A stretch of DNA of 64,000 nt from Epiperipatus broadwayi (Eukaryota > Animalia > Onychophora): the NCBI GenBank assembly GCA_028023455.1, contig JAQFVV010000001.1:6758001-6822000 (forward strand), given 5' to 3'. This document shows, one piece after another, positions 1-64,000 of the stretch (position 1 is the stretch's first letter; each line of letters opens with the position of its first letter). The notes beneath the pieces are model-generated. The model did no database searches. It was not told the origin of the DNA and worked only from the letters and a program-made list of their open reading frames with translations. The position numbers were made by a program, and so were the translations under genes.

Positions 1-99
1 CCAAAAGTTCGCAGTCAAACCGGCGTCAATCCATCTGATACATTTATGTATTCAATGTAGCATGAAAATACAACAGCACATATATACTATACTGTCAGG

Positions 100-1029
100 A
101 ATGGACATCTGAACAGTATAGTTAGAGAAGACATTGACTCTTGACCAATACAGGAATGTTACATCTGTATGGCAAGAAGAACAATAAAATAAAAACTCCA
201 TAGGAAGGGACCGCGATCCTTTGCCGACTTACAATCCCATCCATAGGCAAAGGGTTGGTGCAGCATATTCAGTGATTCTGCATGTAGTGAAACTCATACT
301 ACATCTACTAATTACACAAACATATCCAATTCATTGACCTAATTCAACTACGAAATGAATAACCTAAGATTACCCTCCCTTAATATAACTTTACAAAACA
401 ATATAGCCATTCACGCCTGACTTAAATTTAACATTTAGATATGTTCGCACAGATGAATTTTATAAAATTTGTTTTATAATGTTGAGTACAGATCAGCTGC
501 ATAGATTCCACAATTAAAAACATTCCAAAATAAACAACCGATCAAAATACAAAGTCATCGATAACGTAATAGCAGAGGGAATACAAGAAATCCAATAGCA
601 TTCATCATAAGATGTCACATTGACATTGACGGCCTATATATTCTAATCGAATGTGAAAACCACAACATAACTAACCACTAACAAATCCATGCAATGTCCA
701 TACCCAACTTAAATTTTATCATTTAAAATTTAAACAATAAATATTAATACAAATAAAATAATAAAATGGAAATGATTTTTTTTTAGCAAACAAATATGTA
801 AAAATTAAACATTTATAATTAATTTGAAACATAAGTCAGAGAAAAGTTCTTTTTTAAAAAATTTAGATTAACTGATCAAATCTTTAAAGTTCTTAATTAC
901 TTCAGATTTTAAAATCGTTCAGTTCAATTGCTTACGGTAGTAGATTTCCAGGTTCCTGTTAGCAATTCCCACGAAGACTTTCATGGAAGACCGGTCTGAT
1001 ATTCTGGAGGTAGCATTAGCTGGTTCCAT
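100..1029 (-). CDS. Candidate spliced host gene, 5' part (exons about 936-1029, 233-277, and from 164 leftwards); product unknown
   Basis: ATG at 1029 opens MEPANATSRISDRSSMKVFVGIANRNLEIYY, ending at a GTAAGC donor (935). A 45-nt exon is bounded by catgcAG and GTAAGT. A 68-nt intron ends in a strong pyrimidine tract (ttttattgttcttcttgccatacAG). Phases join in frame as ...YY-QSLNMLHQPFAYGWD-YVTFLYWSRVNVFSNYTVQ. CpG-containing upstream region (1050-1240) has CCAAT and TGACGTC motifs. No family recognised. Confidence 0.45.
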
Positions 1030-1699
1030 TCTGGTATCACAGTCTTTTCATTTTTAAAATAAGTGAGAGAGAATGACAAGTGCGTCTTATCGTTTGTCTC
1101 ACCAAATCAAGCTGGAAAAACTGTCAGGAACTCAATATTTTTCTTTTTATAGTAAATCTCCAGATTGAACGAACAAAGACGTCACTAATCCAAATTTTCG
1201 TTAAGGTCCGAGAGGCTTGGTGCTTCCATTGGTCAAGCTAAATTCTCTTTATTCTCTTATCTAATTTTCATCTGACTTTTTAATTACACAAGAGCCCCAA
1301 GGCTAGCTTGCTTTTCAATAATAAATAATCATTTCCATTTACAGATTACAGGAATTAATTAATACCTGTTTTTATTTTTACTTATGTTATTTCTTTATTA
1401 AAATATTTTTATATTTAAATCTTGTATTTTTTTATAAAAAAGTACATTCAAATACCTTTTTTTATTTATAAAAAAAAATATTTTTAAAGTTGTGCAGCTG
1501 TGAGAATATATATACGTTTAACAAACATTTTAATTTTAGCGTTTAGTTTTTTTAATACATTTATTTTTATTTGCGAACTTAAAAGTTTTTATTTCAAATT
1601 AATGTAACAGCATACACTATATTAATAAATATTTTTTACATGTTAATGTCCATAAAAATAATAACCAAACATTAGATGCCGACATTTTAAGTATAGGCT

Positions 1700-2400
1700 C
1701 AGACGTTATGTTAATAAGATTGGAAGAAATGAGGCTGCATTTTATACAGCTATAATTTTTCCATAATATTCTTAATTAAACAAGCCTTTTAATATCAATA
1801 CCATGAATCATCAAAATTGTTAAGGTAACAAGTCATTATCTTCAAAAGCTTCTTTGTATATAGAAATACAGATTGCTTTAATGCTCATAATAAAGTCAGA
1901 CGTCAACAATGAACTGAATGAAGTACACTGTAAATGTATATTTTACCCGCTGTAGAAAGAAGGTTTATTATTAATGGGGATTTGATTGTCAAGAAAATTT
2001 AAAGTTACCGATCAAGTGAGAAATCATGATATAAAATTGATAATTTTAAACTAATTTCACTACAGATATTGATATTGACAAGTAGCTAGTGGAGCTTTTC
2101 TGAAAAATTGCATTTAAAAATATCTGACCATGGTTGTTATTGACAATATTGGAGTGTATGGATAACAATCTTCCCTCAACCCATTCTTCAAATAACATGA
2201 ATTAACATGTAAAACAAATTATCTCTACACTAAAACAGATTTCATTTTTTATGACCTTAGTTAAAGACAACAAATTATGAAAAAGCACAATTAATGTCAA
2301 CTCTGATGGTATTTTGATTGTGCCAAGACTAGAGAGATAAACTCCCATGTTCTTGAAATGAAAAATAATTACATGGTATTGACAGCAATAAAACACATCA
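1700..2400 (-). mobile_element. Highly decayed LINE reverse transcriptase (RT) fragment
   Basis: Minus-strand frames give remnants resembling RT motifs (YPYTPILS; QFFRKAP like QFGFRKG; IMEKL*LYKM). Many stops. Confidence 0.35.
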
Positions 2401-3149
2401 CAGCGAAGTCTCTCATCTACCCCAAAAATTTTGTTTACCTAGGAAACAAACTGAGCATATTCTAAGATCAAAAACGGAAATCCTCTGTGTATTAATATTT
2501 CAATACTTGTAACTGTACTCAGGATACAATTTTATAGTAATATACATCTTAAATTTCCTGGATTTATATTGATTATTGATACAATGCATTCTAATTATGG
2601 TATAACTTTTTATTTCAAACTATTTTCTAAAGCAAATAATTTCTGAAAATAGTTCAAATGATATTACAATAATTATTTGGATCGGTAATTTTTATGTATA
2701 TAATATTTATAACCTTTCCAATATAAACTTGTTCTATATTTCTTATCTTGTATATTTACAGAAGATTTCTTTTAGTAGTCTTTGGGGATATCTAAAATAA
2801 AAACTAAGTTAATTGTGAACTTTTAGAATTGATATATTCAAATAACATGCACTTAAGTTACAAGGTCAAATTAAAATGAATATTTTATTCAAGAAGTTGG
2901 TGATCAGAAGCAAATCCTGATTTATGTTTTGTTTCGATAAAAAAAATTTGTTTATCATTATCTGATGAACGACTGATGTTATATCGTTTTTCCCCCTAGT
3001 CAACATAAACAAAGTTTAATCACTTAATTGGACGTTTTGGAATTTAAGGACAGCTAACTAAAGTCCATATGCTAGATATCTTGAATAAAATAAAAAAAAA
3101 AAGTTCAATTTTCTCTTGCCAGGATAGCTTTACCAACTGCTAAAAAGTC

Positions 3150-5250
3150 TAATCTTCATGGGGATATTAAAAGCAATTCATTCCAGGTTGAATTATCAGT
3201 GTCCTTTAGAGCCACTTTTTGTCTACCAAAAACCCAAAATTTTCTGACAAATTTATAAAAATTACTAGATAGTGCCAGAACTGAAAGATCATTTAGAAGT
3301 AAAAATTGACATCAACCAGTGAGGCCTCATCACTTATATGTAAGCCTGGTCGATATAGAAATGTTCCTAAAATAAATACTACTGTCACTACTAATGAGCT
3401 TGGCAATCTTACATATCAGATTTCTAAACTCAATTAATAAAATGAGAAAACTATATGAAGGCAGGATTAAAAATTTCTTTTTCACACCATTCCTTTAATA
3501 TCAATCTGAAAATCACTAAATGTTTGAAAATTTGAATTTTCTTTTAAAAAAGGTCTGAAAATCAGATAGCATACTTTTAATGTTTCTAAAATATTCAGGA
3601 CCTAAGTCCAAAGCATAGTTGATAACATTATTCAATAATGTTATTCATACATAACTATTCTACAAAACTGGCATAAAAGAATTAGTATAACAATCTTTGA
3701 CCAGATAACCCCAGAATTAATCCAAGAAATTTTCATCCAACATCATTATTATAATTTCCTTTTTTATAAAAATCTTTATATTTTTGTACAATGTTTACAT
3801 AACACCCATCAACATCAACAGTTTCGATTGCCCCTGCAATCTTCTTCAGAACTTTTTAAAAACTTCTTTATCTTCCACCTTTCATTTTCTGTTTCAGTTA
3901 AACCGTCTAAAAAAGAATATTAATAATTTTGTCAATAATTGTGACCCAATTACTTATAGAACAGACAGGGCTTAGCTCAGGAAAAAGATGCTGTAAAAAA
4001 AATTATTTTCGATTCACATTTTAAAAGTCTTTCAAAACCAAATTGAAGAAATGATGCTACCTTTATTGATCTAATTTCAGTTTATGACTCTGTTTAAAAA
4101 AATAGCCTTTTAACAGTTTCTAACAATTTTAAATGCAGGTAAGCCATTAGTTTGCTTAAAAAATACTCTCCGATAAAAAAATTCAAATTACACTAAATGA
4201 CAATAGTAGTATTACACATAAAATTTTACAGAATAATTCATTACAAAGTATTCTGAAAAAAAAGTTCAATTCTCTTATTTAATAGGTTTATTAATGATCG
4301 TCTACAAACAGAGTACAAAAATTGAACTATATTTGATTCTCAAAAAAAGATATTTTTCTGAAGTTGGAAAGTTTTTCAATAAGAATATAAAAAACAATAC
4401 AATCTAAACAAGTGAAGACAGTATTCTCAATTTTTCAAATAAACAAGCTTGAAATTTAAATATAAACTTTTGCAATAATAGACTGAAATACAGTTTTAAC
4501 CATGTTATTTAGAAGTAACCTTGGAAGTAGCCAAACTTAGGGATTTCTCATTTATCTATAGGTAAATCAAAATTAATTTCTATGAATAATATTTTTGGAA
4601 ACATGGATGGTAATATTTTTGGAGTTGTTATCGACAACTTTTTTAGCACTAGTATATTCTGCTGTTAAAGACTATATCCTTAGTTAGATAAAAAGTTCTT
4701 TAGCTAATTTTTTTAGATATTTATCAAATATTACGATGAAAAATATCACTGGCCTACTCATGTCTATCTCATTGAAATGGCTAACCGCTTTTTCAAATAT
4801 TTCTCTCCTGATGTCAAAAAAAGAAATTATTTCATTGAAAATATATAAAAAGATGTTAAGCCTATCGGACTTTCCAATAATTCAAAATATGTTTTCATTA
4901 CCTAAGACTAGTCTCAAATCAAAATCTCTTCTTTGAATATTCAACCTAGAATCTATCGTCAAAGAATTACAATAAAAATGAAATTCTTACAGATACCAAA
5001 CAAATTTATTCTTCAAATCCAACAATAAAGTTATCTGGATTTGACTTCCCGAAGACAACCGGAGCTTTATCAATAGATTCAGTACATTACACTTAGATAA
5101 TTGCAATTGCTCTATATAGATAAGATTTTACAAATCATGTACCATATAGTTGATGACTGTCGAATCTATGACCATAATGGTAGAATTGACTGATTAAATA
5201 GTGATTCTATCTCCTAGCTGGAATCTCTACCGATTCTTTTATGATATTTT
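3150..5250 (-). mobile_element. Decayed CR1/L2-like LINE ORF2 (endonuclease-RT) relic
   Basis: Collinear degenerate motifs on the minus strand: QHLFLS (like QHGF, about 3990), LKKIAGAI (like KLxAYGI), INSGVIWS (like SGVPQGS, about 3710), EWCEKEIFNP (like WCxxWxMxFNP, about 3480), VMRPHW (like LVRPHLE, about 3330). Many stops and frameshifts. Confidence 0.6.
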
Positions 5251-7049
5251 GTTAATAATTATGCTTTCAAAAATCTCCACACTAAATAAGTAAATAAAGT
5301 GAAAATGTTTAGATTTACAAAAATTTCATAATGTTGATTTCGTGTGTATCTAAGATCATTATATGAAAAGGCTAAATTATTAATAATTAAATAATGTTTG
5401 TGAGAAGTCATATCAAACCTATTGCACAAAAAAGTAATATAATAGAAATTTGTTTATGTTGCATACCCAGAAAATATTTAATTTGCATAAAATATAAATC
5501 CAGGTAAGAACATACAATTTTCAAGCTAAGCAATTCCAATACGTAGCAACTCAAAGCAAAAATTTTGCCGCTGTACTTTTGACATTTTTATAACCTTCTA
5601 TTAGGAGGCGTAACTCCACAGAATTATTCTAATTACAAAATCTATAAATTTATCATGAACAACAATGCAAAGTCTACTCAAATTACGCAATCTGAAAAAT
5701 ATGAAAATACAAAAGCTAGAATTGTTCAATCGATGACAACATTAGAACAAATTATTTTTTTTTATTAAGGAAATATTTATTGGAATACAGATTCTACAGA
5801 TTATTTATTTAGTTAGGAAAATCAGCGAACCAGCAATTTTTTGAATTTTTAAATTAAGTATTGCTATATATTCAAAAATCATAAAATCATTGACTAAACT
5901 ATTAAACGTAAATGAAAATCGTAGTACTCTCTAAATTTTAATAGTGAAGACTTATAAGAGTTTATACATGATTGATAGAAATAATAAGATACCTTTACAA
6001 AAAAATGTATAGTACTTACTGTTGAAGTATTATTGGAATGCTTTGAATCTCAACGGTTTAAATACTTGAATCATGTAATTCAAATTCACTACAACTAAAG
6101 CTAATTTAAAGTTTATTTACAAAGCAAAAATTGTTTGCTCAATATGAGAGAAGCATAAATGATTCATTACCTTTGATAGCATGCTAACAACATGAGGTAA
6201 GATTGGTCAGGATTGATAGAAGTTTGGTCAAATGAAATCTGGAAAACATACCTTAAAAATCACAGATTCCAATTCTTTTTAATTTATTAGATGAACATTT
6301 TTACTCAAAAATATATGAGTTTGAATGTTGCCCATTTTATTGTACTAACCATGCAAAATAGGAAGGAACCCTAAAGGCTTATTGCACAAAACAAAAATAG
6401 ATTTATTGAACAATGCCATTTATATTCAACAGTTCTCTCTTTGTAAATTATGAAGCTAGTATATTTCACTGCATGAATATCCCTATAAAAACATTTTTGT
6501 TATTAAATGCAAAAATCGTATTGTACATGTCCAAGACAAATTTATCCAAGTAAAGATCACGTACAAGCACTTTATTTTCATTTTTAACGACAATAATCAA
6601 AATATTTAGAAAAGAGACTAGTTTAAAATGTCTAACAGTCTTGTTAATCATTTCAATGAATCATAGATATTTAGTTAATTACACTCAAATAATTACTAAA
6701 TATTTTTAATTTCTAACTAATCTCAACAATATATAGCACATAATTATAATTTGCAGCTAAATGAATAGATAATATTAATGAATGAACTAACTTCAAGACT
6801 TTTAAGTTTGTAAAAAAATTTATATTTCAACTATAAACGATTCCCCTTTCATTATAAACCTAAACTCTGCTGAAAATTTAAACATTAATCTTAGTATATA
6901 TAGTATGAATGAGCAATTCCTTCGTTAATAAGAGCTTATGTAATACATTTTATACACTTGTGAATATTCAAGAGCAACCGAAAGAATTTTAAATTCTATT
7001 TATAAATAATAAAAATTGCAATTATATAATAGTTCTATTCATTAAAGAA

Positions 7050-7700
7050 GAATATATTTCATCTTTACTCATTAAAATCATTGAGAGTTAATAGTTTAAA
7101 ATCTAGGTGATAGGATTAAAAAGCTCATTGAGATGGATATTAGTGAAGCTTTTTTTTATTACTGCAGTAAATTGTTCCAAAAGAAGAGTAGTGGAAATCC
7201 ACTTTTCTGAAGATAAAGATAAGTTGCTTTTGATATTGTTTCTAAAAGTCAGTTACTGATAAACTTTTATGCATTAGTTTCAAATCCAAATCTTCTTGAA
7301 CCTTAGTAAGTTCTTTCGCGCAAGACGAAATCTATCTCCAACAACATCCTGATAAAATATACAATAACAGGACATCCATCTTTGATCTCATCAATCACCC
7401 AGGGATTCACAATAAATTCAAAACATGGCCTTAACCTTTTTAATTCGTCATCCTCTTCTCAAAATCAAAAGGATTACTAAGTTTTCCTTGTCTTGTTTCA
7501 GTTTATTGTCTTTATTATCATATGTCTTTGAAAAAGTTTTATTTTATTCTGAAAAATAAATGGTCAAGTTCTCTAATATTTTTGTTTTTTCTTGAAGTCA
7601 TAGGTTTAAATATTAAAAGTACTGCATTATATCTGCAAAGAACATCAGATCTTGTACTTATACATCATCTCTAATTATATTTTTATTTAAATGTTATTGG
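7050..7700 (-). mobile_element. hAT (Buster/Charlie-like) transposase C-terminal relic
   Basis: Minus-strand peptides DLMFFADIMQYF-YLNL-LQEKTKIL, CFEFIVNPW, ELTKVQEDLDLKL and SSFGTIYC match from memory the Buster-family pattern DLAFLVDITxHLNxLNxxLQG ... FxxNPF ... ELIELQ ... FGSTYLCE. Disrupted. Confidence 0.7.
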
Positions 7701-8355
7701 TCCAAAAAAACAACAAACATATTAATAGACATATTACAACTTACAATAAGTACAATATGATTCATAATCCCTTTCCTATTTTTTAATGCAAATATAGGTT
7801 CTGCAAGTACTTTTTCCCCCCAATCTTAAATTATAATTCCTTTCCTAATATTTATTATATCTTGCAGTTAATTGATTAGGTTAATGATGTCTATGCACCT
7901 TACGCATATTATTGTGATTGTAGCTTATGTGTGTGGATATTCATGAGTTTGAGGTGCAATATCTTTAGAAGAAAACTTTTTATACAAATTCTCTGTCTGA
8001 TCAACTAAAATCATCATCAATTTTAATGATATGCCAAGTATGTGTAACACAGTAAAATGTACTAATTCTACAGACGGGATCAATCAAATGAATTACAAAA
8101 AAATTGCGCTATCACATCATTAAGCAACACAACTCAAATATAACCACATATATATTCAAGAAAATGCAAGTTATACCTTAGCCATAAGTCTAGTCATACA
8201 AAATAAAATAAACTGTAAATCCTTTTATAGAAGTACATGCAAAAAGTAAAATTAACTCTATAATGCAAATAACTTTAGCATTAATACAATAAGGGCAAGT
8301 TATCTGCTAAAATAGTTAAATCTATGAACCTCACTTTTCCAGATCATATAAATAG

Positions 8356-8924
8356 ATATGTTAATTCTATATTTTGTATTAATATAAATACACACTTAAA
8401 GTGTAAGATATATAAACAATATTTATATATTAAATAGACAATCACCGACTTAACAAATGATAAATTTTATACTCTAGCGCTTTCGAAGGTCTAAGCTTTC
8501 ATTTTCAAAGAAGTAGCTGGAATCCGAAGATGCAAATTAGGGTGGACTAGATTTTTGTTGACCTAAGACGCCATTGCATGCCAGACAAACCTCTCATGGT
8601 GTGCAGAGAGCAGTATGAGTTGCCAAGGAGGATCAAAGAGGCATATTATATCATCTCTGACGTCCACGCTATGAATAAAAAAGAAACATTTTACGCCATC
8701 TCTAGGAAGTGGCAAATCTAGGTCAACAAAATCTAGTCCACCCTAATTTGCATATCTCACATCTTCGAATTCCAGCTATTTCTTTGAAAATGAAGGCTTA
8801 GACCTTCGTATAAAATTTATCACTTGTTAAGTAGGTGATTGTCTATTTAATATAGACATATTATTTATATATCTTATAGTTTACATGTGTATTTATATTA
8901 ACACAAAATATAGATTTTACATAT
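8356..8924 (+). mobile_element. Penelope-like element 3' fragment (GIY-YIG C-terminus plus pseudo-LTR) with an inverted pLTR copy on its 5' side
   Basis: 8569-8721 reads RHCMPDKPLMVCREQYELPRRIKEAYYIISDVHAMNKKETFYAISRKWQI*, matching the PLE endonuclease tail (RxxKEAxYI...MN...W). Segment about 8356-8565 is the reverse complement of about 8718-8924. Confidence 0.85.
8470..8516 (-). ncRNA. Type I minimal hammerhead ribozyme, U3-A8 core variant, in the PLE pLTR
   Basis: Minus strand: cuacuucu UUGAAAA u GAAAG cuuaga CCUUC GAAA GCGC U A gagua. Stem II is a perfect GAAGG/CCUUC in the sister arm (8792-8807). Stem III is the palindrome AGCGCU; the cleavage triplet is CUA; stem I is imperfect. The plus-strand arm has lost 12 nt including GAAA-stem III. 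Confidence 0.6.
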
Positions 8925-10232
8925 ATTTAAATTAACACATAGTTGAACGTTAAATATTATAAATAGGTATGGTTAATCGAATTCTTAACAATGATTACAT
9001 TATAATTTATATTGGTGCATAATGCAAATACATAGAGAATCTTGCGTTCGATTCCTTAAAATCCATCTGCAAATACTCAATAACACCCAATTTTCCCATA
9101 TAAAGCACTAGCAATACAATATAAATTATCATTATTTATAGGAATTTTCATTTATTCAATTCTTTTTTTTTCATTGATTTTTTCACTTTTAAAATGGCTA
9201 GCTAAGAAGTTGCAAATATTCACATAACTTTTTCAGAATTAACCAATTGATTTGTTTTCAAAAGCATGCTCTTCGAGAAATCTAAAAACTCTTCGCTAAT
9301 GTGTATATATATATTAAATAAAATCTATTTTTGGTAATCAATTAAAACCTAAGTAATTTCTAATATATATATATATATTGAAACAGTATGATTTGGTCAT
9401 CATACGTTTCACCTACGATATAAAATAGTAGTCTTCATTTCCCTAATTCAAACCCTAGAGGTACACATATATATAATAATATACTTGGCAATTTAACATA
9501 TATAAAAGTATATTTACGCATAAATATGCATGTAATTGTATATGCACACATATCCGCTATGATTGTATACACATTTTGTAATATTTTTATTTGCTAAAAA
9601 TTGTATATTCACATCTGATTGATATTATCATTATATAATGTACACACCTTATAATTTTATAGATATTTATCTTATGATTTTAAATAATTAAATTGTTTTT
9701 AAGCTGTGGAAATTGTATTATATAAGAACAGAATTCTCTAAATTATTTCAAACCGTCTTTAAAGTTACCCAATTACTGAATTACTTAATCACGTATAGCA
9801 ATTAAAAACAAATGTAGATTTCTCACATGTATGTTAAAATGTTTGCAGCTTAAACCTCTTTCAAGAAAAGAAAAAGAGAAGAAATTCAATGTTTAAAGTA
9901 AAAAGAACTTTGTCAATCTTATGAGACACCGCCTGTATAAATCCAGACTCTATGATTTTTAATAAAATAAAAATTGGACAATTAAACCTGCAATAAAATC
10001 CAGCTGAACTTGAATCTGGTGAAATAAAAAAGGAACAATTAGTAAACATTAAACTTGAAATCAATCTAACTGATTCATTTGAAGTGGATGAAATTAAGAC
10101 TTCTTAAGTTTTAAAGTCCAAAAATAAAGATTGTGAATGAACTGTAAGAGGGAGGTTTAAAGAATTATAAAAAGGCCAATTGAAAAGAAATCGTCATTCA
10201 TTTTGCTTTTACTCTCATGTTAACCTTTACCC

Positions 10233-10682
10233 AGGCAGTTTGCCTAGTTTTTGACATGGAAACCAGCGGCTAGAGAAGCAAAGGCCACCTTCCTACCCTA
10301 TGCCTGCGGGCACCATGGCACCCACAGACCATTTTACATGTGCCCGCCGCTATCCGAACATGATAAAAAAAATTATTTATCTGATACAAGTAAATTTAAT
10401 TTTTAAAATTTCTTATAAATTATTGTATTATATTGTAATCAAACTGTAGGGCATACTATACTTTTACAGCATAAAAATATAAACGTTAATTATATGTTAA
10501 AACTTTATTTTTGAAATAAATATTTTTTTGTACATTATGTGTATTATTAACAATATCCGACTATAAATTAATACTGAAAAAATAAATGGTTCCCGCCACC
10601 TGGTCTAAAAAATAAATGGTACCTGCCACCTGGCCGGTATTATAGAATGTGCTCTTAAGTGCAAAAAGGTTGGGGATCCCTG
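10233..10682. mobile_element. Probable hAT-derived non-autonomous element relic
   Basis: GC-rich island ending in caaaaaggttggggatccctg (reverse complement CAGGGATCCCCAACCTTTTTG), typical of hAT MITE termini. Left terminus is degenerate and no TSD was found. Confidence 0.4.
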
Positions 10683-11276
10683 GAATATGCAGTATATTAA
10701 ATTATTATTGTTTGTGTTTTGTCAATATTAAATAATTTTAAAACATATTAACGTCTGCAGTATTATTCACTTTGTTTATATTAAATCACCATCCATAACT
10801 ATTAATATATATATTAGATAATCAGCCATAAGTGGTGTGAGTGTGTTTGGTTAAGTTATGAAACATTTAGTTAATTATTCCTGAGTCACTCGCTTTACCC
10901 TTTGCTACTGCCAGCATGGAAATTAAGAGATTACGGGTGTGACCTCATATATGTCATTCATAAGGTAGTAAGTCAGGGAGGGTTGGTGAAGGAACTGAGG
11001 TATGGTCGGATTTGGTCTCAAACCCTCATCTAGATCAGCCTTGGTATAATTTATCAAAACTCTGGATTTTGTTGCATGAATGTTTAAATATGACTGTTAC
11101 AATATATATATATATATATATATAGTCAAAATAAGAGTCATAGATCAATTCATAGATCACATGACCCTATCTCTTAAGCTTGTAAGTTATAAACAGTGAG
11201 GATTGCCAATTCCTCTACAACCTTTATGATAAATGCTTTAGCACTTAAAATATCTCTGTCAGGAACCCCTCCCCAA

Positions 11277-11319
11277 ACCCCTGACCATGGTTTTGTGCTT
11301 TGGCACTCCTCAGAGAGGT
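11277..11319 (-). ncRNA. Family A HHR copy 1 (G12 to A, probably inactive)
   Basis: Reverse complement: ACCUCU CUGAGGA GUGC CAAA GCAC AAAA CC AU GGU C AGGGGU. Confidence 0.8.
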
Positions 11320-11710
11320 GTCAGGGTAAGTTCAGACACTAGATCTAAAAATACCAACCCAAAGCTAAGCACTTAACTAAAAGTTATCTATTGAGTGGAA
11401 AATCTGAAATTTTCAGACATCTACATGGCTTCAAACCCAGCTATCCAACTCAAATAGCTATATGGGGCTGATAGATCTTCAGCCATACCATATATTAGTA
11501 GTCATAGCAATATAAAATTGCATAATACTTTTAGCAGAGACTATAAATAGTCAAAATAAGAGTCATAGATCAATTCATAGATCACATGACCCTATCTCTT
11601 AAGCTTGTAAGTTATAAACAGTGAGGATTGCCAATTCCTCTACAAGCTTTATGATAAATGCTTAGCCAGAGCCAGCACTTAAAATATCTCTGTCAGGAAC
11701 CCCTTCCTGA

Positions 11711-11753
11711 ACCCCTGACCATGGTTTCGTGCTTTGGCACTCCTCAGAGAGGT
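11711..11753 (-). ncRNA. Family A HHR copy 2 (intact core)
   Basis: Reverse complement: ACCUCU CUGAGGA GUGC CAAA GCAC GAAA CC AU GGU C AGGGGU. 6-bp stem I (one GU pair), 4-bp stem II, palindromic stem III ACCAUGGU, GUC cleavage site. Confidence 0.92.
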
Positions 11754-11840
11754 GTCAGGGTAAGTTCAGACACTAGAGCTAAAAATACCAACCCAATGCT
11801 AAGCACTTAACTAAAGGTTATCTATTGAACTTACCCTGAC

Positions 11841-11883
11841 ACCTCTCTGAGGAGTGCCAAAGCATGAAACCATGGTCAGGGGT
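11841..11883 (+). ncRNA. Family A HHR copy 3 (core intact; stem II closing pair G-U)
   Basis: acctct CTGAGGA gtgc caaa gcat GAAA ccatggt C aggggt; predicted cleavage after 11877. Confidence 0.88.
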
Positions 11884-12274
11884 TTGGGGAGGGGTTCCTG
11901 ACAGAGATATTTTAAGTGCTGGCTCTGGCTAAGCATTTATCATAAAGCTTGTAGAGGAATTGGCAATCCTCACTGTTTATAACTTACAAGCTTAAGAGAT
12001 AGGGTCATGTGATCTATGAATTGATCTATGACTCTTATTTTGACTATTTATAGTCTCTGCTAAAAGTCTTATGCAATTTTATATTGCTATGACTACTAAT
12101 ATATGGTATGGCTGAAGATCTATCAGCCCCATATAGCTATTTGAGTTGGATTGCTGGGTTTGAAGACATGTAGATGTCTGAAAATTTCAGATTTTCCACT
12201 CAATAGATAACTTATAGTTAAGTGCTTAGTTTTGGATTGGTATTTTTAGATCTAGTGTCTGAACTTACCCTGAC

Positions 12275-12317
12275 ACCTCTCTGAGGAGTGCCAAAGCACA
12301 AAACCATGGTCAGGGGT
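12275..12317 (+). ncRNA. Family A HHR copy 4 (G12 to A)
   Basis: acctct CTGAGGA gtgc caaa gcac AAAA ccatggt C aggggt. Confidence 0.8.
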
Positions 12318-12408
12318 TTGGGGAGAGGTTCCTGACAGAGATATTTTAAGTGCTGGCTCTGGCTAAGCATTTATCATAAAGCTTGTAGAGGAATTAGCAA
12401 TCCTCACT

Positions 12409-12411
<3 letters not shown>

Positions 12412-12494
<83 letters not shown>
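12412..12494. repeat. (TA)n microsatellite flanking family A
   Basis: About 41 TA units; a shorter (TA)n lies at 11102-11124. Confidence 0.98.
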
Positions 12495-12496
<2 letters not shown>

Positions 12497-12900
12497 TTTT
12501 ACTCTGGATATGTCTTTATATTTGAATTACTATTAGTGTTTGTGAAAGCAAATAACTTTCACAAGAAGGTTGTTAATATTAAATAACACATTTTAAAGAA
12601 ATAGTATATAAATTATAATAAATATGTTCCAAGATCTAGTAATAGAATAAAATATTGATCTAATTTAAACTATTCCTTATGTACCACAAAGCTAATGATG
12701 TTATTAATAATATTCTGTAATAATAGATATTCAGTAATAAAATTTAGGGTGAAGGCTGTAATAATTATAAGTCAATATGGTCATTAATCGCATATTTAAA
12801 AATGTACTCATTGCAATATACTATCTATATAGCTTAAACCACAATCCCGACTGAATATATACAATGAATTTAGGATTGCATTATCAGCCAATTTCTGTTT

Positions 12901-13228
12901 TGTATTTTATAGCTACTTTTATTTTTTAAATAGCTATGAGCTTGTTGTTATCTATATTTAACTACTTAATATGTATGATATTAGTTAGATAAAATTTAAT
13001 ATATTTTTGAAAAGTACTTGGTCAGATGTTTTCCCTCCATTTTTTGTTTAGTTCTTCATGCTGTTGTTTTTATATTTTATAGCTACTTTTATTTTTGAAA
13101 TAGCTATGAGCTCATTGTTATCTTTATTTAATTACTTAATATGTATTAGCTAGTTGGTTATTAAGGTTTGAATTATTATATCTGTTAGTTAGATAAAATT
13201 TAATATATTTTTGAAAAGTACTTGGTCA
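12901..13228. repeat. Diverged direct duplication (about 125-155 bp)
   Basis: attttatagctacttttatt...gaaaagtacttggtca occurs at about 12904-13024 and 13074-13228; the second copy has an insertion. Confidence 0.85.
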
Positions 13229-13574
13229 AAGGAATTTTTTTAAACCATCATTAATTTGACTACATTAATTTATTTTTTTTTGAGATTTACTATGTTTTTG
13301 TTTAATTTCATAGGCTTTTGAAAATAGTATTCATGATTTTTTTGTTTTTTGTAATTTGTATTTTACTTATTTTTGATCGAATTCTTTATGCAGAGGGAGG
13401 GTGTTGTGTTGTATATATTAGATCAATTTTTGTAATTTGAATTTTATAGTGTTTTATTCAATTTTATTTTTGATTTGAATTTTAGAAACATTTGTTTGAT
13501 TTTTAAGTTTTTGATTTGTTTGCCTTAGGTGTTAAAATTTTTGTGAGAGGATTTGAGGATTTGTTCTATTTGTT

Positions 13575-13970
13575 GCACTAGGCATTTTAATTATCCATTT
13601 CTCACCTCAGACATTTTAATTTTCTATCTATCTAGCATTTTAATTTTCCATCAATTTCAGCAATTCTAGCATTTTAATGTATTTTATGTATTTTTACTGA
13701 TTTTGTGTGTGTACTTTTTTATAAATTATGTATTATTGCACTTAATTTTTTACTTACTTTTGATGTCTTGCCTTTAATTATCCTCAGGCATTTTAATTTT
13801 CCATTGATCTAGCATTTTAATTTTTCATTGATTTCAGAAATTCTAGAATTTTAATGTATTTTTACCTATTTTGTGTGTGTGTGTACTTTTTTAAAATTTA
13901 CTTATTATTGCACTTGATATTTTATTGATGTCTTGCTTTAGGTATTTTAATTTTAATTTTCCATCGATTT
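13575..13970. repeat. Degenerate tandem repeat (about 200-bp period) built from gcattttaat sub-repeats
   Basis: Repeated gcattttaatt, ttttgtgtgtgtactttttt and gatgtcttgc blocks. Confidence 0.75.
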
Positions 13971-14399
13971 CAGTCATTTTTGTATATAAATTTGTTACTT
14001 GCAGACTTCTTGGTGGTTCTGAAGTGTCACCTGGTGGCCACAGTACACATAACCCAAAACTACCATTTAAAATTAATATTAAATTAGGCTTGTCTAGATA
14101 GAGATACACATCTATTACATTTACAAGAATAGTTTATTGGTATTCTATTTATGGGTGAACAGATACAATAATTTGTCAGGAGCATAATAGTATTTACTTA
14201 TGATGACACATTTATTTTATATCTTTACTATATTTTGCTTATAATTTAATATGTCCACTTTAGTTTATGGAATTCATGCTATATTTCATTGATTGTGTTG
14301 TTTGTTGGTTTCATACACTATTTAGTATATGCATTGTGTTAAGTGGAATATTTATCTTTTAGCTTTTAATGTGAGAATTATTTTATCTTGCCACTGTTT

Positions 14400-15900
14400 T
14401 GATGAGGATTTGTGCTAGTTTCCATTTGATAAGTGTGAGAAAGATATAATTTTATTAAATATTGTATCATTGATATTATGCATTGGTAGATGGTGTGTAC
14501 TCTCCCATTGCTTATTCCATGATAGGATTATATTGTTGAGGCTTATAATTAGTTTATGCTTAGCTGGTAAAGTTTAATCTCTAAGGAGATTTATTTTCAT
14601 GGTATGCATTCCGTTTCCCTATGTTGAGACAATGTCCATACATTTTGTACCTAGGAAAAAGGTATTGGAGTCTGCCATATTGTCATATAACTATATAATT
14701 TTGTTTTGAGGAGCCTCTCTTTATTGTTGGATTCCTCATGATGATTAATTATTTTCCATTGTGTCTGGTCAAGTTCTTGGTATTTTAAAATTGTATCACA
14801 ATGATAGTGCATGTATTGTGCTGTGGCACTTTGTCAACAGTTTACAAGCAAACCAACAAAATTTATTAGTAATTATAAAACTTATCTTATGTATGGCATA
14901 CTAAGAGATATATGTGTCTAATGTCATTTTATTTCCATCAAGCAGTAGTTCACTGATGGATCAGTAAGACATCTGTGGACATGGGCAAATTTTAGTATCC
15001 TGTATATATTTGACTTCTGGTGTCTATTCCCATATTCATATAATTGATTGCTGAATGCTAAATAATAATTGTCATTTGTGCTTTATATGATAATTATCAT
15101 TATCATATTACTTATTATTAAAACTTAGTTATACTTTGATGCTTTCAATAGCATACTATAGATATCTATTATAAATAACAATTACTAGACATATCAATGC
15201 ATCAAAACTGTTCATAAATTTAAAGAGAAAATACCTGTAACCAAATGAATATATCTTGTTTTATATTGTTTCTGAAATATATGTGTTTTTCAATTACTTA
15301 TTATTATTTTAGGAAATTATAAATAGTGTAAATAAATAAATATTGTTTTGAAAATATATTTGGTGGTCTGTGGCCTTATTGATAATCATTATCCATGTTA
15401 ATATTGTTATTGGTATCAATACATTATCTTAATGTCTTAAAGTCATCATCAATCAAGACAGTATATTTTATTATGCATTAACATATCACAATGATTTTGA
15501 TAAGCTTTTACATTTAAAATACATTTAGAATTTATGATTTATTGATCAGAACACTGTTGATCTTAAGCCCATGTCTTATTTTAAATAATATTTAAGGATC
15601 TATTGGTTTTGGATTAACCTGTTTATTTGAATCATAAGATACATCATTCACAGATCTTGATCGTATTGTCCATAGTTATTTAATAAAAGAGAGTTTGTAA
15701 ATTATTGTGCTTGCTTTATTAAGAATTTATTGTACTCTGTGAAACTTAAAGTTCATATTACTGTTGGTATTGGGATTGCCAAATATTCTTTGTTAATTCT
15801 ATTTGTTTTATCAGCGGTCTTTGTTATATTTGGGTAGCGGCAAAATCCCTCTCACTGACCCAAGTATATCTTGTAAAATAGTAATATTTAAGTTATTTGA
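14400..15900 (-). mobile_element. Very decayed Penelope-like RT/GIY-YIG relic
   Basis: Minus-strand remnants ILPLPKYNK/RPLIKQI (about 15830; like YGLPKIHK..RPI) and WKIINHHEESNNKERLLK (about 14720; like endonuclease tail). Confidence 0.35.
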
Positions 15901-16699
15901 ACCCTGAAAAAAGTAAATTTCTAAATCACAGTCATAATTTTGAATTTATGGTAATTTCTATGTCTAAAGTTATTTATTTACTTTTATTTGAGTTGTGTTT
16001 ATCTTCACAGTTTAATTGAATTTGTATAATTTTAAAATGTAAATTTCTTTCCTAGTTTTTAAAACTTATAGTTTATTTTAAATTCATGGTTAAATATTCT
16101 GGTTTCATCAAGTTTTAGAATCCCTACTTTGTTTTATTTTATCTTACTATCATTTAATACAATATTAGTTTATAGTTCAGGATCTCATTCTCCATCATCA
16201 GCATTGTTCTCATATTTCATCTTGGTCTTTCTTTCTTTTATTTCTTCATCCTCATTTTATCTTGATTCATTATCATAATTGATTCATCCTTCATTGGCTC
16301 CTATTCTGTCATCATCTTATTCATTCATATTCCTAACACATTTTCTGTCTCTTCTCCTCATTCTTAAGCAGCTCATCCATTTTCATTATTTATTATTTGT
16401 TTCCATGATATATTTATCACCTAATTCATAATTCAAATTCCATATTAATTTCATAGACCTGATTACTAACTATTTACTGGTTTTGCAAATATTAAATTTA
16501 TCTAATAATATATTGCTTATGGATTTTAAAGCTAGTTTTACCGATGTCGATACTAGAAGTTACTTTCTTCATGGACACTTTGTGTCATTTTTTAGATTTA
16601 CCAATTCACACTAGCCTAGTTGATTTTAAAAAAATAATATTTTTATTTTAACATTATTTTTATGTATATATTCTTGTTATCCATATAGAGATGGTTACC

Positions 16700-16900
16700 A
16701 ACGGGTTTTCATTTGGATTTTTGGCACTGAATGTGAGACCTTATTAATTGATTGGCCTTGGGTGTTGGTGACAAATATCCTATTTGGATTTTTGGTGCCC
16801 TGGGTAAACATGTGAGCTTGATTAGATTGTGATTGTGATGGTGACAAAGGTCCTTTCCATTTGGATTTGGCACCAAGAAAAGTGTGAACTGATTGTTAGA
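16700..16900. repeat. Three degenerate 75-80-bp tandem units upstream of the coiled-coil relic; related motif at about 45787-45835
   Basis: ggtgacaaa...atttggattt(t)ggcacc...tgtga is repeated; ggcaccaggaagaaatgtgag at 45.8 kb resembles ggcaccaagaaaagtgtgaac. Confidence 0.55.
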
Positions 16901-17562
16901 ATACTGAATATTGTTTGACAGGTTCCAGTTACATTAAAAAAATTATTGTTAATATTTGATCAATGTGACCAAGTCATGAATGATGGTTCTCAATTTAATA
17001 AATCATATTAACTTTTAGGATTATGTGGATGATCCTGACTTAAATACATTTTATCAGTGATCATCAATAAATTACATGATGTACTTTTATTAATTAAAAT
17101 ATAATAATTGAATAAAATATCCACGATAGCAATATGTTAAATGGTGGCGCTATTGAAATAAGGTTGTGATGTGTTTTGAGATATGTATTTATGTAGGCAT
17201 ATAAAATCAGATGTGCTAGATGAAGTATAGAGTCTAGCATGTAGTTAAATAGATTTTTTTTCTTTGTTAACTTATGTGGAATTTTAGGTTGATGGAAAGT
17301 GGTAGTGTTGAAATGTATGCAAGGTCAATTCAATTTAATTCAAATTAGATGTTATATTATAGTTGGAAATATTATTGTAGAAAAATATTTACAAAATGAG
17401 TGAGTTAGATTATAGCCCCATTCCAATAAATGCTTCTATGCCAGAAGCAACAATAATAAGTGATTCGGATGTTTCTTTATTTTGAATCTCAAGAAACAAA
17501 AAAAATTGAAGAGAAAACCCCTACTGGTGTTACTAATCTTTAACTACCTGATACAAATATAA

Positions 17563-18481
17563 TGTATCAACCCCTAATGGAATTTATGAGGAAATTGATA
17601 GAAGTAAAGGGTAGAGAAATGGAAGGGGAGAAAAAAAAAATAATATGAAAGGATTAGAGAATAGATTAGAATAGGGTTGGTGGAATAATATGAAAGAAAA
17701 TAATGATAGTATAATAAGGAAGTTAGAAAGTAAAATAGAGAATAATGTGAAAGGATTAGAGAATAAAATGGAAGAAAGCAATAAGAGTATAAAAAAGTTA
17801 GGAGATAAAATGGAGGGAATTGAAAATAGAATGGGAGAGAAGATAGGAAAAAAGATAGAAGATTTGGAGAATAAAATTTAAGACTTAGTGGAATCTCTAA
17901 ATGAAGATGAGGGAAATTTAGAAAGGGAAATTGAAGAAATAGTGGAAGCAAAGGTTGAAGAAGTAATGGAATCTTTAGTCAAAGATAGGGGAAGTTTAGA
18001 AAGCAAGATAGGAGAATCAGTAAAATTTTTGAGAAAGGAGATAACCAATAGTCATGAGAGTATTAAGAATTCTTTGGAGAGTAGCCAAGGGGAACAAAAT
18101 ATTAAGTCAAGAAAGTTAAATAGTAGCAATGAGAGTTATTTTGTTAACCTATCAGAAACATATATAGAACAAGATGACCCTGCTCTTAACAATAATAGTA
18201 TTCCAGTTAAAGAAATAGGGCATAGTATTACTCACTTCTTAGCAATAAAACAAGCTAAGGAAATTTTAGATATGGAGCCTCATAAAATGGATTACTTACC
18301 TCCCAAGATGAGGCCATCTCCTTACCTTTTTATGGATGTGTGCATTGATAGACTGTGCAAGATGAATTTCCTACTTCCTAAAATGAGGCCATCTTCTTAT
18401 CTCATCATACACATGTGTTATGATTACCCATTGAGTAGTAATACATTAATTAATCTTATAAATGATAGGAGATTGTGTTGA
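17563..18481 (+). pseudogene. Interrupted coiled-coil (E/K/L-rich) ORF, gag/ORF1-like relic of a retroelement
   Basis: ORFs 17690-17881 and 17888-18481 are in one frame separated by a single stop. Heptad-like LESKIENNVKGLENKMEES repeats. Upstream part is broken in a poly-A run. Ends in PKMRPS repeats. No pol follows. Confidence 0.5.
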
Positions 18482-19522
18482 ATAAATTATTTACATCCTA
18501 GGATGAGACGCTCACCTTATTGTATTGCCAATGTAAAGATAGACTGGTGAGAATATATATATATATATTGTACGGATTATCTCCAGTCCAATCCTTAAAA
18601 CATGTAGTTTTAAGAAATAACACTTTAAAAAAAAGAGAAGGAAAATTATTATTTGCCTTAAAATTAAATAAATGTCCTATAACTTTTTTGCATATCTATA
18701 GTTCTACAAATAGATTTGGTTTTTAATAGATCTCTAATGTAGCAATTTGATTTGCACTTAAATTTATATATTTTTAAAATAAATAAATATTTTGTTTACA
18801 TTTAATATTATGAATGCAATATAATATAGTAATCAAAACATAACTAAAATCAGAGTCAAATTTCTGTTGATAACTACTTTAATTATAATAATAACAATAG
18901 AATGTATGTGTGTGGATACATTATGGAAAAGATTTAGAAATGCTTTATTTATTTTTTTACATAAAATTTAAGATCTATTGGATTTTTTTTTATTATTATA
19001 AATTATAAATAATTAAGGCTTTATTTTGAATGCTGAAACATTTTAAAAGGTTATAGTTTAGTGTGTGTGTAAGTATTTATTTATAACAATAAGTTATGGT
19101 GAGGTACTCGAAGATCAGGATATGTTCAAAAAGTGCCATGGAAATGCTGATATAATAAAAGAGGAGATAGAAATAAAGAAATATTTGAAGGATAATTATT
19201 ATTATTCTTTTGCTTTTATTTAACCTTTTGCCTTGGTCAACATAAATTTGTTTTACTGTTTTGCTTTTACACTGCTAAATTATAAAGGAAGAAAATTCAT
19301 TATAATGTGTGAACAAAACACAAGTATGTATGGCTAAAAAGTCAAGTTGTTTGAAGTTTCATCAAACCGTTTTTGTTTGTTATTCATCAATCCGATCAGT
19401 CTGAGAAGCTATGCTGAGTTTGAAGACATTATGTGTCTAAAAGATTCATGCTTGCAAGCTGAATAGAAACTGTTTCTTAAACGCTCAGAGTTTGTGTTTT
19501 AGATCTAGTTTCTTAATCCTGT

Positions 19523-19566
19523 CCTTCACTGACGATAGCAAATAGCTTGAAATCATGATATGAAGG
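19523..19566 (+). ncRNA. Solitary type I minimal hammerhead ribozyme (family D)
   Basis: CCTTCA CTGACGA t AGC aaata GCT t GAAA TCATGA T A TGAAGG. Perfect 6-bp stem I, intact core, 3-bp stem II closed by a U-U mismatch, palindromic stem III AUCAUGAU, AUA cleavage after 19560. Confidence 0.85.
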
Positions 19567-22500
19567 TGGAAATTAAGTTAGAGATAGTGAAATACTCGCT
19601 CTGACGTTTATGTAAACAAACGCTTGAAGGTGTTTTTGGTATAACGCCATCTATTGTCATACTTAAAAGAAAGAAAAATAAATAATCTATGTGAATCTCT
19701 GGGAAAAGATGTTAACATCACAATTGATTGAAGCATTTTTAATTAGTGTCACAATTAACTATAATTGTCTTTAAGAAAGGAAATCAACAAATGCTTGAAC
19801 AATAGATTATTCAACTTTTAAAATAGTTTATCATTTAAAATAATGGTTTATTTCAGCAATTTTACCACTATCAATCTACTCATTGAAATCATCGTGGGAT
19901 CAAGATGTGGAGATAGCATCATGAACCTTTAAATTATATAAAATTTGTAATAAAAATAAATAAAGAGAAAAGACAATATAATATTGTTAGTTGTAAGTTT
20001 CTTTTTATTTAGTGTTCTCCATTGAAAATTTTAAAATTGAGGAACAGATATTTAATTTAATATTTATGTAATACATTTCCTGTACCATACACTTATTTAT
20101 TAGTATGAATTAATTAATTTTAGATATGTATAATTTTTTTCGTTTACCAAAAGGCTACCTAGATTAAAAAACTATTATAAGTATTATTAATTCTTTTTAT
20201 CTAACTCGTAATAACTTATTTAATCATTGAGAATATGACTTCAAAGTTGAATGAATTTTGCCGTAGTTTTCTTGTGTTAGAATGGTAAATATAAAACTCT
20301 ATAGACTTAGGTAAAATTGTTTGTATATATTTTAAAAGTAATGCTCCATATTAATTGCACTATAGTACCATTTATGCAATACTTTATGACATGGATACTT
20401 AGTGATACTGATGTAAGTGTTCATATAATATTATTTATTTCTATATTTTAGCCACTAGAGAAAAAAGGATCTATTGTAATTATTTTCAAAAATAGTGTTT
20501 GCCAGAAATATATATATATATATGTTTAAGGAAAAAATAATATAGTTGGAGGATTACTAGAAGTATTCACCTAAAAAAACATTTCATATTATTCAATTCA
20601 TTTAATGCTTAAATAAAAATACTATTTTATTTTATCTAAATGATATAGTCACTGTTGGATCAAAATAATTCTTTTTATCCATGTATAATATTATAAACTT
20701 TTTTTATAAAATGGAAATAATAAAAAGAAATACTAATTAAAATATAAAATTATTATATTATAATTACCATCATTCCTTTGTTTAATGTAAATAAACTTAT
20801 TTATTAATTAAAACTGACTTCATATTTTTTTAAGATTACACAATTTATCAAAAGTCTTGGGTCACATGACTATGATTGCTAATACGCTTATTTTATTTTA
20901 CCCTGGTATACTGAAAACAACATATAAATAAACTTTGAACGTAATTATAATACACTTTACCCCTAATGTTAAAAGGAGACTAATTTATTGAAATATATTA
21001 GATACTTATTTATCAAATGTTATTGGGATTCAATAAAATGCCTCTTTGATAAATAACGTATCTAAGCTATACGCTTTAAGCATAACTAAGCTGGAGTCTT
21101 CCATTTCGTTACAAATCATATATATCGTGACTATCCATCTTGAGTGTCTTTTAAAAAAAAGAATAACAGTTAAAAGAAATCTGATAAAGGCAAGTTCAAA
21201 AGTTGAATAAATAAAATTATCTAGATTTTATATTTCTTTAAGTAATATAATCAAGTTTTAACTAGAGAAAAAAGCAAATTGATATTTTGAATATATCTTG
21301 AATATATTTTTGGCAAACACTTATCACTTTTATTAATTAAGACAGAAAAATATGAAACATGTAAACAGTTTTGTAAAGATAAGACAGACAACAACCTAAT
21401 CAAGGAGCTTGAACAATATTGAAAATATTTATAGAAAACAACTGTGTTTATTAAAATAATTTATGAAAAAACAGAATAAATATAATCAAGGCAATTGCAG
21501 TTAAAGATTTTACCACTAGGATTGCATAATTAGAATGTTTGTCATTGATTACTAACCTCTGAATGGATAGTAAATATCAAATCTATGCTCTATCACAAAG
21601 TCCAAGAGAATTGGGTTGGTTGTCTTTGCATTCCTGGAAAGATAGCTTTCCATTACTTATTATTATCAATCTTTTTTGCTGAGAACTAATCTAATATTAG
21701 AAATGAGACTTTGAAGTTTCAATATTTTTTTAATCAAAAACATTAATTGTACTGGGAAATGATCAAAGTCATGCTAGTTCATAATTTTAAAAAAATAAAT
21801 ATTTTGTTAATAAAAGATTTGAATTCATCTAGGCAAATTTACTTTTATAATATTTATAATTTTAAATTAATTTAAAACTGTTAATTGAACTATTTAAAAT
21901 TAATAATATTTAATTTCCCATAATTAAATTACAATTTTAATGCTTTTCTTGTAGTAAATATTATTTGTCAAGTATTTTCATGAAATTGGCATGTTTGTGT
22001 GTATAGACTAAAGCAAGCAACTTTTTTAAAAAGTAAATTATTCTTTAAATTTCAAGTTTTTTTTTTAATTTTTAATGTTTATATATGTAGATAAAAGCAC
22101 TTTATGAGTATATTGCGCCCAAAAAAATTATTTAAAAAAATTTTGAAACAATTTAGCTTTCAGTTTAATAAACAAAAAAAAAGAAGATTCATGGAAAATG
22201 AAAAAAATATCACAACTTTCTTGATTTTCCCCTTAAATATAAATCATTATTTGAATATATCTCTAGTCATTGTGTGTGTATGCTTGTTAATTTATTAAAG
22301 CAGAAGGATTTCTACTGATTGTTATTTTATTAAACTAAATATATCTTTATTGCCTGAAGTGTCGGTTCTTCTAAGATATTACTGGTCATATGCATATAAA
22401 AGGGAATCAATAATAAAAGGAAATCTAGTGACGTAGTGTCTTTCTAAGTTTAATCAAGGAACAATGGGTATTATCTTTATACCAGTGCCTTGCAGTACAG

Positions 22501-24984
22501 TATAACTAAAAATCTCATAAGTATATGGTACAAAGCAAGCACATACAACTTATATAAATATTTTCCATTTAATCATGACAATCTTGCTAAAATAATTACT
22601 GCATCCTTCTCTTTGTTAGTATTTCATTCATTGTAATTATTATTTTTCTTGTTATTTTTTATGCATTTTAGGTAGTAATTATTAATACCAATGGTATCAT
22701 TATCTTATAAAAAGTTATATTTATGTTATTTTCTCATCGATAAGTATATTCAATTATATACACATAAAATATGCACTAAGCTGTTGATAATGATTTATTT
22801 AATCATCATTTGATGATCATTAGTGGATTATCCAACATATTATATTAGTTACATACTGAAGAATAGAGAGAAGGAGCATCCCTTGCCCCATCTATTATAA
22901 AATCAAAATCTGAAAGCTAAACTAGACAACAAATATAAACAAATTGTATTAAATTCATAATTAAAAACTAGTCAAAACTTAAAAATTAAAATTTCTCAAC
23001 CAATTGCCAAGGGCAGACTTCTCACGTATTTGAGAAATTTGTCTTGGCAATGAAACCAATTGGGTATGAACTTTTTGGTTATCTTTTTAATTCTTAATTT
23101 CATATATATATATATATGGCTGTATGATGAGGAAATTGTATATAAACAAACTTAAAAGAGTAAAAATATAAATTATTGTAAAAATAATAATAATAATAGT
23201 TTCACGAGAAAATCGAATTCTAATTTACTTTGTAGTTAGAATTATTATATAATTCCAATTAGCTTTATTAGATTCTAAAGCTAGGTTTGTAGGTAAGTTT
23301 TTAACAATAAATATATATTTTAAAATTTATAAAAATTTTAATACAAAAATATTTTGTATATTAACGATCATATAATACAATATATGTATAAAGATTTAAA
23401 AGTTGCAAACAGAAATGTAAATAATACAGACAAAATAGTAAATATACTTTATCATTGTAAGCGTTAATTTGCCTTAATTTTTAAACTAATGAAAATTTAA
23501 AATGCATTTTAATTCTATAACATGGAAAAAAAAAACTTAACCAATTTTTCAGCATTATTAAATCATTAAATATAATCTTATTTCAAGCAAAAAAAAAGTT
23601 TTCATAATTATGGCAAAAGATTTCAAAATGTCTCATTTTAACGTTATTAAAATATACAATCTATTTAAACTTGACTAGATCATAAATACGAATATAGTAA
23701 TACAATTTGTCTCTTATAGAAATATTCAATCAATAGATTTTTTTTGTTTACAAAATATCGTTTGACTTCACTTAATAAATTTTAATAGTTTATAAAGTAA
23801 GACAACAAATTTTACTAATTTCTAGAAAGTTTAAAAAAGGCTAAGAGATGAAAAAAGAAAATATTGCAATTAAAATACTTTTTTATAAAGTAAATCCTCC
23901 AAGAAGATATTATCTAATATAGTGATAATATTACACTTTTGGACGTATTGTATGCGATTTACACTCTAAAAAAATAAGGTTTAAGAAATATCAGGTAATA
24001 ATAGCAATTTTCATTTAATTATTTGTAAAGATAATTCATTTTTAATTTTACATCATTCTAAATTTGCTTATAATCAGTAGGTGCTCAAAAAAGAATTTAA
24101 CAATCTTAACTTCACAAAAAAAATTGATGATAAAATTGAAAAAAGTGTGATCAAGTTTTGCAATAATTATACAAATCAACATATGAACTACAACTGTATA
24201 CACATGTATCACATGCTTATTTAGTCTATTTGTTTAGCATCTTGGAATGCTACATTTTATTTATATCTGCAGTAAGCCTTTCTTTTTAAAAATGTTTCAT
24301 GCCTTATTTAATTACAGCCATTCATTGTACATTATGTCCAGTCATACTTTTTGTGGACATATTGTATATATTGAGTGTCTTTGATATCTTTTTTGTAATA
24401 TAAACTAATTTAACTCTTTCATAAAAATATATTCACATATTAAAAAGATTTTCCAATTTCATCAACTTCGTATTCATGATCCAATCTAGATGTGACATAA
24501 TGATCGAATTAACACTACTCTAAATCTGAATGATATATAATTCTCTAGTATCACGGTTTTGTCTGGTATTTTCAGAATTATATTATCTTTAATGCTTTAT
24601 TGTCTTATGGTATATCAATTCATGTAACAAATTTAGCATAAAAATAACATTTTATGTAATAATTTTCAAAATGATTACATCACTAAATAAAATAAAAAAT
24701 CGAATGGCTTTATTGCTCAAGATTTCATAAGATGTTCGATCACCTGAAGAAGCTGAACTGCAATTAAGCTGAGGAGTTTATGCTTCAGACTCTAACACTT
24801 TTATCATTGTAGAAGGACATTTCATCACTGTCATAAAATGTTAAATACAGCAGCAAAACTTTGCCACCCATAGTATCAATGTTTATGCATCTACCCCATC
24901 ATTATATTTAAATTGATTTGCATTCTTAAATTGGTTACATTCCAAATTATAAGTGAAGTTGTTTTTTGTCTCACATAACTTGTA

Positions 24985-25388
24985 AATACTTAATAGAAGA
25001 GCAATACAGAGACTTCAGACCACTCAAAGAAGTATGGAGAGATGCATGTTGGGAGTAATAAGAAGAGATCGAAAACACAATGTATGGGTAAGAGAACAAA
25101 CAGGTGTTACTGACCTCATTGAAAAAATTAAAAGACTGAAGTGGAGTTGGGCTGGACATATTGCTAGAAGAGATGATAATAGATGGACAATTGAAATTTT
25201 AAACTGGATTCCAAGAGATTGTAAAAGACACAGAAAGAGACCACATGTGAGATGGATGGATGAAATAAGAAAGTGTGCAGGGATGTTGTGGAGAAGAAAT
25301 GCTAAAGATAGGAAAAGATAGATTGAACTTGGAGAGACTTTTATCCTGCAGTGTATTGATAATGTTTGATGATGATGATGATGATGAT
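24985..25388 (+). mobile_element. 5'-truncated RTE-clade LINE 3' end with (GAT)n tail
   Basis: RLQTTQRSMERCMLG...KRLKWSWAGHIARRDDNRWT...R..RP..RWMD is the diagnostic RTE C-terminus; followed by a (gat)n tail at about 25367-25388. Confidence 0.93.
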
Positions 25389-26599
25389 ATGCCACATTTA
25401 AAACATTAAAAACGTTCTGCATATTATCCTTTGAATTGGAAAAAAAAAATATGCTTTGAGAGCCAAAAATTTGCTTGTTTTTGCTTTTGTGCGATTTAAA
25501 TGAAATTTAAATAAATAATCAAAATATTAAGAACTGCATGATTCTTAATTTGTGAAGCTGCTTATATACTAGCACTAAAGACCAATATCATAAAAATAGC
25601 TGGAGCTATAGATAATTCCTACTTATCGTTACTTGTCATTTCACATGCTCAGGCTTCCTCTATCATAAGAACATTTTCTTTCACACTATCACTTAACAGT
25701 TGCCCAATAAAGTAAACTTTTATAAACATTAATATTTCAAATACATTCACCAATAGAATTTTTATTCAAATTATAAAAAAAAAAACTAATTATTATAAAT
25801 AAAAAAAATTGTGGTAAATTTAAATTCTAACTGCAAATTATTCTATTCATTCACCCTCACCCCACCCTAAAAAAACGGAAATAAAAAGTAAAAAATTCAA
25901 CAAGTTTAAAAATAATTGATGTTGGTTTTTCACAAAAATTAAGTTAAGGCAATTGATTTCAGCTATTCTACTAATAACATTTCTTTGAAAAATTAGTTTT
26001 GTTTTTTTGAAAGTCGCATTTTCATATCAAGCAAAATGTATTTATTACTAGCAAAAAAAAATACGATAAAAATGTAAATGACTTGGATGAAACATAAAAA
26101 CATTTTTATATTTTTAATCAGGTTGATTGATCATATATATGAATCTAGCTATTCTTAATTGAAAAGTAAAACTAGAAAAATCCTCAATTGATAACATCCA
26201 GAATTTATCAAGTTAGATTACTAATGCTTTTCTTTCCATCTTCTTCTATGGTAGCTATTAGAGAAACTTTTACTCTTGGGGTATATAAAGCTATTTTATG
26301 CTTTGTCTATATACATAATATAAAGGCATAGTAAACAATAATATACTATCACTAGAATGATCAAATTGTTCCTGAAAATGCTTTCAATTAATAATTTAAT
26401 ATATGTAATAGTAATCTACGAAAAATTAAATTTTATCGTTGCAAGGAATTTTTTTAGTAAAGGGTATTGAGTTTAATAAAAATGAAAAAAACATTGATCC
26501 TTATCATTAAAAATTTGATATTTCTTTTCATTATTCTAATATATATATATATATATAATAAAATGCATTCTAGAACAATATGTTGACAAATGTCAACTA

Positions 26600-28450
26600 T
26601 TGTTTGCGGTAATCTGAGCCAGGGTTGGCAAAGCACAACTATAACGAATATTAGCAAATAAATTAGCATATCTGCATGCATATAAACATACATTAAAATA
26701 GTCACTGATTATCATAAATTTGCATATTTTCATGTGTAAATTGACATAGCAGCTTGGCTATGTCATTAGACTAAAAACAAATGCTTGCTGAGAGGAATGC
26801 TATTGACTTTTATTATTATGGAATTATTAAAATTAATTATATACCAAGCTTCTTTTATTTGTCGTTTCTTATTATTACTTTCTAAGCAAATAATTTTTGC
26901 ATCAGCAGGTTTCAAGATAAGACCAGATTTTTTTCTCACAATCTACATAACACCGAGGTATAAACATTGTTAAGCTTTGCTGGGTGATTCTTGATTTTAA
27001 GTTTGTACATATCTCTACATAGTATCTGGTATTGCAAAATTGACAATCCAGGATATATAGCAATTGAGCTTTGTCACCATCTTTAATCGTATCTTTGGAA
27101 TTGTTAATAAATCTATTTAGTGACAAGGGGCATCTAAAACCAATATTAAAATCCTTGTACATAATGATATTATTCTTGAATCTATATTAGAAATGTAAGG
27201 TATATTAATCCATGGTTTGGAATTAGATCTTCTATCAGTTTATGCCTATTATTAAATTTTCTTATTTGTTTGTCGAGCATGCCCTAGAATAACTAATTTT
27301 AAGTAAATCTTTTTTATAAGATCTAAATTATTTTTTCTCTGGTTTCAAACTTACAAAGTTTTGAAGTCCTAAACAAAAAGCTATAAAAGTTGCAAAACCT
27401 GCCATTTTATATTGAAATGGAATCTTTGAGTGTAGATACAGATAACCCCTAACACTAAGAAATTTTGCAATCATTAAATAATCAATAATATAATTCTGTC
27501 TTATCAGTTTCAAGTTCAGAAATTTGATAGATTGATTAATGCCCTTCTCTCACTTTAACCATTTGATTTCAGAAAATTGCTTCAATTTGTTAAACATTTC
27601 TTGAATAATCTTTGATTTCAGAAAATTGCTTCAATTTGTTAAACATTTCTTGAATAATCTTAGAGAAAGTGCAAACAAAGATATCATCTGCATATCTAGT
27701 ATATATAACATGTATTAGTATCTGAAAGGGATTAAATAACATCTTTTTCGATGAAAATTATTACTAAGCTACATATTACGCCCACTAATAGACAAGCGCA
27801 TGGGCTAATTTGTAGTCATAGTAAAAGTTTCACCCCTAAGTGTAGCATACTAATTGTCATTGATTCATCACGAAACATTCATAATATATTGATTCCTTTT
27901 ACCACTAATCAAGCTATGCTTCAACAGATTTTGTATAATACTTATAGATCAAATTCTATTAAAACATCCATTGAGTTCAGTCATATCGAAAGAAGATACT
28001 ATGGAGAGACACATGCAATCTTAAAATCGAAAATCACTCAGCATACCTATTTATATAACAGGCTAAATACAACAGTGCTTATATTTCGGTATTTATAGAC
28101 CATGAGAAAAAATTTGGTCATTCTCTTTAAATGTGCTGATGCTAAAATTATTTGCTTAGAAAATAATAATAAAAAATAAAAAAAGTATCACATAATTCTA
28201 GAATTTTATAAATATAAGAGCCAATAGCATTCCTCTCAACAAACACTGATCATTTAATCTAATGACAAATCAACTGCTAGGTCAATTTACATGCAAATAT
28301 AAAAATCTATAATAATCGGTGACTAGTTTATAGTATGTTTACACACATGCTGATATGCTAATGTATTTGCTAATATTCACTATAGTCCTACTTTGACAAG
28401 TACTTTGACAACGATATGTTGTATCGAAAATCTGGCTCAGCATAGTAATA
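26600..28450. mobile_element. Two Penelope-like 3' fragments head-to-head (minus arm about 26600-27660, plus arm about 27700-28450) with homologous pLTRs at the outer ends
   Basis: ORF 26902-27162(-) LLYILDCQFCNTRYYVEICTNLKSRITQQ and ORF 27751-28098(+) RYYGETHAILKSKITQH are GIY-YIG motifs. GYLYLHSKIPFQYK (about 27410) resembles the PLE RT thumb. 26610-26830 is inversely homologous (roughly 75-80%) to 28200-28445. Confidence 0.85.
27562..27659. repeat. Perfect 49-bp tandem duplication near the PLE inversion junction
   Basis: tttgatttcagaaaattgcttcaatttgttaaacatttcttgaataatc occurs twice. Confidence 0.95.
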
Positions 28451-29515
28451 AATATTGTTTTATACTAAAAATGTATTACCGTAATAGCTGATAATTGTCT
28501 ACATTCTCCTGTAAAATATATTTTATTATACATTAATTACAATATATACATATATTATAATTTATTCTTATAAATATAATTATTCCTAAATATAGTTTAT
28601 TAAAATTATATGCTTACGTATAAACTTAGTTTTTAATATTTCATTACATGTAATAAATTTATATATAAATATATACAATAGAAAATCCCATCTATAAAGT
28701 AAAATATGAATTAATATCGAAATATATTTCAACCAATGACTAAAAAAATTAATATGAGACATAGATAGTCGAAAACATGATTTTAACGTTTTCACCTTCT
28801 CACTAGTCCCAATTTAATAGTAAGAAACCTTTTATATAGATGCATATGTATTTATTTTAAGCTATTAAATATGTTTAGCTCATGCAACTACTAAAGTCGT
28901 TATTTGTCAGACTCAAGAGCACCTTGCCAGCTCATATCATCATCATCAACATAATAATAATGGAACTATGATATAGATATACCTATAAAATAAGGACAAT
29001 ATGAGAAACAAATCTGAAATATTAAAAATCTATTTAATCACTTAGTGAAAAATTAAGTCATAAAAGATTATAGTTTTACAAGTCTAAGATTAATTCATAA
29101 TTCATTAATAATCCTATACATTTATACATATGACACGCTATAACACGTAATTTTAAATAAAATTTGTTACAATTTTAATACTCTTGAGAGGTTATAAATT
29201 ATTCCAAACGTGAGTGTGCGCGCGCGTGACTGGAATTGAATTGTAAATGATGGAGATTAAGAGCCTATGGAAGATAAGGCTTTCAAATCTTACTGTGTGC
29301 CTACATACACGATTTTAATTTTTAATAAATGGCTGGAATAGAAGAGTTTTGATATTAATCCCAATTTTTCTCAATAGATAGTTTTATAATTTATTTTACT
29401 TTATACTATTACAAACTTTTTTATTATATTTCATTTACACATATTATAGATTAAATTCTTGTTATGTGGAGTGCACAGTGGAATGGACTTTATTTCCGGA
29501 TGAGAAGAAGTAAGC

Positions 29516-31996
<2,481 letters not shown>

Positions 31997-33301
31997 TCAA
32001 TGAGTGAATGGATGAATAGATATTTATAGACAGATAGACCTATAGATAAAATAGATTGGAATGTAGGTAAATAGATAGATAGGCAGGTAGAGTATCCTAA
32101 AAATATATATTTAAGTGTAGAAAAATAATAATGAGAATTACTTTCCAATCATGCCTTTAAGATTTTCTTTTGTTGGTGATTTATTCCTGCAAATTTGGAC
32201 AAATGATTTCATAGTCCTTACATTAAATAATCTTTTAATGATTTTGTCTTCATTTAGCAAAGATACCCAAATTTGTAGGAACCCTTATGCAAAATGAATA
32301 ATTTTTTTTATAAATAAACTAGGAAGGCTTTTTAACTTGCCAGAGTTTTACCATGAACTGGGTCATCTACTTATATTCCTATAATGTTTCTTTTCTTAAC
32401 AAGCTCCCGTGCTCATATCATTTGTTCTAACCATTTTTATTTCCATTGCAGAAATTATGTGCTTGTTCCGCTCACTTTTGAAATCATATCTGAGCATATA
32501 TCGTGATAAACCTTTTTTGTTCTGCTGTTTTGAATTAATGGTAGTAAAGACCAGCTTTTTATTTTCAAGTTTTTAGTGCCTATCTTATCATCTTCATGTA
32601 CTGTATTTTGCTCATATCTATCATATTTAATAGCTTTGGTTTTGTTCTATGTCCAGCTAATCTGTGACTATCATAATGTGCTATATGGTCTTGGCTAATT
32701 AAGCTACAATATCATGATAAGTTGCCCTTCCAATAAAAAAAGGCTATTAAGGTTTTATTTTCTGATCTATCTTTAACTAACTTCACTTTATGCTTTACAT
32801 TGGACACTTATAAACTACTTAGTATTGACAATCTATAATTCTCATTTGTATAAGGTTTTACGGATAAAAATTCCAACAATTCTAAAGAACTTTATAAAGA
32901 TTATTACATGCTATAGTTATCTTTTCTTTCATTGCTAAGTAAAAACTTTTTAAATCTATTCAGGTGCTCTGAAGAATTTACTCCTGTGCCTTCATTAAAG
33001 ACATTAAACTGGATAAACTTAACAATAGAATTTGTATTTGATTATGATGTTATTTGTTAACAAGAGAAATACTCTCTCTCTATATATATATATGTGTGTA
33101 TATATATATATATGTGTGTGTGTGTGCGTGTGTGTGTGTGTGTTTTGTCCCCAATGTCATCATTCTTGGAAATTAACACAAATATTCTTTCATTTTCTTG
33201 ATTAATAACAAAGACAAATTTTATGAAGAAATAAATATACATAAAAGTAAAGTTAAACCGGTGAACTTATGAAACCTTCTAATAAATGAAAAGAAATCAA
33301 C

Positions 33302-36140
33302 TTTTTTATTATTATTAATGAAATCTATTTATTCATTAGTTTACATAACAAGAAAATCAATTGACAGTTACATGATTGTTGTTGAGGTAAACATAGAAAG
33401 AAAAGGAAACTATGACATTACATTTATGAAATCAAAGCGCGATTGTCTTTGTCTATGTTTGTCAGATCATCCAGAGAAATCTGTTCCCGTGTGTCTGCAT
33501 ACAGTTTGTGGGATGTTATTAGAAAGTCTCTGGTTTTTAGACCGCAAAGGTGTTTCTTGAAGACTGGCCATGGGTCCGCTGAGTTGTCTCGAAAAACACT
33601 GAGACACCTGGTCAGCCACTTTGCAAAGAGAATTATGAATGCCATTTGAATTATAGCAAATTCTCCAGTTCTCAGTGCCCCACTGATGTCCAGTATCTGA
33701 GAACATCCCGACCTGATACTAGATATTAATCTCATTTCTATGTCTCTGAATTTTGAGCAACAAGAAATAAGGTAATCAATATCCTCCTCCTCCTGGTTGC
33801 ACAATGAGCAGATGGGAGAAATGCACTTAAATCCCCTATGATCTACCAAGAATTGACTTGTTGGAAGAGCATCCAGACTGAATTTGATAATAAAATTTAG
33901 TAGGCTGACGTCTAATGACCAGTGTCTGGACTTTTTTATCAATGACTTTAAGGTTAATTCTAGCCTGATTGGGTTACTCTGCTGACTGGGATGCATGAGT
34001 TTGTAAGCATCCCAGTACCTAATCTTCCTTTCAAAAAGATCTTTTTTGGCAGATATGAGCCCTGCCACGTGATCCTCTATTTCTGCTACCCACCTGTTCT
34101 TGTTAGGCGGTGGGGTATTGTTGGGTGGTGGGGTGTTGGTGGGTTCAACTGAAAGGGAATTTTGGCTTCTATCTTGTAGATCTTTAGATACCTTCAGAGT
34201 AGCTATTGTCCTCTACATAAACAGCACCTGAAAGTCATGCAGACCAAGACCATTTAAGTCCTTGGGTTTTCTCATTCTATTGAGGCCTATACAAACAATT
34301 CTACCAGGTGATGATTTCCATAACACTTTTGTGCACTGTGACCCTATTTTATTTTGGAAGGTCCTGGTCAGCCTAATAAATGGTAGATAATATGCAATTC
34401 TTGGGAAGACCAGCATATTCAACAGTGTCACCTTGCTTGTGAGTGACAGGGAGATTGAGGATAAGGTGCCAGCCACATTGCTGGTCCTTTCTAGTAGCAT
34501 GGATTCTATCTGACATCTCATTGCTGACCGTGACAACACCACTGGCAGCCCCAGAAAACTTTGGGGTGTGCCTGTGAAATTAGATGTAATGGTTTTGCCA
34601 CTGCAGGTCTTCCAGATTGCTGTCTTTGCTGGATTCACTTTCAGATGGTACTTAATGGCACACTGTTCTAGAAGCACATGTAGCTGTGGAAGATGCTTTG
34701 CAGATGGGAGGATGATGGTTACATCATCTACATATGATATATGGTGAATTACCTCCCCCAGTGCTGGGATAAATACTCCAGGCAGCCTTTTCTCCACCTC
34801 TTTCAAGAAGGGGTCAATATATGTTATGAAACACAGGGTGCTTAGTGGTGCCCCTGTGGTATGGAGATGTGTGGTTGAAATCCAGGGGCAAGAGATCCAT
34901 CTAAAGATACATTCATACTTCTGTTGAGGAGCAAATTAGCGATGATATTAATGTAGACCAATGGAACTCCATAGTGCCTGAGAACTGCGAAGAGTTGAGC
35001 CGGCACCACAGAGTCAAAGGCTGCTGCAAAGTCTAACTGGACAACCACTAGTAAAGATTTTCTTTTTTCCCTTATGTAGTAGAGTGTTACCATGAATTTG
35101 TAAACAGCATCTTCAGTAGAATGACCCTTGTGGGCAAATTGATGCCTGGAAATTTTATCATGCAGCTGCTGCTGAATCTTGTCTTTTATTATTGATTCAA
35201 TAGCTTTAATCAAGAGTGGTGTCATAGAGATTGGATGCAAGTTTGTAAAATCAGGTGGGTTCACTTGTTTTTTAGGAAGGGCACAAGGGCAATCGGATAC
35301 AAGTCAGGGATGGGCTGGTACCTCCCTGCCAATACACCAATTAGCCCCTGTACCACAGGTGCAGTGAATCTGCATAGGTCGACCAGGACAAATGTTGGGA
35401 TCCCATGTAGTCCAGGGTGTGTTTTCTCAGGATAATCCAGCAGCTTCTGCATGATGAGGTCTTGTGTAATTCCATGATCACCCACCTCTTCTTCTTCCCA
35501 CCAAAAGTCTCCTATACTGAATGGCTCACATTGTAACTTATCCTTAAAATGCATGAAAATTTTGTGTAACATTGCTTCTCCTGTGTAACTGTATTCATTT
35601 ATGATGATCATGAAGGGTGTGGGTCTTTTCCTAGCACCAATTGCCCACCAGAGATAACTTCGTGTCCAGTTGTGCTGTGCTGCCAGATGTACTTGGCCCT
35701 CTTTACTGCTATGTATTGTGCCAGCACCCCCTGTCTTTCTCTATATTGACCCTTTAGACTCATGATCTCCCTGACACTAGCTCCCACAGCTGAGCAACCT
35801 GGTTGCCTATTGTGTCTAATTCCTTGAGTAGCCTGATCAGACCCTTGGTGCACGTGGTGAAGGTGTCGATCAGACCACTCAGCACACCTACAAAGGCCAA
35901 CCAGGCATGGACAGATGGTAGTGACAGAAGGCCTATTTTATGGAACAGAATGTAGGCCTCAGAGAAAATCCACTCAGTTGTGTTGGCTTTGTTTAGCATT
36001 CTGATGGTTCTAGACTGTTGAAGTGAAGTTAAAGGCACCTGGTTTAGGTTGAGAGATATCAACACGGCCAAGTGATCAGAATACGGTACCAATTGGAATG
36101 AAGCATGTAGGATATGATGAAGTTCTGGAGACTATAGAAC
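33302..36140 (-). mobile_element. 5'-truncated L1/Tx1-like LINE ORF2 (end of APE endonuclease, RT, C-terminal zinc knuckle), broken by a few frameshifts and stops
   Basis: Collinear ORFs: SDHLAV (APE end); HPISMTPLLIKAIE, QFAHKG, QLDFAAAFDSV, IPQG and SYVDD (RT); CSLCNQEEEDIDYLISCC (CCHC-type tail). 3' UTR has AATAAA and ends in (aat)3-A6 at about 33302-33318. Confidence 0.92.
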
Positions 36141-37828
36141 AGAAAAGAAATCAACTTAACACTGTTAAATGTTTTTATTATTGATTGAAAAATATTAATG
36201 CTAATTATTACACGATCAAAAAGTTAAAAAAATATAAGGAAAAAAGCGTACTGATTATAAATCTTAAAATTAAAAAACAAAAAATTAAATATTATATATA
36301 TGCAAATAATTTTTAGTTTCTGGAAAAGTCATAGATAAAGTACATCATGTAAATGATTTTATAGAAATTGTCTAAACGTATTATGAAAAAATTGGAAATG
36401 GTTCAAAAAAATTGAAAAAAAAAGTCAGAATGATTATAAAAAATTGGATGGCAAGAAAATGTAAATAAATTATAAACTATATTCATTAACTATTAACTTT
36501 TTTTCTAATTTTTTTAATTCCTTCTCTTGACATGTTAATTTTTGATCGATTGTTTTGTTATATTTTCCATCACACTTTTATTTTTGTGTGCATCTTTCCT
36601 TTTTATGATATTTATGTTCTTCTCTAAATTATATTGATCACGTTATACTTTTTAAAAAATATTTTGTAAATCCTCAAAATGTTTTCCTATTCTGATAGAT
36701 TTCTGGTTTTATATTTTATTTTAATTCATTTCATGTTTATATTTATGTAAATATATTTGCATCTCTTCTCTGCAATCTTTATCCCTCATATTTCCTATTT
36801 TATTACTTAAGTCCTCTAAGTTTTATTGCACTTCTTATTTTAACTCTTCAAGATTTATTTCAATTTATTTTCTAAGTGTTCCATTTTATTAGTCGTTGGT
36901 CTGAATATTTTTAAATTTTTGGCTTTCATTTTACTAGCATCTGTAGTTCATAAAATATTATTGTGTTAAAGATTATAAATACTATCGATCAGATAGATCA
37001 TATATTACTTTGTTTGAAACCTATAAGAATAATTTCTATACATTAAAATATTATACCAATATATTTATTTGAATTTATATAAAATTTTGGATTACTTTTA
37101 ATGCTTTACATTCAATTCTCATCGCTGCTGGTAAGAATATCTCTTACTGTTCTTCAAATATTTTAACAATAGCAAATTAAAACTTCATGTTGTAATTTAA
37201 AAATATCTGGTAGTCTAAAATACATAAAAGGCAGACGATATGGATATTGCGCTAGATGGATTTAATTTTTCAAGATGTTATGTAGACATAGATATAAATC
37301 ATGAAACACATAGTTATCTATAGCTATGATGATAGAAATAAAAGACTTAATAAGACTAGTATGATTGATTGGAATCTCTACGAGTTCCTTTATATTTTGT
37401 TAATAATAAACTTGATTAAATAAAATTCATATCTAAATAAATAACTAAACTGTTAGGTTTAACATTTAATTTATACTTTGTAAAAATTACTTTCATATTT
37501 ATGAATTCTTATTGAAATTTAAAATATATTTAAATTAAAGATTTAAGAAGTTATATCATTTTTGGAATTTAAAAAGGAATAAAGTTTGATAGAAATATGC
37601 AGATTTGTTATTATAATAAACAAGTATTTATTGACAATAATTATTGCTAAACTGTAATAAAATATAAACATTAGTATGAAAAAATATTAGAAATTGGAAA
37701 TATTTACAATTTTAATCTAATTAGTATAGATTTTATTTTCACAATTTTATATTTAAAAAAAAAGTCATTTATTGATATTTCAGTTGTTAGTTATCAGATA
37801 GTAGTAGAGTATATTTATGTTTGCGTAG

Positions 37829-38052
37829 AAATAAAAGGACAAAAAAGACTATATGCACCTATGAAGGTATGTTGATATAGCATTTGCTAATCCAATATAA
37901 AATGAATTCTGTTTATTTTAATAAGAATAGAAATTGTAGCTAATAATTGATATAATGATAAAAACGAGTAATTTTATGTGATTCTATTTATTTCATAGGA
38001 TTTGCAGTCTCGAAGGATCATCCCATCTAATCTTATTAAAATAATGAAGTAG
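37829..38052 (+). CDS. Candidate terminal exon pair of an unidentified gene
   Basis: gcgtAG, 38-nt exon, GTATGT donor, 132-nt intron ending tttatttcatAG. In-frame reading (E)IKGQKRLYAPMK-DLQSRRIIPSNLIKIMK*. No upstream exons identified. Confidence 0.3.
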
Positions 38053-38410
38053 TTCTAGAAATGACATTCTCCTTTTGTTTATTATTTAATTTTACTAAAG
38101 TGATAAAGGATATCAGGAATAATTATTTTTATATATATTTTCTTAGAATTATAGAGGATAAAATCTGTATGATTTATTGCTGTAAAAGAGGTTATACTAC
38201 ATTCCAGTGATAGTGATAAAAATCATCTTATCATTTTTAAATTTTATTGTATTTGAGTAAGGACTTCTAGTTATTAAGGAAAGGAGATTATGTATATATG
38301 TGTGTGCAAGATATTACTACCTATGATAATGACTATATTTTATTTTATCAAAACCATATTTTGGACAAATATTAAATACTGGAGTTCTTAACATTCTATT
38401 GATACTCATT

Positions 38411-38423
38411 TATTATTATTATT

Positions 38424-38458
<35 letters not shown>

Positions 38459-38464
38459 TATTAT
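38411..38464. repeat. (ATT)n/(ATC)n microsatellite
   Basis: Direct reading. Confidence 0.95.
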
Positions 38465-39299
38465 AAGCTTTAGAAATGTACATTTTCTTATAATTTGAAC
38501 ATGTATATTAATATAATAAATTACAAATTAACTAAAGTAATAATTCTCCTTGTATCTATGCATTGGATAATATACTCATAATAAACTTATAAAATGTATT
38601 ATTTGACTTGCTTTATTATTTTGTCTCAACTGATGAAATGCAGCAATTGTGAAGTTATATATTATGATATATACAAATAATTTTTTTTATTATAACTTAT
38701 ATTTAAATACTTTTAAGACAGGTTTTAACTTGAATCATATGTGTCTTGAAATTATAATAGTCAAACAGTATCTTTAATTGCTGATAGAGAGATCTCTCAA
38801 ACCATAACACAAGATAGGGACTTTTATAAAGATAAGAGTGTTTTATCTTTAACCTAACTTTCCACTTATTTAGGCCAACCTGAAGCATCTTGATTTGGGA
38901 GCTGAAACTGTTATTCTCTCCACTGTTTAAGTCCACTATTTTTCTTACAATTTAACCTTTTTACAACAAATTAATATTATGATCTTTATACATTTGTATC
39001 ACAATCCAAGTAATACCAACAGTTTTACAAGAACACTAGTGCTAGAAATTATTTTAGATCTAACTTTAGATAAATGAAAAATATAAATTAGACTACGATT
39101 CAGGCTTCCTCCTAATTAATATGAGTAGGATTGTATTTAACAAAAATTGTAGCAATTACAATTATATTTTGATTGGGATGTGTTTTCCTTTTGTTTAGAT
39201 AAAATATTAAGCACACTATATTGGTTATATTAAAAATAAGATCTCAAACTTTGTAAAAGATTTCCAAACTTTTTATGTCCTTGTTGAGAAACTTTTATA

Positions 39300-40020
39300 T
39301 TTCTGGAAATAATCTTTTTTGTAGATTGCAGTTTATGGGTAATAAAAGAATAAACAAAATAGTATTTAATTGGGTTATGAGTAAAAGCATGCAATAAGAT
39401 GGGTGAGAAAGGTAATGCAGTATGCAAAAGATTTGAATAAAGAATTTATATCAGTATATTTGTATAAAAGATTGGGTGATTGTGTTAGGAGGATTGTTGA
39501 GTGTTATAGTGATAAGGAATGGGATAAAAGAATAGATTCATTAATAAAGAATAGAGAGTTAGAGAGATGGAAAACTAGTATGGAGAGTAAAAAGAGTTTA
39601 AATATGTATAGAAGTAAACAGAACATTAGGTGCGAGTTAATATATGATAATAGTAAGGAAAGTAGTTTATTGTTTAAGGCTCCAATGGGATCTTTAGTAA
39701 CAAGAGAAAATACATATAAATGGAAAAATATGAGTGATTTAGTCTGTAAATAGTGTAAGGAAGAAATAGAAAATATTAGGCATTTGTTAATTGAAAGTAA
39801 ATGTTTGAAAACAGAAAGGGTATAAATAATAAAGTTATGGAAAAATAAATATGAAAAAATTGATTATACAGAAAGTGGATTATTGGTTTTTATGCTGGGT
39901 TTGGGAAAAGATAAGGGGGATTTGGATATAAAGGCCCTAGAATTTACAAAGATTGTTGTGGAAATGATATGGAGCAGAATATGGGAAAACTTAGAGTGGG
40001 GAATGAAAGGTAAAGTGGCT
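39300..40020 (+). mobile_element. Non-LTR retrotransposon ORF2 C-terminal relic
   Basis: WKTSMESKKSLNMYR...IYDNSKESSLLFKA...LVT...VCK*CKEEIENIRHLLIESKC: post-RT region with CxxC-E-H-C zinc knuckle; strongly G/A-skewed. Confidence 0.8.
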
Positions 40021-41399
40021 AACAGGTTTCTCTGGGCATAGTTGCTGAGAGATTCTTGACTTGATTTAAGAAGTCACAGTACATCACATCGCATCAGTTC
40101 TATTGTTTTGTTTTGATTTTGGAAATGAAAAGATATAATTCTCTAAACTTTTTTACATTTTTTTTTCACAAAATATTTATTAAATATTAATTATTTAGAT
40201 GTTAGTAGAAAATATTTACTTTTAATTAATTAAGCATGAGTTAAATCTATATTAATAAAATTTTATTCTGCATATATATTTTCATTGGCTCACTTGCTAA
40301 GGATTTTTCCTTGGAAGTGTAAGGATGTAATTTTGAGTTCTAAATGGAAATTAATTTGTTTTCATTGTAAAAACAATTCAAAAATGTGAACATCCCAACA
40401 GATACACAGACAGGGCAAGTTCATATAAAAACATATAAAATATAAAAAATTTAATAATTTCATGTTTAATGAATAATTGTTAGGTTTGACTTATCAATTA
40501 CATTAATATAGAAATATTTAAATTTCATCACTTGCAATAAATATGCTTGATATTTGTAGGGATATTAAAAATAGTTATAATGATTCATGCAGTAATAAAT
40601 CAAAACATTTAAGTTAATAACAACAATATAAATTTAGTAATATAAACATTTATTTCTGGTGATTAAAATAAAGAATAATTTATAACAGCAAATAACATCA
40701 TATAATATACATTTATAATTCACCCTAACTATAGTATAATTAGATATGATATATAATTTATAATTAAAATTATAAATGCTTATAATCAAGAAAGAATTAA
40801 CTATAGATTTTTTTATAATAAAAAAATAAAATATACAAAAAAAAATTAATATTATCTTAAAAAAATAAAAATTAAGAATAATTTTTATAAAGGTATTTAC
40901 ATATATATTGTACCGGTATAAATCCACCACGCTTACTCATACACAGTACCCGAGTTCAAACCCAGTCCACGTTTAAGAATAAATTCCAAAACGCCAACTA
41001 AATTCAAACCCAAACCCCGGTATGACCAACCGATGATGACTTTATAACAGCACGGGGTTATCCCTTTACTAGCTCAACTCAGAACACAGACTAAATTACT
41101 TACAGTTTTATATATAGCTCTATTATACTCTGGATATTGGTACGGTCATTAATGTAATGTATATATTTAAGTTGCCAATACAGACAGTAGGTGACTAAAT
41201 AGACTTCGAGAGTAATGAGTTGGAAGACACAAAATTAGATTAAATAAATTGTTTAATAATAAATAGAAAGCATAAAAATATAGTATTCAAAAGTACGGTA
41301 AGATTTCCATAAATATTCTATTATAATTAGCTACTAGTCTTTAGTAATCATTTTACCTGGTAAACAAACTCATACCAATATTTGTGTAGTGAAATGATT

Positions 41400-43380
41400 G
41401 ACGGGTGGCTAAGGGAATCAGAGCATTTGAGCATTGAAAATATTTATCTATGATTTTTATTAAGTTATTTTATTCGAATAGATTCGAACCATTGCGTGTA
41501 TGAATAGTTGGAGGGTGGCTTCGTATAATTATGATATCTAAGATTGATGTACTAGTGGTTGCCTAGATTGAAGAGCCCTACAGTAATCACTTGCGGTGCA
41601 TCAAAGGAATACCGGGCGGCTTGTACTTTGACAAGGCTTAATGCCCCCAAGTAGCTCCGGGACACTACAACCAGCCGGGATCATTTCGGACCCGGTGATC
41701 CGAGAGATAACCTGGGAAAGAATTGCTTTCTTCCCCATATGGTAGTATGGCGAGACGATAACTTCGGCGAAGGGAAGGCATTGCCACAGTCATCGAGGAC
41801 GAGTGCTTGAAGTGGATTTGAAAAGGAATTATACCAAACCTGGGTAATCAATTCGTCTATTTCTGCGCAACAGGCTGATATAACTATTCCAATAAAACAT
41901 GGCGGAATCAAACTGACCGCGAAAGCAATAATTAATTAAGTTTACTCTGAAACCCCTAACCCCCCAGGTTGTTCAGGTGGTAGCGATTATAACAAATTAT
42001 ACACTGAACACTATTTCTCATTTCATGTATGAAACCAAGATAATAACTTAAAACCCTTTTACATATTTAAGATTGAAGTATCAGTTACAATAGAATGACA
42101 AAACTAAAAAAAACATAATAAAGTGATTTAATATCTGCCAACTCAATATATGAAATAATCTTTAATTTAATCGAACTTCCTTTTAAAATAACTATAATCA
42201 ATATTATAAACTAGCTTTAAACAGAGTTGGGAAATATTCTATTGGCATCGTTTGTTTATAGCATAAGTAATAAAAGAAAAAAAAAATATAAATGTCTTCA
42301 TTTGAATTATTATTAGTAGATACAATATTCATAAACTATTTTCTAAAGACTAGAGCAGAGGAAAAGGAGAAAAGAAAATTTACTGACAGGTTTGAAACAG
42401 TAGCATTATAAACGAAACAAAACTTACATGTGATTCATTTGATTGACAGATTAACTTATAACATTAAGCTCGGGAGGAAGTTAAAAGTTCATGTAACACA
42501 GTTACCCTTCTTTCTTCATCCGGCTTGGCTTCTCACGATGGTATTTCTGACGAACGTAGGCGCGCATTTGAAATTTACTTGGAAGGCATAGTCAATTTGG
42601 AGATTGGAAGCTGGAAATTGTGAAGCACATAAAACATGATCAGTCAGCGGCACGAAGATTCAAATTGGCAGGACAGAGATCAGCTCCTGGCACTTAGCCC
42701 ATCGACATTATGGTTTACTGGTGGACTTCTTAACAAAAGTTGTAGCGATTTTTCTAGCAACTGCTGTGCTGTTTTGAGACGATCTACTCTCAGCCACGTC
42801 AAAAGTTAGAATGTTAGTTTTTTCTAAGATGGCCACGGTTGACCTTTCTGCCTGGTTTTTGTTTTAGGCTCCGCCTACTTTTCTCTAGCCTTCAGCAATC
42901 CAGCTTGACCATACAATATCAATTATCCATTTCCATTGTTCCGTTTTCAGCTATCTTTAACTTTAATACGCAATTTTAAATTGACAAAGTAATTACAAAT
43001 ATAAATTCCTTATCTAATTTCGAATACAACTTAATTACTCTATACATTTGTACAATACAGATTTTAATTAAAAACACTGATCAAAGGAATGTGACTTTTG
43101 ATCAGTATTTTTAAACGACTTTGTATAATTCTAAAAGGCTAAAATTTAAGCAAATACACCCGCAATGAAACTTTAAATTAAGCTGATATAAATTCACAAA
43201 CCACGCACACACGAATATTATTTCATGATTTGTGATATTTATACACGGAATCTTTACATATTTATTTACAAAACATAAAATATATAGCTCAATTTTTGTG
43301 ACTTGAAATGGAAAAATCCCATTGCGGGCGAATAGTAGTTCGAATTACCGTACTTAAAAAACACATGAAACTAAGATCGG
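41400..43380. other. Unexplained CpG-rich, GC-elevated blocks (about 41400-41960 and 42450-42960)
   Basis: Dense CpG against a CpG-poor background; only short ORFs; Kozak-like ccgccATG on the minus strand near 41900. Confidence 0.5.
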
Positions 43381-43402
43381 TTCTTCGATCTGTCTGTTTC
43401 AA

Positions 43403-43942
43403 TATATTACATATATATATATATATATAGACACAGGTATATAATAAGCCTGTGTTTCAGTTATTACATTGTAGAGATGTCTGCCCATCCTTGCATATGT
43501 ATTAAATGGATTATGTCCTGTACATGTGGGGTTCAGATTGACCTTAGGTCAACATGAGTGTGACAAGAATCTCAGCCTCAGGGTGGCCTGTGAGCATTTC
43601 ATCATCAGATTTTCAATTGGATGGAAGGTTGAAGAGTTGGAGTGTAGAGTGGATTAAAAACTATCCATTAAAGTATGAGGTTTGTCTATCTTAATATATA
43701 TCTGAGCACTTATAGTATATATATATATGTGGAGATGATAATCTGGACCAACTGATGATTACTGATTTAGCATAAAATACCTATATTAGTGATTGTTTAT
43801 CTTTTCAACATATATGTGTTTAGGTGTATCAGTGTTATTAGATAGAATGATGGGGCGTGTGAAAGTCTGTGCTCATATACCCTATATATTACATATATAT
43901 ATATAGACACAGGTATATAATAAGCCTGTGTTTCAGTTATTA
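43403..43942 (+). mobile_element. Family B monomer (about 480 bp) with about 60-bp terminal redundancy and a decayed HHR
   Basis: tatattac(at)n-agacacaggtatataataagcctgtgtttcagttatta occurs at 43403-43466 and 43885-43942. Interior is homologous to the reverse complement of 60400-60830. Confidence 0.8.
43748..43789 (+). ncRNA. Family B HHR, decayed
   Basis: ccaa CTGATGA ttactgatttagcat AAAA tacctat A ttag, versus the intact version ccaa CTGATGA ... cat GAAA tacgtat A ttgg at 60.5 kb. Confidence 0.65.
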
Positions 43943-45749
43943 TAAAGGTATTTATAATTTGAACTAAGTTATGCAAAGACTATTTATAATTTATTGATCT
44001 TTTACTTTACTCAATTATTATTATTAAAGATATTTAAAGGACAAACCAGACTGCATTGCAATTACTATCATTAACTCCAAAGAAAGATTTTATAAACATT
44101 TATAAATGTTACCATTATATCCTTTTCTTAATTGTTATTAATAAGTAAGATTTTTCTCTGGGTGTCTATTATTATTAGTATACATAAAACTTCAATTTAA
44201 CGTATCTTGAAACATTTCCTTTGGCATCTTTGTACTAGCACACACATATATAGGGATTCAGAAATATTTTAATCCTTAAATCTTATTCAGTTATTTTTAA
44301 TCAATATTATAGTCCAGGTAGATTTAGTATTCTTAGATTCATGTTGGTCAGCATAGCATTATGTTGAAAATTATTCCATTTAAATAACAAACACTAAATG
44401 GGATGAATTTCTATCTCTTCCCTCCAAATTTCTCTACTCACAATAATTTTTTACTGCAAGTTCAGAATTTATTTATAGGGTAAAGTAACATTAAAATACA
44501 AAAGTTTTTAAAGAAAAGAAAGTATGTGTTCTTCTTTTTGAAATTGTTTGTCCTTATAATAACATAAAACAATGCAGTCTATATCTAAATATGAGATTTA
44601 AATATGTGATTTCTTCTAATTTTAATAAAGCATTGTTGTCATCATATATAATTTTAAAAAATAATTTTTTAATTTTAATAAATAAGTGACTCATTTATAT
44701 ATTTATTTATTTATTTAATATGATCTTGAATTTTCTTTATTTAGCTATTTATAAACTATAGAAAAATGACAAATGAAGATATATGAACATGACAATATAC
44801 ATAAACCCATTTAGCCTTAAGCTTTATTACACTTAGTATGTAAGTAATACTTTGGATGCAATTTGAAAATTATAATTGCCATTTATAGTTTTATAATTAA
44901 CTATTTATTCCTCTGCATTCAGAACAGGTTATATTTATCTGTTTAAGGAGGTTTATTTAAACTTCTTTGTATCAATAATTTCATTCTCTGTAGTCATGTT
45001 GCAATTTTTATAAATATAAATATATGTCTATATAAATATATGGAACCATATATAAAGGTGGATTCCACCTTCATTGTTAAAAAGAGATTGCCTTGACCAC
45101 AGTTTGAAATTGTTGATTGTTATTTACATTGGGATTGTCTCATTTTTGAATGATTTATTATATATATGTAAAGAGTGAGGGGAGAGACAGAGAGAAAAAT
45201 GCATTCAGATTTTTAACATTATGTGTTGGATATGAATTTTTTAAATAAATAAAGCAAGAAAATATTTTATGGCAATGAGTAACATTTTATTGCTAGTAAT
45301 GTGTATTTCTTCTATTATCATATATATGTATGTATGCTTATAAATGTTTGTTAAAAATAATAAAAATATAAACCAATAAAAATTAGAAAATAAAAATTTA
45401 ATCCATACTTTGGATATTTGATTGTATTTAATGAAGCTATTTTTCACTGTTTTAAAACAAATTCTATGCTCCATTTTGGTAATTCTTTTTTATTTCATTC
45501 ATAAATATTTTGCTTTTTTGATTTATTTTATAGTAAAATCTATATTCAGACTTTCATTATTTTATATATATCTTATAGGTTCTAATGAAAAAAAAACATT
45601 GTTAAAAGCACCAGGTAAAATTTGATTTAAAAAAACATAAGATAAAATTTTTAATTTTTATTAATATATATATTGCAAATAAGTAATTCTACTTCTTTGC
45701 TTTGTTATAATGATATTTAATAATATTTTATAAATCATCTATTGAATTC

Positions 45750-45789
<40 letters not shown>

Positions 45790-48700
45790 GACCTTCCAGG
45801 TTGGCACCAGGAAGAAATGTGAGGTCACATTTGTCCCAATAATGGCTAGAGATAACTATTTTTAAAAAAATAAATTGTGATATAATTCAGTATTTAAAAT
45901 TAGGTTTTAAAAAAATTAAACTTTAGTTGGATATACCAGTTGATAAAATTTTAGGTTATATGTGTCCAGTAGTGGAAGAGGAAGATGGACAACATCAGGG
46001 ATGTTAGTATGAGAGTAAAATTAATAGAAAAGCTATAGCAGGTGTTATTCATTGGTTTTCTAACTTATTATCTATTCCAATCCAAGATTTAACTTATATA
46101 TGTGGGTGTATGTTCATTTTACATCATCTCACACTTTATTCATATTTTATACTATTGCCTGTAATGTCCAAATTGTAGTAGCAAAATTTACATGCAAAGC
46201 AAAACAGATACACACATATATCATTAATTAGAATGATTTTTTTTGTTTTATATTTTATTTATTATTTACTAATTATGTATTGTTTAAAATCTCATATTTA
46301 AAATTGTAAAGGTTATTTGTTTATTATTGGGTAACATTTGTAAGTTAATATTTAATATTTAATTTTTTTTTTCTTTTCCTTTCATTCCAATATTCTATTA
46401 TTAACATTTTATAAGTAAGAAAATTCTAGCATGTTTCCAAATTTATAATAAAATAAAAAAGAGGGCTTGAGAGAGTGTGTTGACAAGAGATTCCAAGGAA
46501 GAAAGTATAAAAAAAAAAAATTATAAAAAAATAGAATAAGTTTTTAAAGGAAATAGTAATATAAGTGAAATAACATCATGAAAATTTACTACTGTTCCTG
46601 TGGATGGTTTTCCTCTCATACTTATTGAAATAATACACATGGAAGAATAAACTCTCAAGGTACCAGCTCTGGCTTTTATCAACTGATGGTTTAAGTTTAC
46701 TGTATTCAAAATGCATGGATATTATGTAAGATTATTAATTATAGTTCATTTAACATATTTACTATAAATCAATAATATTGGAATTATAAAAAAAAATATT
46801 AAAAATAAAGATAACTAAGAAGAATTATATTCAATGCTATTGTAGAATGCTTTATGTGCTATTAGTTTTAAAGAAATTTCTATTTATATTATGCAAAATA
46901 AAATTAAGATGAAGGAATTTATCTAATTTAACTTGTTTATCAATAGGATAGTTATATACCAAAGAACTTTATATTTCGCATATATACATAAAAATGAATA
47001 ATTAAATGCATCATTTAACAATATTTAGTAATTGATTATAACAACGTATACATGCATGGATGGATCATTGACAATGATTAATGAAAATTATAGTAAGTAC
47101 TAAAAGCTAAAGGAATAAAGTCGTAAACTTTTACCAGGATTATTTTACTGAATTGGAGATTTTGTTTTTTGTAATTAATAAATAATTTCATTGCATACCA
47201 ATGCTATTTATTATGTGTGCTAGAAAATTTTAAAATATCAAAAACTATCACAGCTCTTGTCAGATTATAATTCAGCCAATAGGAGCAACATTTTTTTTCT
47301 TTTCTTTTTAATGTGTAATTCATTGTTATTGTTGGAAGCAGTGTATACTTTTGTTCAAACTTCAAATTTTAAAAAAAAACCTCAACATTTAATGATTAAA
47401 TGTTGATAAGTATTTCTTCTTATTGCTTATATTAGATATATAATTTTTTTTGTTAAGCTAATGTAACTTATTATTGTTGTAATAGGACAATGTATTATCT
47501 TATATGATTTAGAAATCATATTATATATAATTCTATGTTCGAGTGTGTGTGCACTGTTATAAATTATTATTTTTTTTTTTTGCAAAATTGTATTTTATTT
47601 TTATTTCAATTTCATTGGTGCAATTTGTATAAAAAAATAGTGAATTAAAATCTTGTCTGTTTATAAATTTGTTTATGTAGGAAATACATTAGGTACATTT
47701 GGATGTAGAAATGTTTGAGGGATGATTGTATTACATGGATTGAGTAACACTCTCCTGATTATTTGCTTATTAAATCATGGGTGGTAGGTGCACTTACTTA
47801 TTTTGGAGCATATCACTGAAGTTGTATTTCTTTTCCTTTTAAATGAAGTGGCAAATGCCCTAGTTATTAATAATAAGTCAGCTAAGTTCTATAGTTTATG
47901 TCTTAAGTTAGTGGATGTTATATTAATGAGTTAAGGTTGAGTTTGGAGATGTTAGTTAACCCTCATGCATATAGATGTGAATGTTTAGTTATTATTATTC
48001 CCCTCCCTTTCTTCATTTGGATGTAGTTATCATTAGATAATACATATTGATTATATCAGATAAGTGTTTTATAGATGTTTATAATATGTTTTAAAAATAT
48101 CATTAGCTTAATGATTAACTTATTGCACCAATCATTCTGTAAATAAGCTAGTAAAAGTATGATTTATAAATGCATTATATTTGTAATGTTATGAAAGTGC
48201 ACATACTCGAAAATATGGTCAATAAAGAAATAGTGGAGAAAAATATTACTAAAATTATTGGTTACAAAGATATTAAATTGTATTACATATCTTATCAATA
48301 TATTATTTGTTTTCATTGTTAACAATTCATCCTCCAGTATGAATGAAATATTAACTTAAGAGAAAGTTTATTTTGTCTAATAAAAAAGAAAGCAATAGTA
48401 GAATTATCATTTAAATTGATATAGTAAATATTAATTAATTTGTGTTCCTATAAAAGAAGTATTATAATTACTAGCAAGGTGTATAAAAAAAATTTTTATT
48501 ATTTATTTTGTCTTTTGCTTATAATAAATGCTTTATTGAAGTAATATCCCATATGAGTTGTTTTATTATATACATTTGATTGTCCATTTCCACACACACA
48601 TTTGATCAACATAATATAGCTATAAAATATATAGATTTGCCACTATAGGTCATTCACTTAGACAGTCTAAAAGTAACAGATCTTAATATTGCAGTGTCAA

Positions 48701-48858
48701 AAATATGTTTTACTTTGCTTAGAATAAATGGTGATGTGGGACAAAAGGTACCCGATTCTCATCATTGTTTATACTATGCTGAGTGCAATAATTATCAATT
48801 TCATAATAGTTCTTAATATTGAATAGATGCTTAGAATATAATTGAATCAATATTACAG

Positions 48859-49466
48859 AATTGTTGTTTAAGCATTTATTTTATATAGCACATGTTTATA
48901 AATTGTAATACATTAAAGATCAGCCTGTCAAGCTATTGTGCATGCACTTTTTATTAGTGTTAATAATAAATGAGTACTTTGACTCCCAACACAAGATATA
49001 GTATTTAGGAAAGAATAAAATGAATCCACTTATTCTATCCAACCCAAATGCTTATATATGGGCAAATCTTAAGTACTGGAAGTGAAAGTGTGAGGATAGG
49101 CCACTCACTTTAAATTACTGTTTACAATGTTGCTATATAAAATAAATGCTTATTTACATATGTTTAAGTTTCATTTGAGAATGACGTTTAATAAATTCTA
49201 GATAAATTCACCAACATCATTCATTCAGACATCGTAAACAGTAATTTAAAGTGAGTGGTCTATCCTCATGCTTTCCCTTCCAGTACTTAAGATTTTCCCA
49301 TATATAAGCATTTGGGTTGGATAGAATAAGTGGATTCATTTTATTCTTTCCTAAATACTATATCTTGTGTTGGGAGTCAAAGTATTCATTTATTATTAAC
49401 ACTCATAAAAAGCACATGCACAATAGCTTGACAGGCTGATCTTTAATGTATTAAAATTGCTGTTTA
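48859..49466. mobile_element. Family C copy 1: two opposed arms of a circularly permuted unit of about 337 bp, probable 12-bp TSD
   Basis: Left arm 48869-49130 and right arm 49127-49452 are inverted, with atgt microhomology at the junction. aattgttgttta (48859-48870) and aattgctgttta (49455-49466) flank it. Confidence 0.85.
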
Positions 49467-49668
49467 TAAATATTTATATTATCCTTATTGACATCCAATA
49501 TGACTACCATATCCTATAACCTCAACTGAGCTAAGCCATGGAGTGATAACAGCATAAGAATTTATCAGTATAAAAAAAAAGCAATTTCAATTATAAATTT
49601 ATTCTTTCTTGTATAGAATTGGCGCCTGTGCATTTATTTGTACATAAAGTGAAATAGGTGAAGAAAGC

Positions 49669-49674
49669 AGAGGT

Positions 49675-49712
<38 letters not shown>

Positions 49713-49727
49713 ACCTCTAATTTTATT

Positions 49728-49769
<42 letters not shown>

Positions 49770-49778
49770 AATAAAATT
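49669..49778. repeat. Two abutting perfect palindromes centred on (TA)n
   Basis: agaggttact(at)n agtaacctct (49669-49718) followed by aattttattcaa(ta)n ttgaataaaatt (49719-49778). Confidence 0.95.
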
Positions 49779-51599
49779 GACTTGCATTATATATAAAAAA
49801 TTTACAATCTTTCTTTAATTTAAGCAGCAATCTTTGACAAACCATCAACAAATTTTGTTGGATAATATTTCTATTATACCCAATGTCATCTAGAAACTAT
49901 TTGACACTTCATTAAACTATGCAATTTAATTTCTATTTAAACATCGTTGCAATACTCAGTTCGATACTAAAGTTTGCAATCTTCAATTTGATATTACACA
50001 GTCAATAAAATTTAGCAGTAATTTATTATTTTAAAAAAAACTTATTTATAAAATGAGTTACATTAAGAGCTCTGCCTTTTCTATTGAGCTGTTACAAAAG
50101 AGCCTTCACTTAAATTAACACCTAAATTGCAATCAAACTTTTGAATTTAATAGAAAATTGCAACAATATCAAATGGAAAGTGGGTTAATTTAAATTATTT
50201 AATAAGATGTCACTTAATTTTCTGGCTGTTGATAATAACACTTGTGACTAAAATACCTATCCATCAAAGACTGTTTGATTTTTTCATTAAGATTGGCATT
50301 TAAAAAACCATAACATCTCTATAGATAGTGTAAGTTAAATTAACTTCAGTTACATATTTATGTGGTATTTAATTATACATATATATATAATAAAATAGGA
50401 TATTCCTTTGGAATATATTTCATTGCTGTATAAATTAATTAAATGTATAGAAAGAAATTTTATTAATTTAAAAGTGTGACTTCATAAAATATTGAGTTAT
50501 TATTTTTATTTGAAAGGCATTGTACACTACTTTTATAAATAAAAATTGATTTATTCAGTGATAAGTTAAAAAGAAATTCAATTCTTTAATTTAAAGTAGT
50601 AATTTTAAAGAATTATTTTAAAATAGATTGGAGCATTATTTATTGTTCTATTGGAAAGTAGCCAAGAATGATTTCTTATCAAAATAACTGTTTTGATCAT
50701 ATGAACAAAGGTAGGCTGTTGAATTTCAAAAAAGAAAACGGGATTTTAAACTCTCAAAGTGCATTAGTAAATAAATAGTTTTAATCCCAAGAATTATGGA
50801 ATCAAGATTCAAATGAATAATCTGCTTCTTTCTGTTTTCATTTATCATAAATAGGATTACCTGACAACCCAATTGCTGCAAAAATCATGATTTTTCTACA
50901 TCTTTGTTTGCACCTATCTTCTATATTTCAAATGAAATTCCATTATAGTTTAATGGTCATCTTCCATATCATAACTTCAGATAACATTAATGGTAAAAAA
51001 CTATAGAACAATTTATAAATCGAGCAAAACTCTCCAATTAATGAACTAGTATAGGAAATGTGATCATGTGATGCTTAATGGTTTAATTTATAAATCTTTA
51101 TTAAATATATTTTATTTATAATAAATTGTTTTTCACATAAATATCATGCTGATATTAATTATTTTAAATTGTCAATTCTTAAATATTGGATTGATCACTA
51201 TGTGCATAATTATCATAGATATATGCAAGTAATTTTCAAAACATTTTAAATATAATGTTCTAAAATAATACTTGTATAATAAATAATAATGTCACATGTT
51301 AATAGAAATTATAAAATATATAATGTGTATTATTTGATTATATTCATGATCTTAAATAATGATTATTTAAATGGTACTAAATATTTATTTTATATACATG
51401 GAATTTGTTTGATACTGTATGTATTGGCAATTGAGATATTATTGTTTAGCTTGACATTATTGTTAGTTCCAGTTATAAATTACTATGGCTTCATTTTGTA
51501 ATGATTTCATTTTTTATAGTGAATACTTTTTTAATCATGGGTAATGTTTATATCTATAAATAATATGGCAATTATGAAGAATTAATATTTAAATATTTT

Positions 51600-51860
51600 A
51601 TATATGAAGTTTTTAGAATAGCTGTTATTTTTATACTATTACCTAGAATATTGTAGTAGAGAGTTAAGCTTATATATAACAAGCATTTCACCCTTTACTT
51701 AATTTTATAACCCTCAGTATATAGGTTACTGTGATACTAGGTATTGAGATAAGGATAGCTTGGTCTGTTCTGGCAATGTCTCAGATGGTTGATATGTGGG
51801 TTTGTTCATTTTATATACTAATTTCGGTATTGGCAAGTTTATATCTGTTCAGAAACAATC
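51600..51860 (-). mobile_element. Family E repeat copy, homologous to 63020-63230 (+); possible PLE pLTR relic with degenerate HHR-like core
   Basis: Reverse complement tccttatctcaatacctagtatcacagtaacctatataCTGAGG...gtGAAAtgcttgttatatataagcttaact aligns with tccttatcttaatacctagtaacacagtaacctatacaCTGAAA...gtGAAAtgtctgttacatataagcttaact. Confidence 0.6.
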
Positions 51861-52582
51861 TGTGCATAAACTTAATTATTAAATCCATAAATAACTAATC
51901 ATATTAACTTTTTTATTGACAGACAGTGAATTTACGTTATTGTGTGTTATAATAATGTATATAAATAAGTAAATTGTAGTGTTGTAGTGTCTCATTATAT
52001 TTGGCATTTGTCATTATTTTGCAATCAATAAGTTAATTGGAGTGTAATAGAGTCTCATGTATCTAAATGATCTTAGCAGGCTACAAAAAGAAATGATTGT
52101 ATATCCTGTGATGTTAGACTGTACACATCCCATGTAAATTGTCCTTAGATGATTTATTTGTGAGATGTATATTTTGACAGTTACAATATATATATATATA
52201 TTGTAACCCTTGGTTTATTTCATCTATAAACCAATTGTAAGAAAGTGAACTATTTATAGGCAAAAAAAAAATTTTTTTTAATGTAAGAAAAGTTGAAGTT
52301 TTATTTGGAAAAATCAATAATTGTATAACTTAAATCTAACATATATAGAGATACAGTTTGTATTTGTGTAAAATCTAACTAGCATTATTTAATGATAGGG
52401 GATTGATTTTTTTTGTGCATGCTATAATAAGTGAAAAATAGATATTTATATGTCTAAAACAAAGAGCCTTCATGAATTTTAATGTTTATTAATAAAAAGT
52501 TGGTGAAAATTGAAATTGAATTGGTTATAAGTAGCTTTAGTTTGACAGTTCTTTTCAAGAGAATAGGCTTAAAATTATAAAA

Positions 52583-52685
52583 AATTATAATGGATATTTA
52601 TGTTTGTGATTATAAGAAATTATAATGGATATTTAATGTTTGTGATTATAAGAAATTATAGTGGATATGTTATGCTCATGTGATC
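52583..52685. repeat. Minisatellite, about 35-bp unit x3
   Basis: aattataatggatatttatgtttgtgattataaga repeated, third unit degenerate. Confidence 0.9.
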
Positions 52686-53631
52686 TGAATAAGCAGTTTT
52701 CTATTTAATGTTTTGCATACGTATGTATGTGTGTGATATAGATATATGGATTTGTTTATTTTTTTTTATTTATAGAGATTTCTTTATTGTGTTCTATATT
52801 ATTTCATAATATAGTGTAAAAATAAATCTGTTTAATTTGTTGCTTGCAGATCCAAAATGTAATTTTAAATAAAAAGTTATTTAGGTAACATTTATTTTGC
52901 AAAATGTTAATTGGGTTTATTATAATTCACTTAGCGATGTGTTTCAACCATATGGTATAATTGGAACTGTAAGATGTTAAAGTGACAGTTAACAAATAGT
53001 CTTTAAATGTTGGTCTGAGAGGTTAATTAAAGGAAGAGAAAAGATTTCCTCCCTTTTCTTATAAAAGGAGCCAAGTAGAATGGGGGCTAATTCATAACTA
53101 ACTTGCTAATTCAAACTAAATTGCCAATTTTTATCTCTGAACGTTTTCTCTGGCTTTTCTTTTTTTTTTTCTCAGAATTAAACATGTTAGGTATAAAAAT
53201 TATAACTTAGATATGAATTGCTAATTCATATATAATAGGTGTATGTTTTGTTTCTCCAAAGTCAATTATGAACAAATCAACTTTTAATAAGAGACTCTGT
53301 GTCCAACACCACAATATGTCTATTTGGCTTATTAAAAATTTGTTTAAAGAGAGAACTATAAAACTGTTATATAATGTTAAAGGGCTAATTCATGTTTTAA
53401 TAATTATTTGGCTTATTAAAATTTGTTTAAAGAGCATCAAACTTTTGTACAATGTTTTAAAAGCCAATTCATATTTAATAATCAGAATCTACTTGTTTGA
53501 CTGTATTTTAAACCTAAAATGAAAAAAAGGGAAGAAAAAAACAACTATATTCAAACCCAGGAAGAAACTCATCAAAATGGAAAGTAATCAGCAGAACTCT
53601 TTTAAATTTTTTTTTAAATTATCAGTGTAGC

Positions 53632-53743
53632 TACATTTTGATTAAAGGAACTGTCTGTGCATTTTATATACATTTTGATTAAAGGAACTGTCTGTGCATT
53701 TTTATATACATCTTGATTAAAAGAACTTTCTGTGCATCTATAT
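53632..53743. repeat. Minisatellite, 37-38-bp unit x3
   Basis: tacattttgattaaaggaactgtctgtgcattttata repeated. Confidence 0.92.
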
Positions 53744-54399
53744 AGCTATCTCCAAAATAAAATAAAATAAATAATAATTAATTGGTGGACAATAACATCA
53801 AGTCTTCAAACTTGGCCTTGAAGGAAAGAGACAATGGAAAGAGACTATCATAATGTTTAATATTTATTTTGCTTTATTTATATAATATGTAGCATGTTTT
53901 ATAGAAACTTTAATGATTATATTAATTTAATTTTTTTTATGTTTTAAAAATGTTTAAAGGAAAGAAAAATGATTTTGATCCCATTGAAGCAAAAAAAAAG
54001 GAAAAGAAAGATTTAAAAGTCAAATGCTTATGTATATATTTTTTTAGAAAAAAAAAAGAAATACAAAATATTTTTTGTTTGTTGACAAAATTTTATGCTT
54101 AATATATATATATATTGGATGGTCATATGAAAAATCATTGTTATACTATAATGTGTTAATGATCTGTTATTAATAGAGATATTGGGTGGATGTTGTTGTG
54201 GGCTTGACTGTTTAAAATTGAGATAATTCATAGTTTTGATTCGAAATCTGGTTAGTCTTTGTCATTTATCTGGACTATAATCGATGTGTGTGTGTGCATA
54301 TGTAAAGCTATAAATGCTTGTTATTACTGAGGAGTTGTCTTACCACCTCATAGATAAGAAATAACTATCTCATAATTTATTTACTATGGCAGTAGAAGA

Positions 54400-54900
54400 T
54401 GAGGACCAGTTCCCACTCTATTTATTTTTATTAAGGTAGGGAATTATTAATAGAGTTATTGTTCGAGTTGTAGAAAATGTTGTGCACACCTATATAGAGT
54501 AAATGTATAGACAAAGAGTTCTTCACATGATTCTAGATCTTAGAGAAGACCTCTCTCTGGCTAAAGCAGACATTTGAAGTTAGGAGTTGTTTTGTTTTTT
54601 TAATTTTCCTTACTAAGATGCTGATGTGTGCACATTATAAAATATTGCATGGTGATGTGAAACATGTTGAGGGTTTTCTTGTCTAGGGCAGGATAAAAGT
54701 TGCATTGACAGAATGAGGATTTCAGTCAGATATATGTGTGTTGATGGAGGGGATGACAGAGATTTTAATTTGGAAACTAACCGGTCTATAGTCGATTTTT
54801 GTGAAGGATGGTAAATTGAATATCATCAAGTTGGAGCAACATGCTGACCTATCAAAATATATACCATTAAAAAGTGTGAATATTTGGCTTGCATAAACAT
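54400..54900 (-). mobile_element. Decayed Penelope-like RT thumb/linker relic
   Basis: YHPSQKSTIDRLVSKLKSLSSP (about 54800) resembles PLE HHPxSQKxSVIxTLVxRAxxLxS; IIPYLNK lies downstream. Confidence 0.45.
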
Positions 54901-55245
54901 AAAATTATGTTTTTTGAATTTAAACCCATTTTCAGGTCCAATGAGGGATTTTTCATGTCACATCATCCTATTCTTAAAAAATCTAAAAGATTATTGCTTG
55001 TTGAAGTAGTTAAATTTATGGTTATTTATTATTGCTTGGTAGAATAATTAAAATTGATAATTATTTTGAAATAGTCCAATTGATAATGATTGCAATAAAA
55101 GGGGGAGCAGGAATTTATAGGTTTTCTCAAAGTTAAAAGAGCATTTTTATATACGTAAATACAGAATTCTGATTCCGTGCCTAAGAGTTTTTAATATTCA
55201 ATCAATAAATGGGTCAAAATGATGAATGAGTTATTCAGAAATTTA

Positions 55246-56142
55246 ATTAATTTAAATATGTAAATAAGTATTTATTTTATATAGCATATGTTTACAATTG
55301 TATACATTCAAATATCAGCCTTTTTAAGCTAATTGTGCATACGCTTTGCGAGTGTTAATAATAAATGAATACTTTCTCACCAATACAAGATATAGTATTT
55401 ATGCAGGAATAAAAGGAATCCTCTTATTCCTACGACTCAAATGCTTATATATGAGCAAATATGAAGTACTGGCAAGTAAAGCGTGAGGATGGAACCGTCA
55501 CTTTAAATTACTATATACGATGTCTGAATGAATGACGTGGGTGAAATTGTCTAGAATTTACTAAATGTCATTCCAACTGAAACTTAATCATATGTAAATA
55601 AGCATTTATTTTATATAGCATATGTTTACAATTGTATACATTCAAATATCAGCCTTAGTCATAGGAATAAGAGAATTCCTTTTATTCCTGCATAAATACT
55701 ATATCTTGTATTGGTGAGAAAGTATTCATTTATTATTAACACTCACAAAGCGTATGCACAATTAGCTTAAAAAGGTTGATATTTGAATGTATACAATTGT
55801 AAACATATGCTATATAAAATAAATGCTTATTTACATATGTTTAAGTTTCAGTTGGAATGACGTTTAGTAAATTCTAGACAATTTCACCCATGTCATTTCA
55901 TTCAGACATCGTATATAGTAATTTAAAGTGATGGTTCCATCCTCACACTTTACTTGCCAGTACTTCAGATTTGCTCATACATAAGCATTTGAGTTGTAGG
56001 AATAAGAGGATTCCTTTTATTCCTGCATAAATACTATATCTTGTATTGGTGAGAAAGTATTCATTTATTATTAACACTCGCAAAGTGTATGCACAATTAG
56101 CTTTAAAAGGCTGATATTTGAATGTATTAATTTAAATATGTA
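55246..56142. mobile_element. Family C copy 2: 334-335-bp monomer, left arm about 1.2 units, right arm about 1.4 units inverted, perfect 17-bp TSD
   Basis: Unit repeats at 55256/55590 (period 334) and 55664/55999 (period 335). Orientation switches at about 55656/55657. attaatttaaatatgta occurs at 55246-55262 and 56126-56142. Confidence 0.92.
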
Positions 56143-56699
56143 TTCGTATCATCAGTATCATTCTTTAGTAGATCTCATATCATATAATATTTGAGTATAA
56201 TGATATTATATATAAGGGTGTTTTTTATTTTTTATTATTATTATTATTATTATTATTGTAATACAGATTTGTTATTGTTATAAAATTACATTGCGTCTTG
56301 TGTTTTAGTGTTTCAAATATCTCCAGAATCTACATCCTGCACCTATATTTAAAACTAATATTAGATCATATTTAAATTATTCATTTTTAATATTGATTGA
56401 TTCCATGATTGATTTACAATATTCATTTTTCTATTGATTATTTCCATAGTTGATTCAAATAATTCATTAATGATTTACATAGTTAATTTGCATAATCTAC
56501 TTTTAAGATCGATTTCTATATTTCACTTATATCAGAAATTTTTTTGATCGATTTATATGATTAATATCTGTGTTTTACTTCCATAGTGTACTTTGGCAAA
56601 ATACAATAGATTTAAAATTACTAATTAAATTTGGGTAAACAGATTATATAAAATAGAATAAGATGAAAGAAAATAGTTAATTTAGGTTTATTAAATTTA

Positions 56700-58300
56700 A
56701 TCATTTGGTTCATTGCAATTTTATGAATATTGAGAGTAGACATAAAATCCCTTTCCTCCTTTCGGTATTTAATATGATTCCCACTGGTAAATTCTAAAAT
56801 ACATTAAACAGCCTTATATATTTTTTTCTAGTTTATTAATTTTATATCATAAATTCAGAATATTTCAACAGTACATTTAACCAATATTGGGTTTAAAGGG
56901 GAAAGGATTTTAAAATGTGAATCTAAAGTTGGTGTATTTTATTTGTATTTTACTACTGGTTTATAAACAATTTATAGATTGATGGTGGCTGGTAGAATTC
57001 CACTAAATTCATTGTGTACATAGTGAAATATATTTATAACTGATTATCATTATGAATAACAATTTAATGAATCTGTGAGAGCGAGTACTAAATAAGGCTA
57101 AATGTTCATAGTTGATGATGGGTGGAAGTGACTATTTTATGGCTGTGAATTTTCTGTAGGATGTACTTGGTTTTTTATTTTATACTGGAATTATTGTATT
57201 AGGAAGTCGTTAGTATTTTGCAGTGTTGTGTAGATATCCGACACAATATCTTATATGGTGATCATGATCTTAATGAATATGCTTGGATGGTATGATATAT
57301 TAAGGAAGTTGTTGATCTCTTATTATGTATTTTTTGTACCCATATAGGTGCTGATAGACCCCTGGATATTTAATTCAAGTATATTCAGACATGACCCTAG
57401 ACTAATACTATTATTGTCAATGCAGACTTGACTCTTTAATGGCCACATTGCTAATGTTACCCTACACATCGGGCAGTAAGTCATTGTCATGTAAATGTTT
57501 ATTGTCCATTAGTTGTTAATGATGAATAGCTTAGAGAAGGTATGCAAAGTATATTTTTACAGGTTAAATAAATATTTGTAATCCCGCTAACCTCACATTT
57601 AATCTAAGTTAAAGTAATGTACTAAGGAAGTTGTTGAAATCAATAATGCAATCCGTTCACTCTAATAGATTCAAGGTTTTGTAGCTGTTTGTTTTATGCT
57701 TTATTAAAATAATAAATTTAAACAACATAAATAAATATCTTATGGATAAATTAGAGAATCCATAAACAGTGGAATCAGATATGAATGTCATTCATACTTA
57801 TTTGAACCTATGGAAAGTATGTAATTGCGATAAATTGGTATGTTAATTTTATTGATTCTCAAAATGGAATAATTTCCATAATAAGGTATTATATTATCGA
57901 ACTTATTATCATTTTATTATAATTTTTTGTGAACATCAATAATGCTCACTTATGATATTATTTCGGGGTAGCTTGGCAAGTACCAGAATTTAGTTGTGGA
58001 CATTTAATATTCTATTTTATTTTAATATTAAAATTATTTTTTTCTGTTGTATGTACTATCTGTAAATAAAATGTAAATATCAGTGTAAATAAATGTTAGT
58101 GTAGTCTTTGTAGTGTGCTAGTTATTGCTTTTGCGTTCATAATTATTCCAAATCACTAATCACCAATTCAGTTAATTTCTCATAAATTACAGTATGATGG
58201 AAATGTTATCGACTACATATTTCAATATCATTATCAATCCATCATTGCAATCATAAATGCTGATTATCACTTACTCTTTGGGATTTGAGAAATAGGATTA
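56700..58300 (-). mobile_element. Decayed Penelope-like RT relic
   Basis: KFWYLPSYPEIIS (about 57980; like KFYGLPK..RPIIS) and FLNISYHPSIFIKIMI (about 57290; like YLNFxSHHP) are collinear on the minus strand. Confidence 0.5.
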
Positions 58301-59060
58301 TTTAAATTATTTAATGAATGATTAATAGAATCCATTGTTATTTTCCAGTTATAATCAAATACCTGTAGCATGATTTAAGCACTATGGTTTATGCATAATT
58401 CAATCAATAGAAAGTATAATATGCTAGTTGTCAAATCAATTAATCAACTTGTAATGTGTATTGTTCACTATATAAATCATTTTAATATCGCAACCAGATA
58501 AAAGATCCAAGCCAGACTATTAGTTATAATGTCATCTAGTTATGCTGGTACCTTAGCACATGGAATGGCAGTATAATGAACCCTCTTGCCTAACTTAAGT
58601 GCGCCTTGATTTGGACATATCAAGATTAGAACTCTGAGATATAAATATGAAAATGTTTTTATTATTTAACTGCATCATACAAGTGATGTAGCAAATAAAG
58701 CTGGAAGGCAACAGTTCATGATGTGCAACAATTTTGCTGATGACCAATAATTGGGGAACAGTTGTTTTTAATATATCGGTAATAGCAATTACTCTAAGAG
58801 AGTTTATCCATCTGATATCAGAAAACTAAATGATTAAAAGTAGAATCGCAGTATATATAATTATATGATGAAAATATGATTGCTTAAATACACATTCCAT
58901 TATCATGGATAGTGCAGAGAGACTTCTGATAACTATGTCCTATACCAATCTAATAAATAAAGATAATAAAGTAAAACAGAGAGAAAAATGTAAGAGAAAG
59001 TAGAAGATATTGTTTGTATGCAAACAATATCTAGCTATTCATGGCTATCAATCTTAATTT

Positions 59061-59074
59061 ACAACAACAACAAC

Positions 59075-59122
<48 letters not shown>

Positions 59123-59154
59123 CATCATCATCATTATTATTATTATTATTATTT
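59061..59154. repeat. Compound trinucleotide microsatellite (CAA)n(TAA)n(TCA)n(TTA)n
   Basis: Direct reading. Confidence 0.96.
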
Positions 59155-60478
59155 ATCAAGTATAAAAAGAATAATAAAAATTTGAGATTCAATTTGTAGA
59201 TTTATTAATAGTATATAGTATAATGAAATATAAGAACTTATTTACATGTATTGTTTATAATACTGATTCAAAACGACAATTTTTTAAGAAATTCATAAAA
59301 TATTATTAAATAAATTATTTTTATTAAATATAAATTAATAATTACTTTTTTCTGTACCAAAACATATCTTCAATCAATAAACTGATTTTAATTATATTCA
59401 GGTTAAACATGATTCGATTAATTTATAATAGATTTTATCTGGTTTTTGATTTTATTGAAAGCATTAAAATAATCAAAAATTATCAATGCATTACCTAGGA
59501 AAATTCTGATGAGCTATCCATATCAATCTCACCTAACTAATTATTGTTAATTAAATCTATTCACTTACGACAAATGTATGTGCATGTGGGATGCAAATAG
59601 TAATTATTGTCAATGTCTACAAAATAGCTAGAAAGGTATGTGCGTAAATCTATATTATAAGTCAAATTTCTGGTATTGCAAAATAATCACATTTTTAATG
59701 TTACATTCATACTGACTTGTTCTAACAAATAGCGCATTTGTTGATAATGGGGCTAAAAAAATTTAAATCAAAATATTTGCATTATAATAACAATATTCTT
59801 ATTGCAACTTCTTAGAAAATACTACAATCGTGTTAAGAACAATACTTACAATCATGCTGACTTATAACTATTAGGTATATTTCCAATGACATCTTATTTG
59901 ATAAATTATTTTAGGTCTATATACACAATTAATAACCCTTCAAGGATGATCATTCTGAAGAATATTGCTACTGTTGGCTGAGCCTTGTTCTAATCTCACA
60001 GAAACTAATTAATCCTTCTTTATTCTTAGAGTTAATATAATGTATTAAATACACTGACAAGCATTACAATTACCAAATGCAAATTAATCTTTAAAGCCAA
60101 TCATTTCTTAAGAAATCTTGATGTTTTCTTATTATGATTTGTATGTCTTCTTGATTAAATATTGTAGTAGGTTAGTGATAATTAGAGCTCATAGTTTTTG
60201 GATCTTGTCTGAATTTTGTCATTTTTGGATCTCGAACTTCATGCAAGCTCCCAAACAACAAACTATTCCATTTTTTCGTTTATGATTTATAGCGGAAGGT
60301 TCTGAAATGCCTGCTATAAAAAAATAAAAAGGATTTAACCTATTTATTCAGTACACTGAATGTTTATAAAAATAAATAAGGAATTTGAACTTAGAATTTT
60401 TAGTCTATATTTATCCTCAACTCCATTTTAAACAACTGATATGCATGATCACACACATATAAAAAAGATAAATGATCC

Positions 60479-60520
60479 CCAATATACGTATTTCATGAAG
60501 AAGCAGCACTCATCAGTTGG
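60479..60520 (-). ncRNA. Family B type I minimal HHR (core intact)
   Basis: Reverse complement: CCAA CUGAUGA GUG cugcuucuu CAU GAAA UACGUA U A UUGG. 4-bp stem I, palindromic stem III AUACGUAU, AUA cleavage triplet. Confidence 0.85.
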
Positions 60521-60938
60521 CCAGATCACAATTTCTCACACATATTTACAATCAGTGCTTTGCTTATATTAAGATAATTCCTAAAACTTTAGTGGATAGG
60601 CTTCAATCTTCTCACCCTTCCAACAATTCAACCATCCATTTCATTAAAAAATCAATGATACAATGCTCAAATCCCTTGGTGGATTTGACATTGTAGGCAT
60701 AGCCATATACACATTACATCAATTCAATCACTCATATTATTGGACCATTACATATCCATTTATATGAATAAGAAAGGGATGGACTGAACTTATGAACATT
60801 TCATCATTGCTGTTTCAATGAAGTGAATAATCGAACTGTTGGAAGGGTGAGAAGATTGAAGACTGCCCATAGAAATTTTAAGAAATTGCTATTTTCATAT
60901 TTGCTATCTTCATAAAAGCTGAGGGTAAATATAATGTA

Positions 60939-62103
60939 ATCGGGCTTGGCCACTTGATGGCAGTCAAAAACAATATGTTCGGGGCCGCGTTATATTTTTA
61001 AATCGAATCGCTGGTTTTTTTTTTTGGTTATTAATTTATTGATTGCTATAACTTTTTTTTTCATGCCTTTTTATTAAAAAAGTTGTTTAATTTTAATTTT
61101 GTATTTAGTAAACGACAACCTTTTTTTTTATTTTTAAATCGTTGTTTTTGGACAAAGCTGCAACTCTGTGATGTCTACTTAGTGATGTCTTTCGCTTAAT
61201 TATTGGTAAACGACAACCTTTTTTTTATTTTTAAATTGCTGTTTTTGGACAAAGCTGCTACTCTGTGATGTCTATTTAGCGATGTCTTTCGCATAATTAT
61301 TGCTTTCTACATAACAAAACAACTATGTAGGGTTAGGGTTAGTTTTAGGATTAGGTTTAGGGTTAGTTTTAGGGTTAGTTAGGGTTAATTTTAGGGTTAG
61401 TTTTATGGTTAGTGTTCTGTTGTTTGTAATGCTAAAATAAAAGATATCAAAATCGTAACCGTACTCAGACAGTAGAAAGAAACTCAAACTTTTTTAAACA
61501 ACAACAAACACATATAAATGTCTTATTTACTTATTAAACATGTTTATAATATGTGCTTTCTATGAAATTTACAAAAAAATGTGTATATTTTTATTGGACA
61601 GCAGAAATACTCGACTTCTGTTTTCGGCAACTGCGGAAAAAGTTATGCGATCGCCAGCCATTTTATGAACTACGTGGTATTTCACATGAAAACGAGATTT
61701 CGCACGCGAACTCGGTCAAATTCTGTTGACGTACCCTCTGCAAGCTTTTACACATAACACCTTCTCTAAATAAGGGTGTGTCCATTTGGAAAATTACTAT
61801 AAAGTCAGGTTTCTTAAATTCATTACAAATACAAAGATTGTGTAACGTATATTGTAAAAATTTGACTAAGCAAACTACACACACATATACATCAAATTGT
61901 ACATGAAAGATAAGTGTGTGGATTCACAGTAACTGTCGCAAAGCAGAAATAGGCCATATTATTTCTGTGTTACGTCATCATCAATGGCCTTCTAATGGCT
62001 AAGACAAACATTAGATGTTTTCTATAGCCATAAGTCAGGCCTTGTAAATGGCATTTGTTAGTGTTTTGGTGAGACAGAATGCCATCAAGTGGCCAAGCCC
62101 GAT
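60939..62103. mobile_element. Non-autonomous DNA transposon (about 1.16 kb) with perfect TIRs
   Basis: (ta)atcgggcttggccacttgatggca at 60937-60962 is exactly inverted at 62080-62105. TSD is ambiguous (TA if the ends are ATCGGG, AT if CGGG). Internal 98-bp duplication at 61108-61303. No transposase ORF. CpG retained. Confidence 0.9.
61328..61412 (+). repeat. Degenerate TTAGGG-containing array (about 12-bp ttttagggttag period) inside the TIR element
   Basis: tagggttagggttagttttaggattaggtttagggttagttttagggttagttagggttaattttagggttag. Confidence 0.9.
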
Positions 62104-63019
62104 TAGGTTATAAGTACAAAGCTGAGTACTGATTGTGTATATGTATGGGAGATTATGATCTGTCCCACCGGTTCTGCACAAAATACATATATTGATGATT
62201 ATTTATCTTTTTCACGTGTGTGGTCATGTGTATCACTTGTTTGAAATGGAGTGAAGGATGAGTATAGACTGAAAATTCTAAGTTCAAATTCTTCTGTTTA
62301 ATAATAAGGAATGTATTAATATAATTCTTTTTTTTTCTTGTTTTTAACTTCTTTTTTTTTTTCAACATAGTTTCATTTTTAAAAAATATATTTTTAATTA
62401 CAAAAAAAAATATTTTTATTACATTCTCAAATAAAATAAAATATTTATTTTTGCAGGTGTTGAAAAACTTCTGCTTAGTTTTCAGCTTATTAAAGAAGTT
62501 CCATTTTATATAATCTGTAAGTCAAATTTAATATCACCTTATGTATATATAAAATTTTGTTGTTGTTGTTGTTTTGGGCTAGTATTATATGATTTCCTAT
62601 TTTATTTATTATTACTAATATAGTGGTAGGAAGTATTTAAGTTTTCAATAAGTGTATGTTTGTATGTATGTACGTATTATTATTGTAATAGATACATAGT
62701 TCCGTATGAAACTTTACTAGAAGGTGCCACTAGATAATAAATCTAGACTTCCTTTCTAATCAAATTGTAATTTAATATCGAGAATTAATATAAGAAAATA
62801 CGAAAGAAAGAAGTTTAGTTTACTAGCAAAGTCACACACAAAAATGCAGGGGAGTTATAAATTATAAACTGAAACTCTTCTAATTAATAATAAATCTTGA
62901 AATAAAAGACATGTTTGCCCATTATGAGTTACATTTGGACATCTACATCAAAATAATATATTATTAAATAAAATAATTTATTTAAGAAAAAGTCAAATAA
63001 CAATGCCATTGTAATACTT

Positions 63020-63230
63020 CCCAATATCTAAATTAATACATCAAAATCAACAAGTACATGTATGATATCCTTATCTTAATACCTAGTAACACAGTAACCT
63101 ATACACTGAAAGCTATAAAACTAAGCACTGAGTGAAATGTCTGTTACATATAAGCTTAACTTTCTATTGTAATATCCTAGGCAATGGCATAGAAACAACC
63201 ACTACTCTTAAAATACTTTATATATAAAAT
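63020..63230 (+). mobile_element. Family E repeat copy, homologous to 51600-51860 (-)
   Basis: See the 51.6-kb entry; homology extends upstream (atacttcccaatatctaaattaatacatcaaaatcaacaa vs aaacttgccaataccgaaattagtatataaaatgaacaa). Confidence 0.6.
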
Positions 63231-64000
63231 ATTTAAATATTAATTCATCATTATAGCAATATTATTTATAAAGATATAAACATTACCCATGCTTAAAAAA
63301 GTATTCATTACAAAAACAAAGTCTTTATAAAAATGAAGCCATTGAAAATTTATAACCGAAACTAACCAACAAATATCAAATTAAACATATTAAATATATA
63401 ATAAATATTTATCATTATTTAAACAATCATTATTTAAATTATAAATATCATTAAATAACTCCGATTATATATTTCATAATTTTTATTGAAATATGACATC
63501 TATAAAATAAAATAAATTATCATTTATTTCATCTGTATTATTTTGAACATTATATTTAAAACATTTTAAATACAATATTTAAGAATTGACAATTTATAGA
63601 TAATTAATATCAGCATATTTATGTGAAATACAATTTATTCTAAATAAAAAGTATTTAATAAAGATTTATAAATTGTTTTGTGATTTTAACTTGTTTGCCA
63701 GTAGAAACTGTTAATGTTATCCAAATTTAAGATAAAGCAAATGATTCTTCTTTCATAATAATTCTTCATTTAAAATATAGAAAAAAGATCTAAATGAAGA
63801 TGTAAAAAAATCATGATTTTTGCATCAGTTGATTATGAAGTAATCCTATTTATGATAAATGAAAACATGAAGCATTATATCCATTTGAGTCTTGGTTTCC
63901 AAATTCTTGTAACAAAACTATTTATTTACAAGTTCATTTTGAGAATTTCAAAATCTAACGCTTTCTTTTTAATTCCTGTAGCCTACTATTCTGTTCACCT

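Follow-up and report, generated by a model that had tools for sequence, protein, structure and literature searches.

A hammerhead-less, non-coding 335-nt repeat family in Epiperipatus broadwayi with an insertion footprint like that of Penelope-like elements

The window, a stretch of 64,000 nucleotides of DNA from Epiperipatus broadwayi, contains two insertions that are built from the same repeat unit of 335 nt and are referred to as family C. They occupy positions 48871-49454 (copy 1) and 55263-56125 (copy 2; Table 1). The unit length given in the original prediction, 335 bp, agrees with the direct repeats inside copy 2, which are spaced 334-335 nt apart. Each copy consists of two head-to-head, circularly permuted arms between target-site duplications (TSDs). 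In unit coordinates (U), for which positions 55657-55991 of copy 2 serve as reference, the arms of both copies measure 0.8-1.4 units. Those of copy 2, with 1.2 and 1.4 units, contain a partial tandem and thus show a pLTR-like repetition. The inner arm ends are variable (U116/U1 in copy 2 and U250/U152 in copy 1), whereas the outer ends are clustered. The two arms of one copy are 95-98% identical, the tandem parts inside one arm differ by 5%, and copies 1 and 2 share 83-87% identity, a little more than the 75-80% first estimated by eye for what were correctly recognised as two copies. Within the 64-kb window, no further copies were found, and family C lacks similarity to all other parts of it, including the sole reverse transcriptase relic, which is located at 33.4-35.3 kb and looks LINE-like. 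The unit has a GC content of 29%, and its ORFs do not exceed 46 aa and have no Pfam match. No tRNA was detected by ARAGORN and no pol III-type head (tRNA, 5S, or 7SL) by ARAGORN and Rfam, and an A-rich/poly(A) or microsatellite 3' tail is absent from the outer ends of both copies. Exact-pattern scans of metagenome and viral contigs recovered no family C copies, and nothing turned up in the Logan contigs when a 46-aa ORF of the unit was used to look for exact matches and for homologues.

Table 1. Positions in the window of the family C insertions, their structured regions, and compared features.
Feature	Position	Strand	Remarks
Copy 1 left TSD	48859..48870	.	12 nt, AATTGTTGTTTA
Copy 1 left arm	48871..49130	-	U250..335 then 1..173; 'long' terminus
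Copy 1 right arm	49131..49454	+	U152..335 then 1..~141-143; 'short' terminus
Copy 1 right TSD	49455..49466	.	12 nt, one mismatch vs left TSD
Copy 2 left TSD	55246..55262	.	17 nt; empty-site joint
Copy 2 left arm	55263..55656	-	RNA sense on minus; U116..335 then 1..175/182; outer end is the 'long' (tail-bearing) terminus
Copy 2 right arm	55657..56125	+	U1..335 then 1..134/136 (1.4 units); outer end is the 'short' terminus
Copy 2 right TSD	56126..56142	.	17 nt, identical to left TSD
AU-rich stem-loop U145-186	55801..55842	+	bracketed by both terminus classes; second instance 55586-55627 (-)
Three-way-junction RNA domain	55947..56058	+ (sense)	others: 55371-55482 (-), 49270-49383 (+), 48976-49089 (-)
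Candidate distant relative of the domain	38801..38894	-	single copy, no inverted partner; same three-way topology in own MFE fold
Comparator family A	11127..12415	.	434-nt unit, two-arm anatomy as family C, in (TA)n; four outward-facing type I hammerhead motifs

The TSDs of both copies are AT-rich and differ in length (12 vs 17 nt). The last 7 nt of the left TSD of copy 2 (ATATGTA) also match the antisense strand of family C, a microhomology at the priming site. For copy 2, the empty site was seen as well: contigs of two other runs (X6 and X8) join 55246->56127, skipping 880 nt with 16 letters shared. Thus, the whole two-arm block was inserted in one event, and the TSD of copy 2 and its insertion in a single event exceed what is expected by chance. 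A young age of copy 2 is also suggested by the existence of an empty-site allele and by the perfect match of its 17-nt TSDs. The unit mapping, the TSD strings, and this empty site bear out the circularly permuted two-arm architecture with TSDs that had been read from the sequence.

The outer arm ends of the two insertions fall in two classes, a short one at U134-146 and a long one at U173-182. In copy 1, the long arm extends 27-34 nt beyond the short one, and in copy 2 it does so by 39-48 nt. This 'tail' of 27-48 nt is found on one arm only because there are two sites, located around a conserved stem-loop (U145-186), at which arms can end. We infer this stem-loop to be the start region of reverse transcription. 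U152-198 is 98% identical between the copies, and the thermodynamics of the start-site hairpin alone are not unusual (z = -0.4). The rule of two start sites is derived from two family C insertions plus family A. In the latter, the arms end near positions +100 and +165 relative to the cleavage site and the hammerheads sit on the outward-reading strand of each arm, which fixes the RNA polarity and places the ends internally within the unit. The polarity of family C was taken from these hammerheads and from the strand asymmetry of the domain fold described below. Compared with the published tail length of 30-40 bp, copy 2 has a somewhat longer tail, and family A has one of 61-71 nt.

The novel element of family C is a 112-nt domain, which forms a three-way junction on the sense strand and contains compensatory pairs. 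It consists of a basal stem of ~15 bp, two hairpins, and an unpaired strand of 15-19 nt, the 3' 17 nt of which (TAAATACTATATCTTGT) are invariant between the copies. Four to five pairs are compensatory between copy 1 and copy 2 (family-wise P about 0.02-0.04), and the fold, which includes several G-U pairs, reaches -40.9 kcal/mol on the predicted sense strand vs -24.4 kcal/mol on the antisense strand. About 70 nt separate the end of the domain from the first putative start site downstream, which puts the domain roughly at the position of the hammerhead in family A. Within the unit, structure conservation stands out for this domain only; when one copy was folded and the other tested, conservation across the whole unit was not significant (P 0.07-0.3). 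As a sense-strand circle, the unit of copy 2 folds well (z = -4.65), but that of copy 1 shows no excess stability (z = -0.4). All four hairpins that the original prediction described as retained in both copies were found again, the first of them (GGAATAAG...) with a G-C pair replaced by A-U. A covariance model of the domain (R1) retrieved one candidate relative, at 38801-38894, where the pair count is no evidence in itself because decoys fitted by the same model reach 24-27 of 30 pairs. The domain most likely is a protein-binding or RNA-stabilising module, although this assignment is a guess.

The absence of a canonical hammerhead, as originally reported, holds for both strands. Rfam models gave nothing at gathering score on the family C copies, and at E<=10 no ribozyme of any Rfam class was found in 55200-56200 or 48800-49520. 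The classes covered were hammerhead, twister, twister-sister, pistol, hatchet, HDV-like, hairpin, and VS, and the arms together span every circular permutation of the unit. A custom hammerhead descriptor, which tolerated mismatches and included the core variants A3-U8, U3-A8, and G3-C8, was scanned against both strands and found nothing conserved on either strand of family C. As positive controls, the same scan recovered the hammerheads of family A plus one at 60483-60516 that Rfam had missed. Not even at two mismatches was a remnant of a hammerhead core present in the two lineages, which are 13-17% apart, and such a core is not created by any of the family-wide variants with the best support in four runs. 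Two candidates were rejected. An antisense AUGA(A/G)UA conserved at U68-74 might have belonged to a hammerhead with swapped core, but it is not followed by a helix II/GAAA/helix III frame in both copies; about 0.6 hexamer matches of this type per unit are expected by chance at the base composition of family C. The three-way junction, if read as a permuted hammerhead, would have strands of ~3, 1, and 17 nt, in which inspection of the sequence revealed neither GAAA nor CUGANGA.

Taken together, family C is best explained, with a probability of about 0.72, as a short non-coding and non-autonomous retroelement that was inserted by the machinery of Penelope-like elements (PLEs) and does not need a hammerhead. 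The footprint of PLE insertions comprises two permuted arms, more than one unit, long TSDs, and a one-sided tail (PMC8557442). With PLEs and their non-autonomous derivatives, family C shares the inverted 5'-truncated copy beside a direct copy, the partial tandem, the tail on one side only, which measures a few tens of nt and lies between two start sites at a stem-loop, and the AT-rich targets with long TSDs of variable length (PMC8557442, PMC11167929). [quoted passage not shown] 2024, PMC11167929). Its reverse transcription starts at two adjacent internal RNA sites in a stem-loop, the tail being the sequence between them, and its likely substrate is unprocessed multi-copy RNA (PMC11167929). 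For family C, a multimeric (possibly circular) transcript of the 335-nt unit would be bound by the PLE reverse transcriptase/GIY-YIG endonuclease, which would place a nick in each strand of an AT-rich target at a distance of 12-17 bp. Each 3'-OH at the nicked target would then prime cDNA synthesis on the family C RNA, starting either just 5' of the AU-rich stem-loop or within its 3' strand, and the two cDNAs would run towards each other until they are joined head to head, with 5' truncation at variable points. The proposed convergence of cDNAs from both nicks would explain why the arms are inverted, point outward with their 3' ends, and are flanked by TSDs, and the use of two alternative start sites would explain why one arm carries a tail that is absent from the other. 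Arms of more than one unit may reflect the repeated template. The enzyme, the form of the RNA template, and the role of the domain are what we infer in this model.

In vitro, hammerhead mutants are inserted equally well by the PLE protein (PMC11167929), and Naiad and most Chlamys PLE clades, which resemble family C in the absence of the hammerhead, proliferate without canonical hammerheads (PMC8557442). Family C can therefore be explained without a new ribozyme or circularisation system. Thus, the earlier view of family C as a retrozyme-like element without canonical hammerhead stands, but the need for another self-cleaving motif or circularisation system does not, since the layout is that of published PLE insertions. 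That the unit RNA is circular had been deduced in the original prediction rather than observed. In Chlamydomonas, non-autonomous hammerhead-less derivatives of Chlamys elements form head-to-tail multicopy insertions (PMC8557442); among the papers on PLEs and retrozymes consulted here, none was found to describe a non-autonomous family of this hammerhead-less type from an animal. Unlike PLEs, family C has no ORF, a unit of only 335 nt, and no similarity to an autonomous element in the 64-kb window, where a PLE ORF is also absent.

Family C also resembles the animal non-LTR retrozymes (Cervera and de la Pena 2020, PMC7229834; Li et al. 2026 preprint, 10.64898/2026.07.22.740005) in its low GC content, in its non-coding monomer within the range of 150-450 nt, in the repetition of this monomer, in TSDs >4 bp, and in the hammerhead-bearing families alongside it. 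A dependence on PLEs, as suggested here for family C, has been proposed for these elements, too. However, retrozymes are defined by a type I hammerhead in each monomer, which family C lacks, and they form long arrays instead of two-arm insertions. Family C might still be their analogue if its RNA contained an unrecognised self-cleaving motif that mediates cleavage and circularisation, and if the circle templated rolling-circle reverse transcription. The structured domain with its invariant strand and compensatory pairs, located roughly where family A has its hammerhead, would be in line with this idea, and so would the arms >1 unit and the circular fold of copy 2. It is quite unlikely nonetheless, because no Rfam ribozyme class appeared at E<=10, the junction strands are unlike a hammerhead core in any permutation, and copy 1 folds without excess stability. 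Moreover, rolling-circle copying of one monomer gives repeats that are identical at insertion, whereas the tandem parts differ, and PLE insertion in vitro does not depend on cleavage (PMC11167929). In a related scenario, the domain, including its invariant unpaired strand, would act as a new type of catalytic RNA, perhaps with the help of a protein; it would have replaced the hammerhead in a PLE-dependent lineage and would yield unit-length or circular RNA. This appears highly improbable. The original prediction also considered that the ribozyme had simply decayed in both copies; in that case, active masters elsewhere would still carry it. Sister families in the window do carry hammerheads, some of them mutated (GAAA -> AAAA at 12275-12317), and minimal hammerheads can escape Rfam, as the motif at 60483-60516 demonstrates. 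Such a loss is very unlikely, however, considering that both lineages lack a core remnant, that the best-supported family-wide variants do not create a core, that a different structured domain is conserved, and that copy 2 is probably young.

In L1 twin priming, reportedly described by Ostertag and Kazazian in 2001, both nicked strands prime, and the resulting insertion combines an inverted 5' segment with a direct 3' segment inside a single TSD. TSDs of 12-17 bp are typical of LINE insertions. If a LINE reverse transcriptase had used both nicked strands as primers to copy RNA of a 335-bp satellite, this would account for the TSD lengths and for an inverted plus a direct segment within one TSD, and a LINE-like relic is present in the window. 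In contrast to L1 twin priming, family C has no poly(A), its template is repeated so that the arms overlap, and its internal start sites are of two kinds. An origin by LINE activity is also improbable because the outer ends lack a microsatellite tail, family C is unlike the rest of the window including the relic, and ends at two internal sites combined with a one-sided tail are PLE-specific in the literature (PMC8557442, PMC11167929). Long inverted arms made of subrepeats and flanked by duplications could likewise indicate a DNA transposon of the foldback/MITE type. This is extremely unlikely, however, as the two termini do not form an inverted pair: in unit coordinates, one extends 27-48 nt beyond the other. 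In addition, the inner junctions lack symmetry and differ between the two copies, the TSD length is not fixed, and family A has the same anatomy with markers of RNA polarity.

If family C was indeed mobilised by PLEs, it provides natural support, in one genome, for the in vitro finding that PLE-type insertion needs no hammerhead cleavage. Animal retrozymes have been defined and found by their hammerhead, a criterion that, judging from family C, misses part of the PLE-dependent non-coding repeats. Recognition of the RNA by the PLE protein might depend on the folded domain upstream of the start sites, which is a concrete candidate for this role. Contigs from the sequencing runs also cover the flanks of family C; they were kept without direction, and their label as RNA is a guess. 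In these runs, the family-wide depth has its minimum at U86-178, adjoining the putative start sites, which runs opposite to the prediction of simple 5' truncation.

The two copies of family C, a 335-nt non-coding unit, are separated by 5.8 kb of unrelated DNA in an AT-rich window (28% GC) that looks like animal DNA with many short non-coding repeats. Taking 55657-55991 as the reference unit (335 nt; unit coordinates are prefixed U), BLAST and pairwise projection placed two arms of opposite strand in each copy and found no third copy elsewhere in the window. Identity is 95-98% between the arms of one copy and 83-87% between copies 1 and 2. The inner ends are different in all four arms and the outer ends alike. 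Internal repeats of a single arm diverge by 1-5%, either because the tandem transcript was heterogeneous or because mutations arose later. With arms mapped, target-site duplications (TSDs) found and ribozyme scans empty, the two-copy, two-arm, TSD-flanked unit without a hammerhead described in the original prediction is confirmed.

Arms and target-site duplications of family C, and the hammerhead-bearing comparator family A
Feature	Position	Strand	Extent or description
Copy 2, left arm		minus	U116..335,1..182
Copy 2, right arm		plus	U1..335,1..136
Copy 1, left arm		minus	U250..335,1..173
Copy 1, right arm		plus	U152..335,1..143
Copy 2, TSD	55246 and 56126		17 nt, ATTAATTTAAATATGTA
Copy 1, TSD	48859 and 49455		12 nt, AATTGYTGTTTA
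Family A	11127-12415		434-nt unit, in (TA)n; two-arm layout as in family C

Contigs from four public sequencing runs (X5-X8), representing two organisms, were compared over 55150-56250. One contig of X6 and one of X8 run directly from 55246 into 56127, leaving out 880 nt and sharing 16 letters. This joint is the uninterrupted target of copy 2; therefore, the entire two-arm block is a single insertion, and it is missing from other individuals or a sister species. A further joint over copy 2 in X6 (55262 to 56149; 886 nt skipped, seven other letters, CTACATG, in between) may be an alternative empty-site allele. Family C is highly repeated in both organisms, with a summed depth of hundreds to thousands versus 0-30 in the flanks; the labelling of the runs as RNA is conjectural, and coverage extends to the flanks. 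Summed contig depth over the four runs peaks at U179-335 and is lowest at U86-178, the variable region adjoining the inferred reverse-transcription start sites. This dip is the reverse of the expectation from 5' truncation alone.

With microhomology allowed for, the arms end in two classes: in copy 2 the short end is at U134-136 and the long end at U175-182, in copy 1 at about U139-146 and at U173-175. Both insertions combine one long and one short arm, as does family A, and the long arm exceeds the short one by 27-34 nt in copy 1 and by 39-48 nt in copy 2. The two end classes flank an AU-rich stem-loop (U145-186; 55801-55842), which lies within the unit's most conserved segment (U152-198, 46/47 identical). 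At the left end of copy 2, the 3' end of the target matches the template over seven nt. In family A, the left arm has its type I hammerhead matches on the minus strand, the right arm on the plus strand. The RNA sense therefore points outward in each arm, as expected if both nicked strands serve as primers in target-primed reverse transcription. The arms of family A end within the unit RNA, about 100 and 165 nt downstream of the hammerhead cleavage site, and not at termini made by the ribozyme. Some of its hammerhead copies are damaged (12275-12317 and 11841-11883; the GAAA core reads AAAA in one, and helix II of one has a mismatch), so that a single insertion combines intact-looking and damaged ribozyme motifs.

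The original prediction that family C lacks a canonical hammerhead also held. Rfam gave no matches in the window at gathering score and no ribozyme family in either copy at E<=10, where the sole matches were long-hairpin miRNA models, owing to the inverted arms. Since the arms hold 1.2-1.4 units, this search covered every circular permutation of the unit. A custom hammerhead descriptor, run first with two mismatches permitted and again with the covarying cores A3-U8, U3-A8 and G3-C8, found no motif common to both copies. The same script recovered the family A motifs as a positive control and picked up a minimal type I-like hammerhead at 60483-60516 (minus strand; CUGAUGA core, GAAA, palindromic UACGUA helix III of dimer type) that Rfam missed at E<=1. 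Inverted repeats surrounding this motif (60381-62291) are probably the second hammerhead family of the original prediction.

Insertions of Penelope-like elements (PLEs) are strongly 5'-truncated partial tandems, often alongside an inverted 5'-truncated copy and with a 30-40-bp tail at one end only, and non-autonomous Chlamys derivatives form head-to-tail multicopy insertions (Craig et al., 2021; PMC8557442). Purified PLE protein cuts and extends both strands of the DNA, with a preference for AT-rich sites; reverse transcription begins at two adjacent internal stem-loop sites, and the sequence between them forms the genomic tail; mutating the hammerhead leaves insertion normal; and multi-copy transcripts were proposed as the template (Frangieh et al., 2024; PMC11167929). 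PLEs have also been proposed to mobilise animal retrozymes (Cervera and de la Pena, 2020, PMC7229834; 2026 preprint, 10.64898/2026.07.22.740005). All anatomical features of family C are among those published for PLE insertions (PMC8557442, PMC11167929), and wherever the footprint of PLE insertion could be checked, family C fits it. Mechanistically, the lack of a hammerhead thus raises no difficulty. The interpretation in the original prediction is partly supported: the retrozyme-like architecture stands, whereas an unrecognised ribozyme or circularisation system is not required to explain the missing hammerhead. Animal retrozymes by definition require a hammerhead, which excludes family C; it is most likely a hammerhead-less variant of these PLE-dependent non-coding elements. 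New here are the hammerhead-less case and a conserved domain.

For the four arms, RNAalifold predicted a three-way junction at U291-U67. In the 49-pair consensus, six pairs are changed on both sides, and 98.5% of cells are paired versus 40-50% with partners slid. Because this structure was picked from the same data, a less biased test folded one copy alone and scored the substitutions of the other. For the whole unit the result was not significant (P 0.07-0.3); the 112-nt domain, chosen post hoc, showed 4 compensatory pairs versus 0.7 expected (P 0.002-0.004). When all windows were scanned and the maximum permuted, the family-wise P for the sense strand was 0.017-0.037. On that strand, the domain of copy 2 folds at -40.9 kcal/mol (z = -6.2) and that of copy 1 at -27.6 (z = -2.6); the antisense values are -24.4 and -21.5, respectively. 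Several G-U pairs occur, G-U/U-G flips among them, so the fold is probably carried by RNA of the polarity that the insertion geometry predicts. Within the strand linking the second hairpin to the basal stem, 17 nt (TAAATACTATATCTTGT) are unchanged between the copies. With two lineages only, the evidence for a conserved domain is suggestive. By analogy with the Anolis element, which needs a 150-nt region (PMC11167929), the domain would most likely be a binding platform for PLE protein; a self-cleaving role is very improbable.

A candidate relative of the domain lies at 38801-38894 (minus strand), where its covariance model scores 27.3 bits (rough E ~6e-5; best background match 15.7 bits) and the MFE fold has the same topology, although model-fitted decoys likewise reach 24-27/30 pairs. 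About 80-130 nt downstream, the start-site region has a weak colinear match (score 20 versus 15.3 +/- 2.1 in shuffles).

Other repeats accompany these elements. A near-perfect foldback of ~570 bp (8356-8924; 117-nt outer arms 90% complementary, inner part palindromic), without a hammerhead by Rfam (E<=10) or custom scan, possibly represents another hammerhead-less two-arm family. A decayed retrotransposon relic (33424-35264, minus strand), with ORF fragments matching RVT_1 (E 2e-10, 2e-7) and weakly zf-RVT, looks LINE-like, not PLE-like, and has no similarity to family C. The microsatellite-like array at 29374-32100 (~2.7 kb, period 8-12 bp) contains an 836-aa ORF that is an artefact of the array. 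Short palindromes in which matching inverted flanks surround a (TA)n core, for instance GTTAC(TA)nGTAAC and TTACAA(TA)nTTGTAA, recur at 49666-49775, 52180-52207 and 11095-11126; PLEs may favour them as targets, or they may constitute a tiny family of palindromic repeats, and family A is located inside such a tract.
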